From the NCBI RefSeq assembly GCF_033720595.1, contig NZ_JAWWCF010000001.1:1-56345 (forward strand): a DNA stretch of 56,345 nucleotides. The letters are read 5' to 3'. This document shows, in pieces, positions 1-56,345 of this stretch (the stretch's first letter is position 1; each line of letters opens with the position of its first letter). Made by a program: the position numbers and the translations under genes. The notes beneath the pieces were generated by a model, which searched no databases, was not told the DNA's origin, and worked only from the letters and a program-made list of their open reading frames with translations. This DNA comes from Lishizhenia sp. GTDB lineage: Bacteria > Bacteroidota > Bacteroidia > Flavobacteriales_D > Crocinitomicaceae.

Positions 1-1
1 A

Positions 2-76
2 GAAGGAAAACTCTACGCCATCGCCAGAGGTTATGTGCCTTTAGAAATGGTAGAAGAGAACTTGAAGAATTTGTAA
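2..76 (+). CDS. 3' end of a CDS truncated by the window edge (EGKLYAIARGYVPLEMVEENLKNL*), possibly a DsbA-family protein
   Basis: Open frame from base 2 to TAA at 74-76, followed by an intrinsic terminator. The product guess rests on C-terminal resemblance only. Confidence 0.55.
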   Translation, partial: EGKLYAIARGYVPLEMVEENLKNL

Positions 77-100
77 AAGTTTTGAAATATAGAATTACTG

Positions 101-123
101 AAGGGCCCGAAAGGGCCTTTTTT
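101..123 (+). terminator. Intrinsic terminator
   Basis: AAGGGCCC-GAAA-GGGCCTTT hairpin with GNRA loop and T-run, just after the stop at 76. Confidence 0.85.
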
Positions 124-147
124 GTGCTTTAATTAATAGGTTTAAAC

Positions 148-176
148 TAGGTTCCCGAGCGGAGTCGAGGGGCCGA
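148..176 (+). repeat. REP-like mini-palindrome, copy 1
   Basis: TAGGTTCCCGAGCGGAGTCGAGGGGCCGA; related copies at 457, 8249, 8383 and 10460. Confidence 0.8.
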
Positions 177-241
177 ACTACCTAAGCAAGATAGGTCGAA
201 CGCTAGAGGACGACTATTAATTTCGAATTTCCAATTTATTA

Positions 242-386
242 CGGGGCTTATAACGGGCTCTCCGCTATAGTCCTTTGTTGCTTTTGTTTTGCGCTTTAGC
301 CTAAACCAAGCTTCTAAAGTCGCTTTTTATAGGCCAAGCTCCAATACATAAGCACCTTCAGGCGCTGCCGCTGCTATCCCTAAGCC
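242..386 (-). repeat. Structured ~145-nt dispersed element, copy A (Flavo-1-like base plus long hairpin)
   Basis: Minus strand reads GGGATAGCAGCGGCAG...GACTTTAGAA...CTATAGCGGAGAGCCC; same layout at 7 other loci. Confidence 0.85.
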
Positions 387-456
387 AAATCAGTTTGGAG
401 AGTGGGTAGGGAGTATGGAATAAAGTTATGAGTGTAGAGTTATGAGTTTTTAATAA

Positions 457-511
457 TAGGTTCCCGAGCGGAGCGATGCACTGAGCATTTGTCGAAGTGT
501 CGAGGGGCCGA
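457..511 (+). repeat. REP-like mini-palindrome, copy 2, interrupted by a nested 26-nt related palindrome (474-499)
   Basis: Identical to copy 1 except for CGATGCACTGAGCATTTGTCGAAGTG inserted between GGAG and TCGAGG. Confidence 0.75.
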
Positions 512-567
512 TACACCTTTATATCAATTCCACAGAACCAACGCCCTTCCTCAAACGTTCATATCAC

Positions 568-939
568 ATGACAAACGACGAACATTTATTAGCCCTTCGT
601 ACTTTCGAGGCAGAGATCAAAGACAATAAATCTGAGGTAGAAGAATTTCAGCACCGCGTTTTACGTCCTGTTCTAAAACATTTGAACGATAAATTATGGA
701 CGCTAATTAAGGCGGATACCCATTTTCAACTGCTACTCAAAAAGAGTTTACCCTCTAAAGAAAAAGAACTTCAATTGCGCAATTTCATAAAAAAGAACAA
801 TGCCTTTAAATACGAAAGTATAGGTATGACCTGCGCACTTTTTACTACGGAAGAATTTGAGTTTTATAGGGAAAACAAAAGGGATTTGGATAAACGAATT
901 ACGCAAATGGTGGAGGAGAGAGTGGTGAGTCAGTTTTGA
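568..939 (+). CDS. Conserved hypothetical Flavobacteriales protein (family often auto-annotated 'glyoxalase')
   Basis: 123-aa ORF with EEFQ..LRP.LK and FT.EE.E.Y patterns recalled from this family; function not verifiable. Confidence 0.7.
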   Translation: MTNDEHLLALRTFEAEIKDNKSEVEEFQHRVLRPVLKHLNDKLWTLIKADTHFQLLLKKSLPSKEKELQLRNFIKKNNAFKYESIGMTCALFTTEEFEFYRENKRDLDKRITQMVEERVVSQF

Positions 940-1001
940 GTATAAACACCTTTTATTTATCTTCCTATCCGAACAAGTCTACTTATTATATTGCGAAATT
1001 T

Positions 1002-1856
1002 TTAATGCATAATTACTTCTTCAATAATTCTATTCTGTTTTTTATTTTGAACATGTTTTGAATCTTCGAACAATTTACTATTCTTCAAAGAGGGGAATAT
1101 TTTTGAAGCGCGAATAAGCATTTTTTTACCGGGGAAAAGAATATCTTCTTTTGCAGCGAAAATGGTAATCGGAGTTGTTATATTCTTTGCTTTCTTAGAA
1201 TCTATAATTGGTACTGGTGTAAAATCCATTTCAAATTCAGGAATCACTTTCTGAAGAAATGCTAAAGCAAACTTATCCCGGTCGGTGAAAAGGTTGGATA
1301 AGAATTTCTCTAAATGCGCCATTTTATTTGATTTCATGAATCTTTTCATAGGTATAAACACTTTGAATAATGCTTTTAATGGATTACCGTTTACAATGTA
1401 AGCAGGTGCAGATAAAAACACTTCCTTGATCTTACTTTCATCATGCTCCAAAGTTTTTAAAATTACCAAACCTCCAAAGGAGAAACCTGCCATTGTTACG
1501 TTTGTGATATCGAGTTCTGTAATAATCTCATTCATCCATTGTCCATAAGATTCGTCTTTCATACTGGGCCTTGTTTCTGCACTTTTATTCGGCTGAGCAA
1601 TAACATCTACAGCGTAAACTCTGAATTTTTGATGCAGGTTAGGATAAGTTTCCAATGCTACTGGGGCGCATCCGTTTGAACCATGCACAATGATTATTGG
1701 TGGATTCAAAGGGTTTCCAGTGACTATGATATTGGTGTTTCCAAAACTGGTTTTTATTGTTTGGAATTCGAAATCAATGTTCAGGCTCTTTAGCTTTCTA
1801 TCATAAAGTTTAAAGATTTCCTTTTTTCCTTTTTCTGATTTAAATAATGATTTCAT
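1002..1856 (-). CDS. Alpha/beta fold hydrolase
   Basis: HG oxyanion motif (IVHGSNG), nucleophile elbow GFSFGG, C-terminal His (SKH). Confidence 0.9.
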   Translation of the reverse strand: MKSLFKSEKGKKEIFKLYDRKLKSLNIDFEFQTIKTSFGNTNIIVTGNPLNPPIIIVHGSNGCAPVALETYPNLHQKFRVYAVDVIAQPNKSAETRPSMKDESYGQWMNEIITELDITNVTMAGFSFGGLVILKTLEHDESKIKEVFLSAPAYIVNGNPLKALFKVFIPMKRFMKSNKMAHLEKFLSNLFTDRDKFALAFLQKVIPEFEMDFTPVPIIDSKKAKNITTPITIFAAKEDILFPGKKMLIRASKIFPSLKNSKLFEDSKHVQNKKQNRIIEEVIMH

Positions 1857-2008
1857 TTATGATTTTTTTGTTTAATGTATCCAATTAAGGCTCCGATAGA
1901 AATACCAACTGAAATTCCTATGGCAAGGCTGTCCAATATCATTCCTATGGCTGCGCCAATACCTGTTCCTATAGCGATACCTGCAGCTACATAATTTGTT
2001 TGTTTCAT
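1853..2008 (-). CDS. Small glycine-zipper membrane protein, 51 aa (below the ORF-track cutoff)
   Basis: MKQTNYVAAGIAIGTGIGAAIGMILDSLAIGISVGISIGALIGYIKQKNHK; repeated GxxxG, basic tail, and ATGA stop/start overlap with the hydrolase. Confidence 0.7.
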   Translation of the reverse strand: MKQTNYVAAGIAIGTGIGAAIGMILDSLAIGISVGISIGALIGYIKQKNHK

Positions 2009-2116
2009 TCTCTCATGTTTATTGATTTGCTCATGCTACTACAACACTCACTTTATTCGCCTTTCTTGATTTTAGATAAGTTTTAAAACTAATCCTTCTT
2101 GTGTGTAAAATGTTAT

Positions 2117-3055
2117 TCAATGAGAAAGGGTTATAATGATATTTCCTCGTTTATGTCCTAATTCCACATAATTATGGGCCTCAGTAATTTTATCAAGGGG
2201 AAAAACTTTATCAATAACCGGTTTAAGTTTACCCTTTTCTACCAATTCTTTAAGTTTTAAAAATGCCTTTTTTGGAGTTTTGGGAACACCTTTGTCAATG
2301 GATATGTATTTTCCTCCAGTGGTTAGCGCCAGTTTGCTTTTTTCTTTTAAGGTTGATGACTTACTGTTTCCAACTGCGTCGATTACGTATTTATAGGTGT
2401 CCAATTCATGCTCTGCATTTTCTGCGGTGTAGTCAATTACCATGTCTGATCCCAATGAGTTAACGAGTTCAAAATTTCTTTTACTACAAACGCTTGTTAT
2501 TAGTGCTCCCTCGTTTTTGGCAAGCTGTAATGCCGCGGTTCCAATGCTTCCAGATGCTCCGTAGATAAGTACTTTATCACCTTTTTTAATTTTAGTTTGG
2601 TTTATTAGGTGAGAAGCCAATAATCCACCATAAGGAATAGCAGCAGCCTCTTCAAAACTTACATTTTCTGGCTTGGTAGCGATGTTCCAATCCTGTGGCA
2701 AACAAATAAATTCTGCATAAGATCCAAACCTATTTTTCATAGGAGAAATAGAACCGTATGCGAAAACTTCATCTCCAATATTAAATGAATTAACTTTAAA
2801 ACCTTTATCCACAACTACACCAGATGTTACCATTCCTAAAACAGGATTTCTGGGTTTTCCGAAACCAAAGATCAGTTGAAGTATAAATTTGGAAACAGGA
2901 GGTTCGTTCAACTTACGAATAAGGACATCACTTGCGGTTACTGAAGTCGCTTTTATACTTATTAGTACTTCATTTGCCTTGGGTGTTGGTTTCTCAACAT
3001 CACCCATTACCAGGTGTTCAGACCCTCCGTATTTAAGGCATTTAATCGCTTTCAT
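2117..3055 (-). CDS. NAD(P)-dependent alcohol dehydrogenase / quinone oxidoreductase-like (MDR family)
   Basis: GroES-like N-terminus, GSYAEF, VLIYGASGSIG nucleotide-binding motif, KPVIDKVFPL and GHKRG C-terminus. Confidence 0.9.
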   Translation of the reverse strand: MKAIKCLKYGGSEHLVMGDVEKPTPKANEVLISIKATSVTASDVLIRKLNEPPVSKFILQLIFGFGKPRNPVLGMVTSGVVVDKGFKVNSFNIGDEVFAYGSISPMKNRFGSYAEFICLPQDWNIATKPENVSFEEAAAIPYGGLLASHLINQTKIKKGDKVLIYGASGSIGTAALQLAKNEGALITSVCSKRNFELVNSLGSDMVIDYTAENAEHELDTYKYVIDAVGNSKSSTLKEKSKLALTTGGKYISIDKGVPKTPKKAFLKLKELVEKGKLKPVIDKVFPLDKITEAHNYVELGHKRGNIIITLSH

Positions 3056-3140
3056 AATTAATCTTGTTTAATTGACTTTAATAACTTCAATAATGTTGGG
3101 TGCATAGGTTTAAAAGCAGGGGAAATGATTATTGTTTTTA

Positions 3141-3710
3141 CTAAAACCTATACCCTATACGTAAGTGCATGTTTAATTCTAATTCAGTTTTATCCTTTGG
3201 ATACCCTGCACGTTCGGCAAAGGTGTGACTAAGACCCACACCAAGACCTGCTTCGTAATTAAAATGTTTTCCTAAATTTCTTCTAATACCCCATGTTGGA
3301 ATAATGGAGAAATCACTTACAACAGGAGCATTGTCAGGGTTGAACAGTACAAACCAGTCAGGGTGAAAGCTTGTTTTTAAAGCGATAAAATCACCACTGT
3401 TTCCATCAATTCTTTTTGAATTTTGTGAGCGTCTTTTGAGGTTATAGTAATATCTTGGTTCAATAACTATAACAGGTGTAAGTAGGAAAGGAGAATCATA
3501 ATCATCATAATAAGTAGTTTCCCAAATACCAAAATCAAAACCAATTTCGGTTCTTAGTGCTATGCTGTTAACTAATTTGACTTCATTATATACCCAGCCC
3601 CCTAAAACGCCAGTTTGTATTCCAAATGTAGATCTTTCAACACTTATGTTTTGAGCTTTTGAGACTAGCGTTAGTCCTGTTAGTATTATAATTAATAAAG
3701 TTTTTTTCAT
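3141..3710 (-). CDS. Hypothetical outer-membrane beta-barrel protein
   Basis: Signal peptide, amphipathic strands, EPRYYYN and C-terminal LRIGYRF (BAM-type signal). Confidence 0.8.
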   Translation of the reverse strand: MKKTLLIIILTGLTLVSKAQNISVERSTFGIQTGVLGGWVYNEVKLVNSIALRTEIGFDFGIWETTYYDDYDSPFLLTPVIVIEPRYYYNLKRRSQNSKRIDGNSGDFIALKTSFHPDWFVLFNPDNAPVVSDFSIIPTWGIRRNLGKHFNYEAGLGVGLSHTFAERAGYPKDKTELELNMHLRIGYRF

Positions 3711-3960
3711 AATAAATGACTTTTAAAGATTACGAGGACAAAGGTCGATGTTCAAGGCTCTATAAAGGTTCGTAATCTCAAGTGTATGTTCGCAATTACA
3801 TATCCGAACCAAGACCTATAATTCGGAACTTCTCTGCAGCTGAACCTCCTCATATTTGTTCTTGATTGTGAAAATCAGTCATTTAACTCGTATTGTCATA
3901 AATGATAATATCAATTAAAAACAGAATCAAATAATAGTTTAAACTTTTAATCAAGAAAAA

Positions 3961-4755
3961 ATGAAAAACAGCAATTTATTAGTAGTATCATTTCTTTTAT
4001 TGTCAACCGCATCTATAGCACAACTTACAGGTGATAGTAAACCAAAATTCGAGATGAAACGTAACCACATTCAGTTTGAATTAGGTACAGGGTCTGGTAA
4101 AATCGAAGATAAGCAATTGTCTATTGACAGGATAAAGTACAGTTCAGTTAGTGCTCAATTGGGATACGAACATCACTTGAAAAATGATTTCCGTTTTCAG
4201 TTTTATCTGTCCAACGATGCTACCAAGCTTAAACAGAAAAGTGAGGGACTTGATGCGCCTTATGTTGCGTTTGAATCGAGCCTAGGTTTTTTGGCGCCAG
4301 TGGTGAAGACTAAGGGTGGTTTCAACATGCACTTGGGAGCTAGCTATGCTTTTAGTACTCGCTTTGCTAATTGGGAAAAACGTAACCTGACTGATGGCAA
4401 CTTCAGTTCACTTACGGCGCATCACTTGAATGTCGCTATGCAGTTCGAATATAAAAAGGATAGATGGCGCACTACATTGGGCTTGAACATGCCAATAATG
4501 GCACATGTCTACAGATCTACTGACCCCACGATAACGATAGTCAATGGCGAATTCTCTCCACTTTTTGAAAATGGAAAAAGAGCTACACCTAAAAACTACA
4601 AAGTTCCAGAAGCGAGGTTGATGATAGGTTATAAGGTGACTAATTTCTTGGAATTGAACCTTAACTATGACTATAAACAAATTAATAGTTCTTTTGGAGC
4701 AGATATAAAACAAGTAGAACATCAGGTACGCATGGGAATAGTGTTCAACTTCTAA
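3961..4755 (+). CDS. Hypothetical outer-membrane beta-barrel protein
   Basis: Signal peptide, alternating-hydrophobic strands, C-terminal MGIVFNF. Confidence 0.8.
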   Translation: MKNSNLLVVSFLLLSTASIAQLTGDSKPKFEMKRNHIQFELGTGSGKIEDKQLSIDRIKYSSVSAQLGYEHHLKNDFRFQFYLSNDATKLKQKSEGLDAPYVAFESSLGFLAPVVKTKGGFNMHLGASYAFSTRFANWEKRNLTDGNFSSLTAHHLNVAMQFEYKKDRWRTTLGLNMPIMAHVYRSTDPTITIVNGEFSPLFENGKRATPKNYKVPEARLMIGYKVTNFLELNLNYDYKQINSSFGADIKQVEHQVRMGIVFNF

Positions 4756-4797
4756 ATCATTAACTGAGGTCCCTTATTTTGTAATAAAGAGTTAATT

Positions 4798-4828
4798 AAA
4801 ATCCCCTCCTACTGTGGTGGGGTTTTTT
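4798..4828. terminator. Probable bidirectional intrinsic terminator
   Basis: AAAATCCCC...GGGGTTTTTT between convergent genes. Confidence 0.65.
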
Positions 4829-4843
4829 GTCTTAGGCAAAGTA

Positions 4844-6643
4844 TTAGTCTTTCAGAAACTGTTTTGGCGTAAGACCTGTTTCTTTTTTAAAATAAGTGTT
4901 GAAAACAGTTTTTGAGTTAAAACCACAGTCGTAGGCAATGGACATAATCGTGAGATGTGCATTCTCAGGAAGTTTGGCTAAATATTTAAACTCCTCTATA
5001 CGGTAATGATTGATGAACTCATTGAAATTCTTGCCTATTATATCGTTCAGTAACCAGGAAAGTTGGTTGGCATGCATACCCAATTCATCCGCTAATGTGC
5101 GTAAGGAAAGGTTTGGGTTCAGATAGGATTTTTCGATTTCTATACGTTGCTGAAGTTTAGCTTTGAATTTAACTGTAGCTTCCTCATCAAGGAGACCTTT
5201 TTTTGTAGTTACTTCTGTATACAATTCAAAAAGTTCTTCAGGAAAGAGTTTTTTATGAAACTCTGAATATCTGGGATCACCTTTAATTGGGTTGACCAAT
5301 GGATCTGTGTATCGGAGCAAAAGCATTGGAGATTTGGTTTCCATTGCTTGTGAAACCCAATCGAAAGCATTCTCAGTTTCTCCTAGAGCGCAATACAAAA
5401 GGAAAAGGTAGGAACTAGCTGTAAATCCATCTGAAACCTTTGCTTGCTCCACCAAAGCATTTCGGTATTTTTCTGTGCTTTCTATGTCCTTGTTAATTGC
5501 GTAAGATAAGGCAATGGCACCGGTTTTTTCTTCCTTAATAAGAATTTCGGGAGGCATTGCATTGAAAAAAGGAATTACCTCATGGCTTCGTCCCATCATA
5601 AGAAGACAAGTAGCTTTGACTGATAGCACAGGTATGTTCTTTGGACTGAACTCTAAACATCTATCCAATTTCTTTAAGGATTTGTTATAATCCTCTAACA
5701 TATAATCCAAGTAACCACTAAAGAATTGGGTTTCATGAGACAATGGGTCCAGAGTGAGCGCGATATCCAAATGCTTTTTGGCTTTTTCTTTTTGTCCAGC
5801 CAAAACATAGAGTAAAGCCATGAATTGCTGTGCTTCTACATAATTAGGATTTAGCTCAATGGACTTTGAATTAAGTTCAAATGCCCTTCGATAATTACCC
5901 TCGGTAAAGAAAGCAATATTAGCAAGGAGGCAATATGCATTTGGTAATTGGTCGTTCAGTTGCACTGCTTGGTTTGCTAGTGCAGCAGCTTTCCCCCAGC
6001 CCTCCTCAAAAGAAATATATCCACAAGTTGCCAGAAAACTATAAGCATCGCCAAGTCCTACCAGTGATTTTGCATGATTCGGATCTTTCTCCAGCGCTTC
6101 TTCATAGAAAGTAATAGCGATTTGAACATCCTCTGGATTCCACTTGTTTTTGTAAAACGAGGCTTTTAGCGAATATTCGTATGCATCAATACTCTCAGTT
6201 TGTTTTTCAACCAAGTGTTCGTTGATTTCAAGGTGACCGAAATGCTCCCTCAATCGATCTGCAATCAACAAACTAATTTCATCCTGAACTTCGAAAATAT
6301 TTTCAAGTTTTCTATCCCAAGATTCTGACCAAAAGTGAAAATCCTCTACTGCGTCTATTAACTGAGCAGTTATGCGTACGGAATCACCGAATAATCGGAC
6401 GCTACCTTCGAGCAAGGTAGAAACCCCTAAATCTTTTCCAATATTGCGAATGGGAATGTTTTTCCCTTTGAAATGAAAGGCAGAGGTTCTAGATGTAACT
6501 TTCAATCCATCAATCTTCGCTAAAGCATTGATAATCTCTTCCGTGATACCATCACTAAAGTATTCATTCTGCTCATTCGCACTCATGTTCACGAAAGGAA
6601 GAACGGCAATTGTTTTATCATTTATGTTGCTATGAACGTTCAC
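4844..6643 (-). CDS. TolB-like N-domain / TPR / AraC-HTH transcriptional regulator
   Basis: IAVLPFVNMS...YFSDGITEEII N-domain, several TPR helices, C-terminal AraC HTH (IAYDCGFNSKTVFNTYFKKETGLTP); GTG start. Confidence 0.9.
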   Translation of the reverse strand: MNVHSNINDKTIAVLPFVNMSANEQNEYFSDGITEEIINALAKIDGLKVTSRTSAFHFKGKNIPIRNIGKDLGVSTLLEGSVRLFGDSVRITAQLIDAVEDFHFWSESWDRKLENIFEVQDEISLLIADRLREHFGHLEINEHLVEKQTESIDAYEYSLKASFYKNKWNPEDVQIAITFYEEALEKDPNHAKSLVGLGDAYSFLATCGYISFEEGWGKAAALANQAVQLNDQLPNAYCLLANIAFFTEGNYRRAFELNSKSIELNPNYVEAQQFMALLYVLAGQKEKAKKHLDIALTLDPLSHETQFFSGYLDYMLEDYNKSLKKLDRCLEFSPKNIPVLSVKATCLLMMGRSHEVIPFFNAMPPEILIKEEKTGAIALSYAINKDIESTEKYRNALVEQAKVSDGFTASSYLFLLYCALGETENAFDWVSQAMETKSPMLLLRYTDPLVNPIKGDPRYSEFHKKLFPEELFELYTEVTTKKGLLDEEATVKFKAKLQQRIEIEKSYLNPNLSLRTLADELGMHANQLSWLLNDIIGKNFNEFINHYRIEEFKYLAKLPENAHLTIMSIAYDCGFNSKTVFNTYFKKETGLTPKQFLKD

Positions 6644-6896
6644 TTCTAATCTGCGGATAATGGATTCTCAAATGTAATACAACAGATAGTATATGCCAAG
6701 AAGGTCAAAAGCTATTGATAGCTTTTTAATTTTATTCTAAACCAATTCAAGGTGTTTATATTAAAAGATAAGCAGTATTTACTAAATGGAGGAAATATGT
6801 TACTACTACCACTTATTTAAAATAAACAGTCCTTTTTTCTATGTGTGGAGATTTTTGCGACGAAATTTCAACTCCCTACTCACACTCCAAACTGAC

Positions 6897-8159
6897 TTAC
6901 CCTTCTTTCTTTGGGCTTTCTGCTTTAGGTTTTCCTCCTCCTTTTTTCCCTGGTTTCTTGTAGAATTTCTTTTTCCCTGAGAACTTTTTGTTTTTAGACC
7001 TTGCCGGAGCATCTTTCCAAACGGGACCCGGTTCCATACCTTCTGGCAATGCTAGTTTTGGAATAGAAGATTCTATCAACTTTTCTATGTTGCGCACGCG
7101 GAACATGTCCTTTTCGTTCACCAAAGTAAAGGCTTCTCCCTTTGTATTTGCACGGGCAGTTCTACCTACTCTGTGTACGTAATCGGCAGCATCATGGGGC
7201 ACATCATAGTTGATGACCATGTTAATTTCCTTGATGTCTATACCTCTACTCATTACATCAGTAGCTACCAAAATACGTATACGCTTAGATCTAAATCCAC
7301 GCAATACTTCTTCTCGTTTGTCTTGTTCTAAATTCGAAGAAATTCCTTTGGCTTTGAAACCGTTTTTATTGAGCGACTTCACAATTTCACTCACTTTACT
7401 CTTCGATGAGGTAAATATGATGATGGAATCGTAGTCTGTTCTATCTGCAAATATATGCTTGAGGATGTCTAACTTCTGGTTGTCGTGTACCAAGTAAATT
7501 TTATGATCTACTCCCTCAGCAGGCTTGGCAATTCCTAAACGAATCTCTGTATGATCAAGAAGAATTCGCGTAGCTAATCCCATCAAGCTTTTGGCCATGG
7601 TTGCACTAAACATCAGGGTTTGGTGCTTTTTAGGTAAGTAAGAAATGATGGATTTTAAATCATCAATGAATCCCATGTCTAACATTCTGTCGGCTTCGTC
7701 CAATACCAAATGTTTTACATGTTTAAAATTAACGTGACCCATTTTTAAGTGAGACAATAACTTACCCGGTGTAGCAACGATGATGTCTGTTCCTTTAGAC
7801 AAAGCTTCTTTTTGCTCCGACCAATCTGCACCGTCACCACCACCGTAAATGGCTTTAGACCCCACAGAAATAAAGTAAGATAAACCTTGAATTTGTTGTT
7901 CAATTTGAACGGCAAGCTCACGTGTTGGAACAATGATAAGGGTGTCGATATTGGTGTCTTGTTTCCCCACCAACTTGTTCAATATAGGCAATACAAATGC
8001 TGCAGTTTTCCCTGTTCCAGTTTGCGCACAGGCCAAAACATCTTTGTTGTCTAAGATCAGTGGAATGGCTTGCTCTTGGATGGGCGTTGCAGTTTCGAAG
8101 CCCATGTAATCTAACGCATTTACAAGCTCTTCGTTTAAGTTTAATTCTGTGAATTTCAT
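6897..8159 (-). CDS. DEAD-box RNA helicase (RhlE-like)
   Basis: Q motif, AQTGTGKT, PTRELA, DEAD, SAT, HRVGRTAR; Lys-rich tail. Confidence 0.95.
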   Translation of the reverse strand: MKFTELNLNEELVNALDYMGFETATPIQEQAIPLILDNKDVLACAQTGTGKTAAFVLPILNKLVGKQDTNIDTLIIVPTRELAVQIEQQIQGLSYFISVGSKAIYGGGDGADWSEQKEALSKGTDIIVATPGKLLSHLKMGHVNFKHVKHLVLDEADRMLDMGFIDDLKSIISYLPKKHQTLMFSATMAKSLMGLATRILLDHTEIRLGIAKPAEGVDHKIYLVHDNQKLDILKHIFADRTDYDSIIIFTSSKSKVSEIVKSLNKNGFKAKGISSNLEQDKREEVLRGFRSKRIRILVATDVMSRGIDIKEINMVINYDVPHDAADYVHRVGRTARANTKGEAFTLVNEKDMFRVRNIEKLIESSIPKLALPEGMEPGPVWKDAPARSKNKKFSGKKKFYKKPGKKGGGKPKAESPKKEG

Positions 8160-8248
8160 TGGGTTTAAAGATAAGGAGATAATTGGACTTGTGCTGAATT
8201 CGTAAAGAATATTGTAGTGGGATGAAAAAGATATAAACTTCTAATTAC

Positions 8249-8275
8249 GGTTTCTCGACTCCGTTCGAAAACCTA
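8249..8275 (-). repeat. REP-like mini-palindrome, copy 3
   Basis: Reverse complement TAGGTTTTCGAACGGAGTCGAGAAACC. Confidence 0.7.
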
Positions 8276-8382
8276 CTGAATAAGTTCTGTTTTAATGGTT
8301 CAAAACCATATCCACTCTGGAACCGGTTATCTTTATTCTTGTTAAGATTTAAGTATTTTAATTTTAAACCAACACTCGAACA

Positions 8383-8406
8383 AGGTTCTCGAGCGGAGTC
8401 GAGAGA
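8383..8406 (+). repeat. REP-like mini-palindrome, copy 4
   Basis: AGGTTCTCGAGCGGAGTCGAGAGA, inverted relative to copy 3. Confidence 0.8.
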
Positions 8407-8415
8407 CAAACCATC

Positions 8416-8487
8416 AAACTAGTCATCTAAGCGTCTAACGGTCTAAAAGACTAGAAATCTAGGTATGTAGCCATCTAGAACTCTAAC
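8416..8487. repeat. Degenerate period-8 tandem tract (nnTCTAnn x9)
   Basis: aaactagt catctaag cgtctaac ggtctaaa agactaga aatctagg tatgtagc catctaga actctaac. Confidence 0.75.
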
Positions 8488-8693
8488 TAAATGTCTGTAT
8501 CCAAAATGTGCTGTACGCGCCCAACCTCTCCAGTTGTTAACTGCACTTTTATGCCGTGGGGGTGCTGCGGACTTTTGGTTAACAAACGTTTTACTTCACC
8601 TTCTGTAAGTTCACCTGTACGTTGGTGGTGTTTTTGCACGATTTCTACAATGTACCCTACTTTGATGTCTTTACGGAAAGTTCCCTCACTCAT
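8487..8693 (-). CDS. YwbE (DUF2196) family protein
   Basis: QRTGELTEG.VKRLLTKSP.HPHGIKV.L..GEVGRV signature. Start moved to ATG 8693 because a -7 element lies at 8711-8718 and the longer ORF overlaps the divergent gene. Confidence 0.9.
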   Translation of the reverse strand: MSEGTFRKDIKVGYIVEIVQKHHQRTGELTEGEVKRLLTKSPQHPHGIKVQLTTGEVGRVQHILDTDI

Positions 8694-8710
8694 GAATTCT
8701 GATTTTGTAA

Positions 8711-8718
8711 CAAAGATA
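8711..8718 (-). promoter_or_regulatory. Bacteroidota sigma-70 -7 element (TATCTTTG) for the YwbE gene
   Basis: Matches the TAnnTTTG consensus 17 nt upstream of the ATG. Confidence 0.6.
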
Positions 8719-8778
8719 GCGTTTCTCTCAGCTTTGGAAAGCGCAAGTTCTTCTATCTTTAAGGTCTTATTATAACCC

Positions 8779-9261
8779 ATGATTAGAGAAATACAAGCGA
8801 AAGACAATAAAGCCATTGCGGGTGTAATACGCAGCGCTTTGGAAGAATATGGTCAGGCCAAAGAAGGAACGGTGTATACTGATCCTACAACCGATCATTT
8901 GTTTGAACTTTTTAAAACGGAGGGTTCTATTTATTTCATTTTGGAATTGGAAGGTAAAGTTGTGGGCGGTTGTGGTATTTACCCGACCAAAGGTCTCCCA
9001 ACAGGCTACGCAGAATTGGTAAAACTTTATCTCAATTCAAACCTTAGAGGAAAGGGTTACGGAAAAGAACTCATGCAAAAAAGTATGGATGCCGCACAAG
9101 CTATGGGCTATACATATTTGTATTTGGAGTCTATTCCAGCCTTAAATGAAGCCGTGCATTTGTACGAAAAAGTAGGTTTTAAAAAGTTAGACGCACCCCT
9201 GGGAGATTCTGGTCATTTTTCATGTGACTTATGGATGGAAAAGAAGTTGGGCTTCGAGTAG
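8779..9261 (+). CDS. GNAT family N-acetyltransferase
   Basis: ELVKLYL...RGKGYG acetyl-CoA motif, A..LYEKVGF. Confidence 0.92.
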   Translation: MIREIQAKDNKAIAGVIRSALEEYGQAKEGTVYTDPTTDHLFELFKTEGSIYFILELEGKVVGGCGIYPTKGLPTGYAELVKLYLNSNLRGKGYGKELMQKSMDAAQAMGYTYLYLESIPALNEAVHLYEKVGFKKLDAPLGDSGHFSCDLWMEKKLGFE

Positions 9262-9273
9262 CCTCAGTCCACC
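9250..9273 (-). repeat. Variant REP-like palindrome overlapping the GNAT stop codon
   Basis: Reverse complement GGTGGACTGAGGCTACTCGAAGCC; GAG-G-nnn-C-TCGA core versus GAG-C-nnn-G-TCGA in other copies. Confidence 0.5.
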
Positions 9274-9337
9274 TTTCAGTATGAAGTATATGGGGTAAGT
9301 ATGACATTGAGTAATTTCAAACTCTCAAACGACATAC

Positions 9338-9377
9338 TCTCTAAAAATCTAAGTGTCTAACCGTATAAAAGTCTCCA
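9338..9377. repeat. Degenerate period-8 tract (nnTCTAnn x5)
   Basis: tctctaaa aatctaag tgtctaac cgtataaa agtctcca. Confidence 0.55.
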
Positions 9378-9414
9378 AGACTTTCCTATTTTAGAGTTTC
9401 CAAAAAAGAACAAT

Positions 9415-10374
9415 ATGAGTACACCCAAAGGAATACCTTCTGTAGATTTAGCAGATTTCGTAAAAGGAACACCCCAACAGCGTGAGCAGTTTGTGCAAGA
9501 TCTTGGTAACGCTTACGAAACTATAGGTTTTGTAGCGGTGAGAAACCATGGAATTCCACAAGAATTGATAGATGCTTTGTATGCAGAAATGAAAGCCTTT
9601 TTTGCGTTGCCAACGGAGGTAAAAGCAAAGTATGAAATTGAGGGTATTGCTGGCCAACGTGGGTATACTTCTTTTGGAAAAGAACACGCCAAGGGAATGA
9701 AAGCGGGTGACTTGAAAGAGTTCTGGCATTTTGGTCAGTTCGTTGAAGATGGTGACCCGATCAAAGCTGAGTACATAGATAATGTAGCGGTGGAGGAGTT
9801 ACCCAATTTTTTAAAAATAGGTAGAGATGCTTACAAGAGTTTTGAAAACAGTGGTCAAGAATTATTGAAAGCCATTGCCTTATTCTTAGGACTGGAAGAA
9901 AACTACTTTCATGAATTTGTGCACAACGGGAACAGCATCTTGCGTCCCTTACATTACCCACCGATTCAAGGTGAAGTAGAACCAGGAGCGGTAAGAGCGG
10001 GTGCGCATGAGGACATCAATTTAATTACACTTTTGGTAGGAGCTTCTGCCGACGGATTGGAAGTGTTGAACAAAAACAACGAGTGGGTTGCGGTAACTGA
10101 AATTCAAGATCATATCGTAGTGAATGTTGGAGACATGCTACAACGTTTGACCAACAACAGACTAAAATCTACAACTCACCGTGTAGTTAACCCACCTGCA
10201 GCAGAAATGGGCAAGAGCAGGTATTCAGTTCCCTTCTTCTTACACCCAAAACCAACCATGCCCTTAAACTGTTTGGCGTCGTGCATAGATGAAGAACACC
10301 CACAAGTTTATACGGATATTACGGCGGGAGATTATTTGATGGAAAGGTTGAGAGAGATAGGGTTGGTGAAATAG
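9415..10374 (+). CDS. 2-oxoglutarate/Fe(II) oxygenase, isopenicillin N synthase-like fold
   Basis: DIOX_N region (GFVAVRNHGI), HxD (HED), distal His (HRV) and RxS (RYS). Confidence 0.93.
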   Translation: MSTPKGIPSVDLADFVKGTPQQREQFVQDLGNAYETIGFVAVRNHGIPQELIDALYAEMKAFFALPTEVKAKYEIEGIAGQRGYTSFGKEHAKGMKAGDLKEFWHFGQFVEDGDPIKAEYIDNVAVEELPNFLKIGRDAYKSFENSGQELLKAIALFLGLEENYFHEFVHNGNSILRPLHYPPIQGEVEPGAVRAGAHEDINLITLLVGASADGLEVLNKNNEWVAVTEIQDHIVVNVGDMLQRLTNNRLKSTTHRVVNPPAAEMGKSRYSVPFFLHPKPTMPLNCLASCIDEEHPQVYTDITAGDYLMERLREIGLVK

Positions 10375-10410
10375 TTGGGTATTTAATGATTTAAGCATTT
10401 AAAGAAATAA

Positions 10411-10439
10411 AAACAGGGAACCACAGTGGTTCCCTGTTT
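10411..10439. terminator. Intrinsic terminator, likely bidirectional
   Basis: Inverted repeat AAACAGGGAACCAC-A-GTGGTTCCCTGTTT between convergent genes. Confidence 0.8.
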
Positions 10440-10459
10440 GTTTTAAAGCCTGATTATTT

Positions 10460-10484
10460 TAGGTTCTCGAGCGAAGTCGAGAGA
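10460..10484 (+). repeat. REP-like mini-palindrome, copy 5
   Basis: TAGGTTCTCGAGCGAAGTCGAGAGA. Confidence 0.8.
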
Positions 10485-10553
10485 CTAAAAATCTAACTGT
10501 CTAAAAATCCTTTCGTCTAGGCATCTAGAAATCTAGCGCTCTAGAAATCTAAC
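10482..10553. repeat. Degenerate period-8 tandem tract (nnTCTAnn x9)
   Basis: agactaaa aatctaac tgtctaaa aatccttt cgtctagg catctaga aatctagc gctctaga aatctaac. Confidence 0.75.
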
Positions 10554-11267
10554 CTACATTTTCGTTACCGAAGAAGCATCAGAAATATCAATGTGATCCA
10601 CAGTCGGATTTCCTTTGTATTTCAAACTACTTGCATCTTTTGCAGTTACGCGTAAAGTTTGGTTTACTGTTATTTTTGCGTTGCTGGCATCTCTCAAGAA
10701 AACGTCCAAATGTTCTACTTCGAAACTATAATCTTCAAAACTTGAAGCATCTTCGCAAATCAATTCTAGGGTATTACACGTTCCTGCTAAATCGATGTGA
10801 GAAGCATCTCTTACTTTCATAAAGGCATCATCTACGTTCAATTCTCCGTAAAAATGACTCGCGTCTGTAACTATGGCTTCCAAATGATCTGTTTCTAGCC
10901 TGTTTTCAAAAGTTAAACTACTTGCATCATGCGCACTAACGCGAGATAAATAAGGTACAGTGATGTAAGTATTAATAACAGCACCATTTCTAAAACGCGT
11001 GTTGGGTTTTATGTCAATTTCCAATTCTCCAGAAACCATAGAAACGACAATTCTATCGTGTATGTTTTCGTTGGCTTCTATGATTACACCTTCGTTTTCA
11101 CTAGAGAAAGTAACATAGGCGTTGATGTTGTCTCTCAATTTTAATTTTGTGAATCCTGTAATTCCTTTATCTTCTGTGGTTACCGTAGACGATGGGTTGA
11201 TTTTAAATTTCGAGCATGAGCTAACTACCAATCCAACCAATGTTATCAAGAATAAATACCTTTTCAT
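10554..11267 (-). CDS. Head GIN domain (DUF2807) lipoprotein
   Basis: Lipobox VSSC, repeated xDASxxx beta-helix units, Y.GNP end; ATG start 11267 preferred over the TTG extension. Confidence 0.88.
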   Translation of the reverse strand: MKRYLFLITLVGLVVSSCSKFKINPSSTVTTEDKGITGFTKLKLRDNINAYVTFSSENEGVIIEANENIHDRIVVSMVSGELEIDIKPNTRFRNGAVINTYITVPYLSRVSAHDASSLTFENRLETDHLEAIVTDASHFYGELNVDDAFMKVRDASHIDLAGTCNTLELICEDASSFEDYSFEVEHLDVFLRDASNAKITVNQTLRVTAKDASSLKYKGNPTVDHIDISDASSVTKM

Positions 11268-11283
11268 AATTTCTATTTTTAAG

Positions 11284-11314
11284 GTAGACAAGGCAAAAAG
11301 TGTTTACCCCTATG
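11284..11314 (-). promoter_or_regulatory. Putative ECF-sigma promoter (CATAGGGGTA-N14-TGTCTAC) upstream of the GIN gene
   Basis: Same bipartite motif and spacing as upstream of the ECF sigma gene (15726-15756). Confidence 0.7.
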
Positions 11315-11342
11315 TCTCTTTAAATTTTTTTCATTTTTTTCT

Positions 11343-11488
11343 CAAACAGTGACAGCAATGGCAGCGCCTTGAAGTTTGGCCTTAGTAAGCGCAAGGAAAA
11401 GGGTACGACCACCGGAAGTAACCTTGCCCTTATGCGCGACTTAGGAAAAACTGAAGGGACTATAATGGATGGCACGGCCGTTTGCCAA
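11343..11488 (+). repeat. Structured ~145-nt dispersed element, copy B
   Basis: GTGACAGCAATGGCAG...GACCACCGGAA...CTATAATGGATGGCAC; closest to copy E. Confidence 0.85.
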
Positions 11489-11580
11489 GAACAGGTTGGA
11501 GTGTGAGTAAGGAGTTTTGAGAAACTTCCAATTTTAAAATTTTCAACTACCGGTATGTGCATCTTTATGAATTAAAGCTT

Positions 11581-11646
11581 GCCCCCTATTCCGGCTATAC
11601 GCAAAGTCCCCAATTTTATTTTGGGGCTGACGCTGCTATCAGGGGT
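11581..11646 (-). repeat. Short variant of the structured element, copy C (base motif plus small hairpin)
   Basis: Minus strand CTGATAGCAGCGTCAGCCCCAA-AATAAAA-TTGGGGACTTTGCGTATAGCCGG; long arm and apical GAC..GAA loop absent. Confidence 0.65.
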
Positions 11647-11719
11647 GGGTTAGAAAAACTGCAAAGTTACCTAGGTGCTGAAATTAACTAATGTATTCTT
11701 TTTTAGTGTGTTGAGAAAA

Positions 11720-11756
11720 TAAAAGTTTACAAATAAAGAAACTTTTAATATCTTTG
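11720..11756 (+). promoter_or_regulatory. TA operon promoter: palindromic operator TAAAAGTTT-N10-AAACTTTTA next to -7 element TATCTTTG
   Basis: 9-bp inverted repeat at 11720-11747 and -7 consensus at 11749-11756, directly upstream of the toxin gene. Confidence 0.65.
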
Positions 11757-11775
11757 TCCTATCAACTATAACCAC

Positions 11776-12117
11776 ATGCTAAAACGATTTGAAACCAAGA
11801 TATTGGAAGAAGCTTTTGATTTTGTTCAGCAACAAGATATGAAAGTTAGGAAGAAGATATTACAGAATATAAGACGGGCAGAAATTTTTACGGATCCTAA
11901 ATTCTTTAAAAAACTGAATCATGAAATTTGGGAATTTAGAATCAAATATAATGGGAATCAATATAGATTGCTGGCATTTTGGGATAAGGAAAACAAAAAA
12001 GAAACATTGGTATTCGCAACACATGGCTTTGTAAAGAAAACGAGTAAGGTTGACCCAAAAGAAATAGACAAAGCTGAAAAGATTAGGTTGAAGTATCTAA
12101 AAAATAAAAAACAATGA
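11776..12117 (+). CDS. RelE/ParE-family toxin (HigB-like, Gp49/DUF891 type)
   Basis: IWEFR...YRL...THGFVKKT.K...EI.KA signature; toxin-first arrangement. Confidence 0.88.
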   Translation: MLKRFETKILEEAFDFVQQQDMKVRKKILQNIRRAEIFTDPKFFKKLNHEIWEFRIKYNGNQYRLLAFWDKENKKETLVFATHGFVKKTSKVDPKEIDKAEKIRLKYLKNKKQ

Positions 12118-12401
12118 AAAGTTATTCATTAGATAAGACGGAAGATCTTTTAATTGGTAAGAAGGGAAACCAAGAAAGAGAAGAGTATGAATTTGAGTTA
12201 AAACTAGAACTCATTGGGGATATGATTAAGACTGCACGTAATAAACGACAGTTAACTCAGGAACAACTGGGAGAATTAGTGGGGGTTAAAAAGGCGCAGA
12301 TTTCACGGTTGGAAAATAGTACGGGTAATGTGACGCTAGAAACCCTTATGCGAATCTTCAATGCATTAGGTGCGAAGTTGAATATGACATTGAAAATGTA
12401 A
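12114..12401 (+). CDS. XRE-family HTH antitoxin (HigA-like)
   Basis: LTQEQLGELVGVKKAQISRLEN HTH; ATGA overlap with the toxin stop. Confidence 0.9.
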   Translation: MKSYSLDKTEDLLIGKKGNQEREEYEFELKLELIGDMIKTARNKRQLTQEQLGELVGVKKAQISRLENSTGNVTLETLMRIFNALGAKLNMTLKM

Positions 12402-12432
12402 TAGTCCCCAAATAACATGGGGACTATCTTTT
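12401..12432. terminator. Intrinsic terminator between convergent genes
   Basis: ATAGTCCCCA-AATAACA-TGGGGACTAT followed by CTTTTT. Confidence 0.75.
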
Positions 12433-12437
12433 TAAAA

Positions 12438-14159
12438 TTAGAAAAATCTCAAGGCCACATGGGCACCTATCCAGGCATTTGATTTTACGTAAGAATCATG
12501 GGTGTAACTGTAGCCTTCCCAGGGCATTAAATTATCCAAAAATTGGCCGGTAGGTGAGCTGTAATCAGATATGGTATGTACGTTCAAACTCGGTCCAAAA
12601 GCCAAGGCCACTTTCTTAAACATTTGCCAATGGAAACTCATGTTTATTTTACCCAGAACATTAGGATTTAAATAGTATTCCGTTTGCAGTGTACTGGCTT
12701 CTAAATCGAAGAACAAACGCAATCGTTTACTTAAACCTACAGAGGATCCTATACCATATCCAAAAGTATACACTGGTTCACTTCTTTGAAAACTCGCACC
12801 TGCTCTAAAGGTGTTGTAAAAACTGTGCGATCCAGAACGCAAAGCAATATTGGCCTCTGTTATTTCATTGGCCGATAACTCTAAGTTATGGTAACCGTGT
12901 TTCGAATAAGAAAAGAAACCTATTGTTGGTCCAGAAATACTATCACTAATATTAATAAACCCAATTTGCGCACCTTTTACATGTGTGGCGATATTCAAAA
13001 ACCCTGCTGCTTGTAAACCGCGAACTTCTCCGCGAGCAATGTTCATGAATCCGGCTAACTGTGCTCCTTTTACATTGTTGTTGGCGTAGTTCATAAAACC
13101 AGCACCTTGTACTCCTTTTACTTCGCCTAAGGCAATGTTAGAAAATCCAGAAAACTGTCCGCCGGTAAAACTTCCTTTGGTATAATTTACCAAACCTGTA
13201 AATTGACCACCATTAAAATTGGCCCCATTTAAGTTAGTTATGCCCGACATTTGCAATCCGCGCTGGTTTCCACCCACAGCGTTAAATAGTCCGGCTGCTT
13301 GGAAATAACGAACGCTATCCACATTTAAATTGAATAGACTGGCGACTTCCATTTTATTTACTCCTCCGGTAATTCCTCCCAAAAGATTGAAAGAAAAATC
13401 ATAGGAACTGGCACTGCTCAATCTTCCGGCAGTACCTACTCCTGGTACTATAGAGAATTGACTTTTTCCTTCTAGTTTATTGGAGAAATTAGAGATGTTG
13501 GCTTTGTTTTCATCGGATAACTTAAACCATTTGAAAGCTCTGACCTTATCTAAAAGCTGACTTCCTGTAGTGGTATCGGCAATTGTGTTTTCTGGTTCAA
13601 GGGCAACATTGAGTACAGCATAACCTTCCATAGGCCATAATATCAAGGTGTCTTTGTATCCTTGCTTCTTCACATTGATGTAGACTTTTTCTGAACTTGA
13701 AACCTGTAAATCGTAGTATCCATATTGGTCAGAAACAGCAGAACTCAAGGTTAATGTATCGTATAAGGTAACATAAGGAATTTTCGTTTGTGTTTGCGCA
13801 TCAACTACATATCCTTGTAGGTGTACCTCTCCGGGTTTTGGAACGGTAGTTTTGCGCAAGAGGATGTAATTTCCTTTCACTTTGTACGTAATCTTTCCTT
13901 GGAAAATATCGTCCAAAACTTCACGCGTAGTTTGGTTTTGATAACTACGTGATAAGCGCTGATTTTCATCAATTGCATCCGTTCTATAGGCGAAGGTATA
14001 ATTACCAATTTTTTCCATTTCATCTAACACTACTTTCAGTGTGGTAGACTGAAGTTGCAAGCTCACTTTTCGTTCTAATGGGGGAAGGGGAGTAGTTTGG
14101 CCAAAGGCCATTGCTACCTGTAAAAAACAACCCAATATTATTAATCTAAATACATTCAT
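12438..14159 (-). CDS. Outer-membrane protein: STN-like domain + carboxypeptidase-regulatory-like domain + G-x-Q-x-x-G-x-x-N beta-helix repeats + small C-terminal barrel
   Basis: LERKVSL...VLDEM...FAY STN-like start, GYVVDAQT..KIPYVT motif, about 8 GxQxAGxxN repeats, aromatic C-terminus (LRFF); start probably ATG 14159. Confidence 0.8.
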   Translation of the reverse strand: MNVFRLIILGCFLQVAMAFGQTTPLPPLERKVSLQLQSTTLKVVLDEMEKIGNYTFAYRTDAIDENQRLSRSYQNQTTREVLDDIFQGKITYKVKGNYILLRKTTVPKPGEVHLQGYVVDAQTQTKIPYVTLYDTLTLSSAVSDQYGYYDLQVSSSEKVYINVKKQGYKDTLILWPMEGYAVLNVALEPENTIADTTTGSQLLDKVRAFKWFKLSDENKANISNFSNKLEGKSQFSIVPGVGTAGRLSSASSYDFSFNLLGGITGGVNKMEVASLFNLNVDSVRYFQAAGLFNAVGGNQRGLQMSGITNLNGANFNGGQFTGLVNYTKGSFTGGQFSGFSNIALGEVKGVQGAGFMNYANNNVKGAQLAGFMNIARGEVRGLQAAGFLNIATHVKGAQIGFINISDSISGPTIGFFSYSKHGYHNLELSANEITEANIALRSGSHSFYNTFRAGASFQRSEPVYTFGYGIGSSVGLSKRLRLFFDLEASTLQTEYYLNPNVLGKINMSFHWQMFKKVALAFGPSLNVHTISDYSSPTGQFLDNLMPWEGYSYTHDSYVKSNAWIGAHVALRFF

Positions 14160-15153
14160 CTCCGTAAATTTCATATTGGTTATTGTTATACTTCACTTCT
14201 AAATCCATCAACTCTTTAATGATGTTTAAAATCGTAGCCAAAGATTCATTTTTAAAGGTCACACTCAATTCACAATCTGCAATAGCTTCATTTTTAATGA
14301 TGATCTCTTTTTGGTAAAATGCAGATAGAATTTCTGTAACTTCTTTCAGTTTAGTGCCGTCAAATTCAAAAACTTTATCTTTTCTCGACTCTGTTTTTTC
14401 GTACTTCTTAACAAGCGCTTCTTTGGCAACGTAGAAAGCACTATCTCCCTCAATTAGGCGTATATCTTCATCACCCAATTTCAATTCAACGATTCCTTCG
14501 GTGACTACAACTTTCACGGTATCTCCTTTGTCATGAATGTTGAAGACTGTACCTACATCCACCACTTTGAGTTCTTTTACGTGAACAGTAAACGGCAAGT
14601 CGTCTTTATGTTCTACCGCAAATTCTGCACTTCCTTCCAAGGTTAAACTTCTATTGCTTTTGTCAAAACCTTCGTTGAGCATAATCTTACTGTGCGGTTC
14701 TAATTTTACTTTAGAATTATCCTTCAAGGCAAAAGAGGTTGCTTCTGTGCTAGCCGTGTAACTTTCTAAACTAAAGGTGTTTTGAATACTGTCATTGATC
14801 ACGGGTTGTTCAGTGATTTCAACAGGCTCTACCTCATTGTTCCACGTAAAGACCGTAAATACCAAGGCAATACTTGCGGCCACTGCCAAAGCACTGTAAA
14901 GTAGGCGCAGGTTGTTTTTTCCTTTGTTCTGAATTTGTCCTTCTACTTTTTTCCAAGCCTCTTTTGTATTCACTGCTTTAAACACCTCTTGTTGATGTGA
15001 AAGCGCAAAAGCTTTTTCGTATTCTAAAAAGAGTTCTTTGTTCGCTGTTGATGCTTCCATCCATTTGCTGATTTCTTCAGCTTGGTGGGGAAGGGCTTCA
15101 CCTTTGAGGTAAAGCTGTATTAAATCTTCCATGTATGTGTTTTCTTCTACCAT
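14146..15153 (-). CDS. FecR-family anti-sigma factor
   Basis: N-terminal W-containing helix, single TM segment, L.DNSKV.L..HS...R.L.L.G.A.F.V FecR domain, VGT.FN. Confidence 0.92.
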   Translation of the reverse strand: MVEENTYMEDLIQLYLKGEALPHQAEEISKWMEASTANKELFLEYEKAFALSHQQEVFKAVNTKEAWKKVEGQIQNKGKNNLRLLYSALAVAASIALVFTVFTWNNEVEPVEITEQPVINDSIQNTFSLESYTASTEATSFALKDNSKVKLEPHSKIMLNEGFDKSNRSLTLEGSAEFAVEHKDDLPFTVHVKELKVVDVGTVFNIHDKGDTVKVVVTEGIVELKLGDEDIRLIEGDSAFYVAKEALVKKYEKTESRKDKVFEFDGTKLKEVTEILSAFYQKEIIIKNEAIADCELSVTFKNESLATILNIIKELMDLEVKYNNNQYEIYGDECI

Positions 15154-15704
15154 CCTCTTAAGATTAAAATGTGAATGATAAAAGCCGGTAGATATTCGTG
15201 CAAGGCTGAACGCATCAGCTTTAGGGCTTTGCCCATTTGATTTTCTACCGTCTTTGTTGAAATGTTGAGTTGATCAGCAATCTCTTTATAGGAGAGTTGT
15301 TCCTGTCTGGAAAGCTGAAAAACTTCTCTACACTTGGGGGGTAATGTTTGCATAGCTAATTCTATGGTTTGTTCTAATTCCTTACTTTCTATACCACTGT
15401 CTGTTCGTTCAGAGCCCGACAAGCTATAGTCTTCTTCTACTTCGCGATGAGAATTTTTGCGCTTTGCTGAGTTTAAATGATTGAGACTGGCATTGTGTAC
15501 AGCGCTGTACAGGTAAGATTTGGTTTGACCTTTAATTTCCAGTTCTTTTCTTTTTTCCCAAAGCTTTATAAATAGCTTTTGTACAATATCCTCAGCCACT
15601 TCCTGACGCTTTACCATCGTATAGGCATAGCGCGCTAAGGATTCGTAGTATTGGTTAAACCAAGACTCCAAAGTTTGGGAAGTAATCGCTTCAACTAGCT
15701 CCAT
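15147..15704 (-). CDS. ECF RNA polymerase sigma-70 factor (Bacteroidota expansion type)
   Basis: AEDIVQ.LF..LW region 2; LPPKCREVF.LSR..LSYKEIA..L.IS.KTVENQM region 4. Confidence 0.95.
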   Translation of the reverse strand: MELVEAITSQTLESWFNQYYESLARYAYTMVKRQEVAEDIVQKLFIKLWEKRKELEIKGQTKSYLYSAVHNASLNHLNSAKRKNSHREVEEDYSLSGSERTDSGIESKELEQTIELAMQTLPPKCREVFQLSRQEQLSYKEIADQLNISTKTVENQMGKALKLMRSALHEYLPAFIIHILILRGW

Positions 15705-15725
15705 TCTTTCTTATCGCTTTGTGTA

Positions 15726-15756
15726 GTAGACAGTAGAAATAGAACATACCCCTATG
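15726..15756 (-). promoter_or_regulatory. Putative autoregulatory ECF promoter (CATAGGGGTA-N14-TGTCTAC)
   Basis: Same motif and spacing as 11284-11314; both have an upstream A/T tract. Confidence 0.7.
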
Positions 15757-15784
15757 CTCCTTTCAACTTTTTTAAAATTAAAGC

Positions 15785-15815
15785 AAAAAAAAGAGGAAAA
15801 CAGTGTTTCCTCTTT
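15785..15815 (-). terminator. Intrinsic terminator after the OmpA/MotB-like gene
   Basis: AAAGAGGAAA...TTTCCTCTTT stem with a plus-strand A-run (U-run on minus). Confidence 0.75.
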
Positions 15816-15837
15816 AATCTTTTATGTTGAGAAGTGC

Positions 15838-16806
15838 TTATTGTTCGTTTCCAATAATCTCAAACAACGCGTTTAAGTTTGGAGAAATAATAACTTCGAT
15901 TCTTCGGTTTTTAGCTTTATCTGTTTCGCTTACTGGGTGGAATTGAGATCTACCTGAAGCACTTAAGATAGCTGGGTTGATGTCAGAATTTGCCAACATA
16001 ATTTCTACAACTGCTGTTGCTCTTAAAACAGACAATTCCCAGTTGTTTTTTGGGTGCTTCGCACTGTTTAACGCGTCAGCATCAGTATGACCTTCAACGA
16101 TAATTTCTAAATCGTCATCACCTTGAATTGCTCGCGCTAATTCGATGATTGCTTTTTGTCCTTCTGCTTCAACGTTCGTAGAACCAGAGGCAAATAATAA
16201 TTTTGCTTCTAAGCTTACGTAGATTTTACCATCTTTTTGTTCTACGGTTAAACCTTTATCGTTGAATCCGTGTAAAGCTTCAGCAACTTTGTTTTTCAAA
16301 GCAGAAACTGCAGCATCTTGTCGTGCAATAATCTCTTCTAATTCTTTTACACGTTGCTCTCTATCTACCAATAACTTTTGCTTTCTACCCAGCTCATCTT
16401 CTAATTTTAAAAGAGCATCTTCCTTGCGTTGCGCTTCTAAAATGCTCGCTTCTAAATTGGCCTGTAGTTTTGCAGTTTCTATAGCATCTCTCGATCTAGA
16501 GAGTGTAAATTCTTTTTCTAAAGTCGTATTTAACTCCACCATTTTATCGTACTGTGTTTGTAGTACGCGGTAGTCAACACCCATTTCTAAGGTGTCTTTT
16601 TTCAATTGCGATACTTCGGCACGTAAAACGTCTCTTTCTTCTGTAAGATTTTTGGCTTTCGCTTCGTTATCTATGGCCATGGTCTTGTACTTCTCAAGCT
16701 CTTGGCTACACGCTTGTTCCTTACTTAATAAATCCTGGTATTTCTGAGGAGTTACACAAGAGGCAACAATTAATCCTATACCTAATATGCTAACAATAGA
16801 CTTCAT
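15838..16806 (-). CDS. OmpA/MotB-family peptidoglycan-binding lipoprotein with long coiled coil
   Basis: Lipobox VASC, heptad region, LLFASGS, VEGHTD, NWELSVLRA, KNRRIE. Confidence 0.9.
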   Translation of the reverse strand: MKSIVSILGIGLIVASCVTPQKYQDLLSKEQACSQELEKYKTMAIDNEAKAKNLTEERDVLRAEVSQLKKDTLEMGVDYRVLQTQYDKMVELNTTLEKEFTLSRSRDAIETAKLQANLEASILEAQRKEDALLKLEDELGRKQKLLVDREQRVKELEEIIARQDAAVSALKNKVAEALHGFNDKGLTVEQKDGKIYVSLEAKLLFASGSTNVEAEGQKAIIELARAIQGDDDLEIIVEGHTDADALNSAKHPKNNWELSVLRATAVVEIMLANSDINPAILSASGRSQFHPVSETDKAKNRRIEVIISPNLNALFEIIGNEQ

Positions 16807-16825
16807 AACTAATTATTTTAAACAA

Positions 16826-16856
16826 AGATGCGAAGGATTATTCGTCCTTCGCATCT
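16826..16856. terminator. Perfect 12-bp inverted repeat, probable terminator or stabiliser hairpin
   Basis: AGATGCGAAGGA-TTATTCG-TCCTTCGCATCT between two minus-strand genes. Confidence 0.55.
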
Positions 16857-16896
16857 AAAAAATTAATGTTATAAACAGTTGAATATGAATAGGAGC

Positions 16897-17490
16897 TTAG
16901 GGTTGCTCTATTTCTAATTCACTTAGAATCTTCTTTTTCTTTTCTAATTCCGCTTTAAGTTTATCCAACTTATCTTGCGCTGCTGTAATTTTTTCTTTTT
17001 TCTGGTCGTGCTCTTCCTGAGAAATTTCTTTGTTTTCTAAGGCAACACGAATTTTTTCGAGTGCCTCACGTACACGTTCTTCTCCGGTGGCAACAGTAAC
17101 TTCACTTTCTTCAATTTCTTTTTCAAGTTCAGTTTTTGCTTTTTTAGCGTCTTCAGCCCTCTTTTGACCGAATTCTCTTCCGCTTAAATCGCCTTTGTTC
17201 TTACCGTAAGCATTTCCCTTTCCTGGGTGCTCTTTGTCTTTCCCTTTGGCCTTATCAGCAGCATTCCCTTGTCCTTTATCCTTGTCCTTGTCCTTGTCCT
17301 TGTCTTTGTCTTTGTCTGCGTCGTCGTCATCATCGTCGTCCGCTTCTTTTTCTTTCTTCTCTTTTCCTTTCTGTTCTGTTTTTTCAGCCTTTTTCTCTTT
17401 GCCCTTTCCTTGCGGACCTTGAGCAAAACTTATCTGATTCATACCCATCAATAGAAAGAGGGCAAACAATACTTTTATTAACTTTTTCAT
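16897..17490 (-). CDS. Secreted low-complexity charged protein
   Basis: Signal peptide (ISFA/Q), D7 and (DK)7 tracts, GNAYGK motif, C-terminal coiled coil. Confidence 0.8.
   Translation of the reverse strand: MKKLIKVLFALFLLMGMNQISFAQGPQGKGKEKKAEKTEQKGKEKKEKEADDDDDDDADKDKDKDKDKDKDKGQGNAADKAKGKDKEHPGKGNAYGKNKGDLSGREFGQKRAEDAKKAKTELEKEIEESEVTVATGEERVREALEKIRVALENKEISQEEHDQKKEKITAAQDKLDKLKAELEKKKKILSELEIEQP
17275..17316 (-). repeat. In-frame hexanucleotide tandem repeat (GAYAAR)x7 encoding (DK)7
   Basis: Plus strand tttatc, cttgtc x4, tttgtc x2. Confidence 0.85.
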
Positions 17491-17501
17491 CGTTTAAATT
17501 T

Positions 17502-17714
17502 TTATAAACTGTCCAATTCATGCAATGCTTCAGAGGCATCGTCATTGTATTTCTTCAATTCATCTGTAGCCGTAGAAAGCTCCTGAATCACTTCTTCGTT
17601 TTTTTCAATTTTAGCACTCTCTTCAGGAGTTAATTCTGCATCGTTGGAAGTTGTGTTTGATGTGCAGGAGAACATGAATAATGCCATCCCGCAAAAGATC
17701 AATACTTTTTTCAT
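17502..17714 (-). CDS. Small lipoprotein
   Basis: 70 aa, lipobox MFSC, acidic helical tail. Confidence 0.8.
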   Translation of the reverse strand: MKKVLIFCGMALFMFSCTSNTTSNDAELTPEESAKIEKNEEVIQELSTATDELKKYNDDASEALHELDSL

Positions 17715-17767
17715 AAAATCAAGTTTTGTAGGGAAGTTACGATTTTTTTAGAAATGATGGAACGGAA

Positions 17768-20700
17768 TTAATATTCGTCTTTAGCCAATCTTTCTTCGAT
17801 TTCTTTGAGGTTCTCCATCTTTTTAGGACGACGTGTTTCTATAGATGTCTTGGTAAAGTACCTGTGCATCTTCAGGAAGGCAACCTGCATTATGTCCCAT
17901 TCTTTATCGCTGGCAATCTTACCGTGTTCCATTAATTCTTGCTTCAATTTATCGGCAATTTCATGGAAGTCATCACGACCTAAGTAATCGAGATCGGCAT
18001 CACAAATAATTTCCTCCAAGTGGTTTTTTGGATTGTGTGGAATTGCCGTTGAGTAGATCAATTCTTTGATGCGATCAATGTCATCTTCTGTATAACCATA
18101 TTCTGGCAATACCTCCTCGGCCATCCGCGCACCGATAGGTTCATTTTTCTCGTATTGTTCAATAAACCCAGCGTCGTGATAAGAAGCGGCAGATTTTAAC
18201 AAGAACAAGTCTTTATCCGTAATACCTTCTCCAATGGCAATACGCTCCGCTTGTCGCGTTACATCTATAGTATGTTCTACACTATGGTAATGTAAATTAG
18301 GAGAAAGGCGTTTTTTCAACATGCGCATTATCTTACGCTCTGCATTCATGTAGTTAATAGAAGAAAAATGGTGGAGGTTCACCAATTTATAGAACGCCTC
18401 GTTGGGCAATATTCCTTTTCCATTAATAGAAAGCTCTGGCTTTATGCTATCTACAAAGTACATGTCAATTTTACCCTTACTCTTTGATTCTGCTATACCG
18501 GCAAAAGAACATTCGAAATAAGCTTCGATGTACTCAAAAGTAGATCCTGTAATGGCAATTCTTCCGGGTTGAGAAAGTCGTTCCATACGCTGAGCGTGGT
18601 TTACTGTTTTCCCCCAAACATCGTAAGCAAAACGTTTGGTACCGATAATACCCGCTGAAACTGGACCTGTATTAATACCAATTCTTACCTTCCACTGAAT
18701 ATCGCCCGTTTCTTTGGCTCTTTCTTGTTCTTCTTTTACGAACTCTCTGATTTTTAAGGCAGCTAAAACAGTATCAATTGGATTGGTCTTGTTGCGGATT
18801 GGAACCCCACCCGCACACATGTAAGCATCCCCGATGGTTTTAATTTTTTCCAAATCATGCTGACCAATGATATCGTCGAACTTTCTAAAATATCTATCTA
18901 AAATAGATACTAATTCTTGTGGCTCGAGGTTGTCAGAAATAGTTGTAAATCCTACAAAGTCGGTAAACATTACAGATACTGCCTCGTAACCACGGGCATT
19001 GGCTTTCCCTTCTCTTTTCAACTGTGTTAAAGTATCAGAGGGTAATACGTTACGCAAAATACTGTCCGATTGATTCTTTTGTTGCTCAACCTTGTCTTTC
19101 TGCTTTTCTATTTTTGCTTTTTGTTCCTCAATTTTCTTTTTCTGCTTCTCAATTTCTCTATTCTTCTCCTCTAATTCGTGTGTACGTTCCTTAATGCGCA
19201 ACTCAAGAATAACTTGTTCCCTGCGGGCCGTATCTATACGTTTTCTGATGTAAATGAAAATAAAGAGGGCAAATAAAAGGGCTACAGTGATTCTAAACCA
19301 CCACGTCATCCAAAACGCCTTTTCTACCACAATGGTAATACTCGCAGGTAAACTTGTCCATTCTCCATTTCCACGACGAGCATAAACGTGAAGGGTATAA
19401 ATTCCCGGAGAAATACTCGTAAAACGAATTTGGTTTTCATCGCCCAAGTATTCTTCTACTTCGTCGTCTCCCTTTAGCTTGTACTTGTAATTGATTTGTT
19501 GCGGATTAGAGAAATCATCGGCATAGAAACTTAAACTTAAAGTCCTGTGGTTATAAGGAACAGTGATTGTTTTTGTAAGGGCTAAATTTCGAGAGAGGTA
19601 ATCTGTATTTCCTGGAATTATTTTTTCATTCTCCAGCCAAAGACTCGAGAAGTAAACATTCATGCGTTTGTACGACTGATTTAATTTTGAGGGATGAAAA
19701 TAATTGTACCCCATTATTCCACCAAAATAGATATATCCTTCATCGTCTTGGTAGGCCGCATTCATGTTGAACTCATCACTCAATAAACCATCTTCTTCTG
19801 TGTAAGCGGTGAATTTATTTTTGGGAATAGAATACTTAATAATACCGCGATTAGAAGATAAATAGAGGTCTTTACCATCCGTAGATTTAATACTGTAGAT
19901 TACTTCATTGGGTAAACCTTGCGCCTTGGTAAAGCTCTTTATCTCTTCTGTTTTTTGGTTAAAGTAGTGCAGTCCACCACCTAATGTTCCAAACCAATAT
20001 TCATCTGGGTTGGGTTGATATGCTGTTGTAATGTAGTCTTGTATAGTGAGCTTTATCTTTCTGTAAAAATTGGGTTGTTCAGCGATAAACTTCCCTTCCT
20101 TGTTGTAGCGTAATTCATACAAAGATCCCGAACTCGGAGCAGCATAAAACTTACCGTCTTTGCCTTTGAAGATTAAACGACAACTTCCTGGGCCTATCGT
20201 TTCACCATCATTGATTTTGTGTACCAGAAATTTCCAGGTATCCGTGTCTTTAAACCAAACAGCAACACCACCCTTTGTACCGAATAGATAAGTGGTAGTA
20301 TCAAATGCCTCTATGTCATAAATCAAATTAAAACCAGGAGGTCTGTTTGCGGGCATCTCTAAGCGTTTGAAGCTGTAGTTGTTGAAATCATTCGTGTCTA
20401 TTTCCAATTGAAAAAGACCGTCATCATTCCCCACCAAAAGCTTTCCGTTATGCTCTTCGAACAAAGAAAAGGAGGGGTGACTCGCGGCTTGTTCTCCAGG
20501 AGTAGATGAACGAACGTAATGGTAAAACCTTCGTTGCTGAGCGTGGTAAAGGCTTACCCCTTTATCTGTAGCAACGTATAAGTTTTTATTTTTTTCATTC
20601 TTGGTTAAGCTCCACACCGATAGCGTATTCAGTCCTTTCTGAGGATTCGTTGAAATCCCCACAGAAACAAATTCTCTTTGCATGGGGTTATAGCTAGATA

Positions 20701-21655
20701 TACCGCGGTTAGACCCAACCCATATAACACCGCGCAAATCTTCGTAAATAAAGTTGATGTGGTTATCGGCGATGGCGTTTTTCTGAAAGAAATCTGCTAT
20801 GAATATTTCAGGAATTTGGTCTTTCTCATTTTTGTTTACTCGAATAAAACCATTTTTCGCTGAGGCCAGATATATACTCTCATCCTGAAGATGTATGTCT
20901 TGTATATCAAAGTTTTCGAGTTGATGAGAAAAAAGCTGAAGTGTTTCCTTCTTTAAGTTATAGGAGTATAAACCTTTGGTGGTACAAATAAAGAGGCTGT
21001 CTTTACTGTACTTTTTTATTTTATTAATTCTAGAATTTGGAGCCAGTTGTGTTTGGAGCTCAACAAGATCTTCATTGCCCAAATCGTATTGATAAATCCT
21101 CCCGAATTGCGTTGCTAAGATCAGGTGGTTCTTCTTTCCTTCTTCTATCGTGTTTATTCCACTTCTTAGAAATACTGGCTTTTTAGTCTGTAAGAATTTT
21201 CTATCCTTTTCTTGGGTCAATTCAAGGAGCTTTCCGTCTTCCGTACCTGCCCAAATTTTATCATTAATGTAGGCAAGTGTATTAATTTCTTTCCGCGTAC
21301 CGGACTCTGTATAAACAGTTTCGAAAGATTGGAGGAGCGGGTTGTAAATAATGATGCCTTTGTAAGTTCCAAAGTAGAGAAAACCTCGCTTGTCTTTGGC
21401 CGCACAAAGGATAAATTCATTTTCTATTCCTTCTGTCTCACCCGATGTAAATACATCAAATTTACTACCATTGAAACGATTTAACCCGTCTTGAGTACCT
21501 ATCCACAATGCACCAAAATCATCTTGAATCATGGCGGTACTTACACTTTGAGATAAACCATCTTTAATCGTGTAATTATTGAACTGTATGTTTTCCTGAC
21601 CTATCGCAAAAGACAGATGTAAGAGAACGGTGAGGAAAACCAATAATTGTTTCAT
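17768..21655 (-). CDS. Membrane sensor: two-component-type beta-propeller/Y_Y_Y periplasmic domain, TM, coiled coil, class III adenylate cyclase and C-terminal HD domain
   Basis: DGLSQS..QD.FG.LWIGT.DGL propeller repeats, SPGIYTLHV, FW.TWWF TM, FTDFVGFT, KIKTIGDAYM, YDVWG.TVN.A.RME, YH...HT, HDAG, CDADL. Confidence 0.93.
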   Translation of the reverse strand: MKQLLVFLTVLLHLSFAIGQENIQFNNYTIKDGLSQSVSTAMIQDDFGALWIGTQDGLNRFNGSKFDVFTSGETEGIENEFILCAAKDKRGFLYFGTYKGIIIYNPLLQSFETVYTESGTRKEINTLAYINDKIWAGTEDGKLLELTQEKDRKFLQTKKPVFLRSGINTIEEGKKNHLILATQFGRIYQYDLGNEDLVELQTQLAPNSRINKIKKYSKDSLFICTTKGLYSYNLKKETLQLFSHQLENFDIQDIHLQDESIYLASAKNGFIRVNKNEKDQIPEIFIADFFQKNAIADNHINFIYEDLRGVIWVGSNRGISSYNPMQREFVSVGISTNPQKGLNTLSVWSLTKNEKNKNLYVATDKGVSLYHAQQRRFYHYVRSSTPGEQAASHPSFSLFEEHNGKLLVGNDDGLFQLEIDTNDFNNYSFKRLEMPANRPPGFNLIYDIEAFDTTTYLFGTKGGVAVWFKDTDTWKFLVHKINDGETIGPGSCRLIFKGKDGKFYAAPSSGSLYELRYNKEGKFIAEQPNFYRKIKLTIQDYITTAYQPNPDEYWFGTLGGGLHYFNQKTEEIKSFTKAQGLPNEVIYSIKSTDGKDLYLSSNRGIIKYSIPKNKFTAYTEEDGLLSDEFNMNAAYQDDEGYIYFGGIMGYNYFHPSKLNQSYKRMNVYFSSLWLENEKIIPGNTDYLSRNLALTKTITVPYNHRTLSLSFYADDFSNPQQINYKYKLKGDDEVEEYLGDENQIRFTSISPGIYTLHVYARRGNGEWTSLPASITIVVEKAFWMTWWFRITVALLFALFIFIYIRKRIDTARREQVILELRIKERTHELEEKNREIEKQKKKIEEQKAKIEKQKDKVEQQKNQSDSILRNVLPSDTLTQLKREGKANARGYEAVSVMFTDFVGFTTISDNLEPQELVSILDRYFRKFDDIIGQHDLEKIKTIGDAYMCAGGVPIRNKTNPIDTVLAALKIREFVKEEQERAKETGDIQWKVRIGINTGPVSAGIIGTKRFAYDVWGKTVNHAQRMERLSQPGRIAITGSTFEYIEAYFECSFAGIAESKSKGKIDMYFVDSIKPELSINGKGILPNEAFYKLVNLHHFSSINYMNAERKIMRMLKKRLSPNLHYHSVEHTIDVTRQAERIAIGEGITDKDLFLLKSAASYHDAGFIEQYEKNEPIGARMAEEVLPEYGYTEDDIDRIKELIYSTAIPHNPKNHLEEIICDADLDYLGRDDFHEIADKLKQELMEHGKIASDKEWDIMQVAFLKMHRYFTKTSIETRRPKKMENLKEIEERLAKDEY

Positions 21656-21686
21656 TTACACGAAATAGATTGAAGTGTTTCTTACA

Positions 21687-21694
21687 CAAAGATA
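21687..21694 (-). promoter_or_regulatory. -7 element (TATCTTTG) for the cyclase gene
   Basis: TAnnTTTG consensus 31 nt upstream of the ATG. Confidence 0.55.
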
Positions 21695-21742
21695 GGTTGT
21701 TTGATGAAAAAAAGAAGGGGAAAGAAAATGAAAGGGAAAAAG

Positions 21743-21770
21743 AAAAGCCGTATCCTTTCGAATACGGCTT
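21743..21770 (-). terminator. Intrinsic terminator of the ferritin gene
   Basis: AAGCCGTAT...ATACGGCTT stem with a U-rich tail on the minus strand. Confidence 0.7.
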
Positions 21771-21791
21771 CAATATCATAAAAACGAGTCA

Positions 21792-22313
21792 TTAATTTCC
21801 TGCTCCTTGTGCGGCAACTTCTGGAGTTATCGCTGCATTTTCAAGATCTCTATCGAACAAGTAAAGTCCACCTTTGTCTGTACCAATTAATTTTAATTTG
21901 TCTAAAATTGTTCTGGCCAATGCTTCTTCCTCTAATTGCTCTGTTACATACCATTGCATAAAGTTGTGTGTAGAGTAATCTTTTTCTTGTAAACAAATAT
22001 CAACTACATCGTTAATACTTTCAGTTACCATAATTTCATGCTCCAACAACAACTCAAAAACACGTTCTAAGGTGTCAAAATCTTGTGGGGGTTGCTCAAC
22101 AGAAGGAATAATTGCTTTTCCTCCACGCTCGTTCACAAACTTCACCAATTTCAACATGTGGAAGCGCTCTTCGTCTGAGTGTGTGTACATGAATTTAGCT
22201 GTTCCATTCAATCCATTCGCCTCGGCCCAAGAAGCCATCGCTAAATAAAATTGAGATGAAGAAGATTCTTTAACTATTTGCTCGTTTAATTTTTGTTCTA
22301 CTCTTGCGTTCAT
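21792..22313 (-). CDS. ftnA: Non-heme ferritin
   Basis: LNEQI.KE..SS..YL.MASW, EER.HM, EHE..VT, WYV.EQ.EEE ferroxidase pattern. Confidence 0.93.
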   Translation of the reverse strand: MNARVEQKLNEQIVKESSSSQFYLAMASWAEANGLNGTAKFMYTHSDEERFHMLKLVKFVNERGGKAIIPSVEQPPQDFDTLERVFELLLEHEIMVTESINDVVDICLQEKDYSTHNFMQWYVTEQLEEEALARTILDKLKLIGTDKGGLYLFDRDLENAAITPEVAAQGAGN

Positions 22314-22377
22314 ATTGTGGGTATGTTTATTTGTATCAAATTTAACATTTATCTACTAAACATCTAGGGGGTACTCA

Positions 22378-22400
22378 TTGTTTAGATTGATTTTAGAAAA
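22378..22400. promoter_or_regulatory. Possible Fur-type box upstream of the ferritin promoter
   Basis: TTGTTTAGATTGATTTTAGAAAA resembles the recalled flavobacterial palindrome TTATTTAGAATnATTCTAAATAA (5 mismatches); -7 element TAAATTTG at 22337-22344. Confidence 0.4.
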
Positions 22401-22440
22401 AGGCATTGGAGGAATCCTATACAAGGAGGAAAAAGTGAAG

Positions 22441-22584
22441 CGGAGCTTTTGCGGGCTATTCGCTTTAATCCTTTGTTGTCCTTTCATTGCGCTAAACGCT
22501 CGTTTAAGCTTCCAAGGTCGCTTCCCCAAGCTTAAGCTCAAAAGCAAGAACACCTTCAGGAGCTACCGCTGCTATCCCTAAGCC
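22441..22584 (-). repeat. Structured ~145-nt dispersed element, copy D
   Basis: Minus strand GGGATAGCAGCGGTAG...GACCTTGGAA...TTAAAGCGAATAGCCC. Confidence 0.85.
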
Positions 22585-22605
22585 GTTTTACATAAACTTC
22601 GGCAT

Positions 22606-22636
22606 AAAAAAAGGGCGATACCTAAGTACCACCCTT
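22606..22636 (-). terminator. Intrinsic terminator of icd
   Basis: Minus strand AAGGGTGGTAC-TTAG-GTATCGCCCTTTTTTT. Confidence 0.75.
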
Positions 22637-22658
22637 CTATATTTTTCAAAACCTATCT

Positions 22659-24929
<2,271 letters not shown>

Positions 24930-25090
24930 TTAAAATAGGAATACAGTCCTTAAAAGCAGGATAGCGGTCTGGTATTTAGAAAAGCAGAATGTCAAATGGC
25001 TTCAAATGAAGAATCGCTGTTATTTAAGTTCTAACCAGAAATGAACTTCCTTCTTCGCATCTCTCCAATAAATGACTATGTGACGCAATT

Positions 25091-26192
25091 TTACACCGCT
25101 AGTAAATACCGTTTGCCGGGTAAACTTTTTACGCATCCTTGAAACTCTAAATTGAGTAGTGTAGTACTTACTTTACTTACAGGTTGTTGTAGGTGATAAG
25201 CTAATTCATCGATGCTTTGTTCATTGTTTTCTCGCAGTAAGTCAACGATGTTTTGCTCTTCATCATTGAGTTCTAGAAAGAGAGGAATTTGAACTGTTTT
25301 TCCCGACTCCTTTTTCCAATTCATAAGATAAAACAAATCGTCTGAGGAGCTTATAAGATGAGCTTTTTGTAAGCGTATAAGTTTATTACAGCCCTTGGAG
25401 TACGTCTTGTTCACATCTCCCGGAAAAGCAAAAACATCTCTGTTGTAATCGTTGGCTAAGTATGCTGTGATTAGCGACCCTCCCTTTTCACCACTTTCTA
25501 CAACAATGGTAGCATCGCACATACCCGCAACAATTCTATTTCGCGTGGGAAAGTTTTCTCTATCGGGTTTCGTTCCGGGTAGAAACTCTGTAAGCACTCC
25601 ACCTTTGGCCTGCATTTGCTGGGCTGTGCTTTTATGTATGGCCGGGTAAATTCTATCTAGTCCATGACCCAGTACACCAATAGTGGATACGCCATAATGG
25701 ACACATTGTTTGTGTGCATGTATATCTATGCCATAAGCCAAGCCCGAGATAACTTGAATTTGGTGCTCAGCAAATTTTTCTATCAGCTCATCCACAAGCA
25801 TTTTGCCATATTGGCTCGCATTTCTAGTCCCTACAATTGCAACAGTTTTGGGATAATCAAAATTCAAATTTCCTTTGCCAAAAAAGGAGCAAGGGAGCAT
25901 CTCCGCAATGTTTTAATCTGCGCGGGTAGTTCGGTGCCAAATAGTTAAAAGTGGAAACATCTTGTCGGGTTAAAAAAGGGAGGTAAGCTTCCGCGTCATG
26001 CAAGGCTTGTTTGCGGTTAATTTTCTGAATTAATTTTTCGCTCACGCCTTCTAATTGGGTAAGTTGGGTTTTGCTCATACTGTAAAACTGATCTATACCC
26101 CCGCTGTAAGCTATGAGGTTTTTGGCGGTTTTAATTCCCACGCCCTTCATAAATTGAAAGCCGAGGAATAATTTCAATTCTTCTTTTGTCAT
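25091..26192 (-). pseudogene. dprA: DNA-processing protein DprA, frameshifted at a T6 run (25880-25885); real lesion or sequencing error
   Basis: N-part ends YPRRLKHCGDAPLLLF; the C-part carries on in another frame as GKGNL...AIVGTR, SGLAYGID, F..RNRIVAG, GSLITA plus a winged-helix end. Removing one T joins them. Confidence 0.85.
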
Positions 26193-26301
26193 GTCGATTA
26201 GGTTGATAAAACATTGCTGCTTCTTTTAAAGATAACGAAAGTTCACCAAGCATCAAAAACTAATTCCTTTATCTTTGAAGCCAATCCAAAAAACAACAAC
26301 A

Positions 26302-27039
26302 ATGAAAGTGCTGGGTGTAATTCCTTCTCGATATGGTTCAAGTAGATTTCCGGGAAAACCTTTGTTAGACATCAAAGGGAAATCGATGATACAACGGGTG
26401 TACGAAGGAGCGAAGCAATCTACCTTGTTGGATGAGCTAGTTGTAGCTACCGATGATCAACGCATAGTAGATGAGGTAGAAGCTTTTGGAGGAAAAGTAA
26501 TGATGACTGCCGACTACCATCCCAGTGGAACAGACCGATGCGCAGAGGTAGCAGCTCAATATGCTGATTTTGATGTTGTGATCAATATTCAAGGGGACGA
26601 ACCTCTGGTAAACCCTAAACAACTGGATGCTCTATTATCAGTGTTTAAAGATGAAGAGGTGGAAATTGCCACATTAGCAAGCAGAAATATTTCTACAGAA
26701 GATATCGCAAACCCGAACCGCATTAAGTTGGTTTGTAATGCCAAAGCGGAAGCGTTGTATTTTTCAAGATCTGCTATTCCAAATCAACACCACGCTAATA
26801 AAGATGCCCTTAAGGATTTTCCTTTTTACAAGCATATAGGACTGTATGCCTATAGAAGTGAAGTGCTGTTGCAATTGACACAATTAAAACCTAGTCTTTT
26901 AGAGCAAGTGGAGTCTTTAGAACAACTCAGATGGATGTATTATGGCTATAAAATAAAGGTGGTAGAAACTGATATTGAGACCCCAAACATAGACACACCC
27001 GAAGATTTGGAAAAAGTATTGCAATTTTTAGAAGAATAG
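26302..27039 (+). CDS. kdsB: 3-deoxy-manno-octulosonate cytidylyltransferase
   Basis: IPSRYGSSRFPGKPL, SGTDR, NIQGDEP, HIGLYAY, ESLEQLR; -7 element TATCTTTG at 26270-26277 supports ATG 26302. Confidence 0.96.
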   Translation: MKVLGVIPSRYGSSRFPGKPLLDIKGKSMIQRVYEGAKQSTLLDELVVATDDQRIVDEVEAFGGKVMMTADYHPSGTDRCAEVAAQYADFDVVINIQGDEPLVNPKQLDALLSVFKDEEVEIATLASRNISTEDIANPNRIKLVCNAKAEALYFSRSAIPNQHHANKDALKDFPFYKHIGLYAYRSEVLLQLTQLKPSLLEQVESLEQLRWMYYGYKIKVVETDIETPNIDTPEDLEKVLQFLEE

Positions 27040-27100
27040 CGCAACATTTTTCCTTTGAGACCGTAGACATTCTACTCCAAATTGAGTATTTTTGTTAGGA

Positions 27101-28249
27101 ATGAAGCAGGTAAACGAGGCGATAGCAGAACTATTATTAAGACACAATTGTGTAATCATCCCCAATTTTGGTGGATTCATTGCCAATGTGCTTAATGCTC
27201 AGATAGATTTAAATCAAGGAAGAATAGAGGCTCCTAAAAAAGCCCTCACATTTAACACAAACCTGATCAATAACGATGGTTTATTGGCCAACCATTTGGC
27301 ACATAAAAACCAGTTAAGTTTTGAGCAGGCAAGTACTACTATTCAAGAGGAAGTAGTTACTTGGAAACAACAGTTAAAACAAGGGGAACGCGTAGAAATA
27401 GAACGTGTTGGTTTCTTGTATTTCGACAAAGAACAGAACCTTAATTTTGAGCAAGATAGATGTTTTAACTTGCTGATGTCTTCTTACGGTTTAAGTGATG
27501 TGAACTTTGTTCAACACGCCAAAGAAGAGAAAGCTGCCCCAGTAATCACTGCTCAACAACAAACACAAGAAGAGACAGAGGAAAAAACACCAATTATTGC
27601 AATTGGTAAAGCAGAAGAAATTAAACCTGCGGCAGTGCAAGAAGCGCAAGAACCAGTGCGTCGTAAAAAGACCTTTTGGAAATATGCAGCAGCTGCAGCG
27701 TTCATTCCTATTGCATTTTACTCTTATTGGATTCCAACTCAAACGGATGTTTTACAATCAGGTGTTGTATTGAAGGGCGATTTTAATCCTTTCATTCAGC
27801 CAGAAGTAAAACAATATGACCCTGCGAATACTCCGGTCTTGGAAGTAGAACCTATAGAAGAAGAGAAGTCATTAGAACAAATAATGGACGAACTTCCTGA
27901 AGGTGTACAAACCTATACTTTCCCTGTGGATGATTACTTCTACTTAACGGTGCGCAAAGATACTCCGGAGCAAGAGGTGATTGAAACTGAAAGTATTCCT
28001 GCCGCTGAAACAGAAAATGTTAAGAAGAGCTTTAGTCGCCATTTAATTGCTGGGTGTTTTACGGAGAAGGAAAATGCAGAAAGCTTGGTGAATACGTTAA
28101 AAGCTGATGGTTTAAACGCATATGTGTTGGATTATCACAAAGGTTTGTATCGCGTAACTGCTGCACAAAGTAACAGCAGAGAAGAAGCTTTATCACTTAA
28201 GAAGAAATTACAAGGATCAGGTGTAATTACTTGGTTACTTCATCTATAA
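27101..28249 (+). CDS. HU-like (CCDC81-type) N-domain / TM / SPOR-domain protein
   Basis: LL.H.CVIIP.FGGF...FN..L..NDGLL N-terminus, single TM, C-terminal IAGCF...NA...V..L...G SPOR pattern. Confidence 0.88.
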   Translation: MKQVNEAIAELLLRHNCVIIPNFGGFIANVLNAQIDLNQGRIEAPKKALTFNTNLINNDGLLANHLAHKNQLSFEQASTTIQEEVVTWKQQLKQGERVEIERVGFLYFDKEQNLNFEQDRCFNLLMSSYGLSDVNFVQHAKEEKAAPVITAQQQTQEETEEKTPIIAIGKAEEIKPAAVQEAQEPVRRKKTFWKYAAAAAFIPIAFYSYWIPTQTDVLQSGVVLKGDFNPFIQPEVKQYDPANTPVLEVEPIEEEKSLEQIMDELPEGVQTYTFPVDDYFYLTVRKDTPEQEVIETESIPAAETENVKKSFSRHLIAGCFTEKENAESLVNTLKADGLNAYVLDYHKGLYRVTAAQSNSREEALSLKKKLQGSGVITWLLHL

Positions 28250-28255
28250 TAATTT

Positions 28256-28280
28256 AATGCTCCTTTTCGGAGCATTTTTT
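28256..28280 (+). terminator. Intrinsic terminator
   Basis: AATGCTCC-TTTTC-GGAGCATTTTTT. Confidence 0.7.
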
Positions 28281-28297
28281 AATTCAATACATTTTAT

Positions 28298-29494
28298 ATG
28301 AAAAAATCTGTGTTAATGTTCGGTGCTTTGGCGCTAACATTTAATTCATTTAGTCAGAATTTCACAACAAACAGTGAAAAATCAGAATACAAATTTGAAG
28401 AAGTTGCACATTTGGATGCAACACCCGTTCAATCTCAGGGATACACGGGAACCTGTTGGAGCTTTTCTGCACTTTCTTTCTTTGAATCAGAAATGATTAG
28501 AATGGGGAAGAAAGATGTACCTCAATTATCGGAGATGTATGTAGCGCGCAAGGCATACGAAGGAAAAGCAGAAAAATACATTCGTATGGATGGGAAAACC
28601 AACTTCTCTCAAGGAGGAGCTTTTCACGATATTCCATGGGTATTTAGAAACCACGGTTTGGTTCCTGCAGAAGTTTATGAAGGATTAAACTATGGAACAG
28701 ACATGCACAACCACAGTGAAATGTTTGCGGGGTTAGAAGGTTTTGTAAAGGGAATCATGTCTTCTGTAAGTTCTAGAGGATTAACAAGTTCTTGGAAATC
28801 TGGTTTTACAGCTATATTGGATGCTTATTTAGGAGAAGACCCTAAAAACTTCACCTATAATGGAAAAGAGTATACGCCACGTACATTTGCAGATGAGACA
28901 GGTTTAAACATGGATGATTATGTATCGTTAACTTCATTTACGAACCACCCATTGAATCAAAAATGTTTCTTAGCAATTCAAGATAACTGGGCTTGGGGAA
29001 GCTCTTACAACGTTAGCTTAGAAGATTTAGTAAGCGCTACCGAAGATGCCTTAGAAAATGGGTATACTGTAGCATGGGGAGCTGATGTTTCTGAGAAAGG
29101 ATTTTCTTTCAGAGATGGATTAGCAATTGTTCCTGCAGATGAGTCTACCATTCAGGTAAGAGGGAAAGACAATAGAAATTATTCTGATGCTGGAGCAGAG
29201 AAAATTTCTAACGCTTTCATGACACCTGTAGAAGAAAAAGAAATTACTGCAGAATTGCGTCAAAAAGGTTACGATAATAAAACAACTACAGACGATCACG
29301 GTATGCACATTACTGGTTTGTATAAAGAAGCGAACGGAACTCCTTATTTCTTGGTGAAAAATAGCTGGGGAACAGGGAATTATCCAGAAGGTTATTTATA
29401 TGTGTCTGCCAATTACTTTAAATGGAAAACAATCAATGTTTACCTACATAAAGATGCATTGTCTAAGGAGATGAAAAAGAAACTAAATTTATAA
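28298..29494 (+). CDS. C1-family cysteine aminopeptidase (PepC / bleomycin hydrolase-like)
   Basis: Q.x.TGTCWSFS catalytic Cys, DDHGM His, KNSWG Asn; signal peptide. Confidence 0.93.
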   Translation: MKKSVLMFGALALTFNSFSQNFTTNSEKSEYKFEEVAHLDATPVQSQGYTGTCWSFSALSFFESEMIRMGKKDVPQLSEMYVARKAYEGKAEKYIRMDGKTNFSQGGAFHDIPWVFRNHGLVPAEVYEGLNYGTDMHNHSEMFAGLEGFVKGIMSSVSSRGLTSSWKSGFTAILDAYLGEDPKNFTYNGKEYTPRTFADETGLNMDDYVSLTSFTNHPLNQKCFLAIQDNWAWGSSYNVSLEDLVSATEDALENGYTVAWGADVSEKGFSFRDGLAIVPADESTIQVRGKDNRNYSDAGAEKISNAFMTPVEEKEITAELRQKGYDNKTTTDDHGMHITGLYKEANGTPYFLVKNSWGTGNYPEGYLYVSANYFKWKTINVYLHKDALSKEMKKKLNL

Positions 29495-29516
29495 GTTTCG
29501 TTCAACTAACATTATT

Positions 29517-29544
29517 AAAAGCCTTCCTTCGGGGAGGCTTTTTT
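29517..29544 (+). terminator. Intrinsic terminator
   Basis: AAAAGCCTTCC-TTCG-GGGAGGCTTTTTT. Confidence 0.85.
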
Positions 29545-29651
29545 GCGTAAAGGGCCCGTATAGTTTGTATTTGTGGAAGCTAAATCAATATTCGGTTTTG
29601 TGTGTAACTAATAATGTCGTAAATTGCATATAACAACTAAACGTATTGATT

Positions 29652-29948
29652 ATGCAACGATTAACTCCAGCAGAGGAGAAGGTTATGCTTAAATTATGGC
29701 GCCTAGAGGTGGCCGTAGTTAAGGATATCTTGGAGCTTTATGAAAAGCCACGGCCTTCGTACAACACAGTTTCTACCATTGTGCGTATCCTCGAAAAGAA
29801 AAAATTTATTGAACACAAAAAGAAAGGAAGAGGATATATCTATATGCCTCGTGTTACACAATCTGATTATAGTGAGTACTTGATTTCTTTCTTAAAAGCA
29901 AATTACTTTGATAACGATGTAGAAAAGTTTAAAGCAGCCATCGTTTAA
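29652..29948 (+). CDS. BlaI/MecI/CopY family transcriptional regulator
   Basis: LT.AEE.VM..LW, P.P.YNTVSTIVRILE.K.F winged helix. Confidence 0.9.
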   Translation: MQRLTPAEEKVMLKLWRLEVAVVKDILELYEKPRPSYNTVSTIVRILEKKKFIEHKKKGRGYIYMPRVTQSDYSEYLISFLKANYFDNDVEKFKAAIV

Positions 29949-29955
29949 AGCAATG

Positions 29956-30777
29956 TTACACACATTTACAGAAACTGATGGCCAGTATTATAATACCGCC
30001 ATCAATTAAACCTGAGTAAAAAAGCTCAGGTTTATTTTTTGTAGTAAGTTGTATTAAAATAGCCTGATAAATGAGGGCTATCATTAACACTACTTGCTGC
30101 AAGATTCCATCACTCAAAAAGGTAAATATACACCCTGAAGCCAACAAAGTAATCAAGGCTATTTTCTTAGCAATATTTACCCCAAAGACTTGAGGAACAG
30201 TTTTACTTGTGGGGTCGTCATAATTTAAATCCCTAATATCAAATGGAACGGTAATAGCTAAAATATAGAGGTAAAAGGCTGCACCAAAAAGGAAACTTTT
30301 CCAGGTTAATAATTCTTCATTCAATGCTGGGAAAATACAAGTAGAACTCACCCAAACTAAGGCGATGAGGTGTATTTTAACATGTGGTATTTCTCTCAAG
30401 TTTTTCAAATTACCCAATTTTAGTGCATAGAAAATCGAAATCAATGCCAGGGGGATAAGAAAGAGAAAAGAGTGAAAATTATATAGGTGAAAAAAGTAGG
30501 TCCAAAAGCAAATGAGACAACTTAGAATACTTAGAAAGTAGAGTAGTCGCGTGTTTTGTTTTAACCATAGTAAACGACCACTGTCCCAATCTTTGTTGTC
30601 TTGGCTCCTTTTGATTATACGTTGAACGTTATAAGTAAGTAGTGTGGCAGAAAAAACAAAAAGAGCGTAATAACCAGCCCTTTTAATTTCTTGTTGTAGA
30701 CAGAAGGCATAACTCATACTTGCCGCCGAAAGGCTTACCAGAATATTGGAATATACTATGAAGCGTATGCTTTTCAA
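29956..30777 (-). CDS. UbiA-like prenyltransferase-family membrane protein
   Basis: Multiple TM segments, LREIP..K, PFDIRD..YD...TVPQ..G motif; TTG start overlapping the upstream stop. Confidence 0.8.
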   Translation of the reverse strand: MKSIRFIVYSNILVSLSAASMSYAFCLQQEIKRAGYYALFVFSATLLTYNVQRIIKRSQDNKDWDSGRLLWLKQNTRLLYFLSILSCLICFWTYFFHLYNFHSFLFLIPLALISIFYALKLGNLKNLREIPHVKIHLIALVWVSSTCIFPALNEELLTWKSFLFGAAFYLYILAITVPFDIRDLNYDDPTSKTVPQVFGVNIAKKIALITLLASGCIFTFLSDGILQQVVLMIALIYQAILIQLTTKNKPELFYSGLIDGGIIILAISFCKCV

Positions 30778-31229
30778 AATTCTATTTCTTTGCTTTGGCC
30801 AAAGCTATCTAAAGTATCTAGTTCAACATCATAATTTGGCTTGAATTTTACTTGAATAAGTCCATGGAAAAAGATAGTGTCTAAGGTATAATAACCCAGA
30901 ATGAATAAAAAGACACTTTTTAATTCACCTGAGGTCGAAAGGAAAATGAAAAAGACAAGGAGTGTTAACAATGCTCCGGCAGTATGTAGAATGAAGGTGT
31001 ACATGTGTAAGCCTAGCTTTGTGTTCTCTTTCTTTAATTTCTGATGTATGAGAATCAGAAATAGTATTATGAATGGCGAGGAAGTGATTAGGGCTATTAA
31101 GGCGACAAACAAACCCGCACCTATCCCGTCTAACCTTCCAGTAACAGGAATTGCAATAAATATAGAGCTTACCAAACAAGCAAGGTAAGCCATTAGAAAG
31201 TGACGGGTCTTCAGGTTTTGCTTTTTCAT
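30774..31229 (-). CDS. Hypothetical 4-TM membrane protein
   Basis: Four hydrophobic segments; translationally coupled to the downstream gene. Confidence 0.7.
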   Translation of the reverse strand: MKKQNLKTRHFLMAYLACLVSSIFIAIPVTGRLDGIGAGLFVALIALITSSPFIILFLILIHQKLKKENTKLGLHMYTFILHTAGALLTLLVFFIFLSTSGELKSVFLFILGYYTLDTIFFHGLIQVKFKPNYDVELDTLDSFGQSKEIEF

Positions 31230-31265
31230 ACTAGCAAGATAATCAATCAGAAAGTACGGAAAAAG

Positions 31266-31292
31266 AAAAAGGACCAGTTACCTGATCCTTTT
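31266..31292 (-). terminator. Intrinsic terminator after the bacilliredoxin gene
   Basis: Minus strand AAAAGGATCAG-GTAA-CTGGTCCTTTTT. Confidence 0.7.
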
Positions 31293-31311
31293 CGTATGCT
31301 TTTGTGAGGAA

Positions 31312-31725
31312 TTAACAAAATTGTTTGTACGCCTCTTTTAAATTTTCAGCAATCATTTCAGCAGTTCCACCTTCGATGTGGTGTCTTTCTAAAAAGTGTA
31401 CCAACTTACCATCTTTAAACAATGCGATAGATGGAGATGATGGAGGGTAAGGCAAGAAATATTTTCTTGCTTGGTTAGTAGCTTCACCGTCTACTCCCGC
31501 AAAAACTGTTGTTAATGCGTCTGGTTTTTTATCACCTTCAATAGATAATTTCACACCTGGTCTCATGTTACCAGCTGCACATCCACATACAGAGTTTACA
31601 ACTACTAATAAACTTCCTTCGCTTCCGTTTATTTTATTGTCTACCTCTTCTGCTGTAGTTAATTGTTCAAATCCAACTGAAGTTAAATCTTCTTTCATTG
31701 GAGCAACTAATTCTGGAGGATACAT
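31312..31725 (-). CDS. BrxA/BrxB family bacilliredoxin
   Basis: MYP.ELV.PM, VNSVCGCAAG..RP, TVFAGVD, PPSSP.IALFKDG, ERHHIEG; -7 element at 31748-31755 supports ATG 31725. Confidence 0.93.
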   Translation of the reverse strand: MYPPELVAPMKEDLTSVGFEQLTTAEEVDNKINGSEGSLLVVVNSVCGCAAGNMRPGVKLSIEGDKKPDALTTVFAGVDGEATNQARKYFLPYPPSSPSIALFKDGKLVHFLERHHIEGGTAEMIAENLKEAYKQFC

Positions 31726-31814
31726 ATTTTTCGTTTTTAATTTTTTACAAAGATAGTAAGCATCTTTAGATATGGGCAAGAAATAACTGTCGAGTGAAAT
31801 ACAAGACCTCTGTT

Positions 31815-32873
31815 CTAGAGTTCGCCGGCTTCTTGTTTTCTAAATCTTTTGTGAAAACGTTGAATATTAACCTCGTCTATTAAATCTGCTCCTTCAAAAA
31901 TATGTTGTAATAGGTGTTCGCTTAAATAAGGAGCTAACATATATCCTTTTGTGCCCAAACCGTTAAAAATGAATAAGTCTTTGTGCTTTGGGTGCTCTCC
32001 CAAGAAAGGTCTTCGGTCGGGAGAAGTCGGCCTTATTCCAGTAATGTGTTCATTAATGGTGAATTCTGCTGTAGAATTGATGGCGTATTTCTCTAAAAGC
32101 TCTTGTTTCTTGCTTTCTGTTGGTGTTAAATCTGTAGTGTTCCAATCGAAGGTTGCCCCCAATTTAAAATGTTTGTCGCCTACGGGTAAAACAAAACATT
32201 TACGGTTTAATATTTCATCCTCTCTTAATTCGTTAGAGCTGATGTCTAATAATTCTCCTTTGGTTTGACCCAAGGGCAAATAATTGAACCACGGGTTTTC
32301 CTTTCCTTTATAACCTTCTGCGAAAAGAATCTTGTCATAAGACTCTCCTTGGTAAGTTTTGGTTTCAATGTTTAAATCTTCGTAAGAAATTGATGCATAC
32401 TTGAGGAGACCTTTTTCTTCAAAATATTGACGGTTGGCACGTAAAAAAGTAGCACTGTGAATGTAGCCACCTTTAAGCACGTATCCTTGTCCAAAAGTGT
32501 CTTTCGCATAACTAGGATGAGGTCGAACATCCAATTGAACGTAATGTTTGTAATTATCATCCTCGCTTCTTTCTTTCCATAAATTGGCTTCGTCCTCAGA
32601 AGAGAATAATCGGCGAATAGGAATATGATGGAAAAACTTTTCTTGTGTCTTTTCCTCTAAATCTCTGTAAAATGTATTGAGGTAAGGAATTAATGTGTCG
32701 GCTTGCCAGCTTTTTAACATGCGACGAAATACGAAAGGGTTAATCATACCCGCAGCAACGCGTGTACTGTGATTCTCTTGTTCCGTTAGAATTAAGAAAT
32801 CAACACCTTTTTGTTCTAATTGATGTCCTAAACTGAGTCCAGCAACACCACCACCAATAATCAATACTTTCAT
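31815..32873 (-). CDS. FAD-dependent oxidoreductase (DAO/glycine oxidase-like)
   Basis: IIGGGVAG, VAAGMINP, KGE, GIRPT..DRRP, NGLGTKG..LAP. Confidence 0.9.
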   Translation of the reverse strand: MKVLIIGGGVAGLSLGHQLEQKGVDFLILTEQENHSTRVAAGMINPFVFRRMLKSWQADTLIPYLNTFYRDLEEKTQEKFFHHIPIRRLFSSEDEANLWKERSEDDNYKHYVQLDVRPHPSYAKDTFGQGYVLKGGYIHSATFLRANRQYFEEKGLLKYASISYEDLNIETKTYQGESYDKILFAEGYKGKENPWFNYLPLGQTKGELLDISSNELREDEILNRKCFVLPVGDKHFKLGATFDWNTTDLTPTESKKQELLEKYAINSTAEFTINEHITGIRPTSPDRRPFLGEHPKHKDLFIFNGLGTKGYMLAPYLSEHLLQHIFEGADLIDEVNIQRFHKRFRKQEAGEL

Positions 32874-32935
32874 ACGAGATCAAAAGTAAACAATCTCCTA
32901 AAGTGGAGCTTAACTCTCATCAGTTTTTGAGTTGA

Positions 32936-33661
32936 TTATTGTGCATAGGCCAAGGTGTAAATACTGAGGGTAATCCCGGGAACATTTTCTTTAAGAAGGA
33001 GAGCGCAAGCTTCCAAGGTAGCACCGGTGGTAAGGACATCATCTACCAATAAGATATGTTTATGGACAATTGTTTCTTCGTTTTGTAACTGAAATACCTT
33101 TGCGACATTGTCTATTCTTTCGGCCCTCGATTTTTTAGTTTGAGAACTGTTGTGTTTTCTCTTGATGAGAACATTTTCGTAAATGGGAATCTCGAGTATT
33201 TCGCTTAACCCTTGTGCAAGCAATAAACTTTGGTTGTAGCCCCTTTTGAAATGCTTTTTATTGTGTAAGGAAACGGGAATGATTCCGTCAAATGCTTCGA
33301 AATGAGGTGAAGCTTTCCATTTATGTGCCATGAGTTGCCCCATGTAAATCGCCAAGCTTTTTCCATGATTGTATTTGATTTGATGTAAAATACTTTGGGT
33401 ACTCGAATGACTTTTAAAATAGAGCAGCGACAGCACAAGATTTAAATAAACTCTTCCGTAAAAAATTTCATTGATATAAGCGTTTTTTCCTTGCTGTTCG
33501 AAGTGGGTAAATCTTAGGTTGTTATGACATTCAATGCATAAGCAATTTTGTTGAGAAGGCAGGTCTTTTTCGCATACAAAACAACGGTTTGGAAACGGAA
33601 TTGACAGGATAGCTTGACCTATTTTCGTAACTTGATAATATAGCTTATTAAATTGAGACAA
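32936..33661 (-). CDS. ComF-family protein (double zinc ribbon + phosphoribosyltransferase domain)
   Basis: CxxC...CxxC, RGYNQS, LLVDDVLTTGATL; start codon uncertain. Confidence 0.9.
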   Translation of the reverse strand: MSQFNKLYYQVTKIGQAILSIPFPNRCFVCEKDLPSQQNCLCIECHNNLRFTHFEQQGKNAYINEIFYGRVYLNLVLSLLYFKSHSSTQSILHQIKYNHGKSLAIYMGQLMAHKWKASPHFEAFDGIIPVSLHNKKHFKRGYNQSLLLAQGLSEILEIPIYENVLIKRKHNSSQTKKSRAERIDNVAKVFQLQNEETIVHKHILLVDDVLTTGATLEACALLLKENVPGITLSIYTLAYAQ

Positions 33662-33833
33662 AAGGTGGTTTTTTAGTTTAAATCTTTAAACAAGGTGATG
33701 TTGGAAAATATACTTAAAAATTTCCTAAGATTTTGATTGATAAGTCATTAATTTTATAAAAAGTTCGTCAAGATTCGGTTTTACTGGGCTTCTAAAGACA
33801 GAAAAAATTTCCAAGGAAATCAGATTGATTTTA

Positions 33834-34013
33834 TGTGAATATCTTTTGAGTTGATGTTGATAATCCGGTTTCCTTCCACAAGTCAAGGGTTTACAATCTT
33901 CAATGTGGATAAAGTTGGAAAATTGTGAATTTCTTTAATTGATTGATGTCAAAAATTTAGCAACATTTGTACACGCCTCAAATGAATGACTGATTCGAGA
34001 AATTCTTTCCACA
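33834..34013. promoter_or_regulatory. Cluster of DnaA-box-like 9-mers upstream of nrdB
   Basis: Perfect TGTGGATAA at 33904-33912; near matches TGTGAATAT 33834, TGTTGATAA 33855, CCTTCCACA 33872, TGTGAATTT 33924, CTTTCCACA 34005. Confidence 0.6.
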
Positions 34014-34109
34014 ATTTAGAGGACAAAGTAAAGTTTTAAGACGAATAAAACAGGGCAAACAAGAGTTGTTTGCTTATAGATAAATATTGCACTAAAAAAG
34101 GTTAAACAA

Positions 34110-35084
34110 ATGGCACAAAATGAACCAATTTTAGAGGAAAACAAGGACAGATTCGTTCTATTCCCAATTAAACATGACGACATTTGGTCGTTCTACAAAA
34201 AAGCTGAAGCAAGTTTTTGGACTGCTGAGGAAATCGATTTATCTCCAGACTTAATCGACTGGGAAAACAAGTTGAATGACGACGAGCGTCACTTCATCAA
34301 ACACGTGTTAGCATTCTTTGCAGCATCAGATGGGATAGTTAACGAAAATTTAGCTGAAAACTTTGTTGCTGAAGTGCAATATACAGAGGCTAAGTTTTTC
34401 TATGGTTTCCAAATTGCCATGGAGAACATCCACTCAGAAACGTATTCATTATTAATAGATACATACATAAAAGATTCTAAAGAAAAGAATCAACTGTTCA
34501 ACGCAATCGAAACAATGGATTGTGTACGTAAGAAAGCAGACTGGGCTTTGCGTTGGATAGACGAAGGGAATTTTGCTGAGCGTTTAATCGCATTTGCAGC
34601 AGTAGAGGGTATATTCTTTTCAGGATCATTTTGTTCTATCTTTTGGTTGAAGAAAAGAGGCTTAATGCCAGGATTATCTTTCTCAAATGAGTTGATCTCA
34701 AGAGATGAAGGGTTACACTGTGATTTTGCTTGTTTATTATACAACAACCACTTGAATAACAAACTTTCAACTGACACGGTTAAGAGTATCATCTTAGACG
34801 CAGTTGAAATTGAAAAAGAATTTATTCTTGAATCTCTTCCTGTTCGATTAATCGGGATGAACTCTGAATTGATGTCGCAATATATTGAGTTCGTTGCTGA
34901 TAGATTACTTGCAGAATTAGGATGTGAAAAAGTATTTAATGTATCAAATCCGTTTGATTTCATGGATATGATTTCTATCCAAGGGAAAACTAACTTCTTC
35001 GAGAAGCGAGTAGGAGAGTACCAAAAAGCAGGAGTAATGTCAGGAAATGAGGGTCAATCATTCTCTATGGATGAAGACTTTTAA
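34110..35084 (+). CDS. nrdB: Ribonucleoside-diphosphate reductase class Ia, beta subunit (eukaryote-like type)
   Basis: [29 protein letters not shown] (radical Tyr), [25 protein letters not shown]. Confidence 0.97.
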
Positions 35085-35120
35085 GAACCAATTATTGAGA
35101 AACACCAAAAACACGCGCCC

Positions 35121-37481
35121 ATGTACGTTATAAAGAGAGACGGAAGAAAAGAGCCGATTAAATTCGACAAAATTACTGCCCGTATTATTAAGCTTTGTTA
35201 TGGATTAGACCCATTAGTATCACCAGAAGGTGTAGCTATGAAGGTTATTGAAGGAATCTATGACGGGGTAACCACTACTGAATTAGATAACTTAGCGGCT
35301 GAAGTTGCAGCAGCTAAAACTATCGATCACCCAGATTATGCCTTATTAGCATCACGTATTTCTGTATCTAACTTGCACAAGAAGACGAAGAAAACCTTCT
35401 CTGAGGCAATGGAAGATTTGTACAGATACATTGATCCTAAGACAGGTGAAAACGCTGCTTTGTTAGCCGATGACGTTTACGACGTTATTATGGAAAACAA
35501 AGACAGATTAGACTCAAGTATCATTTACGATAGAGATTTCCGTTACGATTACTTCGGTTTCAAAACTTTGGAAAGATCTTACTTATTAAAGTTAAATGGT
35601 GAGATTGCTGAACGTCCTCAACACATGTTGATGCGTGTATCAGTAGGTATCCACAAACACGATATCGAAGCTGCAATCAAAACGTACAACTTGATGTCTG
35701 AAGGTTGGTTTACACATGCTACACCAACATTATTTAACGCCGGAACTCCAAAACCGCAAATGTCTTCTTGTTTCTTATTAACAATGAAAGAAGATAGCAT
35801 CAGCGGTATCTACGACACTTTACAATCATGCGCGCAAATCTCTCAAAGTGCTGGTGGAATTGGATTGGCTATTCACGATATTAGAGCAAAAGGTTCTTAT
35901 ATAAAAGGAACAAACGGTACTTCTAACGGTATTGTTCCAATGTTACGTGTGTTTAATGACACTGCACGTTATGTAGACCAAGGTGGAGGAAAACGTAAAG
36001 GTTCTTTCGCAATGTACTTGGAACCATGGCACGCAGATGTGTTTGACTTCTTAGACTTGAAGAAAAACCACGGTAAGGAAGAGCAAAGAGCAAGAGATTT
36101 ATTCTACGCACTTTGGATTCCAGACTTGTTCATGAAACGTGTAGAAGAAAACGGACAATGGACCTTAATGTGTCCTCACGAATGTCCAGGTCTTTCTGAA
36201 ACTTACGGTGATGAGTTCGAAGCACTTTACACAAAGTACGAATCAGAAGGAAAAGGAAGAAAAACAATCAAAGCACAAGATCTTTGGTTTAAGATTTTAG
36301 AATCGCAAATTGAAACAGGTACACCTTACATGTTGTACAAAGATGCTGCGAACAAGAAGTCTAACCAACAGAATTTAGGTACGATTAAGTCGTCTAACTT
36401 GTGTACTGAAATTATAGAATACACTGCACCGGATGAGGTTGCTGTATGTAACTTGGCTTCTTTGGCATTGCCGAAGTATGTTGAGGATGGGAAATTTAAC
36501 CACGATAAATTATTCGAGGTGACTTACCAAGCAGCAGTGAACTTAAATAGAATTATCGACGGAAATTACTACCCAGTACCAGAAGCTGAGAATTCTAACT
36601 TACGTCACAGACCAATTGGTTTAGGTGTTCAAGGTTTGGCAGATACGTACATTTTAATGCGTTACCCATTCGATTCTCCAGAAGCAAAACAATTGAACAA
36701 GGAGATTTTTGAAACGATTTACTACGCGGCAATGACTGCTTCTAAGGACTTGGCGAAAGTAGAAGGACCTTACCAAACAATCGAAGGTTCTCCAGTTTCA
36801 AAAGGAATTTTCCAATTCGATATGTGGGGTGTTACTCCATCAGACAGATGGGAATGGGATGTGTTGAAAGAAGAAGTAAAAGAGCACGGTGTACGTAACT
36901 CATTGTTGTTAGCACCAATGCCAACAGCTTCAACTGCACAAATCTTAGGAAACAACGAATGTTTTGAGCCATATACTTCTAACATTTACACAAGAAGAGT
37001 ATTATCAGGTGAGTTTATTATCGTAAACAAGCACTTGTTAAGAGACTTGGTAAAAGAAGGTATCTGGAACAACGAAATGCGTCAGAAATTGATGGCGTCT
37101 AATGGATCTGTTCAAAACATTTCTGAGATTCCACAAGAGTTGAAAGACCTTTACAAAACAGCTTGGGAATTGTCTCAAAAAGAGATCATCGAGCAAGCTG
37201 CAGATAGAGGAGCTTACATCTGTCAATCTCAATCGTTGAATGTATTTATGGAGAACGCTAACTTCGGTAAGTTAACTTCTATGCACTTCTTCGGATGGAA
37301 ACAAGGATTGAAAACAGGAATGTACTACTTGAGAACGAAAGCAGCTACGGATGCAATTAAGTTTACAGTAGACAAAACAATAACAGCTGACAAAGTAGTA
37401 GCTAAAACGGAAGAAGAAAGACAAGCAGAAATCGCATGTTCTTTAGATGATCCGGATAACTGCGAAATGTGTTCAGGATGA
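35121..37481 (+). CDS. nrdA: Ribonucleoside-diphosphate reductase class Ia, alpha subunit with ATP cone
   Basis: VIKRDG ATP cone, SSCFL, SNLCTEI, VCNLAS, PMPTAST, TGMYYLR, C-terminal CEMC. Confidence 0.97.
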
Positions 37482-37568
37482 TACGTTAGCATCCAGGACG
37501 CATTCGGCGAAGCCACTTGTGTTTAGGATGATACGTTAGCGTCGAGAACACTTGCGTTTAAGATGATA
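37468..37568 (+). repeat. Tandem degenerate hairpin repeats starting inside the nrdA 3' end
   Basis: TGTGTTCAGGATGATACGTTAGC (37468), TGTGTTTAGGATGATACGTTAGC (37518), TGCGTTTAAGATGATA (37553). Confidence 0.8.
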
Positions 37569-37576
37569 TCTGAGGA

Positions 37577-37691
37577 AAATGATAGGGTCGCTATCATGAG
37601 AATGAGCGGCATAACTCAAACTTGTGAGACCCAGTCATTTGAACAATACTGCGTATAGGTTAATAATTGTGCCGTTTTTATAAACCACGCA
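37577..37691 (+). ncRNA. Candidate structured RNA (3-way junction + hairpin + 7-bp pseudoknot), family not recognised
   Basis: Hand-folded pairings listed in the findings; G.U wobbles favour the plus strand; a terminator follows immediately. Confidence 0.5.
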
Positions 37692-37695
37692 ATGC

Positions 37696-37725
37696 AAACG
37701 CCCCATATTTTTGGGGCGTTTTTTT
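37696..37725 (+). terminator. Intrinsic terminator of the nrdBA transcript
   Basis: AAACGCCCCA-TATTTT-TGGGGCGTTTTTTT. Confidence 0.85.
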
Positions 37726-37774
37726 GTTCCATTAATTCATCTTCTATACTCCCTCCTCCTTCGCTAAACTTTTT

Positions 37775-37919
37775 TTGGCAAACTGCCGTGCCATCCATTT
37801 TAGTCCCTTCCTTTTCCCTAAGTCGCACAAAACCGCAAAACCACTTCCGCTGGTCGTGGCTTTTTACTTGTGCTTACTAAGGCAAACTTTCAGGGCGCTG
37901 CCATTGCTGTCACTGTTTG
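37775..37919 (-). repeat. Structured ~145-nt dispersed element, copy E
   Basis: Minus strand GTGACAGCAATGGCAG...GACCAGCGGAA...CTAAAATGGATGGCAC; closest to copy B. Confidence 0.85.
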
Positions 37920-38032
37920 ATATGGACCACATGAAATATTTTAAAAGAGAAACAACCTTAGGCTTTTAGAACGTATAAATTCGTTGAGAATAGTGCTTTT
38001 GTTTTAGTATTTTTGAGGAAAATCAGAACCAA

Positions 38033-40828
38033 ATGAGATTAAAACTATTAGTAACCTGTTTGCTTGCAGCTGTTGGTAGTGCTGTAGGACAAAAGAAAAC
38101 ACTAGATCATTCCGTATACAACGATTGGAAGTCCGTCCGAAACACGGAAACTTCTAAAGATGGTAACTGGATTGCCTATCAGATAACACCGCACAGAGGA
38201 GACGGTACATTGTATTGGTATAACACTGTGAGTGGAACGCAAAATTCATTACTCCGTGGAGAGAACCCTCAATTTAATAGCAATAACTCATACTTAGTTG
38301 CTGGAATTAACCCAGGTTTTGATACCCTAAGAACCTTAGAATTGGAAGAGGTAAAAAGACCAGAATGGGTAAAAGATAGTATGGTTGTGGTTTGGTTGGA
38401 GTCAGATTCAATTCGCAAATTCGACAATGTTTCTTCGTATCAATTAAACGAGCGTAACGATTGGATGGCCTTCATGCGTACAGAAAATGTAGAACGTGAA
38501 TTGAAGGAGAAAAGAAGGTTTTGGATTTTTGGTAAAAAGATAAAAGAAGAACCTGAGTTTACCAGCGAAGGGAAACAATTAAATGTGTACAACCCTGTTA
38601 CAGGAGAAGAGCATATTATAGGAGATGTAAGTGATTACCGTTTTGGTAGAAATGGAAAATACTTAGTCTACACTAAGGCAATTAAAAAGAATGAAAAAGA
38701 CAGCAGCTACCTTTTTGTATTTGACTTGAACAAAGGTGAGGAGTTTGCACAGTCAATGCCTTTTACAGCTTTGGGTCAATTTACCTTCGATTATGAAGGT
38801 GAGTTTATTGCCTTCTTAGCAAGTAGAGATACAGTAGAAGAAAACAAGCTATTCGATTTATACGAGTGGAATTTACAACAGGATGTTTTGACCAAAATTT
38901 TGGATACAAACAATGTATTATTGGAGGGTAAAACTGCCTCTAATTTTTCTGCACCGAGATATTCTAGAGATGGAAGCAAATTATACTTTGGTATTGCAGA
39001 TATTCCTGAGCAAGAATCAGAGGATACATTGTTAGCATCAGAGAAAGCGACTCTTGATTTATGGCATTATAAGGATAAGCAATTACAACCGCAGCAGTTG
39101 TTGTACAAATCTTGGGAAGAGAGAAAAACATTTATGGTAGTTTACCACAGAGTAAATGCCAAGACTTTTACAGTATTAAGTAATGATACACTTGATGTAC
39201 GTTTAATGGACCATGGAAATAGTGACATTGCTTTGGGAATGTCTAACGAAAGTTATGCTGGAACGTATAATTGGGAATACCCGTGGCCTTCGGATTATTA
39301 TGCTGTGGATGTTAACACGGGTAACACGAAACTATTAGGGAAAAAGATTGGTTACGCATCTGGTTTGTCGCCTAAGGGAAATTACTTTTTGTATTTCGAT
39401 ACAACGGGTATTGTAATTAAGGACGTTAAGGCGGGAACAGAAAAATGTATTACCTGCATGGCACCTGGTGTAAATTGGTTGCAAGATATGAACGGAATGC
39501 CGGCAATGGCGGGACCTCTTGGAATAACAGGATATACGGAGGGTGAAAAAGCTATCATATTGAATTCAGAATTCGATGTATGGCACTATGATATTGCAGC
39601 CCATGATTTAAGAAGAATTACAGAAGGAAAGGAAAATAATATTCAATACCGTTTGAACGAATGGGAAAGAGATAGTACTTATTTAACTCCAGAAAATTCG
39701 TACATCAAAGCTTTTGATAAAGTAAGTAAAGCAGAAGGAGTATTCACGCTAAATTCTTTTGAAGAAGATGCACAGGTGAAGGAACAGTACTTTACAGATC
39801 ACGCTATTGTTTATTTACACAAAGCGGAAGAAGGAGATGCTATCGTGTACAGAGAGATGTCAATCAAAGACTATCCAGATATTAAAGTAACGCGTGATAA
39901 TTTTAAAACGACCACTCGAGTTTCTGTGGCAAACCCACAACAAGATGAGTACAACTGGGCTACGGTAGAGCAAGTAAATTGGACGAGTTATGCTGGAGAT
40001 AGTTTGAATGGATTGTTGTACAAACCAGAGAACTACGATTCAACTAAAAACTACCCATTATTGGTGTATTATTATGAATTGTATTCGGATGAATTGCACA
40101 ACCATTATGCTCCTCGTCCAACAGCTTCTATCATTTTTGCTACAGAATATGCATCTGCAGGATACATGGTATTTTTCCCAGATGTAAGGTACGAGGAAGG
40201 TCACCCAGCACAAAGTGCATACGACTGCATTATGAGTGGAACAGATAAAATTTTGGAGTTGTATCCAAATATAGACTCTACGCGTATGGGACTCCAAGGA
40301 CAAAGTTGGGGAGGATATCAAACAGCTCAGCTGATTACGATGACCAATAGATATGCTGCAGCTATGGCAGGAGCACCGGTTTCTAATATGTTCTCTGCCT
40401 ATGGAGGAATTCGTTGGGGTAGTGGTTTAAACCGTCAGTTCCAGTACGAGAAAACTCAATCGAGAATAGGGAAAACGATTTGGGAAGCACCAGAATTATA
40501 TGTGGAAAACTCGCCTATCTTTCACTTACCAAACGTAGAAACTCCCGTGTTGATTATGCATAATGATAATGATGGAGCAGTTCCATGGTACCAAGGAATT
40601 GAAATGTTTGTTGGACTGAAAAGACTGGGTAAACCAGTTTGGATGTTGAATTACAACGGGGATGGACATAACCTTATGATCAATGCGAACCGTGTAGATT
40701 TAAGTATTCGTATGCGTCAATTCTTTGACTATTATCTCTTGGATGCTCCGGCTCCTGAATGGTTAATAGAAGGAATTCCTGCTGTGGATAAAGGAGAAGA
40801 TTACAAATTAGGATTGGAAGAAGAATAA
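38033..40828 (+). CDS. S9-family (prolyl oligopeptidase/acylaminoacyl) peptidase
   Basis: Signal peptide, propeller region, GQSWGG nucleophile, DGAV Asp, GHNL His; -7 element TATTTTTG at 38008-38015. Confidence 0.93.
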   Translation: MRLKLLVTCLLAAVGSAVGQKKTLDHSVYNDWKSVRNTETSKDGNWIAYQITPHRGDGTLYWYNTVSGTQNSLLRGENPQFNSNNSYLVAGINPGFDTLRTLELEEVKRPEWVKDSMVVVWLESDSIRKFDNVSSYQLNERNDWMAFMRTENVERELKEKRRFWIFGKKIKEEPEFTSEGKQLNVYNPVTGEEHIIGDVSDYRFGRNGKYLVYTKAIKKNEKDSSYLFVFDLNKGEEFAQSMPFTALGQFTFDYEGEFIAFLASRDTVEENKLFDLYEWNLQQDVLTKILDTNNVLLEGKTASNFSAPRYSRDGSKLYFGIADIPEQESEDTLLASEKATLDLWHYKDKQLQPQQLLYKSWEERKTFMVVYHRVNAKTFTVLSNDTLDVRLMDHGNSDIALGMSNESYAGTYNWEYPWPSDYYAVDVNTGNTKLLGKKIGYASGLSPKGNYFLYFDTTGIVIKDVKAGTEKCITCMAPGVNWLQDMNGMPAMAGPLGITGYTEGEKAIILNSEFDVWHYDIAAHDLRRITEGKENNIQYRLNEWERDSTYLTPENSYIKAFDKVSKAEGVFTLNSFEEDAQVKEQYFTDHAIVYLHKAEEGDAIVYREMSIKDYPDIKVTRDNFKTTTRVSVANPQQDEYNWATVEQVNWTSYAGDSLNGLLYKPENYDSTKNYPLLVYYYELYSDELHNHYAPRPTASIIFATEYASAGYMVFFPDVRYEEGHPAQSAYDCIMSGTDKILELYPNIDSTRMGLQGQSWGGYQTAQLITMTNRYAAAMAGAPVSNMFSAYGGIRWGSGLNRQFQYEKTQSRIGKTIWEAPELYVENSPIFHLPNVETPVLIMHNDNDGAVPWYQGIEMFVGLKRLGKPVWMLNYNGDGHNLMINANRVDLSIRMRQFFDYYLLDAPAPEWLIEGIPAVDKGEDYKLGLEEE

Positions 40829-40855
40829 GAGTTTAATCTAAAAAATACATACTGA

Positions 40856-40886
40856 AAAAGGGTTTCTGAGAAGGGACCTTTTTTTT
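40856..40886. terminator. Intrinsic terminator between convergent genes
   Basis: AAAAGGGTTTCT-GAGA-AGGGACCTTTTTTTT. Confidence 0.75.
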
Positions 40887-40925
40887 GTGGATAATCAGAC
40901 GAAAGTTGTAGTTTTTGGGACCTTT

Positions 40926-41906
40926 TTAATACCCGTTTACATCCTCAACTATCCCCTCTACATCCTGTTCAATCATGCATTTAAAGTGTTTTTTTGGACA
41001 TCCTTTATACCCTATTTTTGAACAAGGTCTACAGTTCAAATCCTTCACCTCATGTATGCTTACTAAACCGGGGTTTGCCGGCATGTATGCATACATCCCA
41101 AGATCGGGAACTGTATTTCCCCAAACTGAAACTATGGGCATGTTAAAAGCAGATGCGATGTGCATTAAGCCTGTGTCGTGGGTAAGAAGCACACTGGCTT
41201 GTTTTAAAACGCTAGCACTTTCTTGTAGGTTTAATTGACCACATAGATTGCGAAGGTCTTTCTCTGGGAGGGCTTGCACGAGTTGTTCACCTAGTTTTGT
41301 GTCTGTAGGACCCCCTAAAAGCACAATAGGACCATTAAGTTGCGCAATGATTTGCTTCAACTGTTCAAAAGGTAATCGTTTGGTAGCAAATTGGGCTCCA
41401 ATAGCAATGGCTTTAAAGCTTTCTAAAGCGTAAGCATCTTTTATCTTAATTTCGTTTTCAGGTCGAATGAAAAAATCTAGGCCCTTTTGGTCGTTTTTAA
41501 CTCCTAGTTCTAAAACAGCCTCAAAGTAACGATCAACGATGTGGAGCTGAGGCATTTTGTTGATCTTAAAATTGGTCAATAACCATTTCTCTATGTTGAG
41601 CTTAGGAAAGCTCGAGCTTTTTACTTTTAATTTGGAAATTAACCGCTTTGAACGGAGGTTTTTATGTAAGTCAACAATATGGGTATAACCTTCACTCCTT
41701 AAATGAGGAAGCACCTCGTTGATGTCTTTTTTAATTGTATAAAGCTTATCAATGTAGGGACTATCTATTAAAAGGTCCGTAAATTGAACTTTGCTTAAAA
41801 AGTGTATTTCGCTTTGTTCACCCAATTGTTCTTTCAAACAACGAACAATGGGAGAGGTTAAAACAATATCTCCAATAGAACTAAAACGAACTACAAGTAC
41901 CTTCAT
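40926..41906 (-). CDS. Glycosyltransferase family 9 (LPS heptosyltransferase-like)
   Basis: VRFSSIGDIVL, DLH...RS, DTGLMHIA.A, WG.T, CRPCS. Confidence 0.92.
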   Translation of the reverse strand: MKVLVVRFSSIGDIVLTSPIVRCLKEQLGEQSEIHFLSKVQFTDLLIDSPYIDKLYTIKKDINEVLPHLRSEGYTHIVDLHKNLRSKRLISKLKVKSSSFPKLNIEKWLLTNFKINKMPQLHIVDRYFEAVLELGVKNDQKGLDFFIRPENEIKIKDAYALESFKAIAIGAQFATKRLPFEQLKQIIAQLNGPIVLLGGPTDTKLGEQLVQALPEKDLRNLCGQLNLQESASVLKQASVLLTHDTGLMHIASAFNMPIVSVWGNTVPDLGMYAYMPANPGLVSIHEVKDLNCRPCSKIGYKGCPKKHFKCMIEQDVEGIVEDVNGY

Positions 41907-41910
41907 GAAT

Positions 41911-42522
41911 CTAGAACAATTTTAAGCGACTTTTACGGATAGACTCTCTAAAGTCATCTAATTTTTCAGAGTTGTTTTTTCCTGTAAATCGTCTCATAAA
42001 TTTAAAGTGACCTTTTGCATTTTTCCAGTCAAACTCATCTTCGAAGATAGGCACAATGGCAAAGAAATAGATATCCTCATTTTCTATAGGAGCCAATTGT
42101 TGTTCTAACAAGATAGGATCTGTTAAAATGAAATGATTTTGCTTCATAGTAGCAGAGATAGGATTTCCTTCTCTATTCGCTTTGAAAGTATGCCCCGCGT
42201 TGTAGTAGGTGTCATTATCTCTCAAATGTTTGGCCAAGCGTTGTATGGCGGGGAAAACCCAATTCATGTTTGGGTTCTCTATGTCTTCCCATTCCCAGTA
42301 ACTGGGTAAACAGAAGTAGAGTTCGCAGTGTTTTCTGTCCTTGTATTTTTCCGGAACGGGCATATCTTTTTGCGCCAATCCATTGGTCATTATTACCGTA
42401 ACGGGAGTCTGTAACTCCAGCTCTAGCATGAGCAAAGAAACTTCGTCTTCAGTTTTAGCTTCGTAAGGAATTACTCTTCCTTCACCGAAGCGATTGATCA
42501 TTTCTTGTTCTACAATCGTCAT
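41911..42522 (-). CDS. Suppressor-of-fused (SUFU) domain protein
   Basis: MTNGL...M.VP, ELYFCLP..W, GHTF, F.AIVPIF..E...K...G pattern. Confidence 0.8.
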   Translation of the reverse strand: MTIVEQEMINRFGEGRVIPYEAKTEDEVSLLMLELELQTPVTVIMTNGLAQKDMPVPEKYKDRKHCELYFCLPSYWEWEDIENPNMNWVFPAIQRLAKHLRDNDTYYNAGHTFKANREGNPISATMKQNHFILTDPILLEQQLAPIENEDIYFFAIVPIFEDEFDWKNAKGHFKFMRRFTGKNNSEKLDDFRESIRKSRLKLF

Positions 42523-42524
42523 GC

Positions 42525-42998
42525 TTATTGTATTGATTTATCCAAAGCCATCCAAAATGCCTCATGGGAAGGAACACATCCGTTTTCTATCATTTCGAAA
42601 ACTTCAATTTCTCTTTCTTTGCTGTAGGCTTTTTTATGCTTAAAGAATTGTAATTGTTGTGCCTTCGTACTTAAACTTTCATGAATAGACTCCGGAGTTG
42701 AAAGGTCTACTTCAGCTTCTGGAGATTTTGGATTAATTCCAATTAATTCTATTTCTTCTTTAGTGCATTTAAACACGAGTAGGCTGTCTTTAGCACGCAT
42801 TTCTAAAAACTTCATCTTTTCCATTACTTTCTGAAAAACGGTATCAGAAAATATGGCCACTAACTCTTCTGCTTTTGCACTGTTTTTTTCATTCATCTCA
42901 AGCCACTCTTCATTGCTTACTCCATTGGCAATCAAGAAGTGCTTAAAATCCTCGTCAAAAGCTGCTCTTTCTTCCTGGTTTAATAAACGAAATTTCAT
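42525..42998 (-). CDS. DUF6495-like conserved Bacteroidota protein
   Basis: MKFR.L..EE....DF..FL..NG....EW, FSD.VF, K.Y..ERE.E.F.MIE.G. Confidence 0.8.
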   Translation of the reverse strand: MKFRLLNQEERAAFDEDFKHFLIANGVSNEEWLEMNEKNSAKAEELVAIFSDTVFQKVMEKMKFLEMRAKDSLLVFKCTKEEIELIGINPKSPEAEVDLSTPESIHESLSTKAQQLQFFKHKKAYSKEREIEVFEMIENGCVPSHEAFWMALDKSIQ

Positions 42999-43199
42999 GC
43001 TGCGAAGTTAAGAAATGCAGGTGATGTTCCTTGCTTTTATACGTAAATAGTTCATCTATACGGCAAAATGTCAATAGGTTTTTGTTTTCCTTCGGTCATC
43101 TTCGTGTTGAAATCTGACAAATAAGCTTTGCCTCGATGCGCTTTATGGTTTGAATCGCCTAAATAATTGTTATTTTTGAATTCAAAATAATTAGTAACT

Positions 43200-44702
43200 A
43201 TGGGATGTTCCAGTTGTAGCAGCGGAGGAGGTACTCCGAGAGGCTGTCAAAACAATGGAACTTGTAGTTCTGGTGGATGCAATAAACTTGGCGTTTTTAA
43301 CTGGTTGGCAAATATGCAATTGCCTGCTGGTCAGAGCCAATATGATATAATTGAAGTAAGATTCAAAAATAGCCGTAAAGGTTTTTATAGAAATGTAAAG
43401 GACTTATCGTTACAAGTTGGCGATGTAGTTGTTGTAGAAGGTAGCCCAGGTTTTGACATTGGAGTGGTGTCGATAGTGGGTGAACTTACCAGGATACAAG
43501 TTCAAAAGAAAGCGCCAAATATGAAGGCGCACGAAGCAAAGAAGATTTATCGCATTGCGAATCAGGAAGATATCGACAAGTGGATGGAAGCAAGAAACCT
43601 TGAGAAAGAGGTGATGCACCAAGCCCGAGAATTGGCGATTAACCTAAATTTAGAGATGAAAATCTCAGATGTGGAATATCAAGGGGACTTAACAAAAGCC
43701 ACTTTTTATTACACAGCAGATCAACGTGTCGATTTTAGACAGTTGATAAAAGATATGGCGGAGGCATTCAAAATTAGAATTGAAATGCGTCAGATTGGAG
43801 CTCGTCAGGAAGCAGCTCGATTAGGTGGAATAGGTTCTTGTGGTAGAGAATTGTGTTGTTCTACGTGGTTAACAGATTTTAGATCTGTATCTACTAGTGC
43901 GGCGCGTTACCAACAATTATCATTGAACCCGCAAAAGTTGGCTGGACAATGTGGTAAACTAAAATGTTGTTTAAACTACGAGTTAGACATGTACTTAGAC
44001 AGCATTAAAAAGTTTCCTAAACCAGATACGCGTTTGTACACCGAAAAAGGTTCTGCCATACACGTAAAAACAGATGTGTTTAAACGTTTGATGTGGTATG
44101 CTTATGAAGGTGAGGCAGGTGTAGGATCAGGATTAATTCCTTTATCGCCTGAGCGTGTTGAAGAAATCGTTGAACTCAACAAGAAAAGAGAGAAACCGGC
44201 AGATTTAAAAGACTTTGAAGAACAAATCAAGGTGGAGCCAGATTACTCTAATGTGGTTGGACAAGATGATTTAGACAGGTTTGAGCACGTGTTTAAGCGC
44301 AGAAAGAAAAAGCGTAAAAAACCAGGAGGAAGACCGGCAGCTAAGAAGGCAGAAGCACAGAAAACAAGCAACAAACCAGCAGCCAAGCAAGAAGCAAAAG
44401 CTGAAGGAAATAAGCCAAAGCCAACGCGTAAACCTCGTCCGCAAAATGCGAAAGGTAAGCCGCGTAAGCCGAAGCCTCAGAATGCAGCAAAAAACACCCA
44501 GAACCCAAAAGAGGTGAAGGGTGGGAATAAGCCAAAACCGAAAGGGCCAAAGCCAGAGCAAAAGGCAAAAACGGAGAAAAAACCAGTTAAAGGACCTAAA
44601 GCTGAAGGTCAACCAAAAGCTGCTCCAAAGAAGAATTTCAAGAAGAGAAAACCACGTCCGCAGGGCGGAAATAAACCACAAGCCAAGAAAGATGGTGAAT
44701 AA
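43200..44702 (+). CDS. ricT: RicT/YaaT (PSP1 domain) Fe-S protein with a long Lys/Pro-rich tail
   Basis: Cys-rich N-terminus, RVDFRQL, GGIGSCGRELCC, KLAGQCGKLKCCL.YE; -7 element TATTTTTG at 43171-43178. Confidence 0.9.
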   Translation: MGCSSCSSGGGTPRGCQNNGTCSSGGCNKLGVFNWLANMQLPAGQSQYDIIEVRFKNSRKGFYRNVKDLSLQVGDVVVVEGSPGFDIGVVSIVGELTRIQVQKKAPNMKAHEAKKIYRIANQEDIDKWMEARNLEKEVMHQARELAINLNLEMKISDVEYQGDLTKATFYYTADQRVDFRQLIKDMAEAFKIRIEMRQIGARQEAARLGGIGSCGRELCCSTWLTDFRSVSTSAARYQQLSLNPQKLAGQCGKLKCCLNYELDMYLDSIKKFPKPDTRLYTEKGSAIHVKTDVFKRLMWYAYEGEAGVGSGLIPLSPERVEEIVELNKKREKPADLKDFEEQIKVEPDYSNVVGQDDLDRFEHVFKRRKKKRKKPGGRPAAKKAEAQKTSNKPAAKQEAKAEGNKPKPTRKPRPQNAKGKPRKPKPQNAAKNTQNPKEVKGGNKPKPKGPKPEQKAKTEKKPVKGPKAEGQPKAAPKKNFKKRKPRPQGGNKPQAKKDGE

Positions 44703-45156
44703 AATTGTGATGATATTAGGCTTAGGAATTCTCCTCGCATCTTGCGGGGAGCGTCCTATGTTTGATAACAGTTATTCTTTTGAAAATAGAGCCTGGAACC
44801 AGCAAGAAAAAGCAGTGTTCCACGTAGATGTTACAGATACTTTAACGCCTTATTATTTCGATGTGCAATTGCGTACAACCACAGATTATGCTTTTAGTAA
44901 TTTGTGGGTAATGGTGAATATTACAGCACCAGACAGTACAACATCTAAACAGGCGGTGAAAGTGAATATTGCAGATGACAAAGGCAAATGGATAGGTACA
45001 AAATCTGGATCGTTGGTAAGTAGCGCTATGCGTTTTAGTGCCCAACAATTTCCATTGAAAGGAAACTATTCATTTGAAATAGAACAAGCCACAAATCAGC
45101 AAGAAATAAAAGAAATTGTTGATGTAGGAATACGCATTATAGCGAAGGAAAAGTAA
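44692..45156 (+). CDS. gldH: Gliding motility lipoprotein GldH
   Basis: Lipobox LASC, R....Y.FSNLW, A...GKW.G, G.Y.F.IEQA, I.DVG; conserved position after the PSP1 gene; start ATG 44692. Confidence 0.88.
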   Translation: MVNKIVMILGLGILLASCGERPMFDNSYSFENRAWNQQEKAVFHVDVTDTLTPYYFDVQLRTTTDYAFSNLWVMVNITAPDSTTSKQAVKVNIADDKGKWIGTKSGSLVSSAMRFSAQQFPLKGNYSFEIEQATNQQEIKEIVDVGIRIIAKEK

Positions 45157-45158
45157 AA

Positions 45159-45318
45159 CTGCCCCAGATTGCAGCGGTAGCTTGCCCTAGCAAACATTTA
45201 GAAGCATTACAAGAAAAGGTACGACCACAGGAAGTGCCTTTTTTTGTATCCTGCTACTTGATGTTGGATAGGGTAACTTTAGCGGAAAGCGGGTACCCAA
45301 GTTACTTGGGGTAGGCAG
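45159..45318 (+). repeat. Structured dispersed element, copy F
   Basis: CAGATTGCAGCGGTAG...GACCACAGGAA...CTTTAGCGGAAAGCGG, plus an extra hairpin before the outer CTGCC/GGCAG stem. Confidence 0.8.
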
Positions 45319-45330
45319 CCTAAAGATTAT

Positions 45331-46200
45331 TTACAAGTTTTTCATCAATTCCCTGTCTTTCGAGTTTACCTCAACAGGCGGACAACGATTCGGGTCTTTT
45401 TTGAATAACCAAACGAATTTTAATTTAATAAGTAGCGGCTGATAAGTACTCGAATACCACTCTAATGAAGGGTTTCCTGTTCTCCATTCGTAAATTTCCA
45501 TGATGGGCATTCGTACTCCAGGAATAATGAAAAATCCACCATTTATTTTAAAACCGTAGCCAATTTCGTAGTTTAACTGTGATACCAAATCATTTTGGAA
45601 GAATTGAGTTTGCGGTAAACTGCTCCCAACATAGTCCATATTTCCACCACTTACGCGAAAATCTAGGTTAACCCCTAAGGCGTGATCAATAAAGTTGCGC
45701 GGGTTAATTTGGAAAACATTGTGAACGCCGAAACGCGCAAAAGCATAACCTAAGTTAAAGTCGCCCGATCCAAATTCTGAAGTTACAACATCCCCAGAAT
45801 TGTCGAGTAAATCTATTTGTAATTCCTCTTTACCACCAAAATATTTGTAGCCCAAAGACCAATCGTAATACTGTATAAATTTGCGGGGACGTTTGGTAAT
45901 GTGTACCATCCCGATTTCTCCGTAAACACCAAGTTTTCCTGCAGGATCAAACTGATATAAAGCAGGTCGTCCTCCTAGCGTTGTTTCTCGCTGCGGCACC
46001 TCTAAATTGGTTAACAAATAAGTAGGGCCTACCGCGATTTGTATACCATGACGCAGATAATCTCCAGTTACCCAACGGTAAAGCGGCTTGTGTAAACGCT
46101 GATTTCCAAAATGCTGTTTACGCTTTTTCTTTTGCTTATACATTTGGGCTGAACCATTGAAGGCCAGCAAAGACATTAATACAAAAACAAGAACTCTCAT
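45331..46200 (-). CDS. Hypothetical secreted / outer-membrane beta-barrel protein
   Basis: Signal peptide from MRVLVF (ATG 46200, or 46215), amphipathic strands; -7 element TACCTTTG at 46236-46243. Confidence 0.78.
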   Translation of the reverse strand: MRVLVFVLMSLLAFNGSAQMYKQKKKRKQHFGNQRLHKPLYRWVTGDYLRHGIQIAVGPTYLLTNLEVPQRETTLGGRPALYQFDPAGKLGVYGEIGMVHITKRPRKFIQYYDWSLGYKYFGGKEELQIDLLDNSGDVVTSEFGSGDFNLGYAFARFGVHNVFQINPRNFIDHALGVNLDFRVSGGNMDYVGSSLPQTQFFQNDLVSQLNYEIGYGFKINGGFFIIPGVRMPIMEIYEWRTGNPSLEWYSSTYQPLLIKLKFVWLFKKDPNRCPPVEVNSKDRELMKNL

Positions 46201-46314
46201 ACTAGAATAATTCATGATAACGAATGGGTTACACACAAAGGTAAGGATAGATGTTAGAGCAGCAGAAGGTGAACTAGAAAAACTTATAGACACTTATTAT
46301 TTGATAAGCTTTGG

Positions 46315-46477
46315 GGGTATGTGCTTCCTTTGCAATACAGCCCACCGGGCCATACACTATAATCCTCCCACAACACCTGTAAAAGTAGGGCGCGCACTAA
46401 GCTTCTTGGGTCGCTTTGTGCACGTGTACTTTTGATATAGGTGTTGCGCTGCGGGTTGCCGTTGCTGTCCCTTACCC
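46315..46477 (-). repeat. Structured dispersed element, copy G
   Basis: Minus strand GGGACAGCAACGGCAA...GACCCAAGAA...TTATAGTGTATGGCCC; outer GGGTA/TACCC stem. Confidence 0.8.
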
Positions 46478-46548
46478 TACACCCAGAAAAGGAGAGTTAG
46501 AAATAAAATAAATTTGTGGGATCGCAATGAATCTTTTATTTTTTCGGT

Positions 46549-47052
46549 ATGAAATTATACCACTGTATATTTCTACTGCTAATTATATTACTTACTACTA
46601 GTTTCTCTACAAAGAAACATTTTCCGAAAGCTCTCTATGTAGAGCTTGTTATACCCCTAAATGATAGTGTTGCTCCGAGAGCGGAAGGTTTGGTGTTGAT
46701 GGATTCTGTTTTATATTATTCCAACAGTGCCTTAACAAGTTCTTACTTGGCCAAGTCTTTTCGCTGTTATGAAAAGGATTTTAGCTCCTCGTTTGCCTAC
46801 TATCAGGGAATTTGTAGATCAGACATAGAAGTACTCAGTAATTATTTTAGAGAGGAGAAAGACAAGAAGAAAGATCGAAAACCGAATGTACACAAGTTAC
46901 GTGTCTGTAATTCCTTTGGGACCTTAAGTTTAGAGGTGAAATCTGCAGGACAGATAAAGAAGATTGTTAAAAATATTCAGAAGTTAAAAGGACTATCTGC
47001 TCGTACGAAAAAGATGTTTTCCTCTTGGGATGCATTAGAAGCGTGTAAATAG
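46549..47052 (+). CDS. Hypothetical protein with N-terminal signal/TM segment
   Basis: 167-aa ORF filling the gap and followed by a terminator; no recognised motif. Confidence 0.6.
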   Translation: MKLYHCIFLLLIILLTTSFSTKKHFPKALYVELVIPLNDSVAPRAEGLVLMDSVLYYSNSALTSSYLAKSFRCYEKDFSSSFAYYQGICRSDIEVLSNYFREEKDKKKDRKPNVHKLRVCNSFGTLSLEVKSAGQIKKIVKNIQKLKGLSARTKKMFSSWDALEACK

Positions 47053-47072
47053 TTTACGATAGTTATGTTCAT

Positions 47073-47102
47073 AAAAAAGGCTTCCGTTGCGGGAAGCCTT
47101 TT
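47073..47102. terminator. Bidirectional intrinsic terminator
   Basis: AAAAAAGGCTTCC-GTTGCG-GGAAGCCTTTT between convergent genes. Confidence 0.85.
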
Positions 47103-47119
47103 ACTATTTGATGTAAGAT

Positions 47120-48454
47120 TTACAGTAATTCTAACATTTTGTCCATTACCTCTGGTTTGTCCCAGTTTTCGTGGATGTTATCCATCTGCATTACTTTTTC
47201 CATGATTCTATTTTTCTCTTCACCACCTTTAAGGGCTTGTGAGTAAGGAATATGACTAAAGGTTACCTCAGAGTATAGTGGCATCCATTTGTCTGGATGT
47301 AATTTAGCAAACTTCTTTTCAATTTTCTTACGCAATAAGAAATCTGGATCTCCAGATAAATCGCGCATTTCAATGTAATTGTACAAAGCCAGATCTGCTA
47401 TAGCATCAGCATCTGGTTTACGAGTAGTACTGAAAGTTTCGAATAATTTATCCCAATCTCCTTCCATCTCATTGTACATGTTGTGGAATACAGTACAATC
47501 TTCGAAACCAGAGTTCATTCCCTGTCCGTAGAAAGGAACAATAGCGTGAGAAGCATCTCCTAAAATCAATACTTTATCATCGTAGTTCCATGGACTACAT
47601 CTTACCGTAACTAAAGTAGAAGTTGGATTCTCGAAGTAATCTTCTACCAAGGTTGGCATGTGAGGTACAGCGTCTGGGAAAGTCTTCTGGAAGAAGTCCA
47701 TTACTTGCTCCTCTGTTTTGATCGTATCAAACGAAAGCTCTCCTTTCATTGGGAAGAACAGCGTACATGTGAAGCTCCCATCCATATTTGGAAGTGCAAT
47801 CATCATGAATTCACCTCTTGGCCATATGTGTAAAGCATCGTTAGCGATACGGTGTGTTCCATCCTCATTCGGCGGAATAACCAATTCTTTGTATCCGTGA
47901 GAAAGGTATTCTTGCGAATAGTTGAACATTGGAGTTTTTTGCAAACGCGAACGTACTGCAGAGAATGCTCCATCTGTTCCAAAAATTTGGTCGTAAGTAT
48001 ATTCTTCTTTCTTGTTCTCCTCTGTATTTAGAAAAGAGATAGTGTTTGATTTTAAATCAATGTCTAAACACTTTCTGTTGAAACGGTAAGTAATGTTTGG
48101 GTAATCATCCGCCAAATTCATGAGCTTCTGATTTAAACCTCCACGCGATACAGAGTAGATTGCTTCTCCGTTTAATCCGTAAGGAAGGTCAGATAAATTC
48201 CCTTCAACATCGTGCATTTTTCTACCGTACATCGGTAAAGACATTTTCTTAATTTCATCTGAAATGCCAGCTAATTCTAAAGCTCTCCAACCTCTATCTG
48301 ATAAAGCTAAATTGATAGACCTTCCACCAATCTCATCCGCCTTACGCAAATCGGGTCTACGTTCGAACACATCCACTTGGTAGCCTTTTTTTGCCATTAA
48401 GATGGCTTGTAAGCTTCCCACTAAACCTGCTCCTACTATTGCAATTTTTTTCAT
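47120..48454 (-). CDS. kmo: Kynurenine 3-monooxygenase
   Basis: GAGLVG, GRSINLALS.RG, DGAFSAVR, LHIWPR, GDA.HAIVPFYGQGMN.GFED; in an operon with kynU. Confidence 0.95.
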   Translation of the reverse strand: MKKIAIVGAGLVGSLQAILMAKKGYQVDVFERRPDLRKADEIGGRSINLALSDRGWRALELAGISDEIKKMSLPMYGRKMHDVEGNLSDLPYGLNGEAIYSVSRGGLNQKLMNLADDYPNITYRFNRKCLDIDLKSNTISFLNTEENKKEEYTYDQIFGTDGAFSAVRSRLQKTPMFNYSQEYLSHGYKELVIPPNEDGTHRIANDALHIWPRGEFMMIALPNMDGSFTCTLFFPMKGELSFDTIKTEEQVMDFFQKTFPDAVPHMPTLVEDYFENPTSTLVTVRCSPWNYDDKVLILGDASHAIVPFYGQGMNSGFEDCTVFHNMYNEMEGDWDKLFETFSTTRKPDADAIADLALYNYIEMRDLSGDPDFLLRKKIEKKFAKLHPDKWMPLYSEVTFSHIPYSQALKGGEEKNRIMEKVMQMDNIHENWDKPEVMDKMLELL

Positions 48455-48492
48455 AGTTCTATAGTCAAAGATGTTTTACAAACATCCATTGT

Positions 48493-48702
48493 TTATTTTC
48501 TCCACTTTGTTTCGTAGCGTTCACGTGAAAACATATTGTCAGCACGCTTTGCTTTTTTTCTGTTGTGTACAGCGGCCATTCCACGCCAAACTACGATACC
48601 AAAAATCAATACAGCAATGGCCTGTACAATAATTTCTATGTATTCAGCCTCATTGTTAATTGCCCCAGAAAACCGGGTTTGTATCAATTCTTGGATATTC
48701 AT
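48493..48702 (-). CDS. Small single-TM hypothetical protein
   Basis: 69 aa, one hydrophobic helix and a basic tail; starts 1 nt after the kynU stop. Confidence 0.7.
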   Translation of the reverse strand: MNIQELIQTRFSGAINNEAEYIEIIVQAIAVLIFGIVVWRGMAAVHNRKKAKRADNMFSRERYETKWRK

Positions 48703-48703
48703 T

Positions 48704-49978
48704 TTACTGTATACTTTCTTCTAAAATTCTTCCGAAGTTGAATACGTCTTCGTAAGTGTTGTATAAAGGAGCTGGAGCAACACGAATTACGTTCGGTTCT
48801 CTCCAATCGGCAACTACACCTCTTTCTGTCATGGCATCAAACAAAGCTTTTCCTTGTCCGTGCGCTAAAATAGAAAGCTGAGCTCCTCTCTTTGTTTTAT
48901 CTCGAGGTGTAATAATTTCGAAAGTAGCGTTTTCGTTACGTGCAGAAATCTCATCGATAACAAACTCTAAGTAAGCTGTTAAATCATCGCGTTTCGCACA
49001 TAGTTTCTCCATTCCTACTTCGTCGAAAATATCTAAAGACGCAAGGTGAGCAGCCATTCCTAAAACAGGAGCATTACTCAACTGCCATCCTTCTGCACCT
49101 TTCATAGGGTTGAAACCAGGTTCCATTTGGAAACGCGTTTCTTTATCATATCCCCACCATCCCGCGAAACGTGGCAATTCTGGTTTGTACTCATGACGTT
49201 CATGCACGAAAATTCCAGAAACTCCACCTGGAGAAGAGTTTAAGTATTTGTAAGTACACCAAGCGGCAAAATCTACTCCCCAATCGTGTAACTTTAAATG
49301 AATGTTACCTGCAGCGTGTGCTAAATCGAAACCACAGATGGCACCAACAGCATGCGCTTTTTCAGTGATGGTTTTCATGTCGAACAACTGTCCAGTATAG
49401 TAGTTTACACCACCAATCATAACTAAAGCAAGCTCATCACCAACTTCTTCGATTTTTGCATAGATATCTTCTTCTCTGATCAAGTGTTCACCTTCACGAG
49501 GTGCAACCTCCACCAAGTCCGTTTGTGGATCTAATCCATGGAATTTAACTTGAGACTCCAAAGCGTATTGGTCAGATGGGAAAGCTTTTGCCTCACAAAT
49601 GATTTTCTTACGCTTACCTTCTGGACGGTAAAAACTTACCATCAAAAGGTGAAGGTTTGTAGTTAATGAGTGTGTTATCACGACCTCTTTAGGAAGAGCA
49701 CCCACTACTTTAGCTGCTTTTTCTGTTAAGAACTCATGGTATTCGAACCAAGGCTTTTCAGCGTAGAAGTGACCTTCAACACCCCACTTAGCCCAATCGT
49801 TAAGTTCTCTTTCTATGTATTCTTTGGTTGTTTTGGGTTGTAGCCCAAGAGAGTTCCCAGTAAAGTAAACCACATCCTCACGGAAGTTTGGAATGTAGAA
49901 TTGGGTTCTGTATTTATTTAATTCGTCTTTCGCGTCTTTCTCTCTCGCAAATTCTAAGCTATTCGTATAGTTCGTCAT
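48704..49978 (-). CDS. kynU: Kynureninase
   Basis: [32 protein letters not shown] (PLP Lys), GWWG, DWREP. Confidence 0.96.
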
Positions 49979-50142
49979 TGTATTTTATGTTCTTCAAGAA
50001 TGGCTTGCAATTTAACAAAAAAGAAGGTTTTATCAAGTGATATATGTCAATATGATGGGGGTGTGAAATCCTTAATACTCCAATTTAGTCGGTAGAATTG
50101 CAGAGACTCACGAATTGGAAGGATAGTCGATGCCATTTTAAC

Positions 50143-50173
50143 AAAAAAATCCCCCAGCCGAAACCAGGGGATT
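50143..50173 (-). terminator. Intrinsic terminator of the M23 peptidase gene
   Basis: Minus strand AATCCCCTGG...CTGGGGGATTTTTTT. Confidence 0.75.
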
Positions 50174-50198
50174 CAATAAATTTTCATCTATTTGAGTA

Positions 50199-51485
50199 TT
50201 ACTCCATACCTACGCGAGATGGGGCAATCGTTAAACTATCTAATTCAGATTTCAAGGGTTCAATAAAGGTTAAGTAATCCGGTATCAATTCTTTCTTCAT
50301 AGGTTCAGACTGAGGGAATTTCTGTGCTCTGTGATCTACTTGTCTACCATTTTTCCAAAAACGGTAGCATACGTGTGGACCCGTTGCAGCTCCAGTTGAA
50401 CCAACGTATCCGATAACATCACCTTGTTTTACGCGTACACCCGGACGAATTCCTTTGGCAAATTTTTGCATGTGTAAGTACTGTGTTTCATAAGTGGCGT
50501 TGTGACGAATTTTAACGTAATTCCCATTTCCTCCAGATCTAGAAGCTTTGGTTACCGTACCGTCAGCTGTACTTAAAATAGGGGTTCCATAAGGTGCTGC
50601 ATAATCTGTCCCTTTATGTGCTTTTACACGTTTGTAAATAGGGTGAAATCTTCTTAGGTTGTATGCCGAAGTCATACGTGCAAATTTCACGGGCGACATT
50701 AAGAAGGGACGTTTCATTTCCTTACCTTCTTCATTGTAATAGCCTGTTTCCATGTTGGTAGAGTCTGTAGTATATCTAAAAGAGTACATACCTTCTCCAC
50801 TGTGCTTAAACCAAATTCCAATGATATCACCTATTCCGTAAGCTTCACCTTCTATGCTTTTTTGTTCGTAGACCACTTTGAACTGATCTCCGGCTTGAAG
50901 CTTAAAGAAGTCAATGCTCCATGCAAAGATGTTTTCGAAGGCTTCTGCTAATGCCGCTGTAGTTCCAAAATCGTTTATTTGTTCGTCTATAGCCAAGGTA
51001 AGGTTAGAGTTCTGAACAATTTCTCCAGTTAACGTCTCTCGATTTACTTTAATATCTCGGTAATGTTTCTCAACGCTCAGACTATCTCCAAAATTGAATA
51101 CATAATAACTTTCTATGTTGGCTTCATAGATTAAATGTTGTGCGCGGTTATTTGTATCTCCTTTTCTAACAAGAACAACGAAAGGATCATTATAATTCAC
51201 ATAATCTAAACCAACGGCAGAGTCACCGGCCATTTCTGCAATGGTGTTAATGCTATACTGGTCAATTCCATAAGGTAGAAGCATGTGACTCATGGTCCAA
51301 TTCATTTTTACCGTATCATGGTATACATCGAATTCGTTTAAATCGAAGCCGTACTTCATGTTTTTAGGAAGCTCAACAACAGTATCTTTTATTGCTGTTT
51401 TTTGTGCTGAATTATTTGCTTTCTCTTCTTTTCCTCCACAGGCTACCAATAAAGCCGTTATACCTATAACAAATATTTTTTTCAT
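50199..51485 (-). CDS. M23-family peptidoglycan DD-endopeptidase (MepM-like) lipoprotein
   Basis: Lipobox LVAC, H.GTDYAA (HxxxD), YLHM, TGPHV (HxH-like); start ATG 51485. Confidence 0.92.
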   Translation of the reverse strand: MKKIFVIGITALLVACGGKEEKANNSAQKTAIKDTVVELPKNMKYGFDLNEFDVYHDTVKMNWTMSHMLLPYGIDQYSINTIAEMAGDSAVGLDYVNYNDPFVVLVRKGDTNNRAQHLIYEANIESYYVFNFGDSLSVEKHYRDIKVNRETLTGEIVQNSNLTLAIDEQINDFGTTAALAEAFENIFAWSIDFFKLQAGDQFKVVYEQKSIEGEAYGIGDIIGIWFKHSGEGMYSFRYTTDSTNMETGYYNEEGKEMKRPFLMSPVKFARMTSAYNLRRFHPIYKRVKAHKGTDYAAPYGTPILSTADGTVTKASRSGGNGNYVKIRHNATYETQYLHMQKFAKGIRPGVRVKQGDVIGYVGSTGAATGPHVCYRFWKNGRQVDHRAQKFPQSEPMKKELIPDYLTFIEPLKSELDSLTIAPSRVGME

Positions 51486-51751
51486 CCTCTGTACTTGTAC
51501 TATTTTGTGTTTTTGCTCCAAGGAGAATCCTCAAAAGCAATGCTTGCAAATGTAATGAACTCTTCTTGAAACACTTTCTAAAAGAGCAATGAGCTTTGTA
51601 AATAATGTGAAAAGTAACTTTAATAAAGTTGAAGGATTGTGTTTTTCCAGGAATTTACTCACGAAGTTCTTGCTAAAAATAGAGTTTAGATGGTGCTCTA
51701 ATTCTACCAATTGTTTAATTTTGCCCACGCGTATAAATTACATAGAAAAAG

Positions 51752-53026
51752 ATGAAAGTTTTAATATTAGGATCTGGAGGTAGAGAGCATGCATTTGCCT
51801 GGAAAATTGCACAAAGTAGTCATTTAGATGAATTGTACATAGCACCGGGAAATGCTGGAACTAAAGAGTTAGGAACTAACGTGAATATTTCAGTTACTGA
51901 TTTTGAAGCAATCAAAACTTTTGTGATTGAAAACGTAATAGAAATGGTTGTTGTTGGTCCTGAAGATCCTTTGGTACAAGGGATTTCAGATTTCTTTGCT
52001 GCAGATGATGCGTTGAAAGGAGTTTATGTAATCGGACCAAACAAAGAGGCTGCTCAATTAGAGGGATCGAAAGATTTCGCCAAGGAGTTTATGATGCGTC
52101 ATAATATACCAACAGCGAAGTACAAGACCTTTACAAAAGATACTTTGGAAGAAGGGAAAGCATTTTTAGCCTCGTTAAAGGCACCTTATGTATTAAAGGC
52201 AGATGGATTAGCTGCAGGTAAGGGTGTTTTGATTTTGGAAACTTTAGATGAAGCTCAGCAAGAATTGGAAAGCATGTTGAGTGATGCGAAATTCGGAGAT
52301 GCTTCTTCTCGTGTAGTTATTGAAGAGTTCTTAACAGGTGTTGAGATGTCAACATTTGTATTGAGTGACGGTGATGGGTTTAAAGTATTGCCAGAGGCAA
52401 AAGATTACAAGAGAATTGGTGAAGGTGATACAGGTTTAAATACAGGTGGAATGGGAGCTGTTTCTCCAGTGCCATTTGCCGCTTCAGGATTTTCTGATAA
52501 AGTATTGAACCAAGTTATTATTCCTACAATTAAAGGGTTAAAAGCGGATGGAATCGAGTACAGAGGATTCATTTTCATTGGTTTGATCAATGTAAAAGGT
52601 GAGCCATTTGTTATCGAGTATAACTGTAGAATGGGTGATCCTGAAACAGAGGTTGTTTTACCGCGTTTGAAGTCTGACTTACTAGACTTATTTGAAGGTG
52701 TAGGAACACAGACTTTATCTGAAAGAGACGTGGAAATAGATCCAAGAACAGCTACAACTGTGATGATGGTTTCTGGAGGGTATCCAGAGGCTTATGAAAA
52801 AGGAAAAGCGATTTACGGATTGAACGCTGTTCAAGATAGTATCGTATTCCACGCAGGAACAAAAGCTGATGGTCCGGCAGTAACGACAGCTGGAGGAAGA
52901 GTTTTAGCTGTTACAAGTTACGGTAAAGACATGGAATCTGCTCTTGAAAAGTCGTACGAGAATATTCAAAAAATAGAATTTGAAAAGTCGTACTACAGAA
53001 AAGACATAGGATTCGATTTAAAATAG
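51752..53026 (+). CDS. purD: Phosphoribosylamine--glycine ligase
   Basis: GSGGREHA, APGNAG, VGPE.PL, LEGSK.FAK, KADGLAAGKGV, NTGGMG, EYNCR.GDPE; -7 element at 51716-51723. Confidence 0.97.
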   Translation: MKVLILGSGGREHAFAWKIAQSSHLDELYIAPGNAGTKELGTNVNISVTDFEAIKTFVIENVIEMVVVGPEDPLVQGISDFFAADDALKGVYVIGPNKEAAQLEGSKDFAKEFMMRHNIPTAKYKTFTKDTLEEGKAFLASLKAPYVLKADGLAAGKGVLILETLDEAQQELESMLSDAKFGDASSRVVIEEFLTGVEMSTFVLSDGDGFKVLPEAKDYKRIGEGDTGLNTGGMGAVSPVPFAASGFSDKVLNQVIIPTIKGLKADGIEYRGFIFIGLINVKGEPFVIEYNCRMGDPETEVVLPRLKSDLLDLFEGVGTQTLSERDVEIDPRTATTVMMVSGGYPEAYEKGKAIYGLNAVQDSIVFHAGTKADGPAVTTAGGRVLAVTSYGKDMESALEKSYENIQKIEFEKSYYRKDIGFDLK

Positions 53027-53046
53027 ATTGATTAATAATTGATAAT

Positions 53047-53082
53047 AAACGAATGGTAGCGCACTGTTGCCATTCGTTTTTT
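53047..53082 (+). terminator. Intrinsic terminator of purD
   Basis: AAACGAATGGTAGC...GTTGCCATTCGTTTTTT. Confidence 0.8.
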
Positions 53083-53182
53083 GTTTTATAAAAGAGGATA
53101 TTTTACGCACCCCGATGTGGATTAAATATTTATAAGGTGGGTTTAAGCTGCCATTAATTTTATTAAATTCGGGTTTTAACAG

Positions 53183-54439
53183 ATGGAATCATATACCATA
53201 TTTTTCATTATAGGAACACTTATCGCTTCTGCCTTTTTCTCAGGTATGGAGATTGCTTTTGTATCGGCCAATAAGTTGAAAATTGAGCTAGATAGAACCA
53301 AGGGTAATATCAGTGGTAAAATTTTAGGTCGTTTTGTACAATACGATGCCAACTTTATCGCGGCCATGTTATTGGGTAATAATATTGCCCTTGTAATATA
53401 TGGTATACAAATGGCGAAACTAATCGAAGCTCCCTTAGAAGCTATGATGGGAGAGAGTGCTTGGGTACTTTTGGTGCAAACCATAGTTTCAACATTGCTC
53501 ATACTGGTTACCGCCGAGTTTTTACCCAAAGCTATATTTCAAATTAACCCCAATAGAATTTTAAAATTTGCGGCTATACCGCTTGTGATTATCTATTACA
53601 TACTCTTTATTCCAACTCAGTTTACCATGTTGTTGAGCAATGGTTTGTTGCGCTTGTTTAGAGTAAAGTCAGATAACGGAAGCAATGTGTTTTCAAAGGT
53701 TGATTTAGATCATTATGTGCGTGATTTGAATGAGCGAATGGAGGATGAAGACGAATTGGGTAATGAAATGCAAATTCTTCAGAATGCATTAAATTTTGGA
53801 AATGTAAAGGCAAGAGACTGTATGATACCGCGTACAGAAATTGTAGCCGTGGATGTTGAGGATGATATTCAACATTTGAGTGAACTTTTTGTTGAAACAG
53901 GTTTGTCGAAAATCCTAATCTATAGAGACAACATAGATAATGTGATAGGATACTCACATAGTTTTGAATTGTTTAAACACCCAAAACGCATCAAAGACAT
54001 CTTAATACCTATCAGCTTTGTTCCAGAGGCGGTTCCGGGTAAAGAACTCTTAGAATTGTTTACAAAACAACAAGGAAATATTGCTGTAGTTGTGGATGAG
54101 TTCGGTGGAACTTCTGGTGTTGTGACCATAGAAGATGTTATTGAAGAAATCTTTGGAGATATTGAAGATGAGCACGATGCGGATGAGTTATTGGAGGAGC
54201 AAATAGATGAACACACGTATAGATTTTCTGCAAGAACAGATATCGATTGGTTGAATGAGAAATATGATTTTGACTTCGAAGAGTCTGCAGAGTATGAAAC
54301 ACTTGGAGGATTAATCTTGAATCGAATTGCATCTATACCAGAAGAAGGAGATGAGGTCGAATTGAACAATTATAAGTTCATCATCGAGGAGGTATCTGAT
54401 CGAAGAATTGAAGTGGTGAGAATAGAAATAAAAGATTAA
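53183..54439 (+). CDS. Hemolysin-family CNNM/CBS/CorC protein
   Basis: SAFFSGMEIAF DUF21 start, AEFLPK, CBS pair (VVDEFGGTSG.VT.ED..EEI.G), CorC_HlyC end (YETLGG). Confidence 0.93.
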   Translation: MESYTIFFIIGTLIASAFFSGMEIAFVSANKLKIELDRTKGNISGKILGRFVQYDANFIAAMLLGNNIALVIYGIQMAKLIEAPLEAMMGESAWVLLVQTIVSTLLILVTAEFLPKAIFQINPNRILKFAAIPLVIIYYILFIPTQFTMLLSNGLLRLFRVKSDNGSNVFSKVDLDHYVRDLNERMEDEDELGNEMQILQNALNFGNVKARDCMIPRTEIVAVDVEDDIQHLSELFVETGLSKILIYRDNIDNVIGYSHSFELFKHPKRIKDILIPISFVPEAVPGKELLELFTKQQGNIAVVVDEFGGTSGVVTIEDVIEEIFGDIEDEHDADELLEEQIDEHTYRFSARTDIDWLNEKYDFDFEESAEYETLGGLILNRIASIPEEGDEVELNNYKFIIEEVSDRRIEVVRIEIKD

Positions 54440-54656
54440 TTCTTAAGAGCTAATCGGTTATTACGACGACCAATTTTTTATGTTTTTGCTGAATATCCGC
54501 CTTTCTTCCGAATTCCTATTTTCTTGATAAATTTTTGTAATTAGAACGGTATTGGAAGGGAATCTACGCTCTTTTTCGATGTGTCTATGCGAAGTTTTTT
54601 AAAGGTCGGCAATAAAGCGGATACTCATAAACATTCCTTTATTTTTTAATTTTTTT

Positions 54657-54799
54657 GGCTTAGGGATAGCAGCGGCAGCCCACAAAAAGCACTGTTTTAT
54701 GTGTGTAATTTGGGGGCAAGCGACCTAAGAAGCTTGTTGACGAATACACAAAATAACACTGCTTTTGAGGACTAAAGTGAATAGCCCGTACAAGCCCCG
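54657..54799 (+). repeat. Structured ~145-nt dispersed element, copy H
   Basis: GGCTTAGGGATAGCAGCGGCAG...GACCTAAGAA...CTAAAGTGAATAGCCC..AAGCC. Confidence 0.85.
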
Positions 54800-54973
54800 A
54801 TAGCTTCTTCTGCAAACATATTATTTCTTACTTAGGCACTCAATATGAGGAGTTAAGCGTAAAGGGTGTAAACAAATGCAGCTTATAAACTGAAAACTCT
54901 AAAATACTGGGGGGAGTAGCTTTCATTTATAAATTCATATCATTATATTCGCAACCTTATAGAAAAAGAACAA

Positions 54974-56345
54974 ATGGCTTTAATTGGACAAATTCGCGAG
55001 AAATCGTGGTTATTATTAGTAGTGGTAGGTGTGGCTATGTTGGCCTTCATTTTACCTTGGGACCAAATTTTTAACGGGTCAGCGAGTCGTGGTGAGAACC
55101 TTGGATTTGGTACTGTTAATGGAGAAAGAGTTGATGCTAATGCTTATGAGCAATACAAAAACAACATTGCTCAAAACATGTTCAATAGTAAAAGGCAACA
55201 AGACCCTAACGCTAGTTTAACCGAACAAGATTTAAAAAATGCTGAAACTCAAGCATGGAATGCGTTAGTAGGTAAAATGCTTACTACTGAACAATATGAA
55301 GAGTTAGGATTGATGGTTTCTCCTTACGAATTGGATGGAATTCTTTACGGAAGAAGTGGGTTTGAACCTTCTCCTATCATTCGTCAGGTAGCAGTAGATT
55401 CAAATGGTTTGTTTAACTCGGCAAGAGCACAGCAGATTTTGGATCAATTGCAAATGGAAGATCCTGCAAGATACCAAGCGGTGGTTGATGAAATCAAATT
55501 TAACCGTTTGAACGAAAAGTACATGTCTATGTTGTCTTACGGAGTAAAGGCGACAACTTTGGAGGCGAAGGAAGAATATGAAGCTGGAAAAACAGTGAAG
55601 AATGTTTCTTTCATCTTTAAGCGTTTCAGTGAAATTCCATCGAATGAAATTGAAGTTTCAGAAGATGAGTTAAAGGCATACTACGCAGAACACAAAAACG
55701 AAAAGAAGTACGAGCAACAAGGTACACGTAAAGTTTCTTACTTTACAGTTCCATTAACTCCTTCTGAAGATGATACGATTTCTGCATTGAACAATATGGT
55801 TCAGTTAAAAAACTCTTTTGAGAATGCACAAAACGATACATTGTTTGTACAACAATACATGCAAACACCAACGGTAGAAGCGATTAAATTCTACCCTGAG
55901 GATTCTTACTTGAACCCACAGCAAATGCAACAAGTTTACCCTGCAGAGATGACAAATTTAGCAGTGGGAGATATTGTTGGACCAATTAGTACTTCAACTT
56001 TTATTGGTGTTGCTAAGGTAAAAGAGATTGAAGAGCAAAAACAAGCGCACGTTCGTCACATCTTGATTTCTGCAAACAAGAATGACGAAGATGCTTATGC
56101 TGCTGCTAAAGTGAAAGCGGATAGCATCATGAATGTGATTAAGGAGCAAGACAACTACGTTGAAATGGAAGCTCAATTCAATGAGGATCCAGGAGGGAAA
56201 ATGAACCACGGAGTTTACAAAAACTTCCCAGAAGGTGTTATGGTTCCTGAATTTAATGATTTTGCATTCAACGAGCCAGTTGGAACTATTGGAGTTGTAG
56301 GAACTTCTTACGGTTACCACGTTGTTGAGGTTGTAGGTAGAAGAA
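54974..56345 (+). CDS. PpiD-like peptidylprolyl isomerase (SurA N-domain + rotamase), truncated by the window end
   Basis: MALIGQIREKSWLLL...AMLAFI membrane anchor, G.VNGE, VRHILIS, MVPEFNDFAF, YGYHVV. Absent from the ORF track, presumably because no stop lies in the window. Confidence 0.9.
   Translation, partial: MALIGQIREKSWLLLVVVGVAMLAFILPWDQIFNGSASRGENLGFGTVNGERVDANAYEQYKNNIAQNMFNSKRQQDPNASLTEQDLKNAETQAWNALVGKMLTTEQYEELGLMVSPYELDGILYGRSGFEPSPIIRQVAVDSNGLFNSARAQQILDQLQMEDPARYQAVVDEIKFNRLNEKYMSMLSYGVKATTLEAKEEYEAGKTVKNVSFIFKRFSEIPSNEIEVSEDELKAYYAEHKNEKKYEQQGTRKVSYFTVPLTPSEDDTISALNNMVQLKNSFENAQNDTLFVQQYMQTPTVEAIKFYPEDSYLNPQQMQQVYPAEMTNLAVGDIVGPISTSTFIGVAKVKEIEEQKQAHVRHILISANKNDEDAYAAAKVKADSIMNVIKEQDNYVEMEAQFNEDPGGKMNHGVYKNFPEGVMVPEFNDFAFNEPVGTIGVVGTSYGYHVVEVVGRR

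Follow-up and report, generated by a model that had tools for sequence, protein, structure and literature searches.

The 3' end of the nrdB-nrdA operon of Lishizhenia sp. (family Crocinitomicaceae) raises the question of what a long stretch of structured RNA does between the last codons of a ribonucleotide reductase gene and the operon terminator. It had been read from the letters of one genome as a compact pseudoknotted RNA built of four helices (P1 to P4). We analyzed which of these parts is conserved, to which sequence its loop is complementary and how the remaining layers of the region are related to it.

The window is the whole stretch of 56,345 bp that was analyzed (contig NZ_JAWWCF010000001.1). 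G000 denotes the genome to which it belongs, G002 one relative that shares the rod hairpin described below, and other G numbers further genomes. The labels g5, g6, g18, g19, g20, g21 and g29 refer to genera and L numbers to individual loci.

Setting of the operon and its 3' UTR

The features of the region are listed in Table 1. On the plus strand no terminator-like site was found between 33600 and 37696, and a single one follows nrdB and nrdA; the terminator that had been placed behind P4 was confirmed. Judged by this sequence layout, P4 is part of the operon's 3' UTR and has the same terminator. The region 37570-37760 folded more stably than shuffled versions of itself (z -5.2). A reading as promoter was dropped, as matches to promoter consensus sequences were no more frequent than expected by chance. 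TAnnTTTG is a promoter motif of Bacteroidota; it was present neither near the 3' end nor upstream of nrdB.

Table 1. Features of the nrdB-nrdA operon and its 3' end (window coordinates)
Feature	Position	Strand	Basis or remark
nrdB, small subunit of ribonucleotide reductase; leading gene of the pair	34110..35084	+	ORF; PF00268
Predicted target AAATGGCACAA over the nrdB start codon	34108..34118	+	pairs with the whole P4 loop
nrdA, large subunit with ATP cone, 36 nt downstream of nrdB	35121..37481	+	ORF; PF02867, PF00317, PF03477
Cassette 1, 50 nt	37467..37516	+	repeat D1; fold
Cassette 2, 35 nt, a reduced and diverged version of cassette 1	37517..37551	+	82% identity over 39 nt
Older end of nrdA, displaced and decayed; the working end in G002	37552..37576	+	alignment with G002
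Rod hairpin, unbranched (formerly P1-P3)	37577..37640	+	-22.3 kcal/mol, z -4.5; window and G002 only
Apical loop of the rod, CGGCAUAA; similar to the nrdB start, predicted kissing partner of the P4 loop and likely decoy	37607..37614	+	8 of 8 pairs in window and G002
P4 hairpin, conserved after nrdA in the family	37650..37691	+	5' arm formed by last nrdA codons and stop in some genera
P4 loop UUGUGCCGUUU, predicted antisense seed	37667..37677	+
Intrinsic terminator, 10-bp stem and U run	37696..37725	+	terminator-like site in sequence

Named records with the same 3' motif after nrdA were mostly assigned to Fluviicola, Brumimicrobium, Lishizhenia or Crocinitomicaceae. NrdR was found in none of 61 genomes of the family, and Hfq (PF17209) was not found in G000, a genome that is 95% complete. 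An Rfam search yielded no match at gathering score in the window, as the original prediction had supposed, or in eight relative loci; by E-value only weak, terminator-driven matches appeared. The 3' UTR behind nrdA is a real structured RNA, probably functional and tied to ribonucleotide reductase. To this extent the earlier view of a structured 3' UTR element or sRNA is supported, while its extension to a compact riboswitch or ribozyme is not.

Past the terminator, at about 37748-37950, the window carries a separate repeated element. It has five more matches in G000, and its neighbours in the sequencing runs vary between strains.

P4 is the conserved unit

Comparison of sequences identifies P4, and not P1-P3, as the conserved unit. 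A covariance model of the hairpin matched 24 of 151 evenly sampled genomes of the family at E<0.001, distributed over nine genera with one match per genome, and none of 128 genomes from other families of the order. The 15-nt P4 core was found exactly after 57 of 145 distinct nrdA ends, a collection enriched for the core since many of the ends were fetched using its pattern. Among the scored ends there were 13 in which P4 overlaps the stop codon of nrdA; in other genera a variable spacer lies in between. Of 58 P4 loci that were examined for a partner upstream, 56 had no rod.

The arms of P4 co-vary. When they were swapped between ten arm groups, own arms reached -9.3 kcal/mol vs -6.0 kcal/mol for swapped ones (permutation p 0.00015), with kin among the groups that are not fully independent. 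RNAalifold gave no consensus for 37 P4 sequences because the register of the stem shifts between them.

Further matches to the P4 pattern were considered separately. Viral contigs contained 17, and the 90 nt upstream of each did not resemble an nrdA end. Among 94 genome matches, the 41 without nrdA look like chance. Two loci, L078 (titled Glaciecola amylolytica) and L106 (Akkermansia sp.), carry a Crocinitomicaceae-type nrdA end together with P4; perhaps the titles are wrong or the assemblies mixed.

Other conserved, clade-specific motifs immediately precede the nrdA terminator in g5 (L147, L152, L156, L157, L170) and in a second family (L350, L352, L358, L364, L366). These are candidates for other seeds; the g5 motif matched neither the start of nrdB nor that of nrdA in three genomes. 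With the query used for nrdA ends, this NrdA C-terminus was not found in several near-complete genomes of g6 (G008, G081, G098, G128, G156, G169, G228, G234) and g21 (G072, G091, G108), which may use another class of reductase.

The P4 loop is complementary to the nrdB start

The P4 loop and the nrdB start can form a duplex of 11 bp. Ten of its pairs are Watson-Crick, and the eleventh is a G.U at the U of AUG. This was the best duplex of the loop in a scan of 33661-37481; the partner lies 3.5 kb upstream of the loop. With -14.6 kcal/mol nrdB ranked joint third among 2467 start regions of G000, and its target site is predicted to be unpaired (P 0.76-0.99).

The nrdB starts of 60 relatives were fetched. 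Pairing at or below -12 kcal/mol was predicted for 24 of 30 genomes with P4, G000 included, vs 4 of 30 without (G024 not scored); after the covariance model had placed G165 among the P4-bearing genomes the counts were 25 of 31 vs 3 of 29. In the even sample of 151 genomes the start pattern accompanied 19 of 24 strong model matches vs 16 of the 127 others, not every pattern match being confirmed as nrdB. Within genus g19 the start ATGGCACAA was present in all nine genomes with P4 vs one of six without; in g29 the P4-bearing genome has the start and the genome without P4 lacks it. A second possible register, AAAACGG upstream of AUG, was found in 9 of 35 genomes with P4 vs 0 of 29 without.

Several natural variants keep the pairing. 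In G165 the G.U opposite the U of AUG is replaced by A-U, in G068 a C-G by U.G, and G031 and G062 have CAG for CAA with the pairing retained by wobble. G137 combines one two-sided change with kept pairing; it is the sole two-sided case, most variants being one-sided.

Nine of the 16 start-bearing genomes without a strong model match were then fetched. All five g18 genomes with a readable nrdA end, fetched because the start was present, carry GUGCCA(UUU), the seed in its Watson-Crick form, in another hairpin before the terminator; in three g18 genomes this seed is predicted to be partly paired. The g18 nrdA 3' ends L468-L472 also show an NrdA C-terminus that differs from the usual one. A diverged P4 was seen in two g20 genomes. 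G086 has no seed, the start match of G142 is not nrdB, and the contig of G135 stops early.

Over 75 genomes, 15 of them added after selection, seed and start occurred together in 36, neither in 26, the seed only in 9 and the start only in 4. The nine among 45 seed-bearing genomes without the ATGGCACA start are all Fluviicola-type. Three or four of these recover about 11 bp in a shifted register; G259 (-8.1 kcal/mol) and G130 (-4.9 kcal/mol) have no recovered pairing, yet their loop is unchanged. The start was present in 4 of 30 seedless genomes. Additionally, G252 has a variant loop that is uncompensated (-6.2 kcal/mol), pairing is weak in G090 (-9.0 kcal/mol), and pairs are lost at AUG in G107 and G151. 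A tree-aware test of independent pairs found three pairs (p 0.5) on a poorly resolved NrdB tree; Fisher values overstate the association of seed and start because the tree left only these three.

What the sequences give directly is a complementarity of 11 nt, which accompanies P4 from genome to genome and is kept in several variants. The reading we favour, with moderate confidence, is that the P4 loop pairs with the nrdB start and represses its translation, and that the upstream hairpin of this lineage, predicted to kiss the loop, would act as a decoy.

An improbable alternative, and the one that survives best, is that the loop serves as a signal for protein binding, processing or stability and matches nrdB incidentally. 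The constancy of the loop in Fluviicola-type genomes with poor nrdB pairing suits this explanation, as do the flanking bases of the loop, which are nearly invariant although they lie outside the paired region, and the small number of independent pairs in the tree-aware test. The same holds for the start itself: ATG GCA is common and occurs in about half of the genomes without P4. An incidental match leaves, however, the rank of nrdB among the start regions of G000 unaccounted for, and likewise the wobble-compatible variants, the two-sided change in G137 and the Watson-Crick seed in the different hairpin of g18.

Slightly less probable again is a trans-acting small RNA, consisting of P4 and the terminator, with a wider regulon in which nrdB would be one target of several. 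Other starts in G000 pair equally well or better, among them that of a small gene on contig C3 which is conserved in G002. Exact 14-nt complements were located just past the stops of a helicase-like gene (G000 and G002) and of two other genes (G001 and G003; G073), and additional targets would explain the constant loop of the Fluviicola-type genomes. On the other hand, about 154 matches with one mismatch in 21 genomes vs about 125 in the control are no clear enrichment, and most of the inspected exact matches away from nrdA were coding and differed between genomes. A dispersed DNA site or a large target regulon was rejected on the same lack of clear genome-wide enrichment.

The exact complements of the 14-nt P4 core (G000 C164:6106-6119 and C3:8084-8097; L283, L284, L285, L288 and L295) stand just past the stops of three genes and immediately upstream of a small gene's start. 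They are possible further targets or sponges.

Stacked cassettes at the end of nrdA

In the window two cassettes separate the coding part of nrdA from an older gene end. Cassette 1 starts with the working last codons and stop of nrdA, which are paired with an inner mirror copy, and continues with a GGC-GAA-GCC mini-hairpin. A contig of sequencing run X4 is short of one 50-nt unit, contigs of X2 and X3 carry the array, and X1 may be the source of the window; the number of units varies within the species. Both units are missing from G002.

Extra copies of the gene-end motif were present at 42 of 140 nrdA ends of the family and absent from reversed and complemented controls; in a second family 6 of 24 correctly anchored ends had them. 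Among 57 downstream anchors 47 read Cys-Ser-Gly-stop, and 19 of these differ silently from the working end. In 20 of 26 cases the working end gave the first unit the better fold. The architecture, a gene end paired to an inner mirror copy with a small hairpin last, recurs in related units across genera and families. Examples of nrdA ends with such stacked cassettes, which are gene-less, are L013, L107, L157, L160, L161, L239 and L358. Of the 2658 ORFs of G000, nrdA alone shows the pattern clearly.

We regard the cassettes at 37467-37551 as a separate and younger layer. They are likely small mobile hairpin elements, each supplying nrdA with a new end and shifting the previous ones downstream. 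We infer insertion by a single-strand nuclease or a transposase; template switching may be an alternative origin. The cassettes provide a well-sampled case of unexplained DNA insertion at the end of an essential gene.

Short extragenic tandem hairpins with flanking DNA are also known from REP/BIME elements and their TnpA-REP transposases (PMC3733652, PMC6006769, PMC8266576). The cassettes differ from REPs, which have a GTAG/CGTC foot and many dispersed copies: they have no GTAG foot, are confined to the single nrdA locus in G000 and include a silently altered copy of the gene end. A search for Y1 transposases gave no match in G000; matches occurred in 166 of 251 genomes of the family, and the best 12 of these loci were without the cassette hairpin motif. 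Separately, the Fluviicola-type spacers L040, L042, L044, L053 and L065 contain double-foot GTAG...CTAC REP palindromes between the nrdA stop and P4, and such palindromes also occur in some terminators.

A second likeness concerns Ssn nucleases and their SRM repeats (PMC11893778). Small single-domain GIY-YIG genes of the family are often flanked by GA-mismatch hairpin repeats with short loops, which resemble one class of cassette hairpin. The published SRM pattern was found in none of 25 such GIY-YIG loci and in none of 63 cassettes, and the nrdA cassettes resemble the repeats by hairpin form alone. G000 also holds a dispersed family of GA-mismatch hairpin repeats, with 29 exact copies of a 12-mer. 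Single-domain GIY-YIG genes (G000 C223:3052-3195, L323-L346) are often flanked by such a repeat or by a sister repeat, an Ssn-like layout which escapes the published SRM pattern.

These structures bear on a further explanation, which we consider very unlikely, namely that the region acts mainly as a structure on the nrdA stop codon and stalls ribosomes. REPs within 15 nt of a stop codon have been reported to stall ribosomes, including E. coli nrdAB (cited in PMC12306157). Opening the last 12 coding bases and the stop costs 10.6 kcal/mol in the window, with medians of 7.2 kcal/mol for 49 cassette ends and 5.1 kcal/mol for 13 ends overlapped by P4, compared to 1.6 kcal/mol for 1726 genes of G000. 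However, nrdA ends with neither feature still score 4.0 kcal/mol, P4 is far from the stop in most genomes, and neither the loop sequence nor its match to nrdB is explained. A structural effect at the stop codon could be additional to an antisense action of P4.

The upstream hairpin and its predicted contact with the P4 loop

P1 was present where it had been predicted (7 bp including one G.U, plus 5 bp). The folding of P2 and P3 on top of it as a three-way junction was not confirmed and is disfavoured by energy: the junction reaches -14.8 kcal/mol with an ensemble probability of about 2e-6, 7.5 kcal/mol worse than the unbranched rod. In G002 the rod was calculated at -19.9 kcal/mol vs -6.6 to -12.2 kcal/mol for the junction. 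The GNRA loop assigned to P2 is not conserved (GAGA in the window, AGGC in G002), and an alternative 7-bp hairpin, mutually exclusive with P1 and P2, exists in the window and loses pairs in G002.

The rods of the window and G002 differ by 12 changes in 64 nt, none of which falls into the 37 nt of P1 and the kissing strand; at four-fold sites of nrdA 33 of 175 positions differ (0.19). In the upper helix of the rod we found one two-sided change, two one-sided changes and three pairs that are open in one of the two genomes. As the short P2 likewise shows one two-sided change, covariation between the two genomes fits both folds, and the rod is preferred because of its energy. No rod was detected elsewhere, whether in a DNA search of 61 genomes, in a pattern scan of metagenomes or in the rest of G000.

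The hammerhead consensus core consists of CUGANGA and GAAA around three stems. A hammerhead-like core was rejected, as the window has CUGAGGA but GAAC and both elements are broken in G002.

The predicted pseudoknot between 37608-14 and 37667-73 is available as a 7-bp pairing. We prefer to describe it as a contact between two loops; it comprises 8 bp (37607-14 with 37667-74) and could grow to 11 bp if the top of the rod opens. In 3000 shuffles the probability of such a contact by chance was 0.0007 within the 90 nt upstream and 0.016 across the whole spacer. The strand in the rod loop is identical in the window and G002 and thus offers no variation. An upstream loop partner at p<=0.05 was found in only 4 of 58 P4 loci, with strong partners restricted to the window and G002. 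Complements in cis, mostly unpaired, were seen in 2-3 of 16 P4 clusters compared to 0.13-0.48 expected from shuffled loops (p 0.01-0.04), at thresholds set after the data were seen. A metagenome scan for partner plus loop pattern returned four matches, all unrelated.

The duplex of the rod loop with the P4 loop is predicted at -10.6 kcal/mol, vs -14.6 kcal/mol for the P4 loop with nrdB. The rod is likely a decoy in this model, being the weaker binder, as a releasable decoy would be. The decoy step is weaker than the step from seed to target; it is based on two genomes and an invariant loop strand.

The least credible explanation is a single compact, pseudoknotted fold of P1-P4 that would be riboswitch-like, a ribozyme or a nuclease block, since the real loop contact in the sequence, the rod conserved in two species and the two-sided change in the short P2 are set against the energy deficit of the junction, 56 P4 loci without a rod, a location 3' of the operon with no downstream platform, the missing Rfam match and the hammerhead-like core broken in G002.

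Comparison with known regulatory RNAs

With the antisense reading of the P4 loop preferred, the closest known systems are found among 3' UTR-derived regulators. CarZ and OppZ are autoregulatory 3' UTR sRNAs of Vibrio cholerae (PMC7398697). Like CarZ, P4 lies at the 3' end of a two-gene operon of nucleotide metabolism, before the terminator, and is complementary to the start region of the first gene of its operon (carA in the case of CarZ). CarZ is excised by RNase E, binds Hfq and has been validated (PMC7398697). For P4, in contrast, no Hfq (PF17209) was found in G000, the predicted seed is a hairpin loop directed to AUG and codons 2-3, and a decoy hairpin in cis is predicted. A conserved seed against the start of the own operon is found in both, here with the Fluviicola-type exceptions; natural variants that bear on compensation comprise one two-sided change (G137) and one uncompensated loop (G252). 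The P4 element most likely works as an autoregulatory antisense RNA, but is not filed here as a member of the CarZ family.

In icaR of Staphylococcus aureus, too, a motif in the 3' UTR base-pairs with the start region of its own mRNA, and initiation is prevented (PMC3868564, PMC7821165). There, a single gene with an anti-Shine-Dalgarno motif is involved and the duplex is cleaved by RNase III. In contrast, pairing of P4 would have to cross 3.5 kb and two cistrons, and its partner is not a Shine-Dalgarno sequence but the start codon itself with codons 2-3, preceded by an A-rich leader. Two reviews (PMC9438474, PMC7821165) mention neither nrd genes nor Bacteroidota in their accessible text. In the mostly open literature no report of the P4 element or of the repeats was found; supplementary sRNA catalogues could list it.

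Proposed mechanism and its implications

In the proposed mechanism nrdB, nrdA and P4 would be carried by one transcript. The loop would pair over the AUG of nrdB, either by folding back of the mRNA or through a separate fragment. By the second route, a fragment of about 75 nt comprising P4 and the terminator would outlast the mRNA and act on new transcripts; because of the analogy with CarZ this route appears more likely than fold-back. The small subunit would thereby come under negative feedback, in bacteria in which the search for NrdR gave no match.

If P4 overlaps the stop codon of nrdA, the seed would be covered by the terminating ribosome. Where P4 has been displaced by inserted DNA, as in the window, a target mimic in cis would hold the seed, and cleavage in the A-rich linker (37641-49) would free it.

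A more far-reaching version is speculative, and we regard it as doubtful. Accordingly worded, an Hfq-independent circuit might set the balance of NrdB to NrdA in Bacteroidota without NrdR by translational coupling that runs backwards: ribosomes finishing nrdA would hide the anti-nrdB loop, and where mobile hairpin cassettes displaced the loop, target mimics might have evolved repeatedly, here as a kissing hairpin, to gate it.

To our knowledge, the control of ribonucleotide reductase without NrdR is not settled for the phylum Bacteroidota. If the proposed mechanism is true, the control of this enzyme in one family would be explained by an 11-nt loop aimed at the start codon of nrdB. Autoregulation by a 3' UTR would then reach a housekeeping operon on the chromosome, in a genome that gave no match to Hfq, and the region suggests a seed that would be gated by its own decoy.
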